From the NCBI GenBank assembly GCA_000182565.2, contig KQ257460.1: a stretch of DNA of 64,000 nucleotides. One strand, given 5' to 3'. Origin of the DNA: Spizellomyces punctatus DAOM BR117. Lineage: Eukaryota. The notes under the pieces are model-generated. The model made no database searches, was not told the origin of the DNA, and saw only the letters and a list, made by a program, of their open reading frames with translations. Shown here one piece after another: positions 1-64,000 of the stretch. Numbering within the stretch: position 1 is the stretch's first letter; each line of letters opens with the position of its first letter. The position numbers were made by a program, and so were the translations under genes.

Positions 1-373
1 GCTCTCGGACTCCAGAATCTTGTCAATCAAGGACATCAGCTGTTCATTCGTGGGAAGTTTACCCTCGCGAAGTGCTTCTATCGCCGAAAACAAGCGCAGA
101 GGTTTGGCTGCTTGGCGCCTGCGATCTTCTTCGTCGTCAGCTCTCGGGATCAAGGCCTGGGAAGTGGCAGGCTGAGAAGGAGTCCGAGTCGCATTACTGG
201 CAAGGGGATGGCGGAGGGAAGGCCCGCGCGAGGTGCCGATGGTGGGCGACGGCTTCTTGAATGGGCGCTGTTGTACGCAGGAAATTAGAATATCCAAATC
301 GGCGATGGTGGGATTAAAGAGCCTCAATACAGCAACCTACCGCGGCCCAGTCGTAATCGACTTCAGTAGGCAT
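1..373 (-). CDS. 5' part (runs off window) of a DUF4449/DUF5923-type fungal protein
   Basis: ATG at 373, exon MPTEVDYDWAA, intron GTAGGT...CTAAT...CAACAG (~340-269), then open frame RPFKKPSP...KPLRLFSAIEALREGKLPTNEQLMSLIDKILESES to the window edge. The LRLF..IEA.R.GK.P.N.Q motif recalls the N-terminus of this fungal family (recognised from memory). Confidence 0.6.
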
Positions 374-2973
374 AGTCACAAAGAACTAGATGGCCGTGAA
401 GAGACGGATGCCAATCAAAAAGAGATGTGGGATGCGAATGGAATGGAAGTAGCTTCAAAGCTTGTTACAATAAAAGCAAGAAAGGACAATAAAGGCTCCA
501 AAAACCTGACGAGAGAAAAGAAAAGTGACCTGACTAAATACTCTCGACAGAACGAGACCCGCATGAGCGTAAGATCACCACATAACGCATGAGTCAACTG
601 AACACATGTGTATTAAAGCAAACGAAGGGGGTTGAAGGTCAAGCACAAGTTCGGGACCGCATGATTGACTGTCAACGAAGGGGTTCAACGAAAGCCTCCC
701 AAGACGAGGCCCCCATAACCCAACCAGGAATCGCAACCCCCATTTATACCAACGTCTATAAGAATACTTACTACCCTAGCCATCGCAATACAGTACTGAA
801 TTCGATGGATTAACGGATTCCATGGATCCACGCAAGGATCTTTTGCTTGATATCTCTATTGATGTCCCTCCAACATTGTCGTGACCGTGTGCCTGCAACA
901 ACACGGGAGTCGATGGGAGAGAAGGGAACACCAATAGGAAATCAAGTAAATTCAGATTCCGACTGCAGATGGACAAACAAAATTAGAGAAACAGATCTCC
1001 GTTCACGCTAAATCCCAGAAACGAGTAGGTATCACTAGGTACTTTGGGGGCCAGGAAATACATATTCTTCTTGTGCGTGTGTCCTGTGAATTTCGAGCTC
1101 GGAAAAGCAGGCCGGCAAAAATCGGCAAGCGGGAGGTAGAGCCCCAAACAAAAGGTCCGCACACAATCAGTAGCGATGAGAGAACTCCGTGAGTTAGAAC
1201 CTCAGACAAACCCGACCAACGAGCGATCTCCTGGCAGGCCGTAAGATCGATTGCCAACATTGACCGTCCAAAGAACCTACAACGAACAAGCGTTCTAGTG
1301 GAACTCTTTTGGTTCCCACTTACCTCGAATTGGTATCTCATTCGGCCGAGACATCTCATCCACTGTAGAAATGAGGGCTGCGATCCATTACGCAATGCTT
1401 TGCTAATCTTCCACTAGACTTCCGCTGTCGACGATGCTTGCGGTCCCGCGCTTTCAATTCCGAGGTGGATTACCGTCTTACCCAACATTTCCAAAGATTA
1501 ACATTGGGCATCCATTTGTTGTCTAAAGGGAGGATTTCAATGAAATCCCAGATATCATGTTGAACCTTCCCATAGTTGTCCTGAGCTTTAATACGGCGCT
1601 TAGCGGTGATGAATACCAAAACGCCATATGCTAATGCTGAATGCGCTGCATACCAAATGTACGGGCTTTTAACACCTACATCAACACACCTGTGGACGGC
1701 AGCAGCATCCTAGTTGTTCGTCTTTTAGTCCTGGGCGTGTAAGTGGGAAATCAGCTAGAAATCTATCCGATGCCAAACATTTCTCCAGCACCACCACTCC
1801 AAGCAATTAAAAAATGATCTTTTATGCATATGCATCCAAGGAATCTCTACTGACCAAGTTCACAGGCGTCTTTTGGAAGTTATATTTGGTATTTGGGCGG
1901 ATGCCCGCTTTCAACGTCAAACTCTTGTGTTTCCCGTCCCAAGTAAACAAGCCCCGCCAACGCCGATCCATGGGTCCCGCGAACATTCCGGGACAGGATC
2001 GTAACCCCTTGGGGTCGCTGGTACCTTAGGAGAGAATCCCCGCATTCAGAACGCATCATGTTACAATAAGATTAAGGTTAAAAAATAAAGGACATTAGAG
2101 ATAGATTCCTACACGAAATTCTATAGTGAAAGATGGGACTCATAAGCTAAATATTACCATTCCTATAGCTCTAGTACCAAACATTCTATTATTATGCCCA
2201 GTGTTACCGACTTTTTTTCGACCGCCCGTCGTCCTGAACAGCCTGGGGTTTCCTGCCGTCGTCGACCGTCGTATACAAATCGGCATGCTACCTGCAGTTT
2301 AACTCATATCATAGCCGGAGTTTGAATGAGCCTCCATCTCCTATTGCCGGCGATGGTACGTACTGTTGACCAGATCTGGTATCGTATCCCGTGTCGTTAT
2401 GAGACTCTATTCTGCGTCACCAGTTTCGTTCCCGCTGGCGGACCCATCCTTTCGTGCTGCTTTTTGCCAAGGTGATTCGTTGTTCTGAAACACAGGCTTA
2501 TAGCTCGCGTGGGTCTTTGAGTCTTTGAGATTCTGGAAGGAGCTTCATGCAAAGTCTCGCTCTGATACTTATAACAACGTGTAGACTCGGGTAGCACGCC
2601 AATCTGTATGTGCATGTTTCTGTTGTACTAACTGAATATCAGATCAATCGAATCATTCAAAATAAGGTGATGTTTTCCAACCTCCAAGGAGAGGGCAATG
2701 AATTTTGATAACATGAATTGAGTGAGGGAGAGTTATCCTTCCCTGTTGGCTTTAGATGCATTTTGTCCAAGATTTACCTCTCAATCGTTGACATGCTACC
2801 TGTAGCGTTATGAAAGAAGACATTCGTTGAGCAATACGGGCTTTGTTCGCCAAAGGGTAGTTAATCCCCAAACGGGGAGACCTTGAGTAAAGTCGGCAAC
2901 TTTTTTTGATACATATTCTCAAAATTTGCGGGTATTTGCTACACCATATTGTTACGCTGTAATTGCGTCTATT

Positions 2974-4770
2974 CTACATAATCGATGCAAATACTCTGTT
3001 GAATCGAGCAATGCTTGGGCCGTACTCGTCGTACTGCGCCTTGCTATGGCAGTAACTGTAGAATTCCGCCTAATTTCCATAGATATTCATTTGTTAACAA
3101 TGGTAAAAACTAATCTGCAACCTGAATGGTGCTTACCGTGTCCGCCAACAAACTTCCACCAAACCATACGGCATACCGCTGCCGCTTGTGCGATACAACA
3201 TTCACATCAATCATCTTGGGTTGAATTTGTTGATCCTTGTTGATATTCGCCTGGGAAAGGACTTCATAGTGTTTCAGGCGGTTGTCGACAATTCTCGTGA
3301 TATCGCGTTGCAGTCGTCGCCCAAAATCTTTGAACATGGTAGACCCTCCTGACAGCACAATGTTCTACCACAAAGCAATTCAGCAGGATATCAAAAGAAG
3401 CCGAGAGTCTGGGCCATCACTTACCTTGTATAAGCCTCTCCGTGTGTCAATGGGGCAACTTTGAATTGTAGTGTCAACAACTTCAGGAAGAGGAGTTAAG
3501 AAATCAGGGCTGGCAATTTCTGGGTTGAAAAAGATCTCGGGTCCTAGGAACCGTTCAAATCCTACATCTACATTGTATGGCTGCAAGCAAGGGTTAAAAT
3601 AACGGAGATGACCCTAATCTCGGCGGCTCTAACGGACCTTCTTGGTAACACTGTGCAGGAACTCGTGCTTCTTGAAGCACTTGTCGGGTTCACTGTCGTA
3701 CTTCTTGAATTCTTTAACAATGTCGGGACATACATAAGAGTACATCTCCTTGATGCGCTTGGCAACCTCTAGAGAATCTTCAGGTGGGATACTGTTTTCG
3801 CGTTCGCGCAGAAGCTGCTGCACGAATTGGGTAATGTCACGTCCAGCAATGGGGATATGTTTGATTGACGAACCAATGACGTAGCCTTCCGCCTGTAGCA
3901 AAAACATCTCAATAACAGCATATTGCTAATCCTTGGATGAGAAAATACCCACAACTGGAATAACGTGTGTTACACCGTCTCCACTGTCAATAACTGTTCC
4001 CGTCAACGTCTGATCAGCTTTTCCGCTAGTCCAACTAGCAGCCAAGGCCAGAACCGCTTGGACCGCAATATATATTCCCTTGGCACCAAAGGACTCGAAA
4101 AAGATTTCAGCAGTGTATTCGCGATTTTCGGGCGGGTTCAACGGCGGCTCAGTCTTACAAGGACGCACTGTTAGATGACCAGCAATTCATTTTTACCTTC
4201 CGCTCACGCTTACCAGCAGGAAGTAGTGGTCCTCTGGCTCACATCGCAAATACTGGAAAATTGAGGCTTGATGAAACTTTTCCATCAGATCCCAGTTTTC
4301 AACCTGTCCGTGGCGAATAGGGTAGTTAATTCCGTATGTTTTCGAGTTTAAGATGGCTTCGTCTCCAATGTAATAGTCCAAATCCTCGATTCCCCTTTTT
4401 GCGGCAAGGTTTCCGGACGGCGTTTCTCGTGTGGCAATGGTGGTAGGAATGATAAACTGCGGATCGTTGTTACCAGCGTACCCCATTTTCGTGTACCTAT
4501 GTGGCAAAGATTAAGGAGAGCGTGATTAGCCATACCTACTCCAGAATGAACCATGAGTCTCATAGGGCTCTAATGCGTAGTTTCTTGATTGACTCAAAAA
4601 AGCATTGTCCAGCCAAAACGTCGAATAAGTTTGGCATTTTGTATCGCCAGCAGTCGCCAGTGGCTACTGCGTACAGCAGCGAAATTACCCTCAACGGTTT
4701 CTGTGAATCCCTCCTGAATAGTTGCTTACCCTGTCCCATTGTCAATCACGACTGCCGGCAAGTTTGTCAT
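2974..4770 (-). CDS. ARP3: Actin-related protein 3 (Arp2/3 complex), 7 exons
   Basis: Spliced product [23 protein letters not shown]..., [90 protein letters not shown], ending [14 protein letters not shown]. All six introns GT-AG. Confidence 0.97.
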
Positions 4771-5331
4771 TCTCGGGATTAGAACGCGTTACGATGAGTT
4801 GGAGACTGTAAGGGCACCGCTTGCGAGTGTTTCCAGTGAATATACAGAGTAGGAATAGACAAAAAGGACCGCAGAAATATCGGGTGGTCGCCTGCGCAGT
4901 GGGATATCCAGAATTTGGTGTTGATGGAAGCAGGTTTTATGAAAACACGGTGCTCATCAACGTTGTGGGTTCGCCTCCAGAAATGCCTCGCATTGGCGGC
5001 AGCTGGGGAGCGGTCATGTGACGGCTGCACGTGAGGATTACGCAAGCATCGACCGCCCTACGTCGGGGGAAAGTGCGCGGTCGTCACTGTGACCCCCCAC
5101 GGTTGGCAAAAGTTTCTGATTTGTTGGCAGATTAATTGGGCGTGCTGTGTATTCAATTTGGAATCCTTTTTGGCGAGTCCTTTACGGCGATAAAAGATGG
5201 TGTTGCTTTCATAGACGATTGTCTTGCCGTTGCTGCCATAGATAGACTCGTTTGATTCAACTCATCCATCCCATCGGATTTTATCAGTCTCTCGCTATCG
5301 CATTGCAACTAGCCTACATCTTGTATCCCAA

Positions 5332-6081
5332 ATGAGTAACTCTGCCACCATAGCGAGCCCTTTAGTTGATTCTACTGGCAGCGCTTCACCAATGGCGTTG
5401 ACGCTTCGCCCCGCCGTACGTACGGATGCTCCCGATATCATTCGAATGCGAGAGGAAGTTGGATGGGATGCTGCCCGTGTTTATGATTGGTTCGACATCT
5501 GTTCATATCAATACGGATCACCAGAGTGCCCCACATCTTTTGATTATGTTTCTTATACGGACGAGGCCATCACGATTGACCTGAGTCGTCTACAGCACCC
5601 TCCTGATGGAAGAATCTTTCGACTATGGGTAGCAGAGACTGAGAAGGAAGTGGACGGTCATGCTGAGCCGGAACGCACCAAGGTCATCGTTGCGGCTATT
5701 GGGTTATCCCACATTGATCTAGATGAAATGGATCCTGATTTGGCATGTTGGGAGCGTCGACGGGGACTAGTGAGATCACTTGCAGTATTCAACGCATTCA
5801 AAGGGCAAGGAATCGGCACATGGATGATGAGAAGAATTGAAGGTGTGCGAATCTCAAATCCTGTTTGACAGCTGATCCTTGACTCCAACTCAATCACTCC
5901 TTATCATCTTTTTCCCTCAGGTGAGGCACGACATTTAGGTCTCAAGGTCATTACATCCCTCGTGCCAATGGAAGCTACTGCATCCCTGGCTTTGCACAAA
6001 AAAATCGGCTATCGTGTATTTAAGCGTGCACCTAGAAATTGGGCTGAGGACGTACTGCATTATGAAAAAGTGCTGGACTGA
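5332..6081 (+). CDS. GNAT-family N-acetyltransferase, 2 exons
   Basis: LTLRPAVRTD start of fold; acetyl-CoA motif A VRSLAVFNAFKGQGIG; intron GTGTGC..CTCAG (~5843-5920); exon 2 contains ASLALHKKIGY; stop TGA at 6079-6081. Confidence 0.85.
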
Positions 6082-6261
6082 AAAGTCCAAATCATTCTTG
6101 TATTTACTCTTGGCCTGCAGGTCGAACAGAGCGATACTTTACATGTCAAATGCTGCTATGGCAACAAAATCTGTAATTTAACCATTTTCGGCACCGCGAT
6201 TGGCCGTCGGAGAAAGCAGGTTTTGCGCCATAGCTTTGCTTGCCCCATTTTTCGATAAACG

Positions 6262-8388
6262 ATGGCCTCCCGTAGCAGCACCAACCGTACGGTGAGACGC
6301 CAAGCAAGCTTCGCTTCAGATGACTCGGCCGGGGCTGCTGCATCCACAGCTTCCTTTAGACGCCGTCGGGATGAAACCCTTCGAAAAAATGCGGAAAAGG
6401 AAGTCACGAAGGCCTCTCGTCCTTCGACTTCAACGTCTAAAAAGCCTCGCCCTCCAACTCGCAATCTTAGTACCACCTCAAAAAGCACCACGAGCACACG
6501 TAATCCTCCATCGTCAATCACATCTACCTCTGAGCAGAAGAAGCCGCTGCAACCTTCATCTCCAGTATCCCCACCAGCACCTACACCAGTGCGAGGTACA
6601 GTTTCCAGTATGAACCCGGAGCCAGCAGTCGCCCTCCATGCATCTGCAAAAGTCTTTGAAGCTGCCGCGTACATGGCCGCAAAACGGCAGGACGCTGTAC
6701 TCATTGTGGATGGGGAAGGACACCTCGCCGGTATCTTGACCGACAAGGATCTGGCCTATCGTGTTGTGGCTGACAATTTGGATCCAAAGACAACAACCGT
6801 GTCCCAAGCCATGACTGCTAACCCTGTGAGTGTCACAACCACCAGCAATGCCACTGAAGCGCTAAATAAGATGGTCGCGGGCCAATTCCGCCATCTACCT
6901 GTGGTGGAAAGTGATGATGAACTGAGTGATGATAGCGGTGGAGACCGCCATATTTCTCCTGCAGAAGCGGTGAAAAGGACATCTACCAGCTCGGTAGAAG
7001 CCAGTACACCACGATCCCCGTCTGGTTCTGGCGTGGGTTCCGGTGGGGTAGTTGGAGTGTTGGACATTACCAAATGTCTTTATGAAGCATTGGAGAAGCT
7101 AGACCGTGCATATGAATCGTCGCGAAGGCTGAATGAAGCATTAGAGGGAGTAGAGAGGGAGTGGTCTATCCGGAGTGGTTCCATCGGTCGTTATGCTGAA
7201 GCTCTTCGTGACCAACTTGCTTGCCCTGATCTGGCAGGGCTGCTTGCCAGTCAAAGTGCGAGCCCCCCGGTCGTCGGTTTGCGTGCTACTGTTCTCGATG
7301 CTGCAAGGATGATGCGGGAAAGCCGGGAAACCGCGGTTCTTGTGTTCGATTCAGATCGTCAAGGCCACGCCGGTGATCTGGGCAGCTTGGCGGGAATCTT
7401 CACCAGCAAGGATCTCGTCCTCCGTGTTCTGGCTGCTGGATTAGACCCAGCAGCTACAATGGTCGTCCGAGTAATGACACCGCACCCAGATTGCGTAACC
7501 CCCGATACCCCTGTTGTGGACGCACTCCGAAAGATGCATGCGGGCCGTTATCTTCACCTGCCGGTTGTCGACAACGTTGGAGTGGTAGAAGGGATGGTGG
7601 ATGTTCTCAAGCTCACCTACACAACGCTGACGCAAATGACTAACATACAAGGAGAGCCCGGTGAAGGGCCCGTTTGGAACAGATTCTGGGATTCCACGTT
7701 AAGTCCACCAGAGATTTATGACATCAATGAAAGCGGGAGTGCCAGTGCTTCTCATAGCGACCATCTATCCAATTTCTCACGGAAGCATGACGAGCCCTTC
7801 CCGGACGATAGTACTGTTGCGCCAGACGATTCTGCAAGCATGTTTCCTGCCCGTACCAACGGTCTCCTCTCCCAGAGAGGTATAGAGGGAAATGGATCAA
7901 ATAATTCTGGGTCTGGGATAGGAACTGGATTCGGGACAGCTCTGAGCGAGGGATTGTACGTCTTCAAGCTCCGGGACTCCCGAACTGGTCATATGCACCG
8001 CTTCACATCCCCATTCCACAGCATAGAGGTTCTTCAGGCTTCCGTGGCTGCGAAGCTGTCGCTCCCACCAGCTGCAGCCGAGTCACTGCAGTTGTCTTTC
8101 ATAGACGATGAGGGGGATTGCGTGCATTTAGGTACCGATAAAGATATCTTGGATGCTGTGCTGATGGCACGAGCGGGCGGTTGGGGACGGTTAGTGCTGT
8201 GCATTACCGGAGAACGTCATCGCAGAGAGGTTGAAGCATTAAATAGAGTAGCAAACAAGGTATTTGGACAGGAAGGGAGCGGACGGCAACAACCGCGTGG
8301 AGGGGATGTGGGGTACCTGACCCCAATGTTGATGGGAGGCGGCGTAGCATTGGCGTGCGCCTTCTTACTGGGTAAAGCATTTAAATAG
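6262..8388 (+). CDS. CBS-CBS-PB1 domain protein with C-terminal transmembrane tail (Mug70/CBSCBSPB-like)
   Basis: Single 708-aa ORF with two CBS pairs (GILTDKDLAYRVVA; GIFTSKDLVLRVLA; HLPVV), PB1 acidic motif LSFIDDEGDCVHL and a hydrophobic C-terminus. Confidence 0.9.
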   Translation: MASRSSTNRTVRRQASFASDDSAGAAASTASFRRRRDETLRKNAEKEVTKASRPSTSTSKKPRPPTRNLSTTSKSTTSTRNPPSSITSTSEQKKPLQPSSPVSPPAPTPVRGTVSSMNPEPAVALHASAKVFEAAAYMAAKRQDAVLIVDGEGHLAGILTDKDLAYRVVADNLDPKTTTVSQAMTANPVSVTTTSNATEALNKMVAGQFRHLPVVESDDELSDDSGGDRHISPAEAVKRTSTSSVEASTPRSPSGSGVGSGGVVGVLDITKCLYEALEKLDRAYESSRRLNEALEGVEREWSIRSGSIGRYAEALRDQLACPDLAGLLASQSASPPVVGLRATVLDAARMMRESRETAVLVFDSDRQGHAGDLGSLAGIFTSKDLVLRVLAAGLDPAATMVVRVMTPHPDCVTPDTPVVDALRKMHAGRYLHLPVVDNVGVVEGMVDVLKLTYTTLTQMTNIQGEPGEGPVWNRFWDSTLSPPEIYDINESGSASASHSDHLSNFSRKHDEPFPDDSTVAPDDSASMFPARTNGLLSQRGIEGNGSNNSGSGIGTGFGTALSEGLYVFKLRDSRTGHMHRFTSPFHSIEVLQASVAAKLSLPPAAAESLQLSFIDDEGDCVHLGTDKDILDAVLMARAGGWGRLVLCITGERHRREVEALNRVANKVFGQEGSGRQQPRGGDVGYLTPMLMGGGVALACAFLLGKAFK

Positions 8389-8507
8389 CATGATTTTTTG
8401 TAGATTGTATGTAGACCTTGATATACAGACAGATATATATATAGAGAGCCGAAGTCAGAGAGAAATATTCACAGCAAAATCCAATATACACATGAGAGAC
8501 CCGGCTT

Positions 8508-9610
8508 CTATCTTTGTCGGGCACGTTTTGAAAGAGTAAAGAGACGTGTTCCCGCACTGAACGTAGTTTGCCCACTGCACGGAACCTCTACAGATCTGGT
8601 AACAGATGCGGGCACAGGTTCAACCAATTGCTGGACCTGTGTAACCGATTCCAAGTCGTCACTATCTGCAAAATCGTCGTCATCTTCCTCATTTTCGTCC
8701 ACGAAGGCAGACCAAGCTGATTTGATTGGAGGAGTATAGGGTTTTGATGGTTTAGCGGCAGAGGACTGAGAGAATCGGTTTGGCTGAAGTGGTATGTGTG
8801 TGATGGGTTGGCGTAATGTGGAGGTAGAGATTGGGGGCGTATTAGTAGATGGCTGGCTTTCAGGACGGAGGGATCTGTCGGCTTGAAGAACAGGTATTGA
8901 CGTCCTTGGAGCTGCATTGCATTCTTTCATGCCATCAATAGGATTTCTATGCAACTGCTCTGACGATCTTCCCAGTTTTGAAAATGCTCGACTCTTCCAG
9001 GGAGCAATAGAAAAGGTAGATTTTGGCGTGAGATCTTCCGAAGTGGCATCGCTCTTGGCATGGTGCATCCGAGGGACAGATTCCATAGCAAGAGTATCAT
9101 AAGCATCATTCACAGACTTTCTCTTTCGGCCGTGCGAAGTTTTCTCTTTCACCTTCCTGTCGACAAAATCTTCTGCGTCGTTGGCTACCTCATCTGAATC
9201 CAAGTACAGACTCCACTTCTTTTGAGGGCTCTGAGGTTTTTGTTTCAGACAACCTCGGCGCTCGTATGTACCACATCCATATCCCTCCTGCTGATCGGAA
9301 TGTCGTTCCCATGCACCCTCCACCTCTTGTTGTTGGATCTTCTGTTCGCGCGCTACTCTGCGCATGTTGAGCTCTTGTACCGCTTTGCGACAATCAGAAC
9401 CTGCCGTTGACTCAAAAAATACATGCTTGAGGCCTTGTTTGGCGCCGCAGACCGCGCAGGTCCATTTTTGGACCTTTTTGGCCTGAGGTTCGCGTTATGA
9501 GGACGTGAGGATGACTCGATAGGTAGAGAATGCTCAAGAAGCCATACCTGTTGCACTTGAAACATCTTACATGCGTCTGCATAGCATTGGATGACCTGAT
9601 AGAGTGGCAT
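8508..9610 (-). CDS. MRNIP: MRN complex-interacting protein (UPF0544/MRNIP-like), 2 exons
   Basis: MPLYQVIQCYADACKMFQVQQ / VKRSKKWTCAVCGAKQGLKHVFFESTAGSDCRKAVQELNMRR after an intron near 9547-9487; this is the MRNIP N-terminal zinc motif. It is followed by a disordered tail with KWSLYL and AWSAFV motifs. Confidence 0.85.
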
Positions 9611-9897
9611 TCGGAAATTGATCTCATCGATTATTCCATGTGGGAAGAGATGCTGTGGGTCATTCGTATCTGTGGCTTAGCGGATGAGATAATCCAATTC
9701 CCCGCCAGGCCGCAACAGGATCCTATAAAAAGCCCGAAAACGTAGGATTCAAAGCTAAAAATAGCCCGCTTTGAGTTTGGATCTAAATGCACGGGAAGCA
9801 GTAAAGCTTTGCCTTGAAGGGAAAAGGCCGCTCTGCGTAGATCAGTATTTGATGACGACAAGCATGACTTGTACCGTCACAATGTTATTTCCCCATC

Positions 9898-10536
9898 ATG
9901 GCCGCCATCGGCAGAGAATTAGACAGGCACTGGTTTGACATTATCGGAAGAGCATTAGAACGAAGACCACAGAAACCCGGACTCGATGTGCGGGAATCTC
10001 TGTTGCCTGCTGCACCTGAGATCAACGGGGTAGGTTACTCAGGAATACCGTCACATCCAGGAGCGGCGCAGATCGCCTTGTTCATTGTTTTTGCTGTTGT
10101 GATCGTCTTGTCGATCAGTCTGATCTGGTTCGTGCGAGTGGTGGACAAGTATGCGATACACCACCCTAATCAACGTCCTGGTCTCGTTTACGAACAAGTG
10201 GAAGCCACTGTACCTGCTCAACATACCAGAGTCATGCCCATCCCAGTACCACGCTTAACATCACCCGGTTCTATCGGTCCGTCCGCATCCGATACACGAT
10301 TAAGTGACTACCTGCCTCCATACACGAAGGGATGGCATAGCGGAGAAGTCACAGTTGGTGATGTAGTTGCAAGTGGGCATTATTGCCAAGGTTCTCTCGC
10401 CACTGCTAATACTACGGTTGCTGCTATGGACGCCGATGAAGTCAATATTCTACCGCAGGGGCTTCCTAGCTACCAAGATTCTGTACTGGCGAGTATGGAG
10501 GAAGAGAGGGTCAGAGAACCGTGCAACTGTAGATAA
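9898..10536 (+). CDS. Single-pass membrane protein with cytosolic PY motifs
   Basis: 212-aa ORF, one TM helix (IALFIVFAVVIVLSISLIWFV), LPPY and LPSY motifs downstream. Confidence 0.65.
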   Translation: MAAIGRELDRHWFDIIGRALERRPQKPGLDVRESLLPAAPEINGVGYSGIPSHPGAAQIALFIVFAVVIVLSISLIWFVRVVDKYAIHHPNQRPGLVYEQVEATVPAQHTRVMPIPVPRLTSPGSIGPSASDTRLSDYLPPYTKGWHSGEVTVGDVVASGHYCQGSLATANTTVAAMDADEVNILPQGLPSYQDSVLASMEEERVREPCNCR

Positions 10537-11297
10537 CCAGTAGTAGTATCCATCCTAGCCCAGATATTCCTTCATCAAATATAAATTTATTTCAATAGAG
10601 ATAGTATGACTCGCACGCCAGATCTATGAGTCCATGGGGAAAGTTTCAACAGGCACACTCTAAAGCACCCCGGATGCGAAGGGGACTACCGAAACCGCGT
10701 AAGGATTGAGGAGCAGAAAAGAACGCTGGGGAATGAAGAAGCCGAGAGTGAACTCGGATCCATATTCCGAACCTGAACTTACCCATAACTGACCGCCATC
10801 GGAACGTACAGAGAGCTTCTCAAGCTCTCCCTTGCTCGGCAAACTATTAGTGCGTGCTCATCACAACCGGATTAAAGTGGGCGTCATCTAGGGTTGGCAT
10901 GCCGTGTAATCGTGACTTGTATTAACGATTCCATTAAACGATAAACAATACACTCTCTATGGTGATGGTTCACGACAGCTTAAAGATTGCTAGGAACGCA
11001 GAGGAAAGTTTCGCTTTTATTGCACAGCCAGAGGTGAAGTTGGAGTCGGTCAGGAGGGAAAGCCGCCAGGAATATCCTAATGGGAAAGGCATGAGATGCA
11101 AGGACAGTATGATAAGTTTACGCACGCAGCGGAATTCACTGCAGCAAGGTGCTGCTCATCAGCAACAAAAGACGGGAACTCGTGTCGATGTCAGCCAGCT
11201 GCTAACGTCACGTGATCTTTAATCGACAGCTGCAAACAGAAACTGCAAACTGTAACGCTCACGTACCAGAGGCATTTTGCACCTCCATCCATCCATC

Positions 11298-14200
11298 ATG
11301 GATATCATAAAGCACCCAAAGCCCCTCAAAACATACCCACAGTACGCTCATGGAAAATATAATGTAGCATGCTATGTCGTTTAAAATGCTGATGGTATGC
11401 CCTACTGCTTAGATCCCTTGTAGCATCCAAAACGGTTGCGGAGGCCTCCCTCCACGTCCGCACTCCCGCAGAATGGCATCTTTACGGATATCCCTTTGCG
11501 GTAATCTACGGGATATGGGTCTACCTTAACTTTTTCCAACAAGAGGCTATATTTGGTGGACCTGAGGTTGGAAGGTTGGCCTTCATTCTGGTGGCCGCAG
11601 TACATGCATTGGCGTTTCTCGTTTGTCAATGGAGCGTGAAAGCGAATGCAAAGCTGACGTGTCGACAGGTGTGTAATTGCGGAGACATAATAACCATGGT
11701 GGTCGTTTTTTCTACGGTTTTCTTACAAACGCACACAAATGTTGTAGGAGACCGATGCTTACAAGGCGGGCGTTATCATGGTGATTCCCACCACGCATAA
11801 TGGATCCGGCGCCATGTGCAACATCCAAAGAACTGTTGATCCAAAGACCAAGAAGCAGCACTTGTACTTTTTCTTCCAGCAGAAGAAATACGTCTACAAT
11901 GACGAGACTAAGATGTTCGAAAAGCTGGATTATCCCACTCGTCATGGCTATAGCATTGAGGAGTATAGCCGATGGCCGGGTCTGTCCACCGAGGAGGATG
12001 TAAAGGCAGCCAAAGATAAATATGGGCCTAACAAGTAGGTTTGCGATGGTGTGGTCATCACGGTTCTGCTGATTGACACAGTCGTTCCCACTTAGATTTG
12101 ATATACCGATTCCCAAGTTTGGCGAGCTCTTTAAGGAGCACATGATGGCACCCTTTTTTGTCTTCCAACTGTTTTGCGTGGCTTTGTGGTTTTTGGATGA
12201 CATGTGGTATTATTCTCTATTCACCTTGGTCATGCTGTTCGTGTTCGAGTCAACTGTGGTATTCCAGGTGAGTCGGTTTATGAAAGAAGGCGACATCAAA
12301 GCATTCATTAACGCGCATGATACGTAGCGCCTGCGGAACTTGCAAGAGTTCCGTTCCATGTCCATCAAACCGTACGCGATCAATGTATATCGGAGCAAGC
12401 GATGGTCCACAGTTCAAACTGATGAACTCCTCCCTGGAGACATTGTATCCATTGTACGACAAAAGGACGATTCACCAGTGCCTGGCGATATGGTTATAAT
12501 AGATGGTTCTTGCATTGCCAATGAAGCCATGCTATCAGGGGAGTCGACACCACAGCTGAAGGAGCCGATCAGCGGGCGGGAGCCTGAAGATGTATTCGAT
12601 TATAAAGCGGATAAGAACAACATACTGTATGGTGGAACAAAAGTCCTTCAGGTGTCGCCTCCTAAGGATGATCAGCCTCTCCTCCCGCCGGACAATGGTG
12701 CCGTCGCCTACGTTGTCCGCACGGGCTTTGCTACCCAGCAAGGAAAGCTCGTAAGAACTATCGTTTACAGTACGGAACGCATCACGGCGAACAATTTGGA
12801 ATCATTGCTCTTTATTCTCTTCCTGCTGATTTTTGCCCTGATTGCCGCCTGGTACGTTTGGACGGAAGGCACGAAGAACGAAGAGCGAAATCGGTCAAAG
12901 GTGTTGTTAGACTGTATCTTGATTATCACGGCAGTAGTACCTCCAGAACTTCCCATGGAGCTCTCTTTGGCAGTCAATAACTCATTGATTGGCCTTGCAC
13001 GTGCCTACATTTACTGCACCGAGCCCTTCCGGATTCCATTCGCGGGTCGCGTTGATGTGGCCTGCTTCGATAAGACAGGTACCCTGACTGCCGAGAACTT
13101 GATCGTGGAGGGAATAACGGGCCTCAATAGCGACGTAGATCACTTAGCGAAACCCACAAACGTGCCACTTGAAACAACGCGTGTTCTGGCTGGGGCACAT
13201 GCGTTGGTGATGTTGGAGGATGGCATCATTGGTGATCCCATGGAAAAGAATACTCTCGAGTCAATTGAGTGGACTTTAACAAAGGGCGAGGTAGTACATC
13301 CGAAAAAGGATGTGAAACCGACTGGCAAGAGCTCCATGCGAATTCTCAGAAGATATCAGTTTTCCTCGGCTCTTAAACGCATGTCTACGGTGTCAGTGCA
13401 GCAGGATGGCGGAAAGGAGAAATTGTTCGTCGCGGTGAAGGGCGCTCCAGAAACGATTAAGACGATGCTAACAACGGTGCCAAACGGTTATGATGAACAT
13501 TACAAAATTTGGGCTAGGAGGGGCAAGCGCGTCTTGGCATTGGGGTACAAATATTTGGACGAGCATATCAAGACTTCGGAAGTTCGCGATCTGCATCGCG
13601 ATGAGGTGGAAAGCAAGCTCATTTTTGCTGGCTTCCTAGTATTTGGCTGTCCATTGAAGAATGATGCCGTGAAGGCCGTGGGAATGCTGAACAGATCATC
13701 TCACCGGGTGGTGATGATTACAGGAGACAATGCCTTGACTGCTTGTCACGTTGCCAAGGAAGTGGAAATTGTGACGCGACCGGTCCTAATTGCAGACACT
13801 TGGGACGATGGAAAGCTTGCATGGCGTTCCATTGACGAGACGGTGTCCATTGAGCCCCGGTTGGACAAAGCCGAATTTGACAACCGTCTGGAAGAATACG
13901 ACCTCTGCTGCACGGGGCAAGGTTTGGTGCAGATAGCGGGAACGCCGGCGTTTGCGGCACTTTTACCAAGAATTTGGGTTTACGCTCGAGTATCACCAGG
14001 ACAGAAGGAACTTATACTGACGGAATTGAAGCTTGCCGGTTACACAACGCTCATGTGCGGCGACGGCACAAATGACGTAGGGGCGCTGAAGCAGGCACAC
14101 GTTGGTATCGCGTTATTGGATGGAAACGTGGAGGACATTGAAAAACTAAATGCTCGCTTGCGAGCTCGGAGACAGAAGCAAATGCTGGAGCAACAGGCAA

Positions 14201-15316
14201 AGTTGAGGGAAAAATGGGGTCTGCCGCCGTTGCCAGAAGAGCAGCAAAAATTGTTGCAGGGACAGAATGGACAGAAAAATGAGGCAGCTGTGGCCACAAA
14301 AAAAGAGGAAAAGCCGCAGCCTAAAGATGGCAAGAAGCCGAACGTCACAGAGCAATTGGCGGTATGTAATATTTGATATGGCTCTTCCCAATGGATGCTA
14401 ACAACAACCTTTTGCAGGCTGCTATGGAGATGATGGACGACATGGAGGGCGATGTTCCCAAGATTAAGTTTGGTGACGCCTCTGTCGCCGCTCCATTCAC
14501 TTCAAAAATCTCCAGCGTCATGAGTGTTTGCAACATTGTACGACAAGGCCGAGCCACACTTGTCGCCATGGTCCAGATGTACAAAATCCTTGCTCTCAAC
14601 TGTCTCATTTCAGCGTTTTCCATGAGTGTCTTATATCTTGCTGGAATCAAACAAGGGGACTGGCAAGCTACCATCGCTGGTATGATGATCACGGTGTGCT
14701 TTTTTGGAATTGCCAAATCGACAGCCTTGGAAGAGCTTTCGAAGAAGCGACCACAATCGAATGTGTTCAATCACTATGTAATCATCTCCGTCCTGGGGCA
14801 AGCCGCTGTCCACGTTGGGTCGCTCCTGTACATTCAACGGGAAGCCAACTTTTACGCTGAAGATTTAGACGAAGAGATCAAGCTCGATGCCGAGTTTTCA
14901 CCCAATCTCCTCAACAGCGGTGTATACCTCGTTTCATTGATCATGCAAATTTCAACTTTCGCAATCAACTACCAAGGATTGCCCTTCCGGGAAAGCATTA
15001 TCCAGAACAAGGCGTTGTACAATAGTTTGATGGCTGTGGGTGCGATTGCCGTAGCGGCCGCAAGCGAGTTATCAGAGGGATTGAACGAGTGGATGCAGTT
15101 GGTGCCGTTTCCAGATGAGGTTCGAGTTTTCTTAACATTTGGTCGTGCTCTTTGCTGTACCAAGGTTCTGACTATGCAATTTTTTTCTAGTTCCGCTACA
15201 AGCTACTGATAACTATGGCGTTGGACTTTGGTGGAGCGTGGGTAATTGAACAGATTTGCACAAAGTTGTTCTCTGATAACCGGCCCAAAGCGAGCCTCTT
15301 CCCTCGAGGACACTGA
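11298..15316 (+). CDS. SPF1: P5A-type ATPase (ER transmembrane-helix dislocase), multi-exon
   Basis: PFFVFQLFCVALW, NEAMLSGESTP, VVPPELPMEL, CFDKTGTLT phosphorylation site, MITGDN, MCGDGTNDVGALK, FGDASVAAPFTSK. N-terminal exon LVASKTVAEASLHV...HLYGYPF; last exon ends LFPRGH*. Confidence 0.95.
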
Positions 15317-15781
15317 ACTTTAGACCTGCGGATGGTGATGGATGTGGCATGAGGCTGGGATTAGATTCAACAAGTGTACACATTGTCGGATAATAGAGGA
15401 GGCATTGCACGTAATTTTTGGACCCTTCACCGGACAAATTCAGAATTCAACGCCCTAGAATGTAGGGTTTCCCTTAACAATAAATGAGCTTTGATGATTG
15501 AATAATCTATAGAACAGAATGAAGACTACTATTTACAGATGCCCACAGACTCTGATGAGAGATTCCAAAGAATCTTGGAAACAACAAAAATTCCAAGGTT
15601 GGGAATTACATTGTTGGGGTATTGGTTGAGTGTGGGCGATGCTCGCGCGGTGGTGAGTGTGCAGTTGATGAAGATACAGGTTGCAAGGGTTGGGGGAAAG
15701 GATGTTGAGGGGAGCAAAGTAGAGTGTCAACAGCTGTTCCGCTTCCCCGTCAGTCACATAGTCCAAAGGTATTGGGTCATA

Positions 15782-17873
15782 TCACTGATCAACCGATGCA
15801 GAAGGTCCTGCTTGCTGATACGCTCTGATGATGTCAAGATCCATGTCTATTTCCGACTTTTGCAAGCCCTCGCAGAGTCGTGGAGGAACGATCTGTGGAA
15901 AGTATGCAAAAGGCCCATTGTAAGGAACCGCAATCGCTGCGTTGGACGAAAATGCAAGCTCACCACTCGTCCGCCTCGTCGTTTGTTCTCTTGCAGCTTG
16001 CGTTTGATGGGGGAAGGATATTTGGCGGCGTAGGGTGGAATGCCTGTGGTTGAGCGCTTGAGTTGATCTATTTCTATTTGCCGTTTGCGCACGAATGTTT
16101 CTGCGGGTGTTGGTTCTACAAGAGGATATCTATCAATCGACGATCCACGACCTGGTTATACTGTCAGGTGAGAAAACATACCAAAAGCCCAGAGCTCTTG
16201 CTCGTCATTTCTAAGCTTCTCTGCGACCATTTTCCATTTTTTTGCATTTATTGAGTCGATCATCTTTCGTCGCGTATCACCACGTCGATCCTATCAGCTC
16301 CAAGGTAAGAAAAGGCTTTGAAAGTACTAGATGTAAAATAGATGTACGCACGATAAATGTATCATTCGCTTGCTTGACGGCCGCCTCGTATTGTACATGG
16401 GCGTATTCCCTCTGCATGCGTTGCCGGTTCATGTTGACTTTCTCTATGCCTTTATATTTGGCGTCCAACTCCGCATAGCATAGATGTGTACCTAAGGAAA
16501 AGGAACGTTAGCTCACATAAAGGCATCTGATTGGTGTAAATGTGCCATAATAGCGTTAACCATACCTTTTCTAATTTGCTCTTGTTCGAGTTCAATGGCG
16601 TCAAGCTCAAGCTGTATGCGACTACGCGTCCGGTTAAATGAGATCGGGTGCAATGAAACCATGTAAGCAGCAGTCTTTTCCTACCGATCTCTGAGCTTGG
16701 CATAGTCCTGACCAATTCTAACCATTTCTTCCTTTGCGGCTTTTACGAGCAGCTTCTTTTTAACGGTGTCCTCGTCATCGTCTGCCCTGATTTCATCATC
16801 AAACAGCATCACTATGAACGCTGTATATAAGCATCAGGAACACTAGAGGAGCAACTTTCGCATTCCCAGACGCTACCATCGTTTATAGCGTCATCTTCTG
16901 CGCCGGCAGCACGTGGCTGCGGACCGTTAGTCAATGGGGCTTTCGTCTTCAGATTTATCACCGATCCACCATTGGCAAATGGCAATTGCCGGGAAACCGG
17001 TGCGGCTATGCGCTCGGATGACGTGGGAGCTGTTGTGACCTTTGCTCTTCTTCGCGTATTATGCTCGTGAGAAGGTGGTATCTGTGTCTTTCGGGCGGTA
17101 CGACCTTCGCAAGGAGCAAGCAAGCAAATTGGAAAGAGTCCGACAGTGAATGTCAACCCAGTGGTTTACATACCGGCGGTCGCTCTGGTAGAAGCTCTAT
17201 ACGGTGTTGGAAGGGTGGGGGAGCTTGGTAGGAAAGAGTCATCATTAGAAGGCTCCATATCGCTGGTCTGGGCTGCACTTCGTCCGTGATCTACCCAGTG
17301 AAGCAGCAAATGGTTAGTGGTTTCACTCCTTATGCAGCGTCTGTATCCTAAGAGACCTTTCGAACGTTCCACGTCTGGTGGACTCGGATGGCTATTGTTG
17401 ATTTGAGGGATGGTGGTAGTGAGAATCGGCTCGGGCGATGTAGGAACAGAAAATTTCCCGTTAATTGGTTCAATATCTGCCGGTTCGTGCTCTGCGGGCA
17501 GACCAGATTTAGGAGATATGTGAGACTTTGGAGTTTGGGGAGTTGGACTCTCAGACAGGTTGTCTACAGGCTCAGAGACACGTTGGCGTTTGGTTTTTCG
17601 CCTAGTTGTTTTTGATGTGACTCCAATGTTCAGGTTGTCAGACGGAATGGTGCCATTTTGACCATTGGGTAGACCCGCTTCCATTAGCTCTGTTGTGGGT
17701 GGTTGTACATAGTGCAGCTGTGCAGCGTTTGCAACTCGGTGAGCCAAAGCGGTGTCACTAGTATCCTCCACAGGGGCTTTCCGTTTTGTGCCAGCGGTCG
17801 AGTCAGATTGCCCCATACTACGACGGGTTGCTCGAGGAGCGGGATGGAGAGATAAGGTGGCATCTGACGACAT
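15782..17873 (-). CDS. Sds3-like (Dep1/Sds3/BRMS1 family) Rpd3/Sin3 HDAC complex subunit, multi-exon
   Basis: Disordered N-terminus. Spliced coiled-coil core YAKLRDRRIQLELDAIELEQEQIRKGTHLCYAELD...QYEAAVKQANDTF and C-terminal GLQKSEIDMDLDII motif, both typical of Sds3-like proteins. Confidence 0.7.
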
Positions 17874-18581
17874 TGCGCTTCAAAAAGTGTCCTAAAGTGT
17901 TTGCAACAAGTATGCACTAGCAAAGTTGAGCCTTGGAGAGAGGGAAGGAAACCATGACAAGGCCTACACTCGGCGTAACCACACGTCTTTTACCTACAGC
18001 GTATACTAAAGTCCTCAGTTACTTTTCTATCGTTCGCGATGGCCTTGTTGGTTATGGAGAATAAGTCTTGTTACTAGTCATGAACAGCAGATGGACGACA
18101 AGCAGAATTCGTTGAGCTGCTATTGTTCAGGTCGTGTGGCTTGGACAGTCGCGATCCTAAGGACCCCCCCAAATGTCGAAAAAAGTAACAATTCCAAAGT
18201 AAAAACTCACAAGGCAAAAGCACGGATTTCTTTTTTTTTTTCTTGGGTTGCATCTCCAAAAAATAAACAGCAAAGATATACGTAACTGATGTTTTCCTTG
18301 TAGGATTGGCGTCATGAACGAGAAAACCATGTCATTACAGGTATTTAACTGTCTTGCACTGTAAGACGCGCTTTAGCAAACTCAATGGCCTGGATGGACA
18401 TTGTATAGCCATGCCATAGATTAGAAGAGTTTTCCTTCTCGACGTCTGCTTCTTGCTATAGTTGGAAAGCTCTTGCTCCAACGGTTGCCAGAGTGTGTTT
18501 ATTGAATATCATCTATAGATTTGACACTTTTATTAAAGCAAGACTTGCTGTAACAGAAAGCAAGCACCCAGTTGGCCAGGG

Positions 18582-21500
18582 TTACGGTGATCTAGCAGAC
18601 TGCTTCTTGGATCTCAACGTTGTTCCTAACCCCAGAGTCAGAAAAGGTTCAGTCAGAGCGTCACACGCCCGCAAAGGAGACAAACAGCGATGCTTACCTT
18701 TTTCTGTCGTGCCAGACTTTATAAAAGATCCCTCTATATTTCACTAGTCATTAGAGTCTTTTGGTAAAAGCTGAACAGAAAGCTCAACAAACCTGAGTTC
18801 TTGATAATTCTTTCAGCTGTAACTTGTTTCACTAATTGGTACTCTGATTCTTGACGGAATTTGATGGTGGTCGAAAACGAGTTTGATACCAGCGATATGA
18901 CTGACCACTGGTCCTCTACTGCATAGTGGTCTACATACTGGAGCTTGATCGCAATGTTTGGAATGGACTGCCCAAAGATTCCCTAATTGCAGCGGCTAAT
19001 GTTACAATCGGCTGGCAATCATTCCATGAGCATCCAGCCAAATACCTTTGCTCGTTTTGACACCTTGATGAAAAAGGTGGTGCCTGAAGAATTCACGGAA
19101 AATCTAGCGGGTACCCACGTATCGCTGAAGAGCCCTCGGGTGAGGACATGACATAGATAACCAGCATCAGCCTTCTTTTCCTTCTTATTATCATCAACTT
19201 CAGGAACTTTCTCCTTCAGTACTTTGCTCTTCCAGCTCTTTGACCGCTCGTCTGATCCATTGCTCCACGCCGAAGAGCCCGGCGGCTTGGATTCTGCGAC
19301 AGCCGTCGATAATCTCGTGTGGAACAAGAAGAACGTACTTATCCAACCTGACAAGTATATTCCCGCGGACTTGAGATAGAAAGCCAAAACCTCCCCGGTA
19401 TTTGTCAGAAGAACAACCGGCAGTACAACGGCGGCGCACACCACTAGGGCATAGCACGCGATAGTAATCGCTTTGCTCTCTGAGTATAGGTTGGCATTTC
19501 GCGTCTTGTAAGCAAGTCCGCACGCAAAAATAAGCAAGCACAGCTTGTATGTTGTTGCTATGATGGTCATCGGGACATTCGCCGCAGATGTAGAGTCGCA
19601 GGTCCATTCTCGCACAGTACCATGATCGGCAAGACTAGGCTGGAGCGGTGCGACCGCCGTCCAGATAGCATCAATTATCTGGAGATTGGTAAACTGCTTA
19701 ATCCAGAGGCCAAGTAAGCTGAGCGTATGTAACTGACCAGTTCCATGAAGAGGATAGCAAAAGAGATCCTTAGAATCTTATGATCAGGCAATGCCGCTCC
19801 TCTTGTGTTGCCATGGTTTGAAGAATTAAATATCTATCTCAGTCAAGGTTAAGTAAGTCAAGACCAGCTAGAAGAGAAATGGGAAGGTGCGAGAAACTCA
19901 CCCGGAATATACGGTAGTTTTTACTGATCAAATTGCTAAAATCATCGCAGGAGATGTAAGCGCGTGAATGCGTGGACTGCATATACTTCACGACGATCCT
20001 TACCCAATTGCTATAGAAAAAGATAATCCACCAATCCATATCTGAGCCACGCAAGAACTATGGCTGGGACGCCCGACATAGAGGAAGGGAAGAAGATACC
20101 CGAGGAGACAGCCACACAGGATCAATATGCCAAACGATGGTGCGGAAGCTTTAACGACCTGTTGGGTTTTGTAGACGAGTAACGCAGCTATCGTGACAAT
20201 GGTCATGAGGATGGAGATCGCCGCTAACACCAATATCAAAATCACCGGCCCTTCACGAATATCGATATAAACCTTCGCAGAATCCGTCCTATCGATTGCA
20301 GATATTGGCAGGGCCAGATTCGAAAGTGTTAGAGTATATGGCTCCAATGCCACTCCCTCAACAAACGTCCCGGATTTATCGATCACGGAGAATTGGAAGG
20401 TCACGATATCGCCGTGGTTTACCATCGACCTGAAGTAGATTTGTTTATTCGGGAGGAGAAGGGCATCCGCAACTTTTTGGAGGATCATATCTCGTGTTGT
20501 TCCATCAATTATCGACGCTGAGACGTCCCTACGGAAAAGAGAATTCGTTCCCAGCTCAGCAGCTCTCAGATCGACGGAAATTGAGTCCCGCATGCCCGTA
20601 AAGCTGCTACAATCCACTCCGTCTCTGCCAGGATGGCAATGGCAATAGTCCTGCTGGCAGAATCCGTTCGCTTTTGGACAGCCCAAGGTACACGTAATAG
20701 GGACACATGATGGAAACTTAATCCCGGTCCCTATCATCTTATTCTCCATTCCAGCGTCGGTGCAATTTTCAACAAGTACTGGGATACTTGACCGGAAAAC
20801 ATTTGGATCATAATATGCGGTCATCGAGCGCACAGTAATGTTGTACTTTGCGGGCTGTGCATATAACTTGATGGACCCAAGCTTGGCTCTGCCTCCAAGA
20901 GAAGGTTTGGAGAGTGTGCCTACGATTTGCCCCATAGAAGGATCGGATAGCTGAAGTCCAATATAAAGCGGCTCATTCGGGCGGGCGATGAACAACTGAC
21001 CAAATGCTAAAAAATGCGAATGGAACCCAGAAGTTAAGGTCCAAAGTCCATTTGTGACAAACTTGTACATGATAGTGCGTACCATCGCGGCTTGTAATGT
21101 CTATATCGGGGAGCATGGCACCCGAAAGCTGGGAAATATTCATTATTCCGCTGATATCAATCCTTGCAAGTCCAGTGGCAATGTCGTCCCCTGCTAGACA
21201 TGTTGGTCAAATACAATCTCCCCTTATCAATTCGAAAATGCTGTTTACCCTGCCAAATTGCCGAGTTATTGAGGAACGCCGCAGCAGTCAACATGCTTTT
21301 GTCAAGCCCAACTAGACCATTCATTTGATATATAGCACCTCCCCGATACGCGCGGTTGCTTCTAAAGGTCAGATCCTCCATCGAGAACTGGGAGGTTGAT
21401 GGCAGGTTAACTGCAATTGCCCCGCCATCTAGCCCCGCCTCATTCAATTCAAAAGTCGATTTGCGAATGGATAGCATCGTGATAGAGTCCTTCGGGGAAA

Positions 21501-24057
21501 ATCTGATTGCACCACCGCTGTCGGATTGGTAGTTGTTCTGGAACGTGCAATTGTTCACATCAACGTTCCCGTTGGCGTTGATGGCACCGACTGGCCTATT
21601 ATCTCCGAAGACAGTGGATTCCACTATGAGGGAAGCGCCTGCCTCCGCGTACAGGGAGCCCTTATTCCTATAAAAAGTGGAACCATCTTGGACATGAAGT
21701 GTTTGATCCAATGCTATATATACCATCTGACCCGAGCCCGCCGTCACGTCTAAAAGCATAGAGGGACATGAGCTACTTAAATTTACTAGAGTCATTGGAG
21801 GAAAGTGAACTGACCAGAGATATGCACATCGGACAACGTTGATATCTTTGGCGTACCGAAAGGGTCTTCAAAACGAAAGAGTGACCCCGACATGATTGTG
21901 GTAGTGTGAATCTGACAATGGCTCATGGATAGCTCCCCATAAATAGAGAACATTCCGACATATGCCCAGGAATCTGCAGCAGCACACGGCGGTCAACCAA
22001 TGGCACATCCACGAAATAAAAAAAAACTCTACCTTGGAATATGCAATTGTCCATGGTCACGCTCGCTTCAAAGTCGACAGTAAGGAAATTGTCTCTATGT
22101 TCTGTGTGATCTATAACAAGCGTGCAAGTCAATGCCTCTTCCGCAATAACAGATAGCAAAGCAGAAAAATGAACTAACTTTTCACGGTAAAGGTATTGAA
22201 TGACGCAGTCGTTTCTCCGTAAATCGACCAGAACGGATATCCGAGGACGTTTATATTCCCTTAAGACAATGTGCACAATGGTCATCTTAGCCTCCGTAGT
22301 TATGGCAAATACCCTGAGATCTGAAATGGTACCTTCAAACATTCCCTCTTCAACATTTATATGGGCGCCGTTTTCCACCCAATTCCCGCAATGGTTTTCA
22401 GCTGGCGAGGGAAACAAGCCATGAGACTGAGCCGAATAATGCAAAAGTGCCTAGGACACCTACATAGTGTGAACTGCTTCATATCAACAGTGAGCGCAAC
22501 ACCTTGAGCTCTAAAACACGAGAATGCCGTATTATCTGTGAAGATAAGCTACCATTGAGCTTTTCCGAGGGAAGGTGCGAATTACAGGACGCGGAGCTTC
22601 ACCTTCAAAGACGACATTGCTCAACGTATGGACGCTAGGCAGCTGAGTTTCTTCCCGGAACCAAATGACATAGTCCAAAAGACCGGTTTGAGCACCATTT
22701 CCTGTCAAAGCCCGCATCGTCGGTGACTACAGAATAGTCTTCCGTTGAAGTATGAAATAGAGGGAATACCTTTCAGATACAAATTATTCCACGAGCTATT
22801 TGTCGGCCCTCCGGCTTCCTTCATAAATTCTGTTAATCCGCGCCTACACTTCAACGATTTGAGAGCCAACTTACCATGTACAGTCGAATCACAGCAACGT
22901 CCCCTGGGTTTTCGACTTGGTTTCCTACGTACGCCAAATGGGCACTGTTACATCAGAACGCTGCAGGCAAAGGGACCTGTCTGTCTTGTGCAAGCGCACC
23001 TATCACATCAATTTCCGTCCCTGTCACTGTACCCCCCCTTACGATGATCAGCGCGCATGGATAAGTTGAATCTATTCCAGGTTAACGATTCAGCGAGGGA
23101 CGTCATATTTACTCTGTTCCGAATGCAAGCCTGCGTACCAGCGACGGTCAGATTGGTCAACGAAGCCTCCCCAAAATCCAAGGCGTATAAAAAGGTGCCG
23201 TGATTGTTGGTGTACGAAATGTTGTTCATCACCAACGTCGAGGTCCTTAAAGCAAAGAAGATTGGTGCAAAACATTCCTCATTATACGGGAGATCAGGTA
23301 TATATGTGCAATTGGACAGCGAAATGCTGCTGAAGCTCAGCGAGCTCAAGCTGGTTCCTCCGATTGCGAGATACAGATCTTATCCACAGATTAATAGATA
23401 TAGTGATCATAGTTGATGACCTGCCTGTGCCAATAGCCTACCAGTAAATGTAGAATCGGATATTACAATCGTCGAGTTATCGCCCGTAACTGTAACTTGA
23501 CTATTGGAAGTTCCTTCATACGACCCGAGTCAGCTATCTTTACAGGGGCATCACATTACATGAGTGCCTACCAGAAACGGACGAACCGGTGAAAGTGATG
23601 GAACCACCAGCGGATGCAGAGACCGAAAATGCAGCATCCGATTGCACGTCCATGCTAATGCCGTTGAATTCCCACCATGCCGAATTGACCGTAATCTCTG
23701 CTCCCCCGACCACTATGGTGACGGTTTCGGAGAGGTTGGCAGCATTGATGATGCTCCCGGTTGTCAGATGAAAGACACTTGCGGGCGGCAGCTCGTAGAT
23801 GCCGGTTGCGATATCGATATGAAATTGATCAGTACTATTGAGAGCAGTCAAAGTACTCCAAGCAATAGCAAGGTCGGAAAACGTCGTAACATCGTCGCCC
23901 ACTAGGCGTTGATCGACACTTATGACTGTATAAGCATTTGAAACTGCGGAGGGGCCAAGCATTGGTTAGTGTTGACAGACTGTGGTCATGCCTCGCCGCA
24001 CGACATACCTATTGCAAGATACAGAAGCGCCCAAACGCATTTCCATACCGCGGTCAT
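18582..24057 (-). CDS. Class C (7tm_3, GABA-B-like) GPCR with parallel beta-helix (FxxN/GGAI) ectodomain and EGF-like module; many exons
   Basis: Signal peptide MTAVWKCVWALLYLAIVSNA after splicing; FQNN..GGAI, FELN..GGAI, FRSN..GGAI repeats; EGF CTLGCPKANGFCQQDYCHCHPGRDGVDC; 7TM hallmarks VVKASAPSF, CVAQIWIGGLSF, KNYRIFRIF, YKLCLL..LAYKTRN..SESKAI. The 3' exons were assembled by eye. Confidence 0.85.
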
Positions 24058-24456
24058 CGTTTGCACAAGGAGCGATCCTGCAATAGAAGGGATCCAACTG
24101 CCATTCCTTTTATGTAAGGTTTTGATTAAGGATATATTCCACCGATACCTTGGAAAATCCCAGAATTGGATAATCACATCCTGATTATGAATAGGAAAAC
24201 CGATGTCAATTACTAAAAAAAGGTGCAGGGATACACAATTTTCCCGGATATAAAGCTCATCTACGTCTAGTTTGGACCCGTTAGACTGCTGAACACTATC
24301 TTTAATATCTTTTACGATATAGGCTTTTGTGATCTTCAAAAGCGTCGGGCCTAAAATTCTGGCCCTATCGCAATCCGGGCATATCCTGTATGCAAAAGGG
24401 ATCAGTTTGTGCTCATCCACCTTGGGATCGCTTGTAAACAAACGCTACCGATAGCA

Positions 24457-27400
24457 ATGTCCGGATATACCCTGCTCCTGGTTCTCATCCATATGCTGAC
24501 AGCAGTCGCATCAGCATCTTCCTTCACACTTCACGTCAATAATTCCGCCGAGCTGGTATCTGGGGATGGATCAGATTCCTCTCCTTTTCAAAATCTGGAC
24601 GATGCGTTTGCCTTTGTTACTGGCCACCTTTCCAATTACACCAAATTTGAAATTATTTTAGAACAACCCGGCGATTATCCTCTCAATGGTGATCCTTTCG
24701 CGGACGACGGAGGTTACACGTTTGCCTCTATATCGGTTGATCAACCACTGTGGTTGGAAATTGTCGGGGTGTCCTCTGCGGTTATTACAGCGACGCCAAC
24801 GCTGGCGAGCAGTGACGCCGCGGGCCCTATGTTCAGCATTAGCAACGGTGCAACCTTGGCCTTCAAGAATATGATGCTTGGAGTTCCCGGGGATGCTCCT
24901 TATCTGGACATTACTTGGAATTTTAATGCCGTCGACAATTCATCGATCATTTTTGATCGGGTCACATTTGGTAGGTGATCTCGCACGCTATGTAGAATGT
25001 CCTAGTAATCTAAGTACTGAAATGTTGCTATCGGATCGCAGGCACTTCAGTTACAACCTTGACAGGAGCGTCTACATTCATGGTGAACAACAATGACCAA
25101 TCCTCCACTAGCATGATGGATTGTTCAATGTCCTCGGGTAAGAATATATCTAGGCGAAACGTATTCGTCATTCCATTTACCATAAGCCCGATACAGCTGT
25201 GTACCTATACCCCATTGTGACTGGCACCTCCACTTTGGATATTTCATCCATGCGAGCGACCGATGCACAGAAATCTGCCTTGACAATTTATGCAACAGAT
25301 TTTGCTATCGTTCGGGTTAGTGATAGCATCTTCGTCAATCAGGTCTGCTGGCAAGAGCTACAGGGATTAGTCTATGTAAGTTCTTTTCTTTTATATAGAG
25401 TCTTCGATCTTTTCACTGAACCGATGATGTATCATCAGACAGATGGACACGCTGAAGTGCATTGGAGTAACTCGATCGTACGCAAGCGCGATATGAATGG
25501 GATGGACACTAGCTTCGACGTTTTTCAGGTGCGCATACAGCTCCAACACACTGAACTGAGAATACTGTCCACCTTCGGCTGGCATACCTTGACGCTCTTT
25601 TATCCTTAGCCGATGGGAGATTCTGTCATGTACATTTCAAACTCTAGTTTTGAAGGTAAAAAGTCCTCTCCCTGTTTGATGTTGAGAGGCAGGAATAATG
25701 TTTTGCTATAGATTTTGGACGGATAGTTTGGGCTTGGACACAATCAAGCACAACAATTTGGAATTCTACATTCCTCAACAACTCTGCGGCGTCCGATAGC
25801 AGGATTGCGCTGGTGGGCCCGGTATCCCATCTCACGATTGACAACTGTACCTTCATTGGTGAGGCATTTTGAACATTTACGTTTCATCTTTGCAGAAGCT
25901 CATAGCGCTCTAGCTAATGGAGGGGGCTTCCAGTCGTATCAGTATGCTCCGATTACGATTCGTAATTCAATTTTCATAGGTAATTCAGTTTTCTGAACCT
26001 CTAAGCTCACCGAAATTAACTACGAGTGGCCTTGCCTACAGATCATGAGGTGATAAAATGAAATACCCAATATACATGGATCTGAAACTAATGGGCATTT
26101 CAAAGATTGGAGACTTTGTTGGAACCATGTTCGACCTTGCGAGAGGGGCATGGGTGCAGCTTCAAAACGTGAGCATGACCAGCAGCAGCGAGTTTCCCGT
26201 CAATGTCCCTTCCATCGTTGTTATGTACGATGACTCGTATTTTGCAGCGGATGGACTGACGCTTACTGGTAAGCCCTTCGAAACCCGAAATATATGCAAC
26301 GGAAAAAAAGTTCATGAAACACCTACGAAGGTTACAAGTGCCTCCAGTGTTTCGATATAGAGGATGCCGGCAAGTTCTACTTAACGAATTCTACCATATC
26401 AGGTGAAGTGCCATGTCAAACTGTAACTGAACTGACTGATACTCATTCGTATAATTGCAGCTGTTGAAGCGGAAACATTGGTATTCTTCGGCCGCAAACC
26501 TATTGATCTCATCACGGGTGTGGAACCCGCCGTGATAACTACGACTTCATTTTTCAGTGAGTATACCTTTTTTACTCGTTTTTCTGAGTTTACTAGGCTA
26601 ATTTGTTGGATTTATAGATATACAAGGACAGGTTATCTCCGCCGCTCTTACCGTCCTTCATGTTCAGAATTCAACTTTTGTTAATAACAACGGAGGCTCT
26701 CTCTTGCAACTGAGGGATACTCAAACAAACTTCTACTTCTCCAATTGTTCATTTACTGGTAGGTTTCTTCGGGAGATGTGTTAGTCTGGCTTATATAACA
26801 GACAACATCTTTAGGCAACACGAGTCCTGAGAATGGCGCCGTCGCTAGTACCTGCGGGGGGACTCTGTCTTTCATTGACACCGTTATTGCCAACAACAGC
26901 GCAAACGCTCTTGGTGGGGTACGTACCCACAGAACGCATGTCTGTAGGACGAAACTAGTTATAAAACTAATTATTTGGTAGGCAATATTCTGCGACTTCG
27001 GGAGCGGCCAGCGTCTCGTCATCAAACGTAGCAAGATTTCAAGCAACACTGCCAGAGTTGGAGGTGCCATATATAGCGATAACTTGGCAAGCGCGGATCA
27101 GTTGGTTCTCCAAGATCTGGTGTTTGATGCAAATATCGCCGTCGCCCGAGGTGGTGCATGGTACAGCTCCGCCAAAAGTCCACTTGTGGAAGAAGGGGGA
27201 AGTATTGTCTACAACGGCAATATGGCGCCTGGTGCTCCTACTCGAGGAACAGGGCCATTGACGTTAGGTCTGATAGCTCCTGTGGAGCCGTCGCTAGCGG
27301 TTTACTCTGGTGATATTTTACCGAAGCTGACTCTGGCTGCGTATGATGCTTACAATCAAACCTATTACACCGTCGAGGATGACCCAATCTTGGTTCTCGA

Positions 27401-29541
27401 GATATCTGTTCTCTGTCCTTATGGAGTAGAAGCTCATAACGTGACACTGGTGGGCCAAGCGGAGTCATTGCTGGTGGACGGGAGTGCGACATTTCTAGGT
27501 ATGTTTTTGTTGCCAGCATTTTGGCCCATGTCTCTCTAAACAAAATACCTGTTCCGAAGGTTTGTCAGTTTTAACGAACGCCGGTAACTACACCTTGAAA
27601 TTTGCGGAGCAACCGGCGCCGGGTATGGATACCTCCTCCCTTCATGATGTCACCCTTCCGCTAGTTATCAAAACGTGCGATCCACCACTCCTCCTCGTAG
27701 AAATTGACGGAAGTCCGTATCCACAATGCAGGCCCGGTAAGCAGAGTAGGAGCCCTGCTCTTCCAGGGTTTGGAGAGACTAAAACATCCCTATAGCCTTG
27801 TGTCCTCGTGGTTGCTCCCCAGCGGGGGCTTGTGTTGCCGACGGAAACTGCACTTGCTCAGTAGACCCCAGCTACGAAGGCTTTGACTGCCGCTTGAAGA
27901 AATCTGTCAATGATTCCATGAGCTTCACATTCGCAAATTCCCTGGTTCCCTATACTATACAAGCACGCGATGTCTTGTTCAGCAATCTCTCGCAGTTGTA
28001 CCAGCCTGACTATGCTGTTGTATATCGAAGCTTTTCTCCCAGCATAGACACCGTCGTCTTCAAATACTCGCTAATGAAGATTGCCTCCGACGATTTTGTC
28101 AGCTACCGCGAGCTTCAGAGCATGATTCCCGGCACCGTTGCTCTCCTTTCGCAATTGGGGCTTCCATCATCCGATGCCTCAATTGTGGCCGGCGACCTTG
28201 CAAATATAGATAGAGGGGTACCAGGCATTGTCATCATGGCAATTGCTGTCCTGGGTATCTTCCTGACAGCTGGCAGCGAAATCGTCATATTCCGGAGGGG
28301 CAATAACAGTGCTCCTACGTACACTGTCAATTCGCTGTTAGCTGTGGGCACGGCATTTCTGTGGGCATACCCAATTACCGACGCCGTCGAACCCACCTCA
28401 ATTACCTGCAGAACGCAAATTCTGCTTGTCCCATTCACCTTGGGAATTATTTTGCCGTAAGTTTCTTTTTACGCGAACGGAGTGTCCTGATACTTAACGG
28501 CATATATAGATGGCTTCTTGTCAAAGCTTTTTACTATCGATATTACCTCATGAACGGTGTATTGCTGCGGAGAGGGATGTCACGTTCCGACCGCAATGCG
28601 TTCCTTTCAGTGTTTACAGGGCTCCACCTTCTCTTTTGGGTGAGATATTGTTGGTGTTCCTTTGCTTCACTTCGGTTAACTGACTACGCCTTTCATCCGA
28701 AGGCCATTACAATCGTCTGGCTAACTACTGATCTACCCGTGCCAAAAATTCAGTATGACGAGTCTTCTCAACTACGATATTGGACATGCCAGGGTTCCGC
28801 GCCATTTACTCGCTCCCCTCATCTCTTCACTCTTCTTAGCTTCTCGTGTCTACTGCTGGCCATCTCAGGCGTTGTGTTGCGTCGGATCGGCTCCTCTCAG
28901 TTTGCATCTTCTATTCCAGCGCGCCAGGATAAGATGATCTTCGGAAACGTTTTCAACTTTCTTGTCCTGGGTGCATTGCTAGTGGGGCTAGTAATCCCCG
29001 AATTTCTGAACGCAAGGATCCAGATTGCTGTTCGAGCAGTTGTCATATTTACGGCCGCAGCGACTCTTGTTGCTACCAGCTTCATTTTCCGCATGGTGGA
29101 AACCAAACGGGAAGGAACTGCGGGAGAAGTGACACAGTCCATGATACTTAAAATCGCCTTTTCCACCAATCAATCGCAGAAACCTCAAACGGAGTATATT
29201 CCTGTAAAGTACAATAAGAGCTCTCTGGTTTTCTGGTCGGCAGCGGAGATGGATCTACAGCTCCCGCATCTAGTTCTATATGATTCTGAAAGCAAGGCGG
29301 TATGTTATTCTTCATTATTCATAGGTTCTTGGCTTACTGAATAAATTGTAATTTTCAGGGTCGATTTTATGACTTGAAGAAATGTCAGATAGTAAAAGCT
29401 TCAAACTACTGCATACGGATAAAACCTAAGAAGCAAATGGAGGAGTTACACATTCAGCTGAACTCGGATGATGCCGTGAGCGCCTTTCTGCAAAAAGCTG
29501 AAAGCTATTTAAATCAAGCAAGGAAAGAGCAAAATCTATAA
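24457..29541 (+). CDS. Divergent paralogous beta-helix/EGF/7TM (class C GPCR-like) receptor; many exons
   Basis: Signal peptide MSGYTLLLVLIHMLTAVASA; beta-helix cap GDGSDSSPFQNLDDAF; NSANALGGAI, NTARVGGAIY, NIAVARGGAW repeats; EGF CPRGCSPAGACVADGNCTCSVDPSYEGFDC; about seven hydrophobic segments including TCRTQILLVPF and IVWLTTDLPVP...YWTC; last exon ends EQNL* at 29541. Confidence 0.78.
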
Positions 29542-30047
29542 GTTACTTGTAGTGTTGGGTGCATCTACTTGTATTCTGTAATCGTCGCCGTCAATAAAGG
29601 AATGATCGGGGCTTGATAACGTAATCATGGCTGGATTTGCATGCGCCACGCATGAATGCCTGGTCACGAGGACGAAACTCATTACGAAAATCGTGCCCAG
29701 TCCCAAAACTAGAGTTTCGCACCTGAAGAACACACCGCCATCGCCACTATCAGTTCAAGGCCAACCATTCTAAGGGATTCATACGGCAAGCATACTGCGC
29801 ATCTATCGGCAAATATCTTCAAGGGAAGTGAGAACAAACTCTGAACTCGGTAAGTTCATCTACTCCACTGCGCTGCGCCGCAGTGCGTTTGTGCAATATC
29901 AGAAGTAAATATGAAGTGGAAGGTCCCAATAGATACACGACTGCTTCTAGAGGCTTACTATTTCATTTGCCTGCATCAGGCTACTCTTTCCTGTTGACTC
30001 TGGGTTCGGGTTGATTACGACTTCCACGCTGCGGATTTGTTGCAATA

Positions 30048-30568
30048 ATGTCCACCCCAGCAAAGCGTCGTCTCATGCGGGACTTCAAACGCCTGCAGAC
30101 TGATCCTCCGGAGGGAGTATCAGGTGCCCCCTGTCCGGACAATGTACTATTGTGGAATGCAGTCATATTTGGTCCTGAGGATACACCATTTGAAGACGGA
30201 ACTTTCAAATTGGCATTGACATTTGATGAGAGCTACCCAACCAAACCACCGCATGTCAAATTTATTAGCAAAATGTTCCACCCGAATGTTTATGCTAATG
30301 GGGATCTTTGTTTGGATATCCTCCAAAATCGATGGTGGGTACAGCGTTGCAGTTCAAAAAAACTTGAAATTTGTGTCGCTCATGTGACTGTTCTTTTAGG
30401 TCCCCTACCTACGATGTTGCAGCTATTTTGACATCCATTCAATCCCTTTTGCATGACCCGAATCCCAATAGTCCCGCCAACGCTGAAGCTGCACGGCTTT
30501 TCCAGGAAGACAGGAAGGACTACAATAAGCGGGTGCGAGAGACGGTGGAGGAATCATGGTTGAATTGA
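30048..30568 (+). CDS. RAD6: Ubiquitin-conjugating enzyme E2 Rad6/Ubc2, 2 exons
   Basis: [36 protein letters not shown] / [25 protein letters not shown]; intron GTGGGT..TTTAG. Confidence 0.97.
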
Positions 30569-31562
30569 GCGCAAAAAAATGGGTGCACTGGGAATGGGAG
30601 CTTGATCGCTTCGCATTGGCAGTCGGCTCATGTATATATTACATGTTATTGTAGCTTGTGTTAATGATATTCATTGTTGGAGAATAATAAACTCGCATCC
30701 ATCCTGTATCAGCACTCCGTTTACTCCTCAACAAACTGCCGACTAAAATTCATACTCGTTGGATGACTTTTAAGAATCTAAGGCTTGCAGATGGAACCCT
30801 GGCCGGTGTTTATCCTTCTCCGTTGCCATTCGTTGAGAATATTGCTTCCAAATTGTCGTAGTGCTCCTCTACAGCAGCACGATGCTTTCATATCTGATAA
30901 ACTCAATGCTGAATGAGGGATGCCAATACCGCAAAAACGAACAGTGCATACTAACCCCGTATCAGAATATGGGTTGAATGGGCGCACGAATTCCAAAAGA
31001 TGAGATACTTTTGCGTGGAAAGAGCAAGGTTCTCTATTGAACTGTAGCGCTATAAAATATACTCATTTTGACTATATGTACTACGCCTATTACAGGTTCA
31101 GCAGTTCAAGGTCCACATCCTCCCAGTACCTAATTCTGACGTCGACCCCGATAGTGCTGCTAAAGCTACCAATCACACTGCATCGAGCCGAAGCAAAGCA
31201 ATGCATTCTCCGCTGTTCACTTACTCTGAACATGGCAATAAACCGCAAACATCCTCGTCATCACCGTCTCTTGGTGCGGATCAAGACCTAGACGTACTCA
31301 CATCGGATTCGCTCAGGTATTTCTCATTCATAGAATCTAGCCTTGATTTCAATCTCTGTGATGCGCGGCCGTCGAATATTCTTCTACCATAACACGCCGA
31401 TTGCAAGTGTGAACCGCTTAGTCCGCGCGCATAGTGCTAGGTTGGGTTCTGCCTAATTCCATCCCTGGTAGAAGATGTGGAGTAGCGACATAATTTGCTG
31501 TTTTGTTTACTTTTGGGAGCGTGTTTCCCAACCCAAGTAAGACGACAGAGAATGGAAAGAGA

Positions 31563-32320
31563 TCAAAAGCAGCACCAGCATTCGAAGGGACATTGAGGTG
31601 TATCTGAAAACATTCACGATAGTTTCCACAATGTTTCACATGAGTCTGACGGGTAACGCGGCAGGAAAGGAGAAGGATGTACATACCGCCACCCTTCCCG
31701 ATATTCAATTCTTCGGTGGTGAACAAACTGTAACCGTCCTCGGTTCGTCCTGCAACGCATGTTGACTGAGATGTATGGACTCACAGAAAAAAGCTATCTT
31801 GAATCTTACGTTTAGCCTTCAGTCCTCTGCTGTCCCCAAATCCATCGTCCTCCGCCACTGGACGTTGCTGGCTACTTTTGAAGTCCGGCACAGAAAATTG
31901 TATGGTTTCCACAACCGGTTTCGGTCGTTGGCTCCGAGCTTCAATCACTTTAGCAGCAATATCTGTCTCATCCGTTAGGTGCTCAAAGGTTTCTAGTTGC
32001 AGGTCGTCCTCCTTCCCCTTGGTAATTGGTCCTTCTGTAACATCCCCGGTGGCCTCTTTTGAAATATCCCCGTCATCTAGTTTTCTTTCCTGATTCTTCT
32101 TCTTTGCCTTCTTCTTCTTCTTTACAAGCGCTTCGACAGATACTGCTGAGGCAGGTTTGGGGCCTTTTCCACTGAAAATATCGTCGATCTCGCTGGATGG
32201 TTTCGCCTTCTTGCCGCTGAATATATCGTCAATTTCATTCCCCGCTTTTCGTTTGGCAGCGGTGTTTGTTAGAGAAGGTATCGCATTCGTACCTACTGTA
32301 CTGCTGTTTGGTGCTGGCAT
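31563..32320 (-). CDS. DUF1764-family protein, 3 exons
   Basis: EIDDIFSG twice, poly-Lys tract, DDGFGDSRG, RRTEDGLQLFTTEELNIGKGG / DTPQCPFECWCCF* which matches the C-terminal signature of DUF1764. Confidence 0.85.
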
Positions 32321-32483
32321 GATGTTACGGCTATCGCGTGAAAGTGAAGAAGGACAAACGCAGCCCCGAAATGCGAAATGGATGGAAGGCATTCGAATGA
32401 ATGGTTAATCAGTGCAAACCGTTCTTGGGTTGAGATCATCCCGTTGCCTTCGACCAGTTTGCTGTGGGTCTACATGGATGTGA

Positions 32484-34922
32484 ATGTCTATTCTTCGCCG
32501 CTATGTGAAACTGTTCCCACTTCCTTCCATCACCTTGAGTGGGCACGAGGGTATAACTGACGAGGATATTCTGGCCTTTGAAGGGCAACAATGCCGTTAT
32601 TTTTGCCATAGCCGCGACACCAAACACACATGTGAGCGTTTTGTACGCGATTCATCACATGTGGTTACATACAGCTGGGAGGGTGAACGCATGGTTGAAG
32701 CTTTCCCTTCTGGGGTTGAGTCCTGCGAGGAGCGAAAAAAAACATGGTCACAATGGTTCCAACTAGCGAGAGTAGTGACGGCGGACTCTGTCAGCCAACC
32801 GACAGAAGGCAACGGCAAGAGAAAGTGGGAGTGCAGTGATTTGACAGGATTTGTCGTCACCCACATACGATACAAACAAATGCGAATACATTACTTGGAG
32901 GCGGACAAAATTGTGTCAATTCGTACATTCCATACTACTGAAAATCGTGCCAATTATGGGATTGAGGAAGAAGACGCCATCCTATTAGACCCCGGAACTG
33001 GAGACCGGCGCTGTCAGCACATCGAGAATATGGACTTTGCTGACAATCCATACGAGCAGTCCTTACGCTTATATCTGGACACCATGTTTGATAGATTGTT
33101 CTGTCCAGCCAATACAGACTTGCTCTCGCAAACTGGTAGTACCGTCAATAATGCTCCTACCGCATTTCGTGGCTTGAACGAAGGTTTATTAGCTCACTCA
33201 GCAAGTTATCATCCTGCGGAATGCGATATTTGCTCCGTGTCCATGCCATTTCACTCCGCCGTACCCAAGACGCCGTCCGGTAGTCAGGTATCTCTGGTTT
33301 CGCGCCATGTGCCAGAGCCAGCGAACAGGTCGGACGTCTTCCCACTGGAAAGTAACACGATATCGTGTCCTACCACCGTTGACGAAGATGAGACAGTGGC
33401 ATCGGCCTCTACACTTCCAACACCGGAGATGGTCGGTAACCCAACAAGCCAATTGCCACTGATATCTAATGATAGCAATGGTGATCAGTCGAGGCCTAAA
33501 GAAGTGCATGATACACGGTTATCAACTGGCACGACTTCGAATTGCGTGATCCGCCCTCCGTCTTCAAAACCAACACCCAGAAACGCCCGTCGGAATCTAC
33601 ACGGCTCGATATTTTTAACGACATTAAAGAATTGCAAGCCAAACACTCGTTGTAACATCCTCTGTGTCGTCACGCAGATCAATCCCATCCAAGATATAAA
33701 GCTTACCAAGGGAAAATGTGCTGGACAAGTCGTGCGCATGGCTTCCATCCTTGTTTCTGATAATGACGTTCCCTTTTTTCCGATAACCTTGTGGAGAGAG
33801 CACTCGGTCTGGGCCGATCGCTTAGAAGTTGGTGATGTGCTCCAGCTAGGTGGTATGCATTTCCTTCCGCAGGCCGTAGTGAACGAGTTAACTCAGGCTC
33901 GGGACCCCGGATGATAGAGATTGATATTAGAGTATACCGGGGGAAGATATCCGGCACAACTGTATTTCGGTCCGCCTGCAAAGTTCTACATCGGTTATGC
34001 AGGGACACGCCCATCTATGACGGTACGTTGTCTTTTATGTCTGGAGGCTTGCCGTAGTCTGATTTTCTTTCTTCAGAGACGAGCGAGCCCGGGGAAGCGT
34101 ACCACTATGACAGCATCGAGCGACTGCTGAGGTGGGCAAGCCGTCAACCTTTATTGCGGTTTCATCGCTTTGGTCTCGTCCAAGCACCGCAACGTACGTA
34201 TCAAGATTCGTCTGTCGCGTGAAAAAGACGACGAACTAATATGATATTTTTTTGCAGAGCTGGCCGCTCTATTGGATCATGAGGACGGCCAACGGGAACG
34301 TGCAGATGATCTAACTGTGCCTGTGGTACGCTTTAGCAGTCCCGGCGATCTCATCTCTGGCCGCTTCTCGGGGGTAGCTTTAGTCAAGGCGCAGGCTTCT
34401 CTCATTAGCTTTCCACGTCTGCAATTGTCAGTTCCTCCGAAATCCATTTCAGATATCAGTTACGACAGCAAACTTGTCACATGTTATTGTAGAACATGCG
34501 GATCCGAGGCCACACAAGAGGGCTTGAACCACATATGGCGTTGCCCCCGTTGCTTTGTTACTGACCAGGATCTTGCGTGGACTTTCCAGAAGGCGGTCCT
34601 CAATCTTGTTGATGCAGCAGATGCCACAAAGGCATTGATCCAAGCGGGCATAGGGTTTGGCATTTTGGAAGAAATGTTTGCCAATATGGTGTCACCTCGT
34701 TTGCTAGCTGATAAAGCTGCGTCAGATCGGCGGAAGAAGAAAGTTTGGGATAGACTCATGAGGCTGTGTCATGCCTTGACGAATCCAAGTTCTGCACAAT
34801 GTATATCGATGCGCTTAAAAGTGCAGACTAGTGAGGACGCCCATGGTTTTGTGATCAATAGGCAGGTGGACGTCCTGAGAGTGGAGCTTTTTGGTGACGG
34901 TGGAAGCGATTCGGCAATATAG
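32484..34922 (+). CDS. Shieldin subunit 2 (SHLD2/FAM35A)-like OB-fold ssDNA-binding protein, ~4 exons
   Basis: OB segment LKNCKPNTRCNILCVVTQINPIQDIKLTKGKCAGQVVRMASILVSD..ITLWREHSVWADRLEVGDVL resembles the first OB fold of SHLD2. C-terminal CRTCG...IWRCPRC...FQKAVLNLVD resembles the FAM35_C zinc-containing OB fold. Confidence 0.75.
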
Positions 34923-35676
34923 TTTAATACTTCACTTGGTCTTAACGTTTTGGAAGGGCGGTCTGGTCATTGTATTAAATAGAGACATAATAGCAGGACT
35001 CTGTGCGTGACCCACATGAGGCATTAACCAGCACACTTCGGGTCTGCGTCGGCTGAACTCATTCGCGATCGGCAGCCCTTTCTAAGATAAAACACAATAT
35101 AACGCATGTTTTTGGGACAATCTACTCCATGCTAGGTCCTTCCACCTGCCGCATGGTGCGTGAGTAGTTTAGCTGTATGGAGAGAGAAGCGTTTAGAAAT
35201 GTGCTCGACGGATGACCCTTGGAAGGTTTACGATGAGAAGTTGAAATAAAGTTATGGATCAAGCAACAGCTGCTGCACTCAATGAGTTGCCCGCATACTC
35301 GATCGTGTTGTTTAGAGGATAACTGGACTCCGTATGATATGGTTCAGTGCCATCCGTAGAGAAAGGCTTGACCACATCCGCATTGCAAATCTCTATTCTT
35401 CTTCTTGGAGCAGCATCGGCTAATACCCAGCATGCAAAATACGACGGAGAGACGATGAGATCCCTTTAATACAACTATAACAAGCAGAAATCTAAGGCAC
35501 ACAATGACCCTACATAATTCCAAACACATAAATGTCCTTTTCCTGATATAAAATGAAAAAAAAAAAAAAAACTTGCTACCCAAATACTGCGCTACTCAAA
35601 TCCTGCCAAATCCTTTGAACATATATGTTTCCAAATCAGAGAGTCTTCTCTTGCATCTAGTCATTCTATCATCTAA

Positions 35677-38600
35677 TTATAACAGAATACAGCCACCTTT
35701 AGCCTTTGGAGCTGGAACGTCGTCCTTTGATGGAAGAGGCTCAGATGTGATTTCTGATCTCTCATCCAAAATACCATCCTGACGAGGAGGTGGAACAGTT
35801 TCGGCGGGGGAATAATGTTCTTCAGCATCTGCATTTTGCAGGAAGCTTTCGGCGGGAACCACAGGTTCAGTAACGGACTCCCCGTCAGAGTCCTCGATAA
35901 TAGGAGACTGCGGCTCTGCAGGCTCTGGAGCTTGTGAGATACTTTCCGTGGAAACCACAGGTTTAGCCACGGACTTGCCAACAGACTCTTCGATAATAGA
36001 TTCTTCGGGCTCTGGAACTTGTAAAGCGCTTTCCGCAGAAATCACAGGTTCAGCCACGGACTTGCCAACAGACTCTTCGACAATAGGAGAATGCTGCTCT
36101 TCAGGCTCTGAAGTTTGTGAAACGCTTTCCGTAGAGATCACAGATTCAGTAACAGGCTCCTCAAGAGGCTCTTCCTCCACAGTAAGCTCACGCGCGGCGT
36201 CAACGACATCTGCTGGGGTTGCCATGCACGCTACCTCTTCATTGGGTTGCTCAGCAGGTTCTTCGCGACGGACAGCTGTCTCCGAAACTTCTGGCTCAGT
36301 TTCCATATGGACATGGGTGTCTTCTGCGTCTCCAACATTTACCGGCGCGGTGCGGAGCGTCTCTTCTGCAACACCTTCAACCTCCGTGGCAATTGTGTTC
36401 ACTACCGCTTCGACAACAGATTCCTGTTCTGATGTCCCAAAAGCTTCTTCCGGTGCGGTTATTCCAACCTCCCTTTCGATGGGTACTGCGACAGCGTCCT
36501 TGAGTAGCTCGTTCGCCACCACAGAATCCGTGCTGTCCACTGACTCGCCAGTTTGCTCTGCTGCGAATGTTTCAATCTTCTTCAGTGATTCTTCTGCGGC
36601 TGGCTCGGTGTCCTTCACAGTCCCCTCAACTTCAGAGATAGTCTCCGAGCCAGCTGGACTAATGATTTCGCATACCGCTTCAATGAGTTGATCCTGTAGA
36701 GCTACATTCTCAACCGAGCTAGGCTCCACGTCCGCACCCAAAACATCACCAATAGTCGACACAAGGACGCTGTCTTCCTCTGCTGCGTCTTTGGCAGATT
36801 CTAGTGTATTCGACTGAATGACGCTCTCTTCAGGCAGTTCAATCACATTCTTGAGCTCCGGAACTTCTGATGCAACAATGTACAGGGAAGTCGGAGGTTG
36901 CTCGGGCTCTACTTCAACTTGGGGGACTTCCATTGGTTGTTCACCGATTGTCACTTCTTCACCAGCAGTAATACCCTCATCGACCTCGGCCACTTCGGAT
37001 GATTGCTTCTCTGTCACTGCCTCCTCCAGCTCGGCTTGAGGAATCTCGCGGAGAGTCTCAACAGTAGGCTGCACGTTGCCCTGCGTATGATCTGCGGGGA
37101 GTCCTTCATGTATCTGCACCTCTGCAGCCTCAGATGGAAGAGGCGTTTCATCAGTCTGTACCTCCTCAACCGCTGTCTGCGATGCAAAATCTATTCCCTC
37201 CGCAGAGATGCCTTCAGTGGCCGGCTCCCCTTCAGCAGCAGTGTCCTCCATAGAGACCACGGCATCGTCGTCCACAAGAGCCCTTTCAACCGGCTGGACC
37301 TCAGCCACTGCTTCTGAGACATAATCTGCCCCTTCCGCCGGGATAACCTGAGGGGCCGGTGTTTCGTCATTACCTTCCTCCTCCACCGGGCCGTCAGCGG
37401 TTTGGCTCTGGTCCAGATCGTCATCATCGGTCTTCTCTTCAAGTTCTCCATGATCTTGCATCATATTGACCTTTTTGCTTGGCGTAGCGGGGGTAGTCAG
37501 CGGTGTATCGTCCGCTCCTCTTTTGGCAGGGACGACAGTCTCCTGGAAGACTTCGTCACACGTTCTTTTGGCTGGGATGACAGTACTAGTATCGTCTGAC
37601 GCCAAGACTGCCGGTTCCGTGGGCGACTGGTTCCCCTCGACAGGGGAGATCGCTGTCGGTACCCCTTCCACGGGGTTGGAGGGTGACTCGCTGGTATCCA
37701 TGAAGCCTGCCGCTGGTACAACAGAAAGAACATCGGCAATGACGGGAATAGTATCGTCGCCATTACCTTTTTCTGTCTCTTCACTGGCAGCGACAACTGG
37801 GTCTGCGTCACCCACTTCTTTTGCCTGCTGCTCTTCATCAAGCTCCAAAGTGCGCCGCCAGTGAGCCTCGTATTCGTAGGACAATTTCAGATGCTCATTC
37901 ACTGTTTTTTGAGCTTCATCATCGGCTTCAGCTGTGAGCTTGTCCTCAGTGGATTCCACAGCATCCAGGCCGGTGTCTAAGTGACTAACGTCGTGAGTAA
38001 CCTCGTTGGAAATTGCGGCATGTCCAGCAGCATCAGAAATATCCTCCTCTGTAGCTATTTCACGATTGCCTTCTCCTTGAGCAGCCTCTGCCTTCAGCGC
38101 ATCTTTCCAATAGGCCTCATACTCGTAGGAGAGCCTCAAATGCTCATCCACAATTTTCTGTGCGTCCACAACGTGTTCATCCGCGTCTGCTACCTTTGGC
38201 ATACCAGGCTCCTCATCATTGACCGCTTTCTGGAGCGACGGTGATGGTGCGGGATCAATGAGTGGTATCCTCTTTGGAATGGCATCCCAATTACCAGGTT
38301 CGTCCTTGACAAGTATCTCAAATGGCTCTGAGGCTTCAAATTTAAGGGGTTGGTCCCCGGGAACTGGAAGCTCCAATTTCCAGGAGTGCAACATGGTACG
38401 GAAGGCTTCCTCGGTATGTGGTCGTTCGTAGGCTGGATCCCCGATGATAGGGTGTCCGATGGAAGCCAGGTGCACACGAAGCTGGTGACGGCGGCCCGTC
38501 CGGGGACTCAACATAACGTGAGTAACCGGGTATGTGAGGAAGTATCCACGCTTCAATACTTGCACTCGCGTTTCCGATGGTTTACCAGGATTTTCTTCGG

Positions 38601-39652
38601 TACCATCAGCAACTATGACGCGCTTCTCGTCCGTGGGATCATCAGTCAATGGTTTGTCAATAAGAAAATCGTCCTCCACTATGTGACCCTTGACCAACGC
38701 GGAGTAGGTCTTTTTCACTTGTCGGCGAACGAAGCATTTTCCGGCAACGCTCGCAGCCTTTTTGGACAAACCCCAACAATGGACTCCCGACGTGACATAG
38801 TCGAGCTGGTGAAGTAGGTATAGCTTCTTGTGCTCAGTGAAATGAGCATATAAGAGAGATTCGGATGTGGGACAGCTAGTCGTATCTCCGTCAATACGCA
38901 AATCCCATGGCTTGTTGGTAATGAGGTACGTATCGGGTTGGTAATAGAGAACCTCGATATCATAATTTCGCTGGTAGCGAGGATCATATCCTGGAACTAC
39001 AATGGGTGGGCTGGGTGACGGGCTCAAGGAGGTTGTGTCGACGAGTGCGACTACCTCAACAGACGTAGATTCGCTTTCGCTATCCGCAGGATCCGAGTCT
39101 GTAGACGCAGAGCTGTTAACGGCAAGCACAGCAATGTTCTCTTGTGCGTGCTGGGTTGAGCGTATGAGGTCGCTCTCCGGGATAGTCTCCGGCATAGAAG
39201 ATACGATAGGAGTCTCCCTTTCAATCTGGCTAATCGGCTCCTCCACCATCGCCTCTTCCACTGTTTCTATATGCGGGTTAGCAAGGTCCTCTTGGATGGA
39301 CTTTTCCGTATTATCGTTCGCAAAATCCTCCTGAATGGGACTCTCCTCTACAACAATGCCTTCCTCAACCTTTTGCTCCAAAATCGGTACATTGATATCA
39401 CTCTTCAAAGGAGTTAACTGTTGCATAGGCTGCTTTGCTCCGACTGTCTCCAAAACGGCGGATGCAAAAGATTGCGGGGGACCTTCCAGTTCGTCCGTGA
39501 CCATGGTACCTAGTCCAGACAATATCTAGTAAGAGTGTTAGCATCGTTATTAGTTCACTCATACAAGTAGTTTAACAATCGCGTACCGATTGGCTGAGAA
39601 ACTTGGTGAGGAAAACTAGTGGCAGCCACCATCTGACGTTCCGACTCAACAT
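35677..39652 (-). CDS. RluA-family (RPUSD1-like) pseudouridine synthase with long acidic low-complexity flanks and C-terminal CaaX
   Basis: NKPWDLRID, catalytic HQLDYVTSG (RPUSD1-type HQLD), KKTYSALVKG, TGRRHQLRVHLASIGHPIIGDPAY, RTMLHSWKL. A short upstream exon MLSRNVRWWLPLVFLTKFLSQS joins in phase via GTACGC..CTAAC..TAG. Ends KAKGGCILL*. Confidence 0.88.
35810..36170 (-). repeat. Degenerate coding tandem repeat, about 4 copies of ~81-90 bp
   Basis: Peptide units like EESVGKSVAEPVISAESALQVPEPEE; DNA GCCACGGACTTGCCAACAGACTCTTCGA recurs at ~35966 and ~36053. Confidence 0.75.
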
Positions 39653-39765
39653 ATCGAGGTGCGTTGTTGCCATAGATACCAGTAGGTTGGTATCGGACAA
39701 CGCGGGCAGGTTTCATTTTTGTTCCAGTTGGACAACGGCAAATCCTTGAACATCTTGGCTTCAGC

Positions 39766-41517
39766 ATGATCGATATCAACCTTCTACGAGTGGACAAGGG
39801 TGGGAACCCCGACGTTGTTCGTGAATCGCAACGTAAGCGTGGAGGTGGCGCGAAGGTCGCTCTTGTGGACGAAGTAATTGCGTTGGACGATGATTGGAAG
39901 AAGGGTAAGGCACCTCAGTGGTTTCCCCTGGAACTTCTTTTGTTTGATCAAGTTGTGGTATTCTTTATTGGATAGCCCGATTCCAAGCCGATGAGGTAAA
40001 CCGCAAAATCAACGCAATTGGTAATGAGATCAAAAACTTGGCAAAGGCAAAGAAGAAAGACACACCAGAGTGGGATCAGCTTCAAAAGCGAAAAGCAGAG
40101 GCAGAACTGGAAAAGGTTGAAGCGAACCGTATTTCTGACGATAAAGAGAAAATCCTGCATCAGAAGCTTGGCTTGATCGGTAACCTGGTCCATGACAGCG
40201 TGATTGACTCATCCGATGAAAGAAACAACGGGTTGATAAAATCGTGGTGGCCCGAGGGACGAACGGAAAATGCCGAGATAGAGAAAAGGAAAGCTTTGGG
40301 AGGGAAAGACGCAAAAGGTGTCCCTGGACTGTACAGTCATCATGAAGTCCTGGAACGCATCGCTGGCTACGACTCACAACGAGGTAGCGTCGGATTGCCT
40401 TAAATTCTTGGGAATGGATTTGTTTAAGTTGATGGTGTATCGCTTTCAGGGACCAATGTTGCTGGTCATCGCGGTTACTTCCTGACCGGCCCCGGCGTTG
40501 ATCTCAATCTCGCCCTCATTCACTACGGATTGGATTTCCTTGAAAAACGTGGCTACACGAAGCTGTGGACTCCATACTTTATGAAAAAGGATCTGATGTC
40601 CAAAACTGCTCAACTCGAAGAGTTTGACGAAGCCTTGTACAAAGTTGGAGAGGGATCTTCGCAATCGGAGGTCGACGGTGACGAAAAGTACCTAATTGCC
40701 ACCAGCGAGCAACCGATCAGTGCCTTCCATGCTGGAGAGTGGTTCACAGAACCGGAAAAGGAATTGCCCAAGAAGTATGCTGGACAGTCCACATGTTTCC
40801 GGAAAGAGGCGGGTGCACACGGAAGAGACACATGGGGCATCTTTAGAGTGCACCAGTTTGAAAAAGTGGAGCAATTTGTATTGACTGACCCAGAGAAGAG
40901 TTGGGAGATGCATGAAGAAATGCTGGCTACCGCGGAAGAATTCTATCAGAGTGTATGTATCCTGGTGGCTTCATGCTTTTTTAAGAGCCGGCTGTAATTT
41001 ACAAACTGTCATGTGCAGCTCGGCCTACCTTACCAAGTGGTTTCCATTGTGGCTGGAGCACTGAACAACGCTGCAGCGAAGAAGTACGATCTGGAGGCGT
41101 GGTTCCCCTTTCAGAACGAATATAAGGAGCTCGTTTCATGCAGCAACTGTACAGATTATCAAAGTCGCTGCCTGGAAATTCGCGTGGGAGCCAAGAAATT
41201 GAATGACCAAACTAAGAAATATGTCCACTGTCTCAATTGTACATTGACTGCAACGGAAAGGACAATCTGCTGTATTTTGGAAAACTGGCAAACGGAAGAG
41301 GGTGTTGTTGTGCCACCTGTATTGAGACAGTACATGGGTGGTAAAGAGTTCTTCCCGTTTGTGAAAGAGCTGCCTGGAGGCAAAAAGGTACGCTTATTTC
41401 TGAGAAGCTTGATTGTCTCTCATTGGGCTCACCTGATCGGTTTCTTTTGATTAGGGAGGTAAAGGAGGCAAAGGTGCGGATGATTTGGCGAAAGGAGTCA
41501 ACAAGATGACGGTTTAA
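39766..41517 (+). CDS. SES1: Cytosolic seryl-tRNA synthetase, 5 exons
   Basis: [87 protein letters not shown]. Confidence 0.97.
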
Positions 41518-41721
41518 GTTTTAGATTAGACGGTAGATAAATTGTAGTATAGCTATTCCCCCGCACTATGGCGAAAGATATCATGAGGATTTGTAATTTT
41601 CAGAGCCAAAGTTTCAGGGGATGGAAATGGGTTTCCTCAACTGCTCCTCAACACAACACCATCCTGCATGTATTTATATTGTCTTTGCCAACTTCGGACA
41701 GTAGCTGAACGCCCTGTCCAG

Positions 41722-44700
41722 TTAGATATCCGGTGGGGCAGCACCGCCTCCATGACTTGCTTTTGGCGACATTGGCAACTTCCTATCTGTTTCTGACCCT
41801 CTCCGTGACCCTCCCTCTCCGTACACTGGGCTGAAAGCCCCATATCGGTTTTCACTAAGGTTCGGCGATATATATCCACTGCCATATGCATATCTTGGGT
41901 TCATCCCTTGCGGGGTTGGTTGTCTATGTCCGATTGGTGGCTCTGGAGCTTTCAAGCTGGTTTGACTAGTGGACGATGTCCCAAGTCCAGCATTTACTGG
42001 GTGGTTAGTGTTCTCGTGTTGAGGACCGCTGCTCCCATCGTGGAAGTTTGCATAAGATGAATGTCCCATTGGTGCCGGCGAGGCAGGCTGGCCGGACAAA
42101 TAGACAGGTCAATTACCGGTAGACTCACGGGTATAGGGTGAGAGCTGCATACTCACCTTGAGAATTTTAGGTTCGGCATTGCTACTTGTTCCAAACGTAG
42201 CTGTTGGGATGAAGTTCATGGCCGGCGCAGGGCTGCTGGTACCACTTTTATTGCCATCTGGGTTGAAAACGTCTACATACCGATTCCGTGCACCTCTCCG
42301 TCCAGCACCAGATCGCTTGCCTGCCAGTGCAGCGCCAAACGCCGGATTGTCTAGAGCGGGTGACGGAGCCGGTGACGGCTGAGCGGAGCCAGGTGCACTG
42401 GGCGGGCGGGAAACATCCGCATTTACAGGTGCTCCAGAGGCAGGTGGGAGTCCTTACCATGCGGACAACGGAATGAAATTGGTACTGGGTAACATCCCGA
42501 CACGACAGCAGAGGGCAATATGACTTACCAGGAGTTCCCAACCTCGAGACCGGAGCCGACATCGACTTTGCCATTGGCGGCGGCGGTAGTTCTGTACTCT
42601 GTTCTTCCTTCGCATCCGCATTTTTATTCACCCACTTTTTCTTCTTCTCATCATAGTAGAAGGCATTTTTCTCCCCAAGGTTAGCCTTTTTCGGGCCAGA
42701 CCCTTCTTTTGTTTGTGCATCATCACTTCCTCGACGCCGCCCCGAGAATAACGATCCGAAAGCCGAGAACAGTCCTCTTGACTTGCTTGCATCGGATTTA
42801 GCAGCCTCGCTTTCTGATTTACTTTGCTCTGCTGGTTGTTCAGTTGACGTAGGTTCGGTAGCGGTTGTCTGAGTTGAAGCTTTTTCCTTGTCCCGTCGCA
42901 CAGCTGAATTACCTAGTCCCAACGGATCTTCTTCTTCTATGACACCAGCGGGAGCTGGTTGCGATTGCGACTCAGGTACTGCCGCTTGTGCCTGTTGAGT
43001 GACTTGCTGCGGCTCGGCATACGAACCGCCGTAGTATGAATTCCATTGGACCGGCTGTGTTTGCTGCGTTGATGAGCTTTCCTTCTGGTCCGAGACGGCC
43101 AATTCATCAGTTCCAAAGCCCTGCTCGTATGAAGGGTAACCGAATTGGGCCGAATTCTCGGGTAGTTGACTATACTCCCCTTGGATTCCCCCCTGTGCAT
43201 TTTGCTCCCCGTATGAATATTGCGCATAGCCCGTCTGTGATTGATCGTAGTGCTGCGGTGCGTATTCAGGTTGGTAATACCCCTGCTGGTCATACTGTTG
43301 CTGCAGACTTTGGTCTGCTTCTCCAGCTTCATTAAGAGGTTTTCCATCGTGCTGTCCTGCAAGCGTTTGATCCGATCCAGTTTGTTGCGGTGCATTGTGT
43401 GCAATATCGGCATACGCTTGCTGATGGGGTTCGCCGGCGTAGCTCTGGTCATTGTATCCATACTGCTGATACCCATACGATTCTTGGCCTTGTCCTTGCC
43501 ACGCGAGAGCCTGGTCTCCATGTCCTTGCCAATCGTTTGTATCATGACCGTACCCTGTCGCGTAGCCATATCCGTTTTGAGTGACGGAAACCGGCTCGGT
43601 ACCATTAGCCGCCTCCTGGCTTGTTACAGCTGTCGCCCCGTCATAGTTGTTCGTAGCGGAATATGGTTGATGATAAAACATCGGTACTGTTGCAACTGAC
43701 ATCGCGCCCTGATCTACGGCAGCATATCCCGCTCCTGCTAGTTGAGAATACCCTGCTTCCCCGGGCTCTGCGCTGATTACGGGTGTGGAGGATGGTCTTG
43801 GGTCCACTGGCAGAGTCATGGGTGAAGCGCTTCCATACAGAGGGGCTGACAACGGCCCAGGTGTGGTTCTGCCAACGTGCCCAGCAGACGATAATGGTGT
43901 AGCGGCTGCTGCAACGGAGGTAGCAGTGTCCGCTTCCCCAAGCGCGTTGTTCATAAACCTGTCCAAGCCACGAGCTCCAATACTACTAAGCTTACTCAAC
44001 CAGCTACTGCCTTCCTTCTCGGAAGTCACATTTCCAGACTGAGCGGCGGCCAGCCGGCCACTCAGTAGGCCCAGAACCTCTCCAAAAGTACGATGGAAAT
44101 AGGGACTACCCCGTGCGTATGTTTTGACCACATGCTCGACGCTCTCGCAGTACTTTGCCGCTTGTTCATTCAGACCAAGATCAGCCAGTAGAGAGGCGTA
44201 CCATATTTTGAAGGCCTGCAAATGAGGAAGGCTGTTGGCTACACCGAGATTATTCCATAAGCTTTGGGAAAATTCAAAGATCTCGGTTTTCTGCAAGGCG
44301 TCCAAGGAACGGAAGAAAGTTCCCGGGTATGTACGGTGATCTGCACCTAGCAACACTACGCGGGCCTGTGGCGAATCAATCCCTCCAACAGTGTTCGGCA
44401 GCGATGCCAAAAGATAACTAGGATTCAAACCATGACATCATCCATCCGAGTGTAGTTCAGATTAAGGTTGAAAGCAAACTTACCAGCATTGTGCGGCATT
44501 CTTCTTCCCATAGGAGTGCAGCCGGTCACCCAACATTGCAACCGCGCTCAAATCGTTGGGAGTCCGATTTGACAAGATAAGGCAGAGGATTTCTCCCCAC
44601 TTGGAAAGATACTGTAAAGATGGAGTTACTTGGCCTTCGGCAATTTCAGGAAGAAACTCCCCAACTGCATAAAAGGTAGTTCGGTCAATGACAAAATTCG

Positions 44701-47700
44701 CAAAGTGATGCGCAAAACATAACCTTACTAGCGGTTGGGCCCATGCCTCCAAAGAGAGCAAACAAAACTCGGAGTCCAGGTCTATCCACATGCTCTACTG
44801 CACCGCCCGTTCTTCCTTCATTGGTACTCAAGCCACCCGCGGTAAACTCGGAACGAGCAAACTGCATGATAACGTCGCAATAAGTCTCCTTGCTGATATT
44901 GGTAGCAACTACTAATGCGTGTGGCCAGAGATTCGCTCCAACTGCCAGGTTGCATGCTCCCTCTCGATCTCCTTGCACAAGAGCTGCCTGTATTCTGTCC
45001 ATGACAGAGCCTTCGAAAAGGGTTGGAACAGCAAGCACCTCCCGGATTTGTTGGGTGATAGAATCTATCTTCGCCGCCCTAATCATATCAAAACCATGAG
45101 TCACAGCAAATATGCGTTCCAAATCACTTTTGTAAACTTACGGCGCAGATAGAAGGGTCCCATCGTTGTCAACAAGCATCTTGATCAATTTGACCAAGGC
45201 CACGCCATCTTCAAGCTCATCCAAGGCCTTATCCTCGTCCACGGACGCTCCCATTCCATCCCGTAACTTTGCCTGCAAGTCAGTCGCGGCTCTGTCGCGA
45301 TCAGTCTCAGCGGCTTTTATCATGTCCTCGGCAAACTTCAGCACATCCTTCTTCTTGTGTTTGATTTTTGACCCCACCAATGGGCCAGGCACCTTTAAAA
45401 TTTCCTGTATCCACGCATTGTCGACAACCTTGTGCACGGGGATCACACACATCGGCCCAGGATACGATTTTTCCATCATCGATGGTCGACCCTGTGAATC
45501 AGTTATGTAGCGATTCTGCCGCTTGGGTCCAGTGATGAAAAGTTTTCCACCAGAACCGAAAACAGCGACGCAGTGCCCACGATGACGACCAAGAGGATCC
45601 TGAAATTCGGGTGCCTGCGGCTCTGAAGGTAACTTTACTCCGTAAGTTGAACCCTGGGCATTCGGGTACTGGTGCGGAACCGGGGATGCACGCCCGTGCG
45701 AATCGGTACCTGGATAAGCTGAAGCATAGCCCGATAACCCTGTTTGACCGTACATTGGCGTCTTCGTCCGCCGTGGTGCGCTGCTACGATAGATATTTGT
45801 ACCCGTCGTAGTAGACGTCACCGCAGATAGACTGGGAGGAACGGAAGGGGGACGTCCAATGTCTCCGACAGACTCGACTCCTGGAGTAGTCGTGCGAACC
45901 GGGACACCCGGTGTGGTGGTGCGAAATGGGGCCTCGTGGCCCCCGTATTGTCGAAACACCCCCGGATCACGCGGTGGATTGCTCGAGAAAGAGGCGAGCC
46001 CAGCTATGGAAGTTCCGCATTTGCTGCAAAAATTTGACTCGGTGTCGTTCCTCTTGCTGCATTTCGGACATGCAATGTATTCCAGTCGATTTGACACGCT
46101 GCTATTAACACTTACATTGCTCCGTTGATCGAAATCTGGAGACATGATTTGCGCGCTATTTAAAGACTGCGTTGACTGTGAAGGCTTCATACTCAGATCC
46201 CCGTTTGCTTGGGATGTCCCATTCTGCCCTTCCATGTAATGTCCATATGCCGGTAAATCGTTGGGTTCCATAACCCGTGTTGAACCAAAGGCACTGTAGT
46301 TTCCGTAGTATCCCTCCTGAAGACTTCCCTCTTCATGCGAAGATGTTCCGGACACGCCATAGGTATGGGAGGCTTGTGTTGGGTCAGGTATGTCGGTTCC
46401 AAAGTCACTGTAGTTTCCGTGGTATACCCCCTGAAGACTTCCCTCCTCATGCGACGATGTTCCGGACACGCCATAGGTATGGGAGGCTTGTGTTGGGTCA
46501 GGTATGTCGGTTCCAAAGGCACTGTAGTTTCCGTGGTATACCCCCTGAAGACTTCCCTCCTCATGCGACGATGTTCCGGACACGCCATAGGGTTGAGAGG
46601 CTTGTGTTGGACCAGGGATGTCGGTTCCAAAGGCATTGTAGTTTCCGTGGTATCCCCCCTGAAGACTTCCCTCCTCATGCGAAGATGTTCCGGACGCGCC
46701 ATAGGTATGGGAGGCTTGTGTTGGGTCAGGTATGTCGGTTCCAAAGGCACTGTAGTTTCCGTGGTATCCCTCCTGAAGCCTTCCCTCCTCATGCGAAGAT
46801 ATTCCGGACACGCCATAGACATGGGAGGCTTGTGTTGGGCCAGGTGTCTCGCTTCCAAACCCTTGAGCAAATGTAGAGACGTCGGACAGCAAATCCATGG
46901 AATCACGATGAGCTCCGCTAGATACATAAAAACTGTCACTAGCTGATGCCAGGGGGGTCTGAGCGGCCACAGCAGGGTCTTCCGAATAATATCCGAGCAC
47001 GCTCGGGTGTGAAGCGTCCGTGGACACACCCGGCAAGTCGTTGCCGGCTGGCGATGGGATCGGGAACGTGGAGTCACACAGTGAAGTCGTGGATGTGGGT
47101 ATGATCGAAGTCTGACCAACGCACGCCTCATTCCCACCATTCGCTCCAAGAACCAGATCGTCCAGATCGTCCAAGCCTACATCAGGCTTCCCAGCATCCT
47201 GACCCTTTGGTGGATTTCCCATGGAAGATGCACTATAATCGAACAAGCCATATTTCCGTGCGTTCGTGTCCACGTCCTCAAAGTCGGCGTGATGAGAAGG
47301 TGATGCTTGCTCTATGGTGGTAGGAGCATATATGTTTTTCGATTCAATATTCTCCGAGCTGGTCACCGGCTCGGAACCTGTCCCTGGCGTAAAGATTGTA
47401 GCAGATTGTGAGATTCTGCCTGTTGAAACCAAGACATCTTCCACCATAGTCATCATAGATGCTTCATCCTCTTGGGCAAACGGATTCAACATCTTGGCGG
47501 AGAAAAATGCTGGTGTTTCCATGAAGGCACCTTCCGCGTTTTCAGTAACAGAAGGAATAATAGCCGGAGTCTCCACGGACACCTGATCCTTGAAGCTCTG
47601 ACAAGAGTCCTCATGTCTGGCCGCCAAATGATTCTTTTCGTTAAGCAAAGGCTTACCCTGGACGCTAGCTGAATCAGTTGAATCAACACTTGAGGTGGAA

Positions 47701-48812
47701 ACGATGGTAGATGGCTGGGTATGCCCGGGATGTGCAGGTGCGGGATGTGCTATCTTCGGCTCTTGATACTTCACTGTAGATGCAGGCGTGGCGACCCAAG
47801 TGTCGATAGAATGTACTGGTGTAGAGGATTGTGCGGAAGGAACGGCATTCAGCTGACCCGAAAAGTCATACTGAAGACCCGTGTTGGGATCCGTCCATGA
47901 ATACTGGGAAAAGTCTGTTCCATTCTGCTGATTGGCAGATGTATCGCTCCCGCTATAGCCTGCATCGGCTGCAGCTGGCTGGCTGATTGAAGGTCCGCTA
48001 GGTGCTTTGTGCTTTGATTGCATTTGGTTGGTAACTGCAGTCGGAGGAGCTGAGGTAGGTGGCTGCGTCCAAGTTGTGGAGGCGCTAGAGACAACCGGCT
48101 TTATCGTCTTCGACAGGTCAGTCCCCTGGACCTTCACGGAGTTCGTCTTCTGCGTACTGGAAGCCAAGCGTTGGTCACTATTGATAGACTCCGATGCTGT
48201 CGCAGCTTTTGGCTTTCGGGCCAAGCTAATATCAAAAGCATCCAGCATTTTATTGCTACGACTTGAGCCCGGGCTTGTCACAGGTTCAGAACTGTTAAGG
48301 CCAAAGTCGTCAAAAAAGGAAGACCCGTTCACTGTCTCAACTTTGGGTGCGGACGACATTCGAGCTTGCGGAGGGATATATGTGGAAGAGGCAGTGATGG
48401 GAGCATGAGTACTTGATTTACGGACTGAGACCGACGAATTCGTCACTTGGAAAGGATCGGCACCACTTCCAAAGGCGTCTACAAAGGTTCTGTTACTCTA
48501 TGTTCTACATATGCCGACAGTGCATGTCGGGTCCTTGAAACTATCGACACCATACGTACCAGCAGCGCTGCCAGAAAAGAGACTTGAAGCGTCACCTGCC
48601 AATTCGGGTTGAATTGTAACTGGGGGTTTAGTTGGTTGTGTACTGCTACGGGCCGAGAAGGATGTGCTAGGGTGAACAGACGTCGCAGAGGAAGAGGCTG
48701 GGATAGTCGAGCTGAATAAGTCGTTGGCTCCTCCAGCAGCTGCGGCACCTCCAAAGAATGGAATGGGTCCTTCTGAAACCGGATGCCCTCTCTGATGCTG
48801 GTGTCGGTGCAT
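41722..48812 (-). CDS. SEC16: COPII/ER exit-site scaffold Sec16, multi-exon
   Basis: HCVAVFGSGGKL, PGPLVGSKIKHKKKDV, LVQGDREGA...LWPHAL, W.EILCLILSNR, LGDRL, LLGADH, TEIFEF, PHLQAFK, and C-terminal KANLGEKNAFYYDEKKKKWVN. The start at 48812 is inferred from an in-phase GTACGT..TTGTAG intron. Confidence 0.9.
46285..46860 (-). repeat. Coding tandem repeat, 5 x 114 bp (38 aa), inside SEC16
   Basis: GGTTCCAAAG recurs at 46395, 46509, 46623 and 46737 (114-bp period); unit FGTDIPDPTQASHTYGVSGTSSHEEGSLQGxYHGNYSA. Confidence 0.95.
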
Positions 48813-49159
48813 GGTTGCCGACCGATGAACCGAGAAAGCAAACCCTCAACTAGGGCAGCTGTTAAGAACAAGCACAAATGAAGTCGACCAAACGAGCCAA
48901 TGCCAGTTGGGAAATCCCCCGTTCGTCCTTTTGATGATTGCTCCGTCGCGCGCTTTGTCTTGCAAAAACGACGTGGCCATGAGCAAAGTGCTGCTCGCAT
49001 GTGGGGTGTGGCACGGTCACGTGTAGTAGATGACTGTGCCACGTCATCTGCCGGGAATGGACAACGTAAACACAAGAGCACCTTTCTTCCGCCATCTTTC
49101 CCCCATCCTGACCCCCAATCATCTCTGACCTGACCTACATCTCTTCTTTCCAATCAGCT

Positions 49160-50345
49160 ATGGCGAATATAACGGAGGAATGGGTCAAAGCTTCCGACGG
49201 GGTTGAGATCTACCATAGAGTGTGGGAGGTACGAGGGTCTTTACCTGGTTGCTTGTGATCTCGTCGATAAATTGACTCTTTGACTTGCGAACCCAAATAG
49301 CCTACTCGACCGAAGCCACTTGCAACCGTGGTATTCGTTCACGGTACGCAGCTTGTTAGTATGTCGCGACACTTGCTGATTTTTAATGACCTTTTTTGGA
49401 TGAGCAGGTGTTGGTGAACATATTTGCCGATACGACCACGTCTTCAAACCCTTTGCTGAAGCCGGTATCAAGGTCCGCTCGTTCGACCAGAGAGGCTTTG
49501 GGAAAACTGGAAGAAAGTCTGGAATCCTCGGACATAACGAAGGTTATGACAGGGTTTTGAAAGACGTGGATGAGGTTGCGGCAAAGGTCCGTGTCGCCGG
49601 CGTACCCCACTTCGTATTTGGTCATTCCATGGGTGGTGGGATTGCTCTTCGCTACGCTATAGATCATCAGAATGACGACATTAGTGGCCTCATTGCTTCT
49701 GGTAGTGAACATTCTCTGAATCGCCAACGACATTGACTGTGCGCTAACGGTGTTTGTTCAAAGCCCCGCTAGTGGGGCTTGGTGCAAAGACTGCAGTATC
49801 GACACCCGAATACTATGCGATTCGTGCCATGTCATACTTTTTTGGCACGGTGACAATTTCAAATCCTGTCGATCCTGCCAATCTTACTCGTGATCCGACC
49901 GTGAACAAGGCATATGTTGAAGATCCTTTGGTCCACCCTTATACAAGCCTTTCCACCGGTGAGTCCTATTCTATTCATAATGCACGCAAGGAGTAATATC
50001 TTACATAGATGAGAACCGGCAGCCCGAGACATAGTCTTAAATGGAGAAGCCTTGGCGGGCAGTTTGGCCGCACAGCTGACCCTTCCATTGCTCATTACAT
50101 TTGGCACTGGCGATCACATCTGCTCATATGACGCTGCAAAGGCTTTTTGCGATGCCGCCGCAAGCAAAGATAAGACATTCAAGTCATACACTGATTTGTG
50201 TCACGAGCGTGAGTTAAGATCCAATGTGGTGCATCCCAGCTCCATTTGACTTTTAAGTTATTGTGTAGTGCACAACGAACCGGAGAAGGATGAAATTATC
50301 AAGTTTTACATCGACTGGATTTTGGAGAGAGCCAAGAAGGCGTAA
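49160..50345 (+). CDS. Monoglyceride lipase / lysophospholipase (Hydrolase_4 alpha/beta hydrolase), multi-exon
   Basis: VFVHG / VGEH, SFDQRGFG, nucleophile elbow FGHSMGG, LTRDP...DPL, GTGDHIC, catalytic His in CHELHNEP. Confidence 0.88.
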
Positions 50346-50455
50346 TGTCGTAGTCTTAGAAACTATCACTAATCATTTTGTTGCCTATACCAACTGCTTT
50401 AATATATGGATAATAACAGTGCTGACACATTGGCCCAAAATCCCGAAAATACTTA

Positions 50456-51454
50456 TTAAAAGAAAATCACCCCGATCAAAAATGCTATGACCGCAATCGC
50501 TGCCAACATCTGGATTGACAATCCCTGCTGCACGTGAATCAGAGCGGGCGATGCGTTCTCTTTTGACCCTCCACCTGAATGCACCTCCGCTGACGCTCCT
50601 TCTTTTCGCCGCCGCAGAAGGTTCAATCGCTCAACTTCGGCCTTGTACCCTTCACAGGCTGCCTGCAAAGCTTTGACCTTCTCCCGCGCATCAGTAAGCT
50701 CCTTGTCTACCAGGTCCACAGTCTTGGCGTCATCTGCACGACTCAGATTGCCGGAACGCACAGCTGGGGGCGGTGTAGGGCGAACTTGGTCGCTACGTCC
50801 AATGCTCACAGGCTGTACAGAAGGGCTGGGCTCAGCTGCAGACGGAGGTGGTGATGGCAGCTGCGGCGGGGACTGGAGGGAGAGAGAAGAGCGTGGCGAT
50901 GTGGTGTTCGCGTCTGTGAATTCTTGTTTGGTGCTCGGTTGTCGGGATACGCTAGTAGAGGTATTCGACATGGAAGACTCCTGCCGTCGATGTCCTTGCT
51001 CCTGATCTGCGGGCAGGAACACACACCTCAGCTTTCTCTCCACCAGAACATGACTGGCCGCTTCAGGGCTGCTCTTCTTGAGTTGCTCCGCTTGAAGCCA
51101 TAACTCTTGAAGCCTGTTAGTAAACTGATCTCCCTCTGCAACCATGAGATCTGCGGGAATCTTTATGCCTTGAACAAGAAATTTGTCTTTGCTCTTTGCA
51201 TCCGCCGGCGGATCCTCCTTCATTGCCTGCAAAAGGACTTGCACCTCTACCGAGGCGCCTGGAGGGATACGCCCACTGTTAGGTCTGACACAGTACTGCT
51301 TGGGAGCGGTAGTCTTCACTTTGAAAGCAACGGGAGACTCGGGGTGGATGTTGGATACTATAAGACTTTGCTTGACCACATGAGTGAATGGGCGTCGGAA
51401 CTCCAGCTCCCTTTCAGGGGCCAGTTTGAGAAAATGGCTTTGAGATGAATCCAT
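50456..51454 (-). CDS. SCS2: VAP/Scs2 MSP-domain ER contact-site protein
   Basis: AFKVKTTAPKQYCVRPNSG signature, DKFLVQ, KLRCVF, coiled coil, C-terminal TM helix; single exon from MDSSQSH. Confidence 0.95.
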   Translation of the reverse strand: MDSSQSHFLKLAPERELEFRRPFTHVVKQSLIVSNIHPESPVAFKVKTTAPKQYCVRPNSGRIPPGASVEVQVLLQAMKEDPPADAKSKDKFLVQGIKIPADLMVAEGDQFTNRLQELWLQAEQLKKSSPEAASHVLVERKLRCVFLPADQEQGHRRQESSMSNTSTSVSRQPSTKQEFTDANTTSPRSSLSLQSPPQLPSPPPSAAEPSPSVQPVSIGRSDQVRPTPPPAVRSGNLSRADDAKTVDLVDKELTDAREKVKALQAACEGYKAEVERLNLLRRRKEGASAEVHSGGGSKENASPALIHVQQGLSIQMLAAIAVIAFLIGVIFF

Positions 51455-51692
51455 GGTTCTGCGTGGCCTACAGCGCGCGGCGTTAGCCAAAGATGAGACA
51501 TGGGGTGTGCCGTTGGGCAAATGACCAAGTTCGACGTACCGGCAATCTGAGTAATGATCCGCAACAAAGGTGTCCCCCCAAGTTTGTCAAAATGACTCGC
51601 GGTTGGAGTCGGGATTAGGTCAGCCGACACCCCCTCGGTCCCTTTCCTCCTTCCTACGGCTTTGCACTTTGTTGCGTTGGTACTTTTGCAAA

Positions 51693-53708
51693 ATGGCTAG
51701 AGCTGAAGATTACTCTACTAGGCACCGTCTGGCTCTTGTTGGTCGGTCCGGGTATCTCGTGGACTCCCGTTTGAGCTGACGCTAACTTTCGCGATCTAGC
51801 CTTGGGGATATTTTCAGCACTGACCACTGCTGGAGTTATCTTTGGGTTCCAAGCTCTTCGTCCGGCGCTCATTGATAGCCATGTGTATGAGGACCTATGC
51901 TCTCCCGCCGAGGACAAGCCGTGCAATGCACAAGTGCTTCGTCTCAACCTTATGTTTGCAAGTAAGTTGGGAAGGCAGGTGCCGCTCTCATGACCCGCGC
52001 TAATGAGAAGAAAAAAGTTGCTTCAACCGGTGCCAACCTTGCTTCACTGCCTATCGGAATGATTCTCGACAAATACGGACCCCGTGCAACGATGCTGTTA
52101 GGAAGCGGACTATTTTTGCTTGGGTCAATATTATTTGGGTGTAGCAACCCAAACTTTGACGGTTACATAATAGGATACTTACTTTTGGGCGTCGGCGGGC
52201 CTTTCTGTTTCATCGCGGTGAGGAATGTCGAATTTAAGCATCAACTTATAAGAAAGACTGAATACAGCCCGTAGAGCCTTCATATTAGCCTTACCTTTCC
52301 CTCGCGTCAGTATCCAGATGTATCTGCAACTTTGATTAGCGAGCAAGCTCTGATATCTGCTCGTAGATTCCGGAAAGATAATGGCTGCGCTCACAGGTGC
52401 TTTTGATGCTTCCAGCATCATCTATCTCATCTTTGCGGTCAGTCTTATTTGGATTGCTTATTTGCATAATCATTTTCTTAATTGGGCTTTCACGGTGGCA
52501 GGACCTTTACAAGGCCCTTGGTGGTTCCATACAAAGATATTTTGCAGCCTACAGGTAGAAATACGGCATCGTGCCGCTCTCGCAAAGCAACTAGCTTACA
52601 TGTGCAACCAGCGTTGTTCCAATAGTGATTGTCATCGCTACCCTGCTGCTAATGCCAAAATCTTCATTCGGCAAGCATCAAGAAGAAGGTGGCGAAAGTG
52701 AGATCGAAACGGACGAAGGACAACCTTTATTGGCTCCGACTGTGGCAACCGAAAATGCCACAGAGCTTTTCTGGAAACAATTTAAAAGCCCGGAATTTTG
52801 GTCAGTTGAAATAGTCAGACTGCTGTAATACTTAGGCTGAATACTTGAAAAAAGCAACTAATTTATGGTCCTGATTAGGGGTATCACCTCCACAATATGT
52901 CTCTTTATGCTCAGATTAAATTTCTATATTTCGTCCATAAAGGAGCAGTTATTGGATTTGTCAAGAACTCCTGCCGATCTTGACGAGGGTAAGGATACGG
53001 CTTGTCTATCTTTGGGCGTATTACTCTTGGCTGATACTAGGTCGAACATGGAAGTTGATCGAATAGTATCCTACTTCAATGTGGCACTTCCCCTGGCTGG
53101 TTTGGTGTCTATTCCAGCCGTTGGACACCTCTTGGACAACTTCTCGTTCAAGATCAGCTTTGTGGTTCTATGGATATTCGGATTATCATTTGGGATTCTA
53201 TCGTAAGAGCACGTCCGGCTTCTGCAGCCACTTTACCAGGCTAACGCACGTATGGCCCTACGACCGTCAACCAGCCTGGTTCCAAATGTACCTTTGCAGT
53301 ACCTCTCAGGTGAGCTGCACACCATTTCCCGACGTCAGCGGAACTACGCTGCACCTGGATGCTAATCCTTTTATACTAGTCGCCATATTTGTGCTAAAGC
53401 GACCTCTACTGTACACGATTGGAAACGATTTTTGTGCCAAGACGTTCGCATCTAGTGGCTGTTGCGGATGTTGACTTGTTAGCTAATACCAATCGCTTTA
53501 TAGGTTCGGTTTTGTTACGTTCGGACGGCTTTACGGTATCATGAATGTTCTCGCGGGACTCTTTTCGATGCTGCAGTACCTGTTCAATTATGTGGCTCTC
53601 GATTTGATGAACGGACATTTCTGGGCGGTCAATCTGTCCCTAACCGTCGTGACCGGCCTGCTTCTAATTTTCCCGATTTATCTTGGTTTGCGACAGCAGT
53701 CAGTCTAA
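51693..53708 (+). CDS. MFS transporter of the SLC43/LAT3-FMP42 type, many exons
   Basis: LTTAGVIFGFQAL, G.ILDKYGPR loop motif, ALTGAFDASS, FMLRLNFYI, RPLLYT, FGFVTFGRLYG. Confidence 0.85.
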
Positions 53709-53863
53709 CTTTGTTAGTGGCGTAGATCGATCGAATTCCTATTCTCACTTCTAGTAGACTTAGTGGGAGGGCCGCTTCAGACCTGTAGTTTGGACGTAAG
53801 CTAAGAACACAGACGCCGGATGCGCCAGAACAGCATTATACTATTTACAAGACATAATCTAAG

Positions 53864-56800
53864 CTACTTCCGTTTTTTTGCGCTTCCCTTGCTATCGTCT
53901 CTCCCTTTTCTCTTCTTTTCGTCTTTCTCCTCCTCCACCTCCGCGGTCTCTTTCGATATGAGACTAACTAGAGTATTGCATCGCCGTTGAATTTCTTGCG
54001 CTGTGCGGGACTTGATGAACCAATCAAATCGGAATAGGGGTGACCGTTTCACCTCGTCCAAGATTTTATCGTAGACATCATCTGAACCATAGCCGAAGCG
54101 TTCCAACATGACGAGCTAGGAAAGATTTTAATCATGATTTGCGGGGTCCACTCAAGGCAGATAACGTCTTCCACCATGAACCTTACCAAAAAGCGGTCTT
54201 CCTCCTCTGTGAAGTTTTTGCCCTTGCTTTGCAAATACTGTATCTTCAGTTGCTGCAAGGGGGCACGGTGCTGCCTAACCTTTGCCGTCAAGGCATCCTG
54301 AATTTCCTGAGTCCTTTTCAATTTGGCTTCACCTTTTTCTATGTTCGCAATGATCTTCTCATAATCTGGATCATGGAATGAGTATTGTACGTCCATCCCG
54401 CCAAGAAGTACACTTGCTTCTGATGTGCACGTACCGGCAATTTCTCTGAAGCGCTTCCAGAACACAGCCGCGTACTGTTTCACCTCGGATGCGGTTTTCC
54501 CCTCCACTTCTTGCGCAATTGCCTCAAGATCATGTCTGAAAGATATTGACCTAGTTAGCGTAATTCATAGCCGGGTATACCTGAAGACCATGTCACCTTC
54601 CGTTCTTCTCGTTAGCCTTGCAAAATGCGATGAAGTCTCGCTTCGACCAATCGCCAAATCCCTGACCGCGACAGAAGCCATGTCAACGTCCGCAGAAGAA
54701 ATTCTACGACAAATAGAAATTGCGTACTTTGGTCAACAGTTTCTCCTTTTCAGCAATTTCAGCTTCGGAGAGCGGCTCAGCTAGAGGGATAAGAGGGAAT
54801 GTCAAATTCATAAAACCGCGCGGCTGACAGATTATTGCACCAAGTATTACCTTGATCAACCTTGGCTTGCTCTTCCTTCATTTTCTCCGCTGTATCTTCT
54901 TCATTTTCACCTTCTACATCCTCGGGCCTCACTTTATACCCAATCTCTTTCTGTTGGGGGGATAAGCACGGTAGGACAACGGTATAAGACAGCCTATGCC
55001 TGAACCTACGCGGAAAGCGAGGATTTCTCTTTCTTGCAAATCCTTCAGACGCGCCGGATAGAACTGGAAATCTTGGCTGCGGCATTTGGTTATTCTCCTT
55101 ATTCTATCAAATAGCTCTGCACACTGCGCTTCCTTACATGTTTGCAATTCTTGGTGGCTTGGGAGCCTTCTCCTTTGCAGTTCGGCCTCCTGTTTGTAGC
55201 ATAACCTTGTAATACTCCTGCTCGGAATACGATGCCAAAACTAGGAAAGAGTTTCCAGCTCACAACATGGCTAGAGCCGTTGATAAGGATAATCATGCTT
55301 ACGGTTCTTTCGCTCGCGCTTAGCGGGTCCAATCCATCCAAAGCTACCGCCTTCCTTTTTCTGATAGACGGTCACAATTAACCTTTCCGACACGAGCCAG
55401 TTGTATTCTTCTGCTACTCACTCGGAAGTCTGCACCTTCCCATTCGTAGACACTCCCGCCACCCGCTAAGCTGAATTTTTGCAGATCATCAAGACCCATG
55501 TTGGCATATTTTGAGTCCAGCTCTGCAGTCTTCTGTTCGGATCGCTTGAGAACCTCTTCAATATTATCTCCTGTAATCGTACTTGAATCCGCCCGAGTTA
55601 GTGACTCAGTCTCCCAAGTTCCTCAGATCGTTGACAAATACCTGTCCGTCGACTTGAAAATATCCTGTGCTCCATGTTGAATCATCGAGACAAGGTCATC
55701 CTTGGATGCCGCTACAGTACAAATGTCAATGAGCTGATGCCTCTACAGCAATTGCTGGCTTCCGTTATACCTTTACTATTTTGCACGGATCTGCCTTGTT
55801 GAATGACGAGCTGGTCAAGACGAAGCTTTTGTGTTGCACGATCGATGACTTTTTCTTCAACTGCATTCTGGAGAGTCACCAGGATGAGTCTGCCACATGT
55901 GTGTCGGACTTTCATAGCACAACTCCCAAGCCTGTCCTACCTCGGTGATAAATCGGAAAACAACGACTTGCTTTTTCTGCCCGATACGATGTGCGCGATC
56001 CTCAGCTTGAAGGTCAACTTGCGGATTCCAGTCGCTATCGTACATGATGACAGTGTCCGCGGTAGCCAAGTTGATGCCGAGACCGCCCGCCCGTGTAGTC
56101 AATAAGAATATAAATTTGGAACTGTCGGGTTTGTTGTATTCATCGATACTGGCAACCCGATCCTCATGCGGAGTCTGTCCATCTATTCGGCAGTATTGAT
56201 ATCCACGAAAGATGCAATAATCCTCCAGAATATCTAGCATTCTGCTCATCTGACTAAACAAGAGCACGCGCGACCCTTGAGCTTTTGAGCGCTCCAACAG
56301 CTTGTCTAAAACTACCATCTTTCCTGCATTTTCAATGATATGCTCGTCAGTTGTATAAGGTGGTCCTGGCTCTGCACCATCGAAGAGGTACGGATGGTTA
56401 CAACATTTACGCAGTTGCATCACAATGTTTTGCAACCTTGTAAGCCGAGTTTTACTCTGCTTGTCGCCGAGAGCATCATTTACTGCGTCAATGTCCTTTT
56501 CAAGCAGGTTCCGATACCATCTTCGCTGCATCGCGCTCATCCCAACATAGATATTGACCCTCTTTTTTGGTAAGAGCGATTTCTCAACATCTGCTTTGAT
56601 ACGCCTGAGTAAAAACGGTCGGAGGACCTTGTGGAGCTGGGAGACGACCTTATCCTGGTCTCCTCCTTGAGACTCAAACCATCGGTCAAAATCTTCTGAC
56701 GAACTGAAAATGTCTGGAAGAAGGAAATTCAAGAGTGCCCATAGCTCGTGCAAGTTGTTCTGGAGAGGGGTTCCCGTTAACAACAGGCGATTACGACACT

Positions 56801-57737
56801 GAAACTCTCGCACGATTTGAGACAGGGCCGAGTTTTCATTCTTGATTCTATGTGCCTCGTCAATGACAATGTACTGCCAAGACAATTTCCGGAAATGTGC
56901 CTTCTCCAAGAGGCACATCTCGTAAGATGTCACGCAAACTTCAAAGTCTTGGGCTAGCAACTTGTCTTGCACTACTGCTTGTCGTTCCGGCTTACTCCCA
57001 TGGAACATAAAAACATCTAATGAGGGCACCCATCGCTTGAATTCGTTCACCCAGTTGTGTAAAGTAGACTTTGGAACTATAACCAGATGAGGTCCATCGA
57101 TCGACTGGAAATGCTTAAGGTAACCCAAAAATGATATGGATTGAAGCGTTTTCCCAAGACCCATCTCATCTGCAAGAATTCCGTTGATTCCATTTTCAAA
57201 GAGTGAGATCAACCAGTTCAAGCCTTGAACCTGGTAGTCTCTCATTGGAGCGTGCTTGACATACGGTGGAGATTCATCGAAGACAAACGGAGCTGGCTCC
57301 TCCTCCTGCTCGTCCTTTAAAAGTTCTTCATCTTCTTCCTTCTCAGTTTTGCGATGACGTCGTGATCCGATCTTGGAGCTTTTCTTTGCCTTCTCAGCGT
57401 CCGCTGCTTCCTCCAACGCCGTGACATCCATACCTTTCATCTTATTTATGTTGATGAAATGTGCGAAAAGCTCTGTCTGACCCATAAGATAGGCATATCG
57501 CTTTTGCTGGTCCTTTGCTTTCTTTCGCTGCAGTTCCTCAGAATCTCTGGCAAACCCTGCCTTTCGTTTGGCATTCAAGGCGCGGTCGACCGGGCGTTTT
57601 ACATGTCTAGCCTCTTGTGTGCTCTTCTCACTTTCCGTCTGCAGGTCATCGTCGACATCCATACCGTCGCTAACGGTCCCATTATTCTCCTCTGCGCTTA
57701 CAGCCTCCGCTTGTTCAGGATTGTCTATCGATGACAT
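53864..57737 (-). CDS. ISWI: ISWI-family chromatin-remodelling ATPase (SNF2 helicase + HAND-SANT-SLIDE)
   Basis: [71 protein letters not shown]-terminal EEEDRFL and [11 protein letters not shown] of the SLIDE domain. Confidence 0.97.
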
Positions 57738-58027
57738 GGCTGCAGTTTCGACATTGGAGATCAGCGAGGTTCTGCTTCTAAGAAGTCACGTGAGGTCCAC
57801 TCTATCCCGAGTGATATGTCCGACTTCGAATCAAGCTCAAAATCCGCGCAGGAAAAAGAACTCTAAAAAAGTTACAGCGGCTGCAAATACATAGTAGAAA
57901 GAAGGATGTATTCTAATGACAAAGTGTCAATGTAAACAGTTTAATTGGCGAATTCATCATATAAAAAGTACGAAGGATGATCGCCAGTAAAGTCCTCCCT
58001 CAGCAGCATATATTCTATCACAAAAAT

Positions 58028-59481
58028 CTAGTGTCCAGGTTCAACGAGTTCCGTGTTGGTATAGACGACGGGACTCTTCTTGAATCCATTGAACTGGGAC
58101 GCAGCGCACATGGTGTATGCGCCCATATTGTCGAAATGCAGCCAGTCGCCGACCTGCATCTCAGGAAGGGAAAAGCCCTTGCCAATACAATCGATGGAGT
58201 CACAAGTGGGGCCCCACACGCTACAAGGGAATTCGGCCTCTTGAATCGCGTGCTTGTACATAAAAGCACCCGAACGCGCGAGTACATTCGGAGTAACCAC
58301 AGCATGATCAAAAGTGATGCAGTTGAAGCTTCCGTACATTCCATCATTGATGTAGTACATGTAAGAAGGATGATCATCGCGGGTGGCAACGGCGCTCGCC
58401 TCACTCTCGTCGATAGCACTGCTTTTCCGATCCCGGGGAACCACGCGGCGCGCAATGACATTGACCGCCAAGGTGAAAGCCGAAGAAACATAGTAGCGAC
58501 CCGGCTCCGCGATAACGCGTACCTCGGGACCAAAATGTTGGTCAATGGCCGGTCCGAGCACAGCCGCAATCTGCTGAAAGCTGACACCGGGAGCGTTGTT
58601 GCCAGGGAAGCCACCTCCAACATCGAGAAGGTGGAAGTCGTAACCCCACGCTTTTCCCTCATCGAAAGCCTTGCGAGCGAGCATAACAGCTTCGCCAAAA
58701 GCACTAGCATCAAAGCATCCACTTCCAACGTGGAAACTGATGCCGATGACATCCATGTCGAGCTCACGAGCTGCTTTGAGAAGATGGGGCACAGCTGCCA
58801 TGGGCGCTCCAAACTTAACGCCAAGTTTGCAGATCGATCTCGAGTCATCCGTCAGGATACGAAGAATCATCTGGGCGTTTGGGTGAATAGCCTTCACCTT
58901 CCGTAGTTCGTCAGCATTATCGAAAGTCATCATCCTGACTCCAGTAGCAGCGGCAAAGCGAATGTGGGACGCTTGCTTGCAAGGGTTGGCGTATATAATC
59001 TTGGAGGGGTGCACGCCCTGGTCCAACGCCATCTGGATCTCACCCTTGCTCGCACAATCAAAGCCGGTTCCGAGTGAAGTAAGGGTCTTCAATACCATGG
59101 TATCGGGGTTACACTTCACGGCTGTCAATGTAGAGAGAACTAGTGAGCGAGGTACAATACGGCACATCGCAATGATGCAGAATGCCTACCATAAAAGGGC
59201 TCGACACGAGGAAGGAGCTGCTTCCACTGTGCATGCTGGCGGGCTACTTCTCCAAGATCACCAACGAAAAAAGAGTCTTGCGCTTCGGGATTCGTCACAT
59301 CGTAGTCAACTGTGCGGCTACGCAAAATTGATCCAACGGACCGCGAACTCACGTTCGCGGGCTCCGCCGTGGCCATCCCAGAGGACAAGCCATGGTGGAG
59401 CTTTGTAAGAGACTGCTTACGCGAGAGAGCACCGAAAAATTCAGTATCGGGGTTGATGAAAGGTACGATAACCTCCTTCAT
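58028..59481 (-). CDS. SPE1: Ornithine decarboxylase, 2 exons (intron 59122-59189)
   Basis: PFY/AVKCN (PLP lysine), FDCASKGE, YANPCK, FHVGSG, LDVGGGF, AEPGRY, YYINDGMYGSF, WGPTCDSID (catalytic Cys), GAYT. Catalytic residues are intact, so this is ODC rather than an antizyme inhibitor. Confidence 0.96.
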
Positions 59482-59596
59482 CGGACCGGACGTAATAAAA
59501 GCGCGACGCGTTGGAAGAGAGGAGGAAAGGACGGTGAGAGGGCACGGGCCCGGATTAGCGAGTGACTAGTGAAGTAAAGTTTGGAAAAATGGAGTT

Positions 59597-59788
59597 TCAG
59601 GCGCCTTCTGCACCTGCCCAAGGGGGTTCTAAAGAAAACGCCGAGAGTTGGTTGGTCTGCACGAAATACTCAAGAAACATATTGAACAAAAACAAACCTG
59701 GAAGAATCCCCGGAAGGAGACGAATGTTAAGTCGACTTGGGAAGTACGTGGTTGCAGGTGCACTTCTGGGGTAACCCGAAGTGCAAAG
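59597..59788 (-). promoter_or_regulatory. Upstream ORF in ODC leader ending in EPPW motif (uCC-like)
   Basis: Minus-strand frame open from after the TAA at 59789-59791 to the TGA at 59597-59599, ending ...TNQLSAFSLEPPWAGAEGA*. It stops 115 nt before the ODC AUG. Confidence 0.75.
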
Positions 59789-59976
59789 TTACAAGATGAG
59801 GGCGAATACCCTGATGATTTGAGACCGAAGAGCACAAAGCCTTCGGCTTAACCGTTAAAAGATTGCGCGAAACAAGAAGCGAGTGGAAGAATCCGTTTTG
59901 TTTGAACGGAATCCTAAAAAGTAGGCAAAAGATGTTGGGTAGAAAATGTTGGGGGGACTACAGTTGGGGGGGCCCC

Positions 59977-59983
59977 TTTTATA
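59977..59983 (-). promoter_or_regulatory. TATA box for ODC
   Basis: CTATAAAAGGGG on the minus strand about 500 nt upstream of the ODC AUG, followed by pyrimidine-rich sequence. Confidence 0.55.
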
Positions 59984-61020
59984 GTCGAGGTTAAGCACGA
60001 ACGAAGTGTGAAAAAAAGACGCGCCGATTGATTCCATAATGCATTTTGGCCAGTTTGCGAATCCCGTTTGTTTTCTTGGGGACAATACGAAAACAAAGAC
60101 GCTTTTCGCCAAGATCCCCCCCAAAAATAAAAAACCTCGCCTTGGCCTCTCCCCAAAAATAAACCTCCGCCTTGGCGAATGGTTACTTTTTTTTATGGTT
60201 GGGGGGGGGGCTCTTGTTGTGGTATATCGGGGCTGATGATGGATGAAAGACATCCCAACCAGCCAATGACGACGCTAGTCCAGAACAATCGCTGGAAGCA
60301 TTTATGGCTGTTCTTTGTGATGATTTGGTTATTCCCCCCCCCCCCCCCAAAAAAAAAAAAAAGAATCAGAACAAAACGATCCAACGTTCCAAACTGCGGG
60401 AATCGACCAAGGGTAGTTCAACTGCCTTTCAGTCTCAAGACTCGTTGAATTTGGTAACATTTGCAGATCTGACGTCGACTTTTCTTCCCGTCATGGTTCA
60501 GTATCTCGCACAATATTTTGAATGAAGTATATAAAAGCTAATTGTGGCATATGTCATCTTCGTGTGCCGCTGCACCGCTCTTCAATGGCGACTTTTTCTG
60601 GTCCGTTTTGTAAACATGACATCCAGAATCCAGTGGATACTGGACATAATGCTCAACAACTCTACAACCGTAGCGGTTGTAGGGAAGGTTGCTCCCAAAA
60701 ACTTCCTCTGATGATTCGCTTAGGCACACATTGCGAGATATCTACGAAAATCACTGGCACACTCTGGCAAAAAGAGGCTCGCAATGTTGCCCCTTTAAGG
60801 CCAGCAGAGGCAGCGATAACAAAAGGCGTCCATGTTTTGACAGCCACACTAATGCAAACCTGTCTCCGCACACCCGGCACCGACTATGACGTCAACAGCT
60901 ACAGGCTCATCAGTGGTTTGAGTTCTGAGCAAGTCGATCAATGACCGACAAGTATTAATTAGTGTACTATTTAACAACGATCATTGATGAACTACGGCCA
61001 ATATATCAATTCCCAGTAAA

Positions 61021-64000
61021 CTAATCAGTGACCGCTTGGGACTCTGTTTCCTCCTCGCCAACATTGTCTTCCATTGCTTTCAACAATTGACGATAACCGC
61101 GGCTATGCGTGAAGACGTCAAGCACTTCAGCGCTGCAATTCAAAAATCAACACGTCAAGGCTGGGGCAACACTCACCAATTGGTGCCTAACATGAGAGCC
61201 CTCCAAGTTCCAAGTAGAGTGCGTCCTTCTTCGTCCTTCAAAAGATCACGTAAAATGTTCAAGTCCATGAGCATGCTGGCGAGCAGAATCGCCCACTGTC
61301 TACAACCGGATTTCAGGGTGGCTTGGAGTAATACCCTGGTTATAAAACCGTGTTGTGAGTCGGGTACCAGATTGACAGCCGACATAGTCAGTTACATACC
61401 AAATTTCAGAGACTTCGGGTTTTGAAAGTCCACCTGGATGAATGCCCGACATTCCGCTCTTCGTGGGAGAGAAAGTCGTCTTAGCTCTCCTGCGCAGCAT
61501 CTGTGTTGAGGCGCTCAGAGCCGGATCGCTGTCGTCCCGCGACTGTAAACGTCCGGCTTCAGTAGCACCCCCGTCAAGTGCTCGTGCAAATGTGCCATCC
61601 GCGTAGGCATACGTTTTCCGACGAATAGTAGTCTGCGGATCGGAACTGGCTTTGACGATTGCCTGAATCTGTTTCATGTCATCTATCGATAAACGAAATA
61701 CTTATGAGGATTGCTACCGAACATCTCAGGCTACTTGATCAACCTACTTGGCCAAGGCCATTGAAATTGCTCATGTATTGAAGCAAAAGCCATTGGCATA
61801 TCGTCTATCAAAGCAGCTCGATTCCTAATGAGCAATGGCACTCTGGTAAGCAACTGCCCGCAAAGCAACATTATCTCAACAAGGAGTCCACGTACCGTTC
61901 CTTTTCCAACCATACCTCCATCGAGAAATCTAGGGCTACGGCAAATCGACCGAAGGCTCTCAGTCGATACTTCCTCAACAGTTGCCGCGCGTGCTTGCTA
62001 ATAAGGATCTCCAGATAGAACTAGCAAGCATTGCGTCAGCAGACAGTAATTCACACGAGATACAAATAACCTACGGAGTCGCTCATTCTCGCTTCATCTG
62101 TGGCGCTATGTAAGACGCCTCGAAAGATAAGCGTCCTAGGTCGAGGTAGCTGGTATAAACAAGTCCTTACTTGGATTTTTGCGTTTGATCGGTAGTCTTT
62201 GACTGGCTGTTATCGAAAGCCGCAAAATTGCTATTTGATCGAATAATATCTCGATAAATCTCTCCTTCCGCTCCTAATTATTATTACCACAGCATTATTA
62301 ACGGCCGCTATGTCGACGAGACGCTAAATATCTATACCGTCGATGGACGTTAAAAATCGCACAAGCTCCTTGCCCGTCTGCCAAGAATGATATTAAGCAA
62401 CAGTGATGGCAAAAGACAACCCACTACAGTCTCGTCGCACCTCAAAGTCCTCTAATTCAAACGCTCGCTCTAACAGGTCCACTGCCAGCTAACGGAAGCC
62501 CGTTTCCAGCGGGTTAGCATATCTCACATTTCAATGAACTACGTAGAGGAGTCCAATTGAATAGAGTACCTTCCCACTGACTGTCGCGGGTTCCAAAGTT
62601 TGGATTATGATTAAATAAGATGTCGCCGTTTTCAGAAAACCGTTCTCAAGAGATTTCTATTCGAATCCGCATATATCATTAGCAAGTCGTTTAGCATGCA
62701 CTTCACTTCTCGTTGCAACCTTAAATAGTTCCTTAGGGTCCCCTGCAATCGAAAAAAAATACTCCCATAGTGCAACTTCCGTCTTCCGTGCGCACTGGAC
62801 AATTATATCCAAGTAATCAGGAAAATGCTCCAAGAAACGAATCACGCGAGGTAGAATGGCATCTAGAACAACAGTTGAGCAAAGCAATCCAATGAGAGGG
62901 AATTTGGCTGGCGATTGAACCAATGTTACCTGGAGAAAAGCCAGCATATGTTTCGGCTTCAATTTCCAAGACTTGATGCAAAAGTACCTCCAACGCGTGA
63001 TCAAAATACGCCAAGTGTCGATAATAGTCCGCAAATGTGATTGCCTCTTTTTCTGACCTTTACACAGCAGAATGACGATATCAGGAATGGGGCGAGTATT
63101 TAAATTGAGAGGTGGATGTGAAACTCACCCTTGGCTCAGCATGTAGCGGATCATTGTGTGCAAAAATAGATGCGTCTACAACGACAGTCAGACCCAAGTA
63201 AGGAGCAGGTGTTCACGTGTGAAAACTCACCCTAAGGTCAAGCCTGTATAGAGTGCAATTCATCGCTGTTCTTACTGTCATGCGCTGATTGACACCGGCT
63301 ATTATTCCCCGGTGCATCATTATGGCTACCCGCTGCATGTAAGTGAAAAGAGCCAGCACATCATGCAAAACACTCAGTGTCGCTTACTGAGGGGGTAAAA
63401 GTCCACATGGAGTTGTAGGGATTCGGTGAGGTTTTCTTTCGGCACCAGGGCGGATGTTTCATCACTCGTGAGATTTAGGTTAACCCAGATCTGGCGGAAT
63501 GGCCACATCAGCTTTTAGCATTCTATCGCACAATACATGAACGAAATCGTAGGACCTTGAAACCGGAGGCATCATATGCCCAGAGGGAATTCACCAAGTC
63601 ACCAACGCGATCTTGATGCCTGGACACCCAGAAGAACTCGATCTTGTCTGAGAGCCCAATCATTTCCCATCCACCATCCCACTAGGACCAAATACGTAAG
63701 CCAAAATGCATTAGATGGTATATAGTTCATTAGCTCACCAATTCGCGCAGAATGCTGAGCTCTCCGCAGCTCAAAATGACCACCGGTGCATGTATGATAT
63801 CCTCAACCGTCCCTTCACCTAGCGCAATATTGAGGGATTCGCAATCAATGAATACATGGGATCAACTTACCAGCCGGTGAATACCACGAAATGCTTTGGA
63901 CTGAGGACGGATTCATTATAACTCCTTCCAGGGATATTTGCTGTTGAAGGGCCAACCTTACACGTTCAGCTGTGGAAAATACCGAACGAAGAGCGATTAG
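61021..64000 (-). CDS. RIC1: RIC1 (Rab6/Ypt6 GEF subunit), 3' part, many exons
   Basis: DFYPL, YFDHALEVLLHQVLE, FPDYLDIIVQCARKTEVALWEYFFSIAGDPKELF, TATSYLIIIQTLE, QWAILLASML; last exon ends ESQAVTD* at 61021. The gene continues beyond the window. Confidence 0.9.

Follow-up and report, generated by a model that had tools for sequence, protein, structure and literature searches.

A putative polyamine-sensing upstream coding region in the spliced, AUG-free ornithine decarboxylase leader of the chytrid Spizellomyces punctatus

The ornithine decarboxylase (ODC) mRNA of Spizellomyces punctatus contained, upstream of its main AUG, a short reading frame that ended with Glu-Pro-Pro-Trp and six further codons. 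By analogy with known elements of the AZIN1/ODC kind, it is reasonably likely that this frame is an upstream conserved coding region (uCC), initiated at a non-AUG codon and sensing polyamines through eIF5A, in a member of the Chytridiomycota. Transcription and splicing of the leader, its freedom from AUG, the frame, and the motif were established directly. An element of this type had been proposed in an earlier note on the same DNA; that interpretation was probably right in kind, and the function assigned to the element rests on the analogy with AZIN1. The whole stretch of DNA analyzed (64,000 nucleotides) is called the window, and all positions are counted from its first letter.

The ODC gene, its transcript, and the upstream frame

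Four public RNA runs (X1, X2, X5, and X15) were compared with positions 57700–60500 of the window. The features of the gene are given below in the order of transcription.

59977–59983, minus strand: possible TATA box (TATAAAA), ~60 nt upstream of the RNA contig end, its function being presumed
59792–59917, minus strand: remainder of leader exon 1 up to the end of the RNA contig, which sets a minimum 5' extent
59789–59791, minus strand: in-frame TAA that bounds the upstream frame, leaving at most 40 sense codons after splicing
59698–59788, minus strand: upstream-exon part of the upstream frame, carrying the candidate non-AUG starts
59749–59747, minus strand: candidate start ACG, A at -3 and T at +4; 27 sense codons, 60 nt to TGG
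59725–59723, minus strand: candidate start ATT, A at -3; 19 codons
59707–59705, minus strand: candidate start ATT, G at -3; 13 codons
59629–59697, minus strand: leader intron, 69 nt, GT..AG; joint 59628 to 59698 in X1 (contig depth 8.81) and X5, equivalent joint in X2
59597–59628, minus strand: remainder of the upstream frame, on the downstream exon (bases 2 and 3 of the Glu codon, PPW, six codons AGAEGA, TGA)
59482–59596, minus strand: spacer of 115 nt from the upstream-frame stop to the ODC AUG, which lies in another frame
59190–59481, minus strand: ODC coding exon 1; ATG 59481–59479, N-terminus MKEVIVPFINP... matching protein P0001
59122–59189, minus strand: intron in the ODC coding region, 68 nt, GT..AG; joint 59121 to 59190 in an X1 RNA contig (record 1)
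58028–59121, minus strand: ODC coding exon 2; stop 58030–58028, Pfam PF02784 and PF00278
57893–58027, minus strand: 3' UTR of the ODC mRNA to the poly(A) site, from raw RNA reads of X15

The Pfam domains PF02784 (E 7e-73) and PF00278 (E 4e-26) both matched exon 2. The Lys of VKCN and the motifs HVGSG, GGGF, EPGRY, and PTCD, which were invariant columns among 22 aligned ODCs, were all present, and we take these residues to have catalytic roles. The two domains and the conserved motifs place the protein among the eukaryotic ornithine decarboxylases (group IV PLP decarboxylases). Exon 2 shared 96% identity with the ODC of Spizellomyces sp. 'palustris' and 80–82% identity with those of Gaertneriomyces, Geranomyces, Powellomyces, and Thoreauomyces. 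The earlier note had supposed an intact ODC in an early-diverging fungus; the host is a chytrid, and the conserved residues indicate that the enzyme is intact.

A 1857-nt RNA contig of X1 (record 1), from a root metatranscriptome, spanned 57924–59917 with both introns removed. The leader joint was also contained in a 230-nt contig of X5. The raw reads of X15 were 3'-biased, piling up at 57888–58263 with almost no depth over the leader. Loose T-runs before 57892/57894 on the plus strand represented the poly(A) of the minus-strand RNA and placed the poly(A) site near 57892. Since the spliced contig reached 59917, the leader was transcribed to at least that position, and a transcription start downstream of 59620, named in the earlier note as an observation that would speak against the element, is excluded as the sole start.

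The downstream neighbor of ODC (55857–57737, minus strand) encoded a protein with the motifs ...DEMGLGKT... and ...DEAHRIKN..., which we take, judging by eye, to be SNF2/ISWI-like. Upstream of the ODC promoter, long T, G, and C homopolymer runs were located at 60323–60376 and 60110–60200, and reads seemed to be cut at 60323–60376. These are possibly assembly-prone or promoter-spacer tracts.

In the genomic translation of 59860–59597, the upstream frame read ...AFSLEPPWAGAEGA followed by the stop, with PPW at 59626–59618 and TGA at 59599–59597. Strand reading and translation agreed with the letters and coordinates that the earlier note had given for an EPPW frame upstream of ODC, and the frame was indeed missing from the list of open reading frames (at least 40 aa; ATG, GTG, or TTG starts). 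The in-frame ACG (59747–59749) and ATT (59723–59725) proposed there, each with A at -3, both stayed in frame after splicing. The +4 position of the candidate starts was T or C and never G. What that description of the leader overlooked, and the spliced RNA contigs revealed, was the intron and the in-frame ATG inside it.

The leader intron was inserted in phase 1, one base into the Glu codon preceding PPW. This codon was rebuilt by splicing from G (59698, the last base of the upstream exon) and AA (59628–59627), and the reading frame was kept across the intron because 69 equals 23 × 3. The mature frame ended ...ILP-EPPW-AGAEGA and the stop. The earlier note had described FxxEPPW as common to this frame and the animal element, but the residues AFSL that precede EPPW in the genomic reading are intronic, and the likeness is absent from the mRNA because F, S, and L are encoded by the intron. 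Its remark that the terminal PS of the animal element is lacking was accurate.

The frame had the location expected of a uCC in the mRNAs of ODC homologues (the Ivanov/Atkins class), on the sense strand inside the ODC leader and lying entirely ahead of the main AUG. It also had the start expected of a uCC, with in-frame near-cognate codons in good context in a spliced leader of at least 367 nt that contained no ATG, and adjacent prolines, in a PPW six codons before TGA. The ending of the animal subgroup, PPW-x-PS and stop, was not found, the frame closing with AGAEGA.

The single ATG within 59917–59482, at 59680–59678, was intronic, had A at -3, and was in frame with EPPW and its stop. This arrangement, together with an intron that contained no in-frame stop, could favor a functional intron-retained mRNA, in which the AUG at 59680 would open a 27-codon uORF ending in EPPW and the following codons and regulated splicing would set the output of ODC. 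However, a stretch of 23 open codons is expected by chance in about one case in three by our estimate, the contigs listed across the region were all spliced (X1, X5, and X2), and the AUG-free mature leader argues for a non-AUG mode. We consider this explanation very improbable.

PPW frames expected by chance and found in other ODC leaders

PPW occurred 11 times over the six frames of the 64-kb window, in two cases with a stop within 10 codons. When the 367-nt spliced leader was subjected to 20,000 mononucleotide shuffles, any PPW was found in 3.7% of the shuffled leaders, PPW with a stop within 10 codons in 1.2%, and a complete lack of ATG, as in the real leader, in 1.6%. The upstream PPW frame exceeded the chance expectation. 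A PPW near a stop and the lack of ATG are both what would be expected if ribosomes scan through the leader and begin to read it only at a weak start.

The only other PPW near a stop in the window belonged to an AUG-initiated uORF of 15 codons at 24390–24437 (plus strand), ending ...HPPWDRL and stop. Its stop lay 19 nt ahead of an open reading frame (ATG at 24457) with a signal-peptide-like N-terminus. This may be another uORF that responds to eIF5A or polyamines, or a product of chance.

Metagenome contigs were scanned with a chytrid ODC alignment, which gave at least 80 ODC-family loci, the best identity among those listed being 62%. The main ATG was assigned automatically in 76 of the 80 listed loci (the assignment failed for L028, L032, L036, and L047); this assignment was rough, and was wrong for the genomic locus L001 at least. 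Among the loci listed, a PPW with a stop within 10 codons was found on the sense strand of 22 of the 76 leaders and on the antisense strand of none. When every PPW within up to 1500 nt upstream was counted, the numbers for the listed loci were 25 sense and 8 antisense. No in-frame ATG preceded the PPW in 20 of the 22 listed leaders that carried one, and in 21 of these 22 the spacer from the uCC stop to the main AUG was 16–194 nt, compared with 115 nt here.

Most of the 22 listed PPW leaders were animal-like, ending ...EPPWDPS and stop or in a close variant; the animal-like loci listed mostly ended with PPW, then D, E, or N, then P, then S, C, or E, and the stop. Three of the 22 (L001, L003, and L005 among the loci listed) were Mortierella-like, with 83–92% identity to named Mortierellomycotina. 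They had in common an ACG with A at -3 and G at +4, located 54 nt before TGG and opening 27 sense codons. The leaders of L003 (508 nt), L004 (326 nt), and L005 (548 nt) contained no ATG. In the gene model P0102 of Podila epigama, the uCC (...RRSPPWLPESQ...) was found inside an N-terminal extension. The 391-nt leader of L002, a Neocallimastigomycota-like locus with 99% identity to P0094, had two ATGs and no PPW frame, which means that not all early-diverging fungi have the uCC. The JGI protein P0013 was 72% identical to the ODC studied here, and its contig was not among the loci listed. In addition, a search for stray fungal contigs among prokaryote genome contigs gave 29 pattern matches and no ODC relative.

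These counts bear on the possibility of coincidence, that is, an untranslated leader in which PPW and a stop have met by chance in one frame. The shuffled leaders yielded such frames at the low rates given above, and the leader frames were generally open, a second one running for ~70 codons without a stop. A coincidence would nevertheless have to fall in a gene family where PPW is expected, as judged from the sense and antisense counts, and in a leader free of AUG, a state that few shuffles reached. We regard coincidence as unlikely, and the recurrence of the block in relatives, described below, also speaks against it.

The exon-junction block in chytrid relatives

One of the listed loci, L004, was a 1738-nt metatranscriptome contig that encoded an ODC with the chytrid-type N-terminus MKEITTFINP. 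Its leader frame had an ACG (A at -3) 63 nt before TGG and read ...LLRAPDPPW and then six codons to the stop, 28 sense codons in total. A FastTree tree of 112 rows was built from 76 of 120 proteins, the ODC studied here, and 35 of the 80 listed loci (top-ranked mRNA-like loci and uCC bearers; 45 loci left out). In this tree, L004 and P0059 were placed in a 32-row clade with a support of 95, whose named members were all chytrids. A quick IQ-TREE run of 37 rows placed L004 in a 17-row clade with 15 chytrids (SH-aLRT 91), apart from Mucoromycota (99). With moderate confidence, the trees suggest that L004 comes from a chytrid.

Run X2 held two ODC forms over 58021–59814, one nearly identical to the window (one difference in 640 nt) and one ~81% identical, which could reflect a mixed sample, two species, or two alleles. 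The diverged form (organism A) showed 69 differences in 366 nt and 73 in 388 nt of the ODC coding sequence. Its 472-nt contig aligned to 59814–59700, 59629–59593, and 59498–59474, the spacer between the latter two being unaligned. The leader intron was removed at the equivalent place, and the alignable block ended 4 nt past the uCC stop. Over 59814–59700, 10 substitutions and one insertion of 3 nt, the sole indel, were found, and the frame was kept. The visible changes, a minority of all differences of organism A, were A>C at two sites that are synonymous in the uCC frame, 59699 (Pro>Pro) and 59734 (Arg>Arg), and at two that are non-synonymous, 59731 (Leu>Phe) and 59745 (Tyr>Ser). They are compatible with the uCC frame and do not single it out; the synonymous pair would leave the peptide of another frame unchanged as well.

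The ODC of Geranomyces variabilis was represented by two models. P0004 started with MKE..., and P0003 started with 29 other residues that included FQNPLG. All three leader frames were compared, as 4-mer words, with the first 170 residues of 120 proteins, and three consecutive matching words were found only for FQNPLG of P0003, among many chance 4-mers otherwise. FQNPLG corresponded exactly to the +1-frame reading of the spliced leader here, across the exon junction and the PPW codons, which requires 12 of the 18 bases to be identical, among them all wobble bases of the uCC frame. This is compatible with L-P-E-P-P-W-A in Geranomyces; the residues of P0003 upstream of LPEPPW were not compatible with those here. 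A restriction of conservation to the C-terminal core is also described for uCCs in PMC2811004. The P0003 model itself takes a leader exon in the wrong frame and passes over the true start. Among 30 ODC models, an in-frame PPW in an N-terminal extension was absent from all chytrid models. The read-through model P0024 of Entophlyctis was considered as a source of PPW evidence and was dropped, since degenerate back-reading was too ambiguous.

The organism A contig and P0003 both point to a conserved block of junction and EPPW. Together with L004, these sequence comparisons form three lines that are favorable, though indirect, to its conservation in chytrids. A recurrence of the junction-PPW block in two diverged relatives, and of the same layout in a locus of the chytrid clade, would not be expected if PPW had arisen here by coincidence.

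Conservation of the block may also reflect a constraint on the RNA, through splicing of the leader intron or an RNA-binding factor, with PPW as a by-product. The conserved stretch straddles the exon–exon junction, the wobble positions of the uCC frame are kept in Geranomyces too, which points to a nucleotide-level constraint, and leader exon 1 of organism A was ~91% identical whereas its coding sequence was ~81% identical. However, the exonic consensus of splice sites extends only 2–3 nt, while the FQNPLG stretch, with 12 of its 18 bases fixed, takes in the first 12 nt of the downstream exon, and the alignment of the organism A contig continues past the uCC stop. The Mortierella-like PPW of the genomic locus L001 has no intron in its frame, unlike the frame studied here. 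Furthermore, no Rfam family reached its threshold over 59400–60100, the best match being on the other strand with 16.1 bits against a gathering score of 35.6. An RNA-level constraint with PPW as a by-product is, in our judgment, rather improbable, and a translated uCC remains the preferred reading of the block.

Known elements, proposed mechanism, and meaning

According to a 2009 review (PMC2811004), uCCs occur in ODC homologues of animals, Pezizomycotina, Basidiomycota, and Zygomycota. They mostly start at non-AUG codons (AUU, UUG, ACG), have 22–100 codons, carry a pair of neighboring prolines toward the C-terminus, and are conserved only in a C-terminal core (PMC2811004). The review treats them as having arisen independently in the four groups, and chytrids are not named in it. 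The statement of the earlier note that uCCs are known from some fungal ODC mRNAs is borne out by this review and by the Mortierella-like loci. For AZIN1, three papers (PMC8705083, PMC11550727, PMC9082881) report that PPW needs eIF5A, with which polyamines interfere, and that the paused ribosome leads to queuing, more initiation at the weak upstream start, and a block of the main ORF.

The frame studied here resembles the vertebrate AZIN1 uCC in lying in the leader of an ODC-family mRNA, in having no AUG, in its in-frame near-cognate start with A at -3, and in a PPW near the stop that is preceded by an acidic residue. By analogy, the logic of an eIF5A/polyamine pause with ribosome queuing may also be the same. 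The two differ in the main ORF, which is an intact ODC here and an inhibitor of antizyme in AZIN1, and in length, with at most 27 codons from ACG here and an AUU ~30 codons before PPW in AZIN1 (PMC9082881). They also differ in their ends, since six unrelated codons without PS follow PPW here whereas AZIN1, initiated at AUU, ends ...EPPWEPS and stop, and in the phase-1 intron that directly precedes PPW here.

The Mortierella-like uCCs (L001, L003, L005, and P0102), examples of the 'Zygomycota' uCCs of PMC2811004, are similar in belonging to fungal ODCs, in their long AUG-free leaders, in a PPW followed by several codons without PS, and in an ACG with A at -3 that opens 27 sense codons. In contrast, their flanks are R-S/P-PPW-L/H-P and not L-P-E-PPW-A-G as here, eight codons and not six follow PPW, and the +4 base is G and not T. 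When the frame was compared with L004, both had an AUG-free leader, an ACG with A at -3 at a similar distance from TGG (60 nt here and 63 nt in L004), LL..P-(D/E)-PPW, and six codons to the stop, whereas the spacer from stop to AUG was only 43 nt in L004 (115 nt here) and the residues after PPW were unrelated.

The HOL1 uORF of S. cerevisiae is AUG-initiated. It and the AdoMetDC uORFs are alike the present frame, as far as the analogy holds, in encoding a short leader peptide on which ribosomes stall at high polyamines (PMC2811004, PMC11550727). Both belong to other genes and lack PPW. The AdoMetDC uORFs start at AUG and have proline next to the last residue (PMC2811004), and the HOL1 uORF stalls at termination on PS (PMC11550727).

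The frame may also be translated and repress ODC in another way, by damping it constitutively or by sensing eIF5A/hypusine or proline supply and not polyamines as such. Stalling at PPW depends on eIF5A in general (PMC8705083), and the frame studied here lacks the polyamine-linked terminal PS with which the animal uCC, the plant AdoMetDC uORF, and the yeast HOL1 uORF end. Nevertheless, the main ORF encodes the rate-limiting enzyme of polyamine synthesis, and the PPW motif of AZIN1 is itself reported as the polyamine-responsive element (PMC8705083, PMC11550727). Such a role is not likely, although it is slightly less unlikely than coincidence.

The proposed mechanism follows the polyamine-sensing reading. 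Most scanning ribosomes would ignore the in-frame ACG (or AUU), a weak start, and initiate at the ODC AUG, 115 nt past the uCC stop. A few would initiate at ACG, the most likely start, and translate 27 codons. At low polyamines, the short frame would be terminated, and the ODC AUG would be reached by leaky scanning or reinitiation. The Pro-Pro-Trp peptide bond would need eIF5A, and high polyamines would interfere with it and make the ribosome pause. Ribosomes would then queue behind the pause over the 60 nt back to ACG, with more initiation there and a block of the ODC AUG. We estimate the 60 nt from ACG to TGG at about two ribosome lengths, a distance at which a scanning complex waiting in the queue would stand close to the start. 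The predicted outcome is that high polyamines lead to less ODC synthesis.

A bolder extension would make the (D/E)PPW uCC ancestral in fungal or opisthokont ODC mRNAs, not the product of four inventions. In addition, the Spizellomycetales element would be gated by splicing, a retained 69-nt intron swapping the weak ACG for a strong AUG before the same stall motif. This combined proposal is unlikely, on a par with coincidence. If it were true, chytrids would keep an animal-like acidic-PPW core in a Mortierella-like ACG format of ~27 codons, and intron retention would be a second, all-or-none layer of ODC shut-off.

The uCC kind is already known, and the chytrid member is apparently new. A full-text literature search, whose reach ended short of the primary uCC papers and their supplements, gave no paper joining uCCs with Chytridiomycota. 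Papers joining Spizellomyces with ornithine decarboxylase or uORF were absent among the matches listed. Particular to this case are the in-frame phase-1 intron just before PPW, the in-frame AUG inside that intron, and the combination of acidic-PPW with a 27-codon ACG format. For annotation, stretches of leader or uCC are included in the protein of at least two deposited fungal ODC models (P0003 and P0102). As the mechanism itself has already been established in animals, the practical importance is modest.

The chytrid can be transformed. If confirmed, the frame would provide a compact case, with at most 27 codons and 60 nt from start to pause, for the ribosome-queuing model and for the question of single or multiple origin. 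The PPW/eIF5A type of polyamine-sensing uCC would then extend to the Chytridiomycota, outside the four groups given in the 2009 review (PMC2811004).
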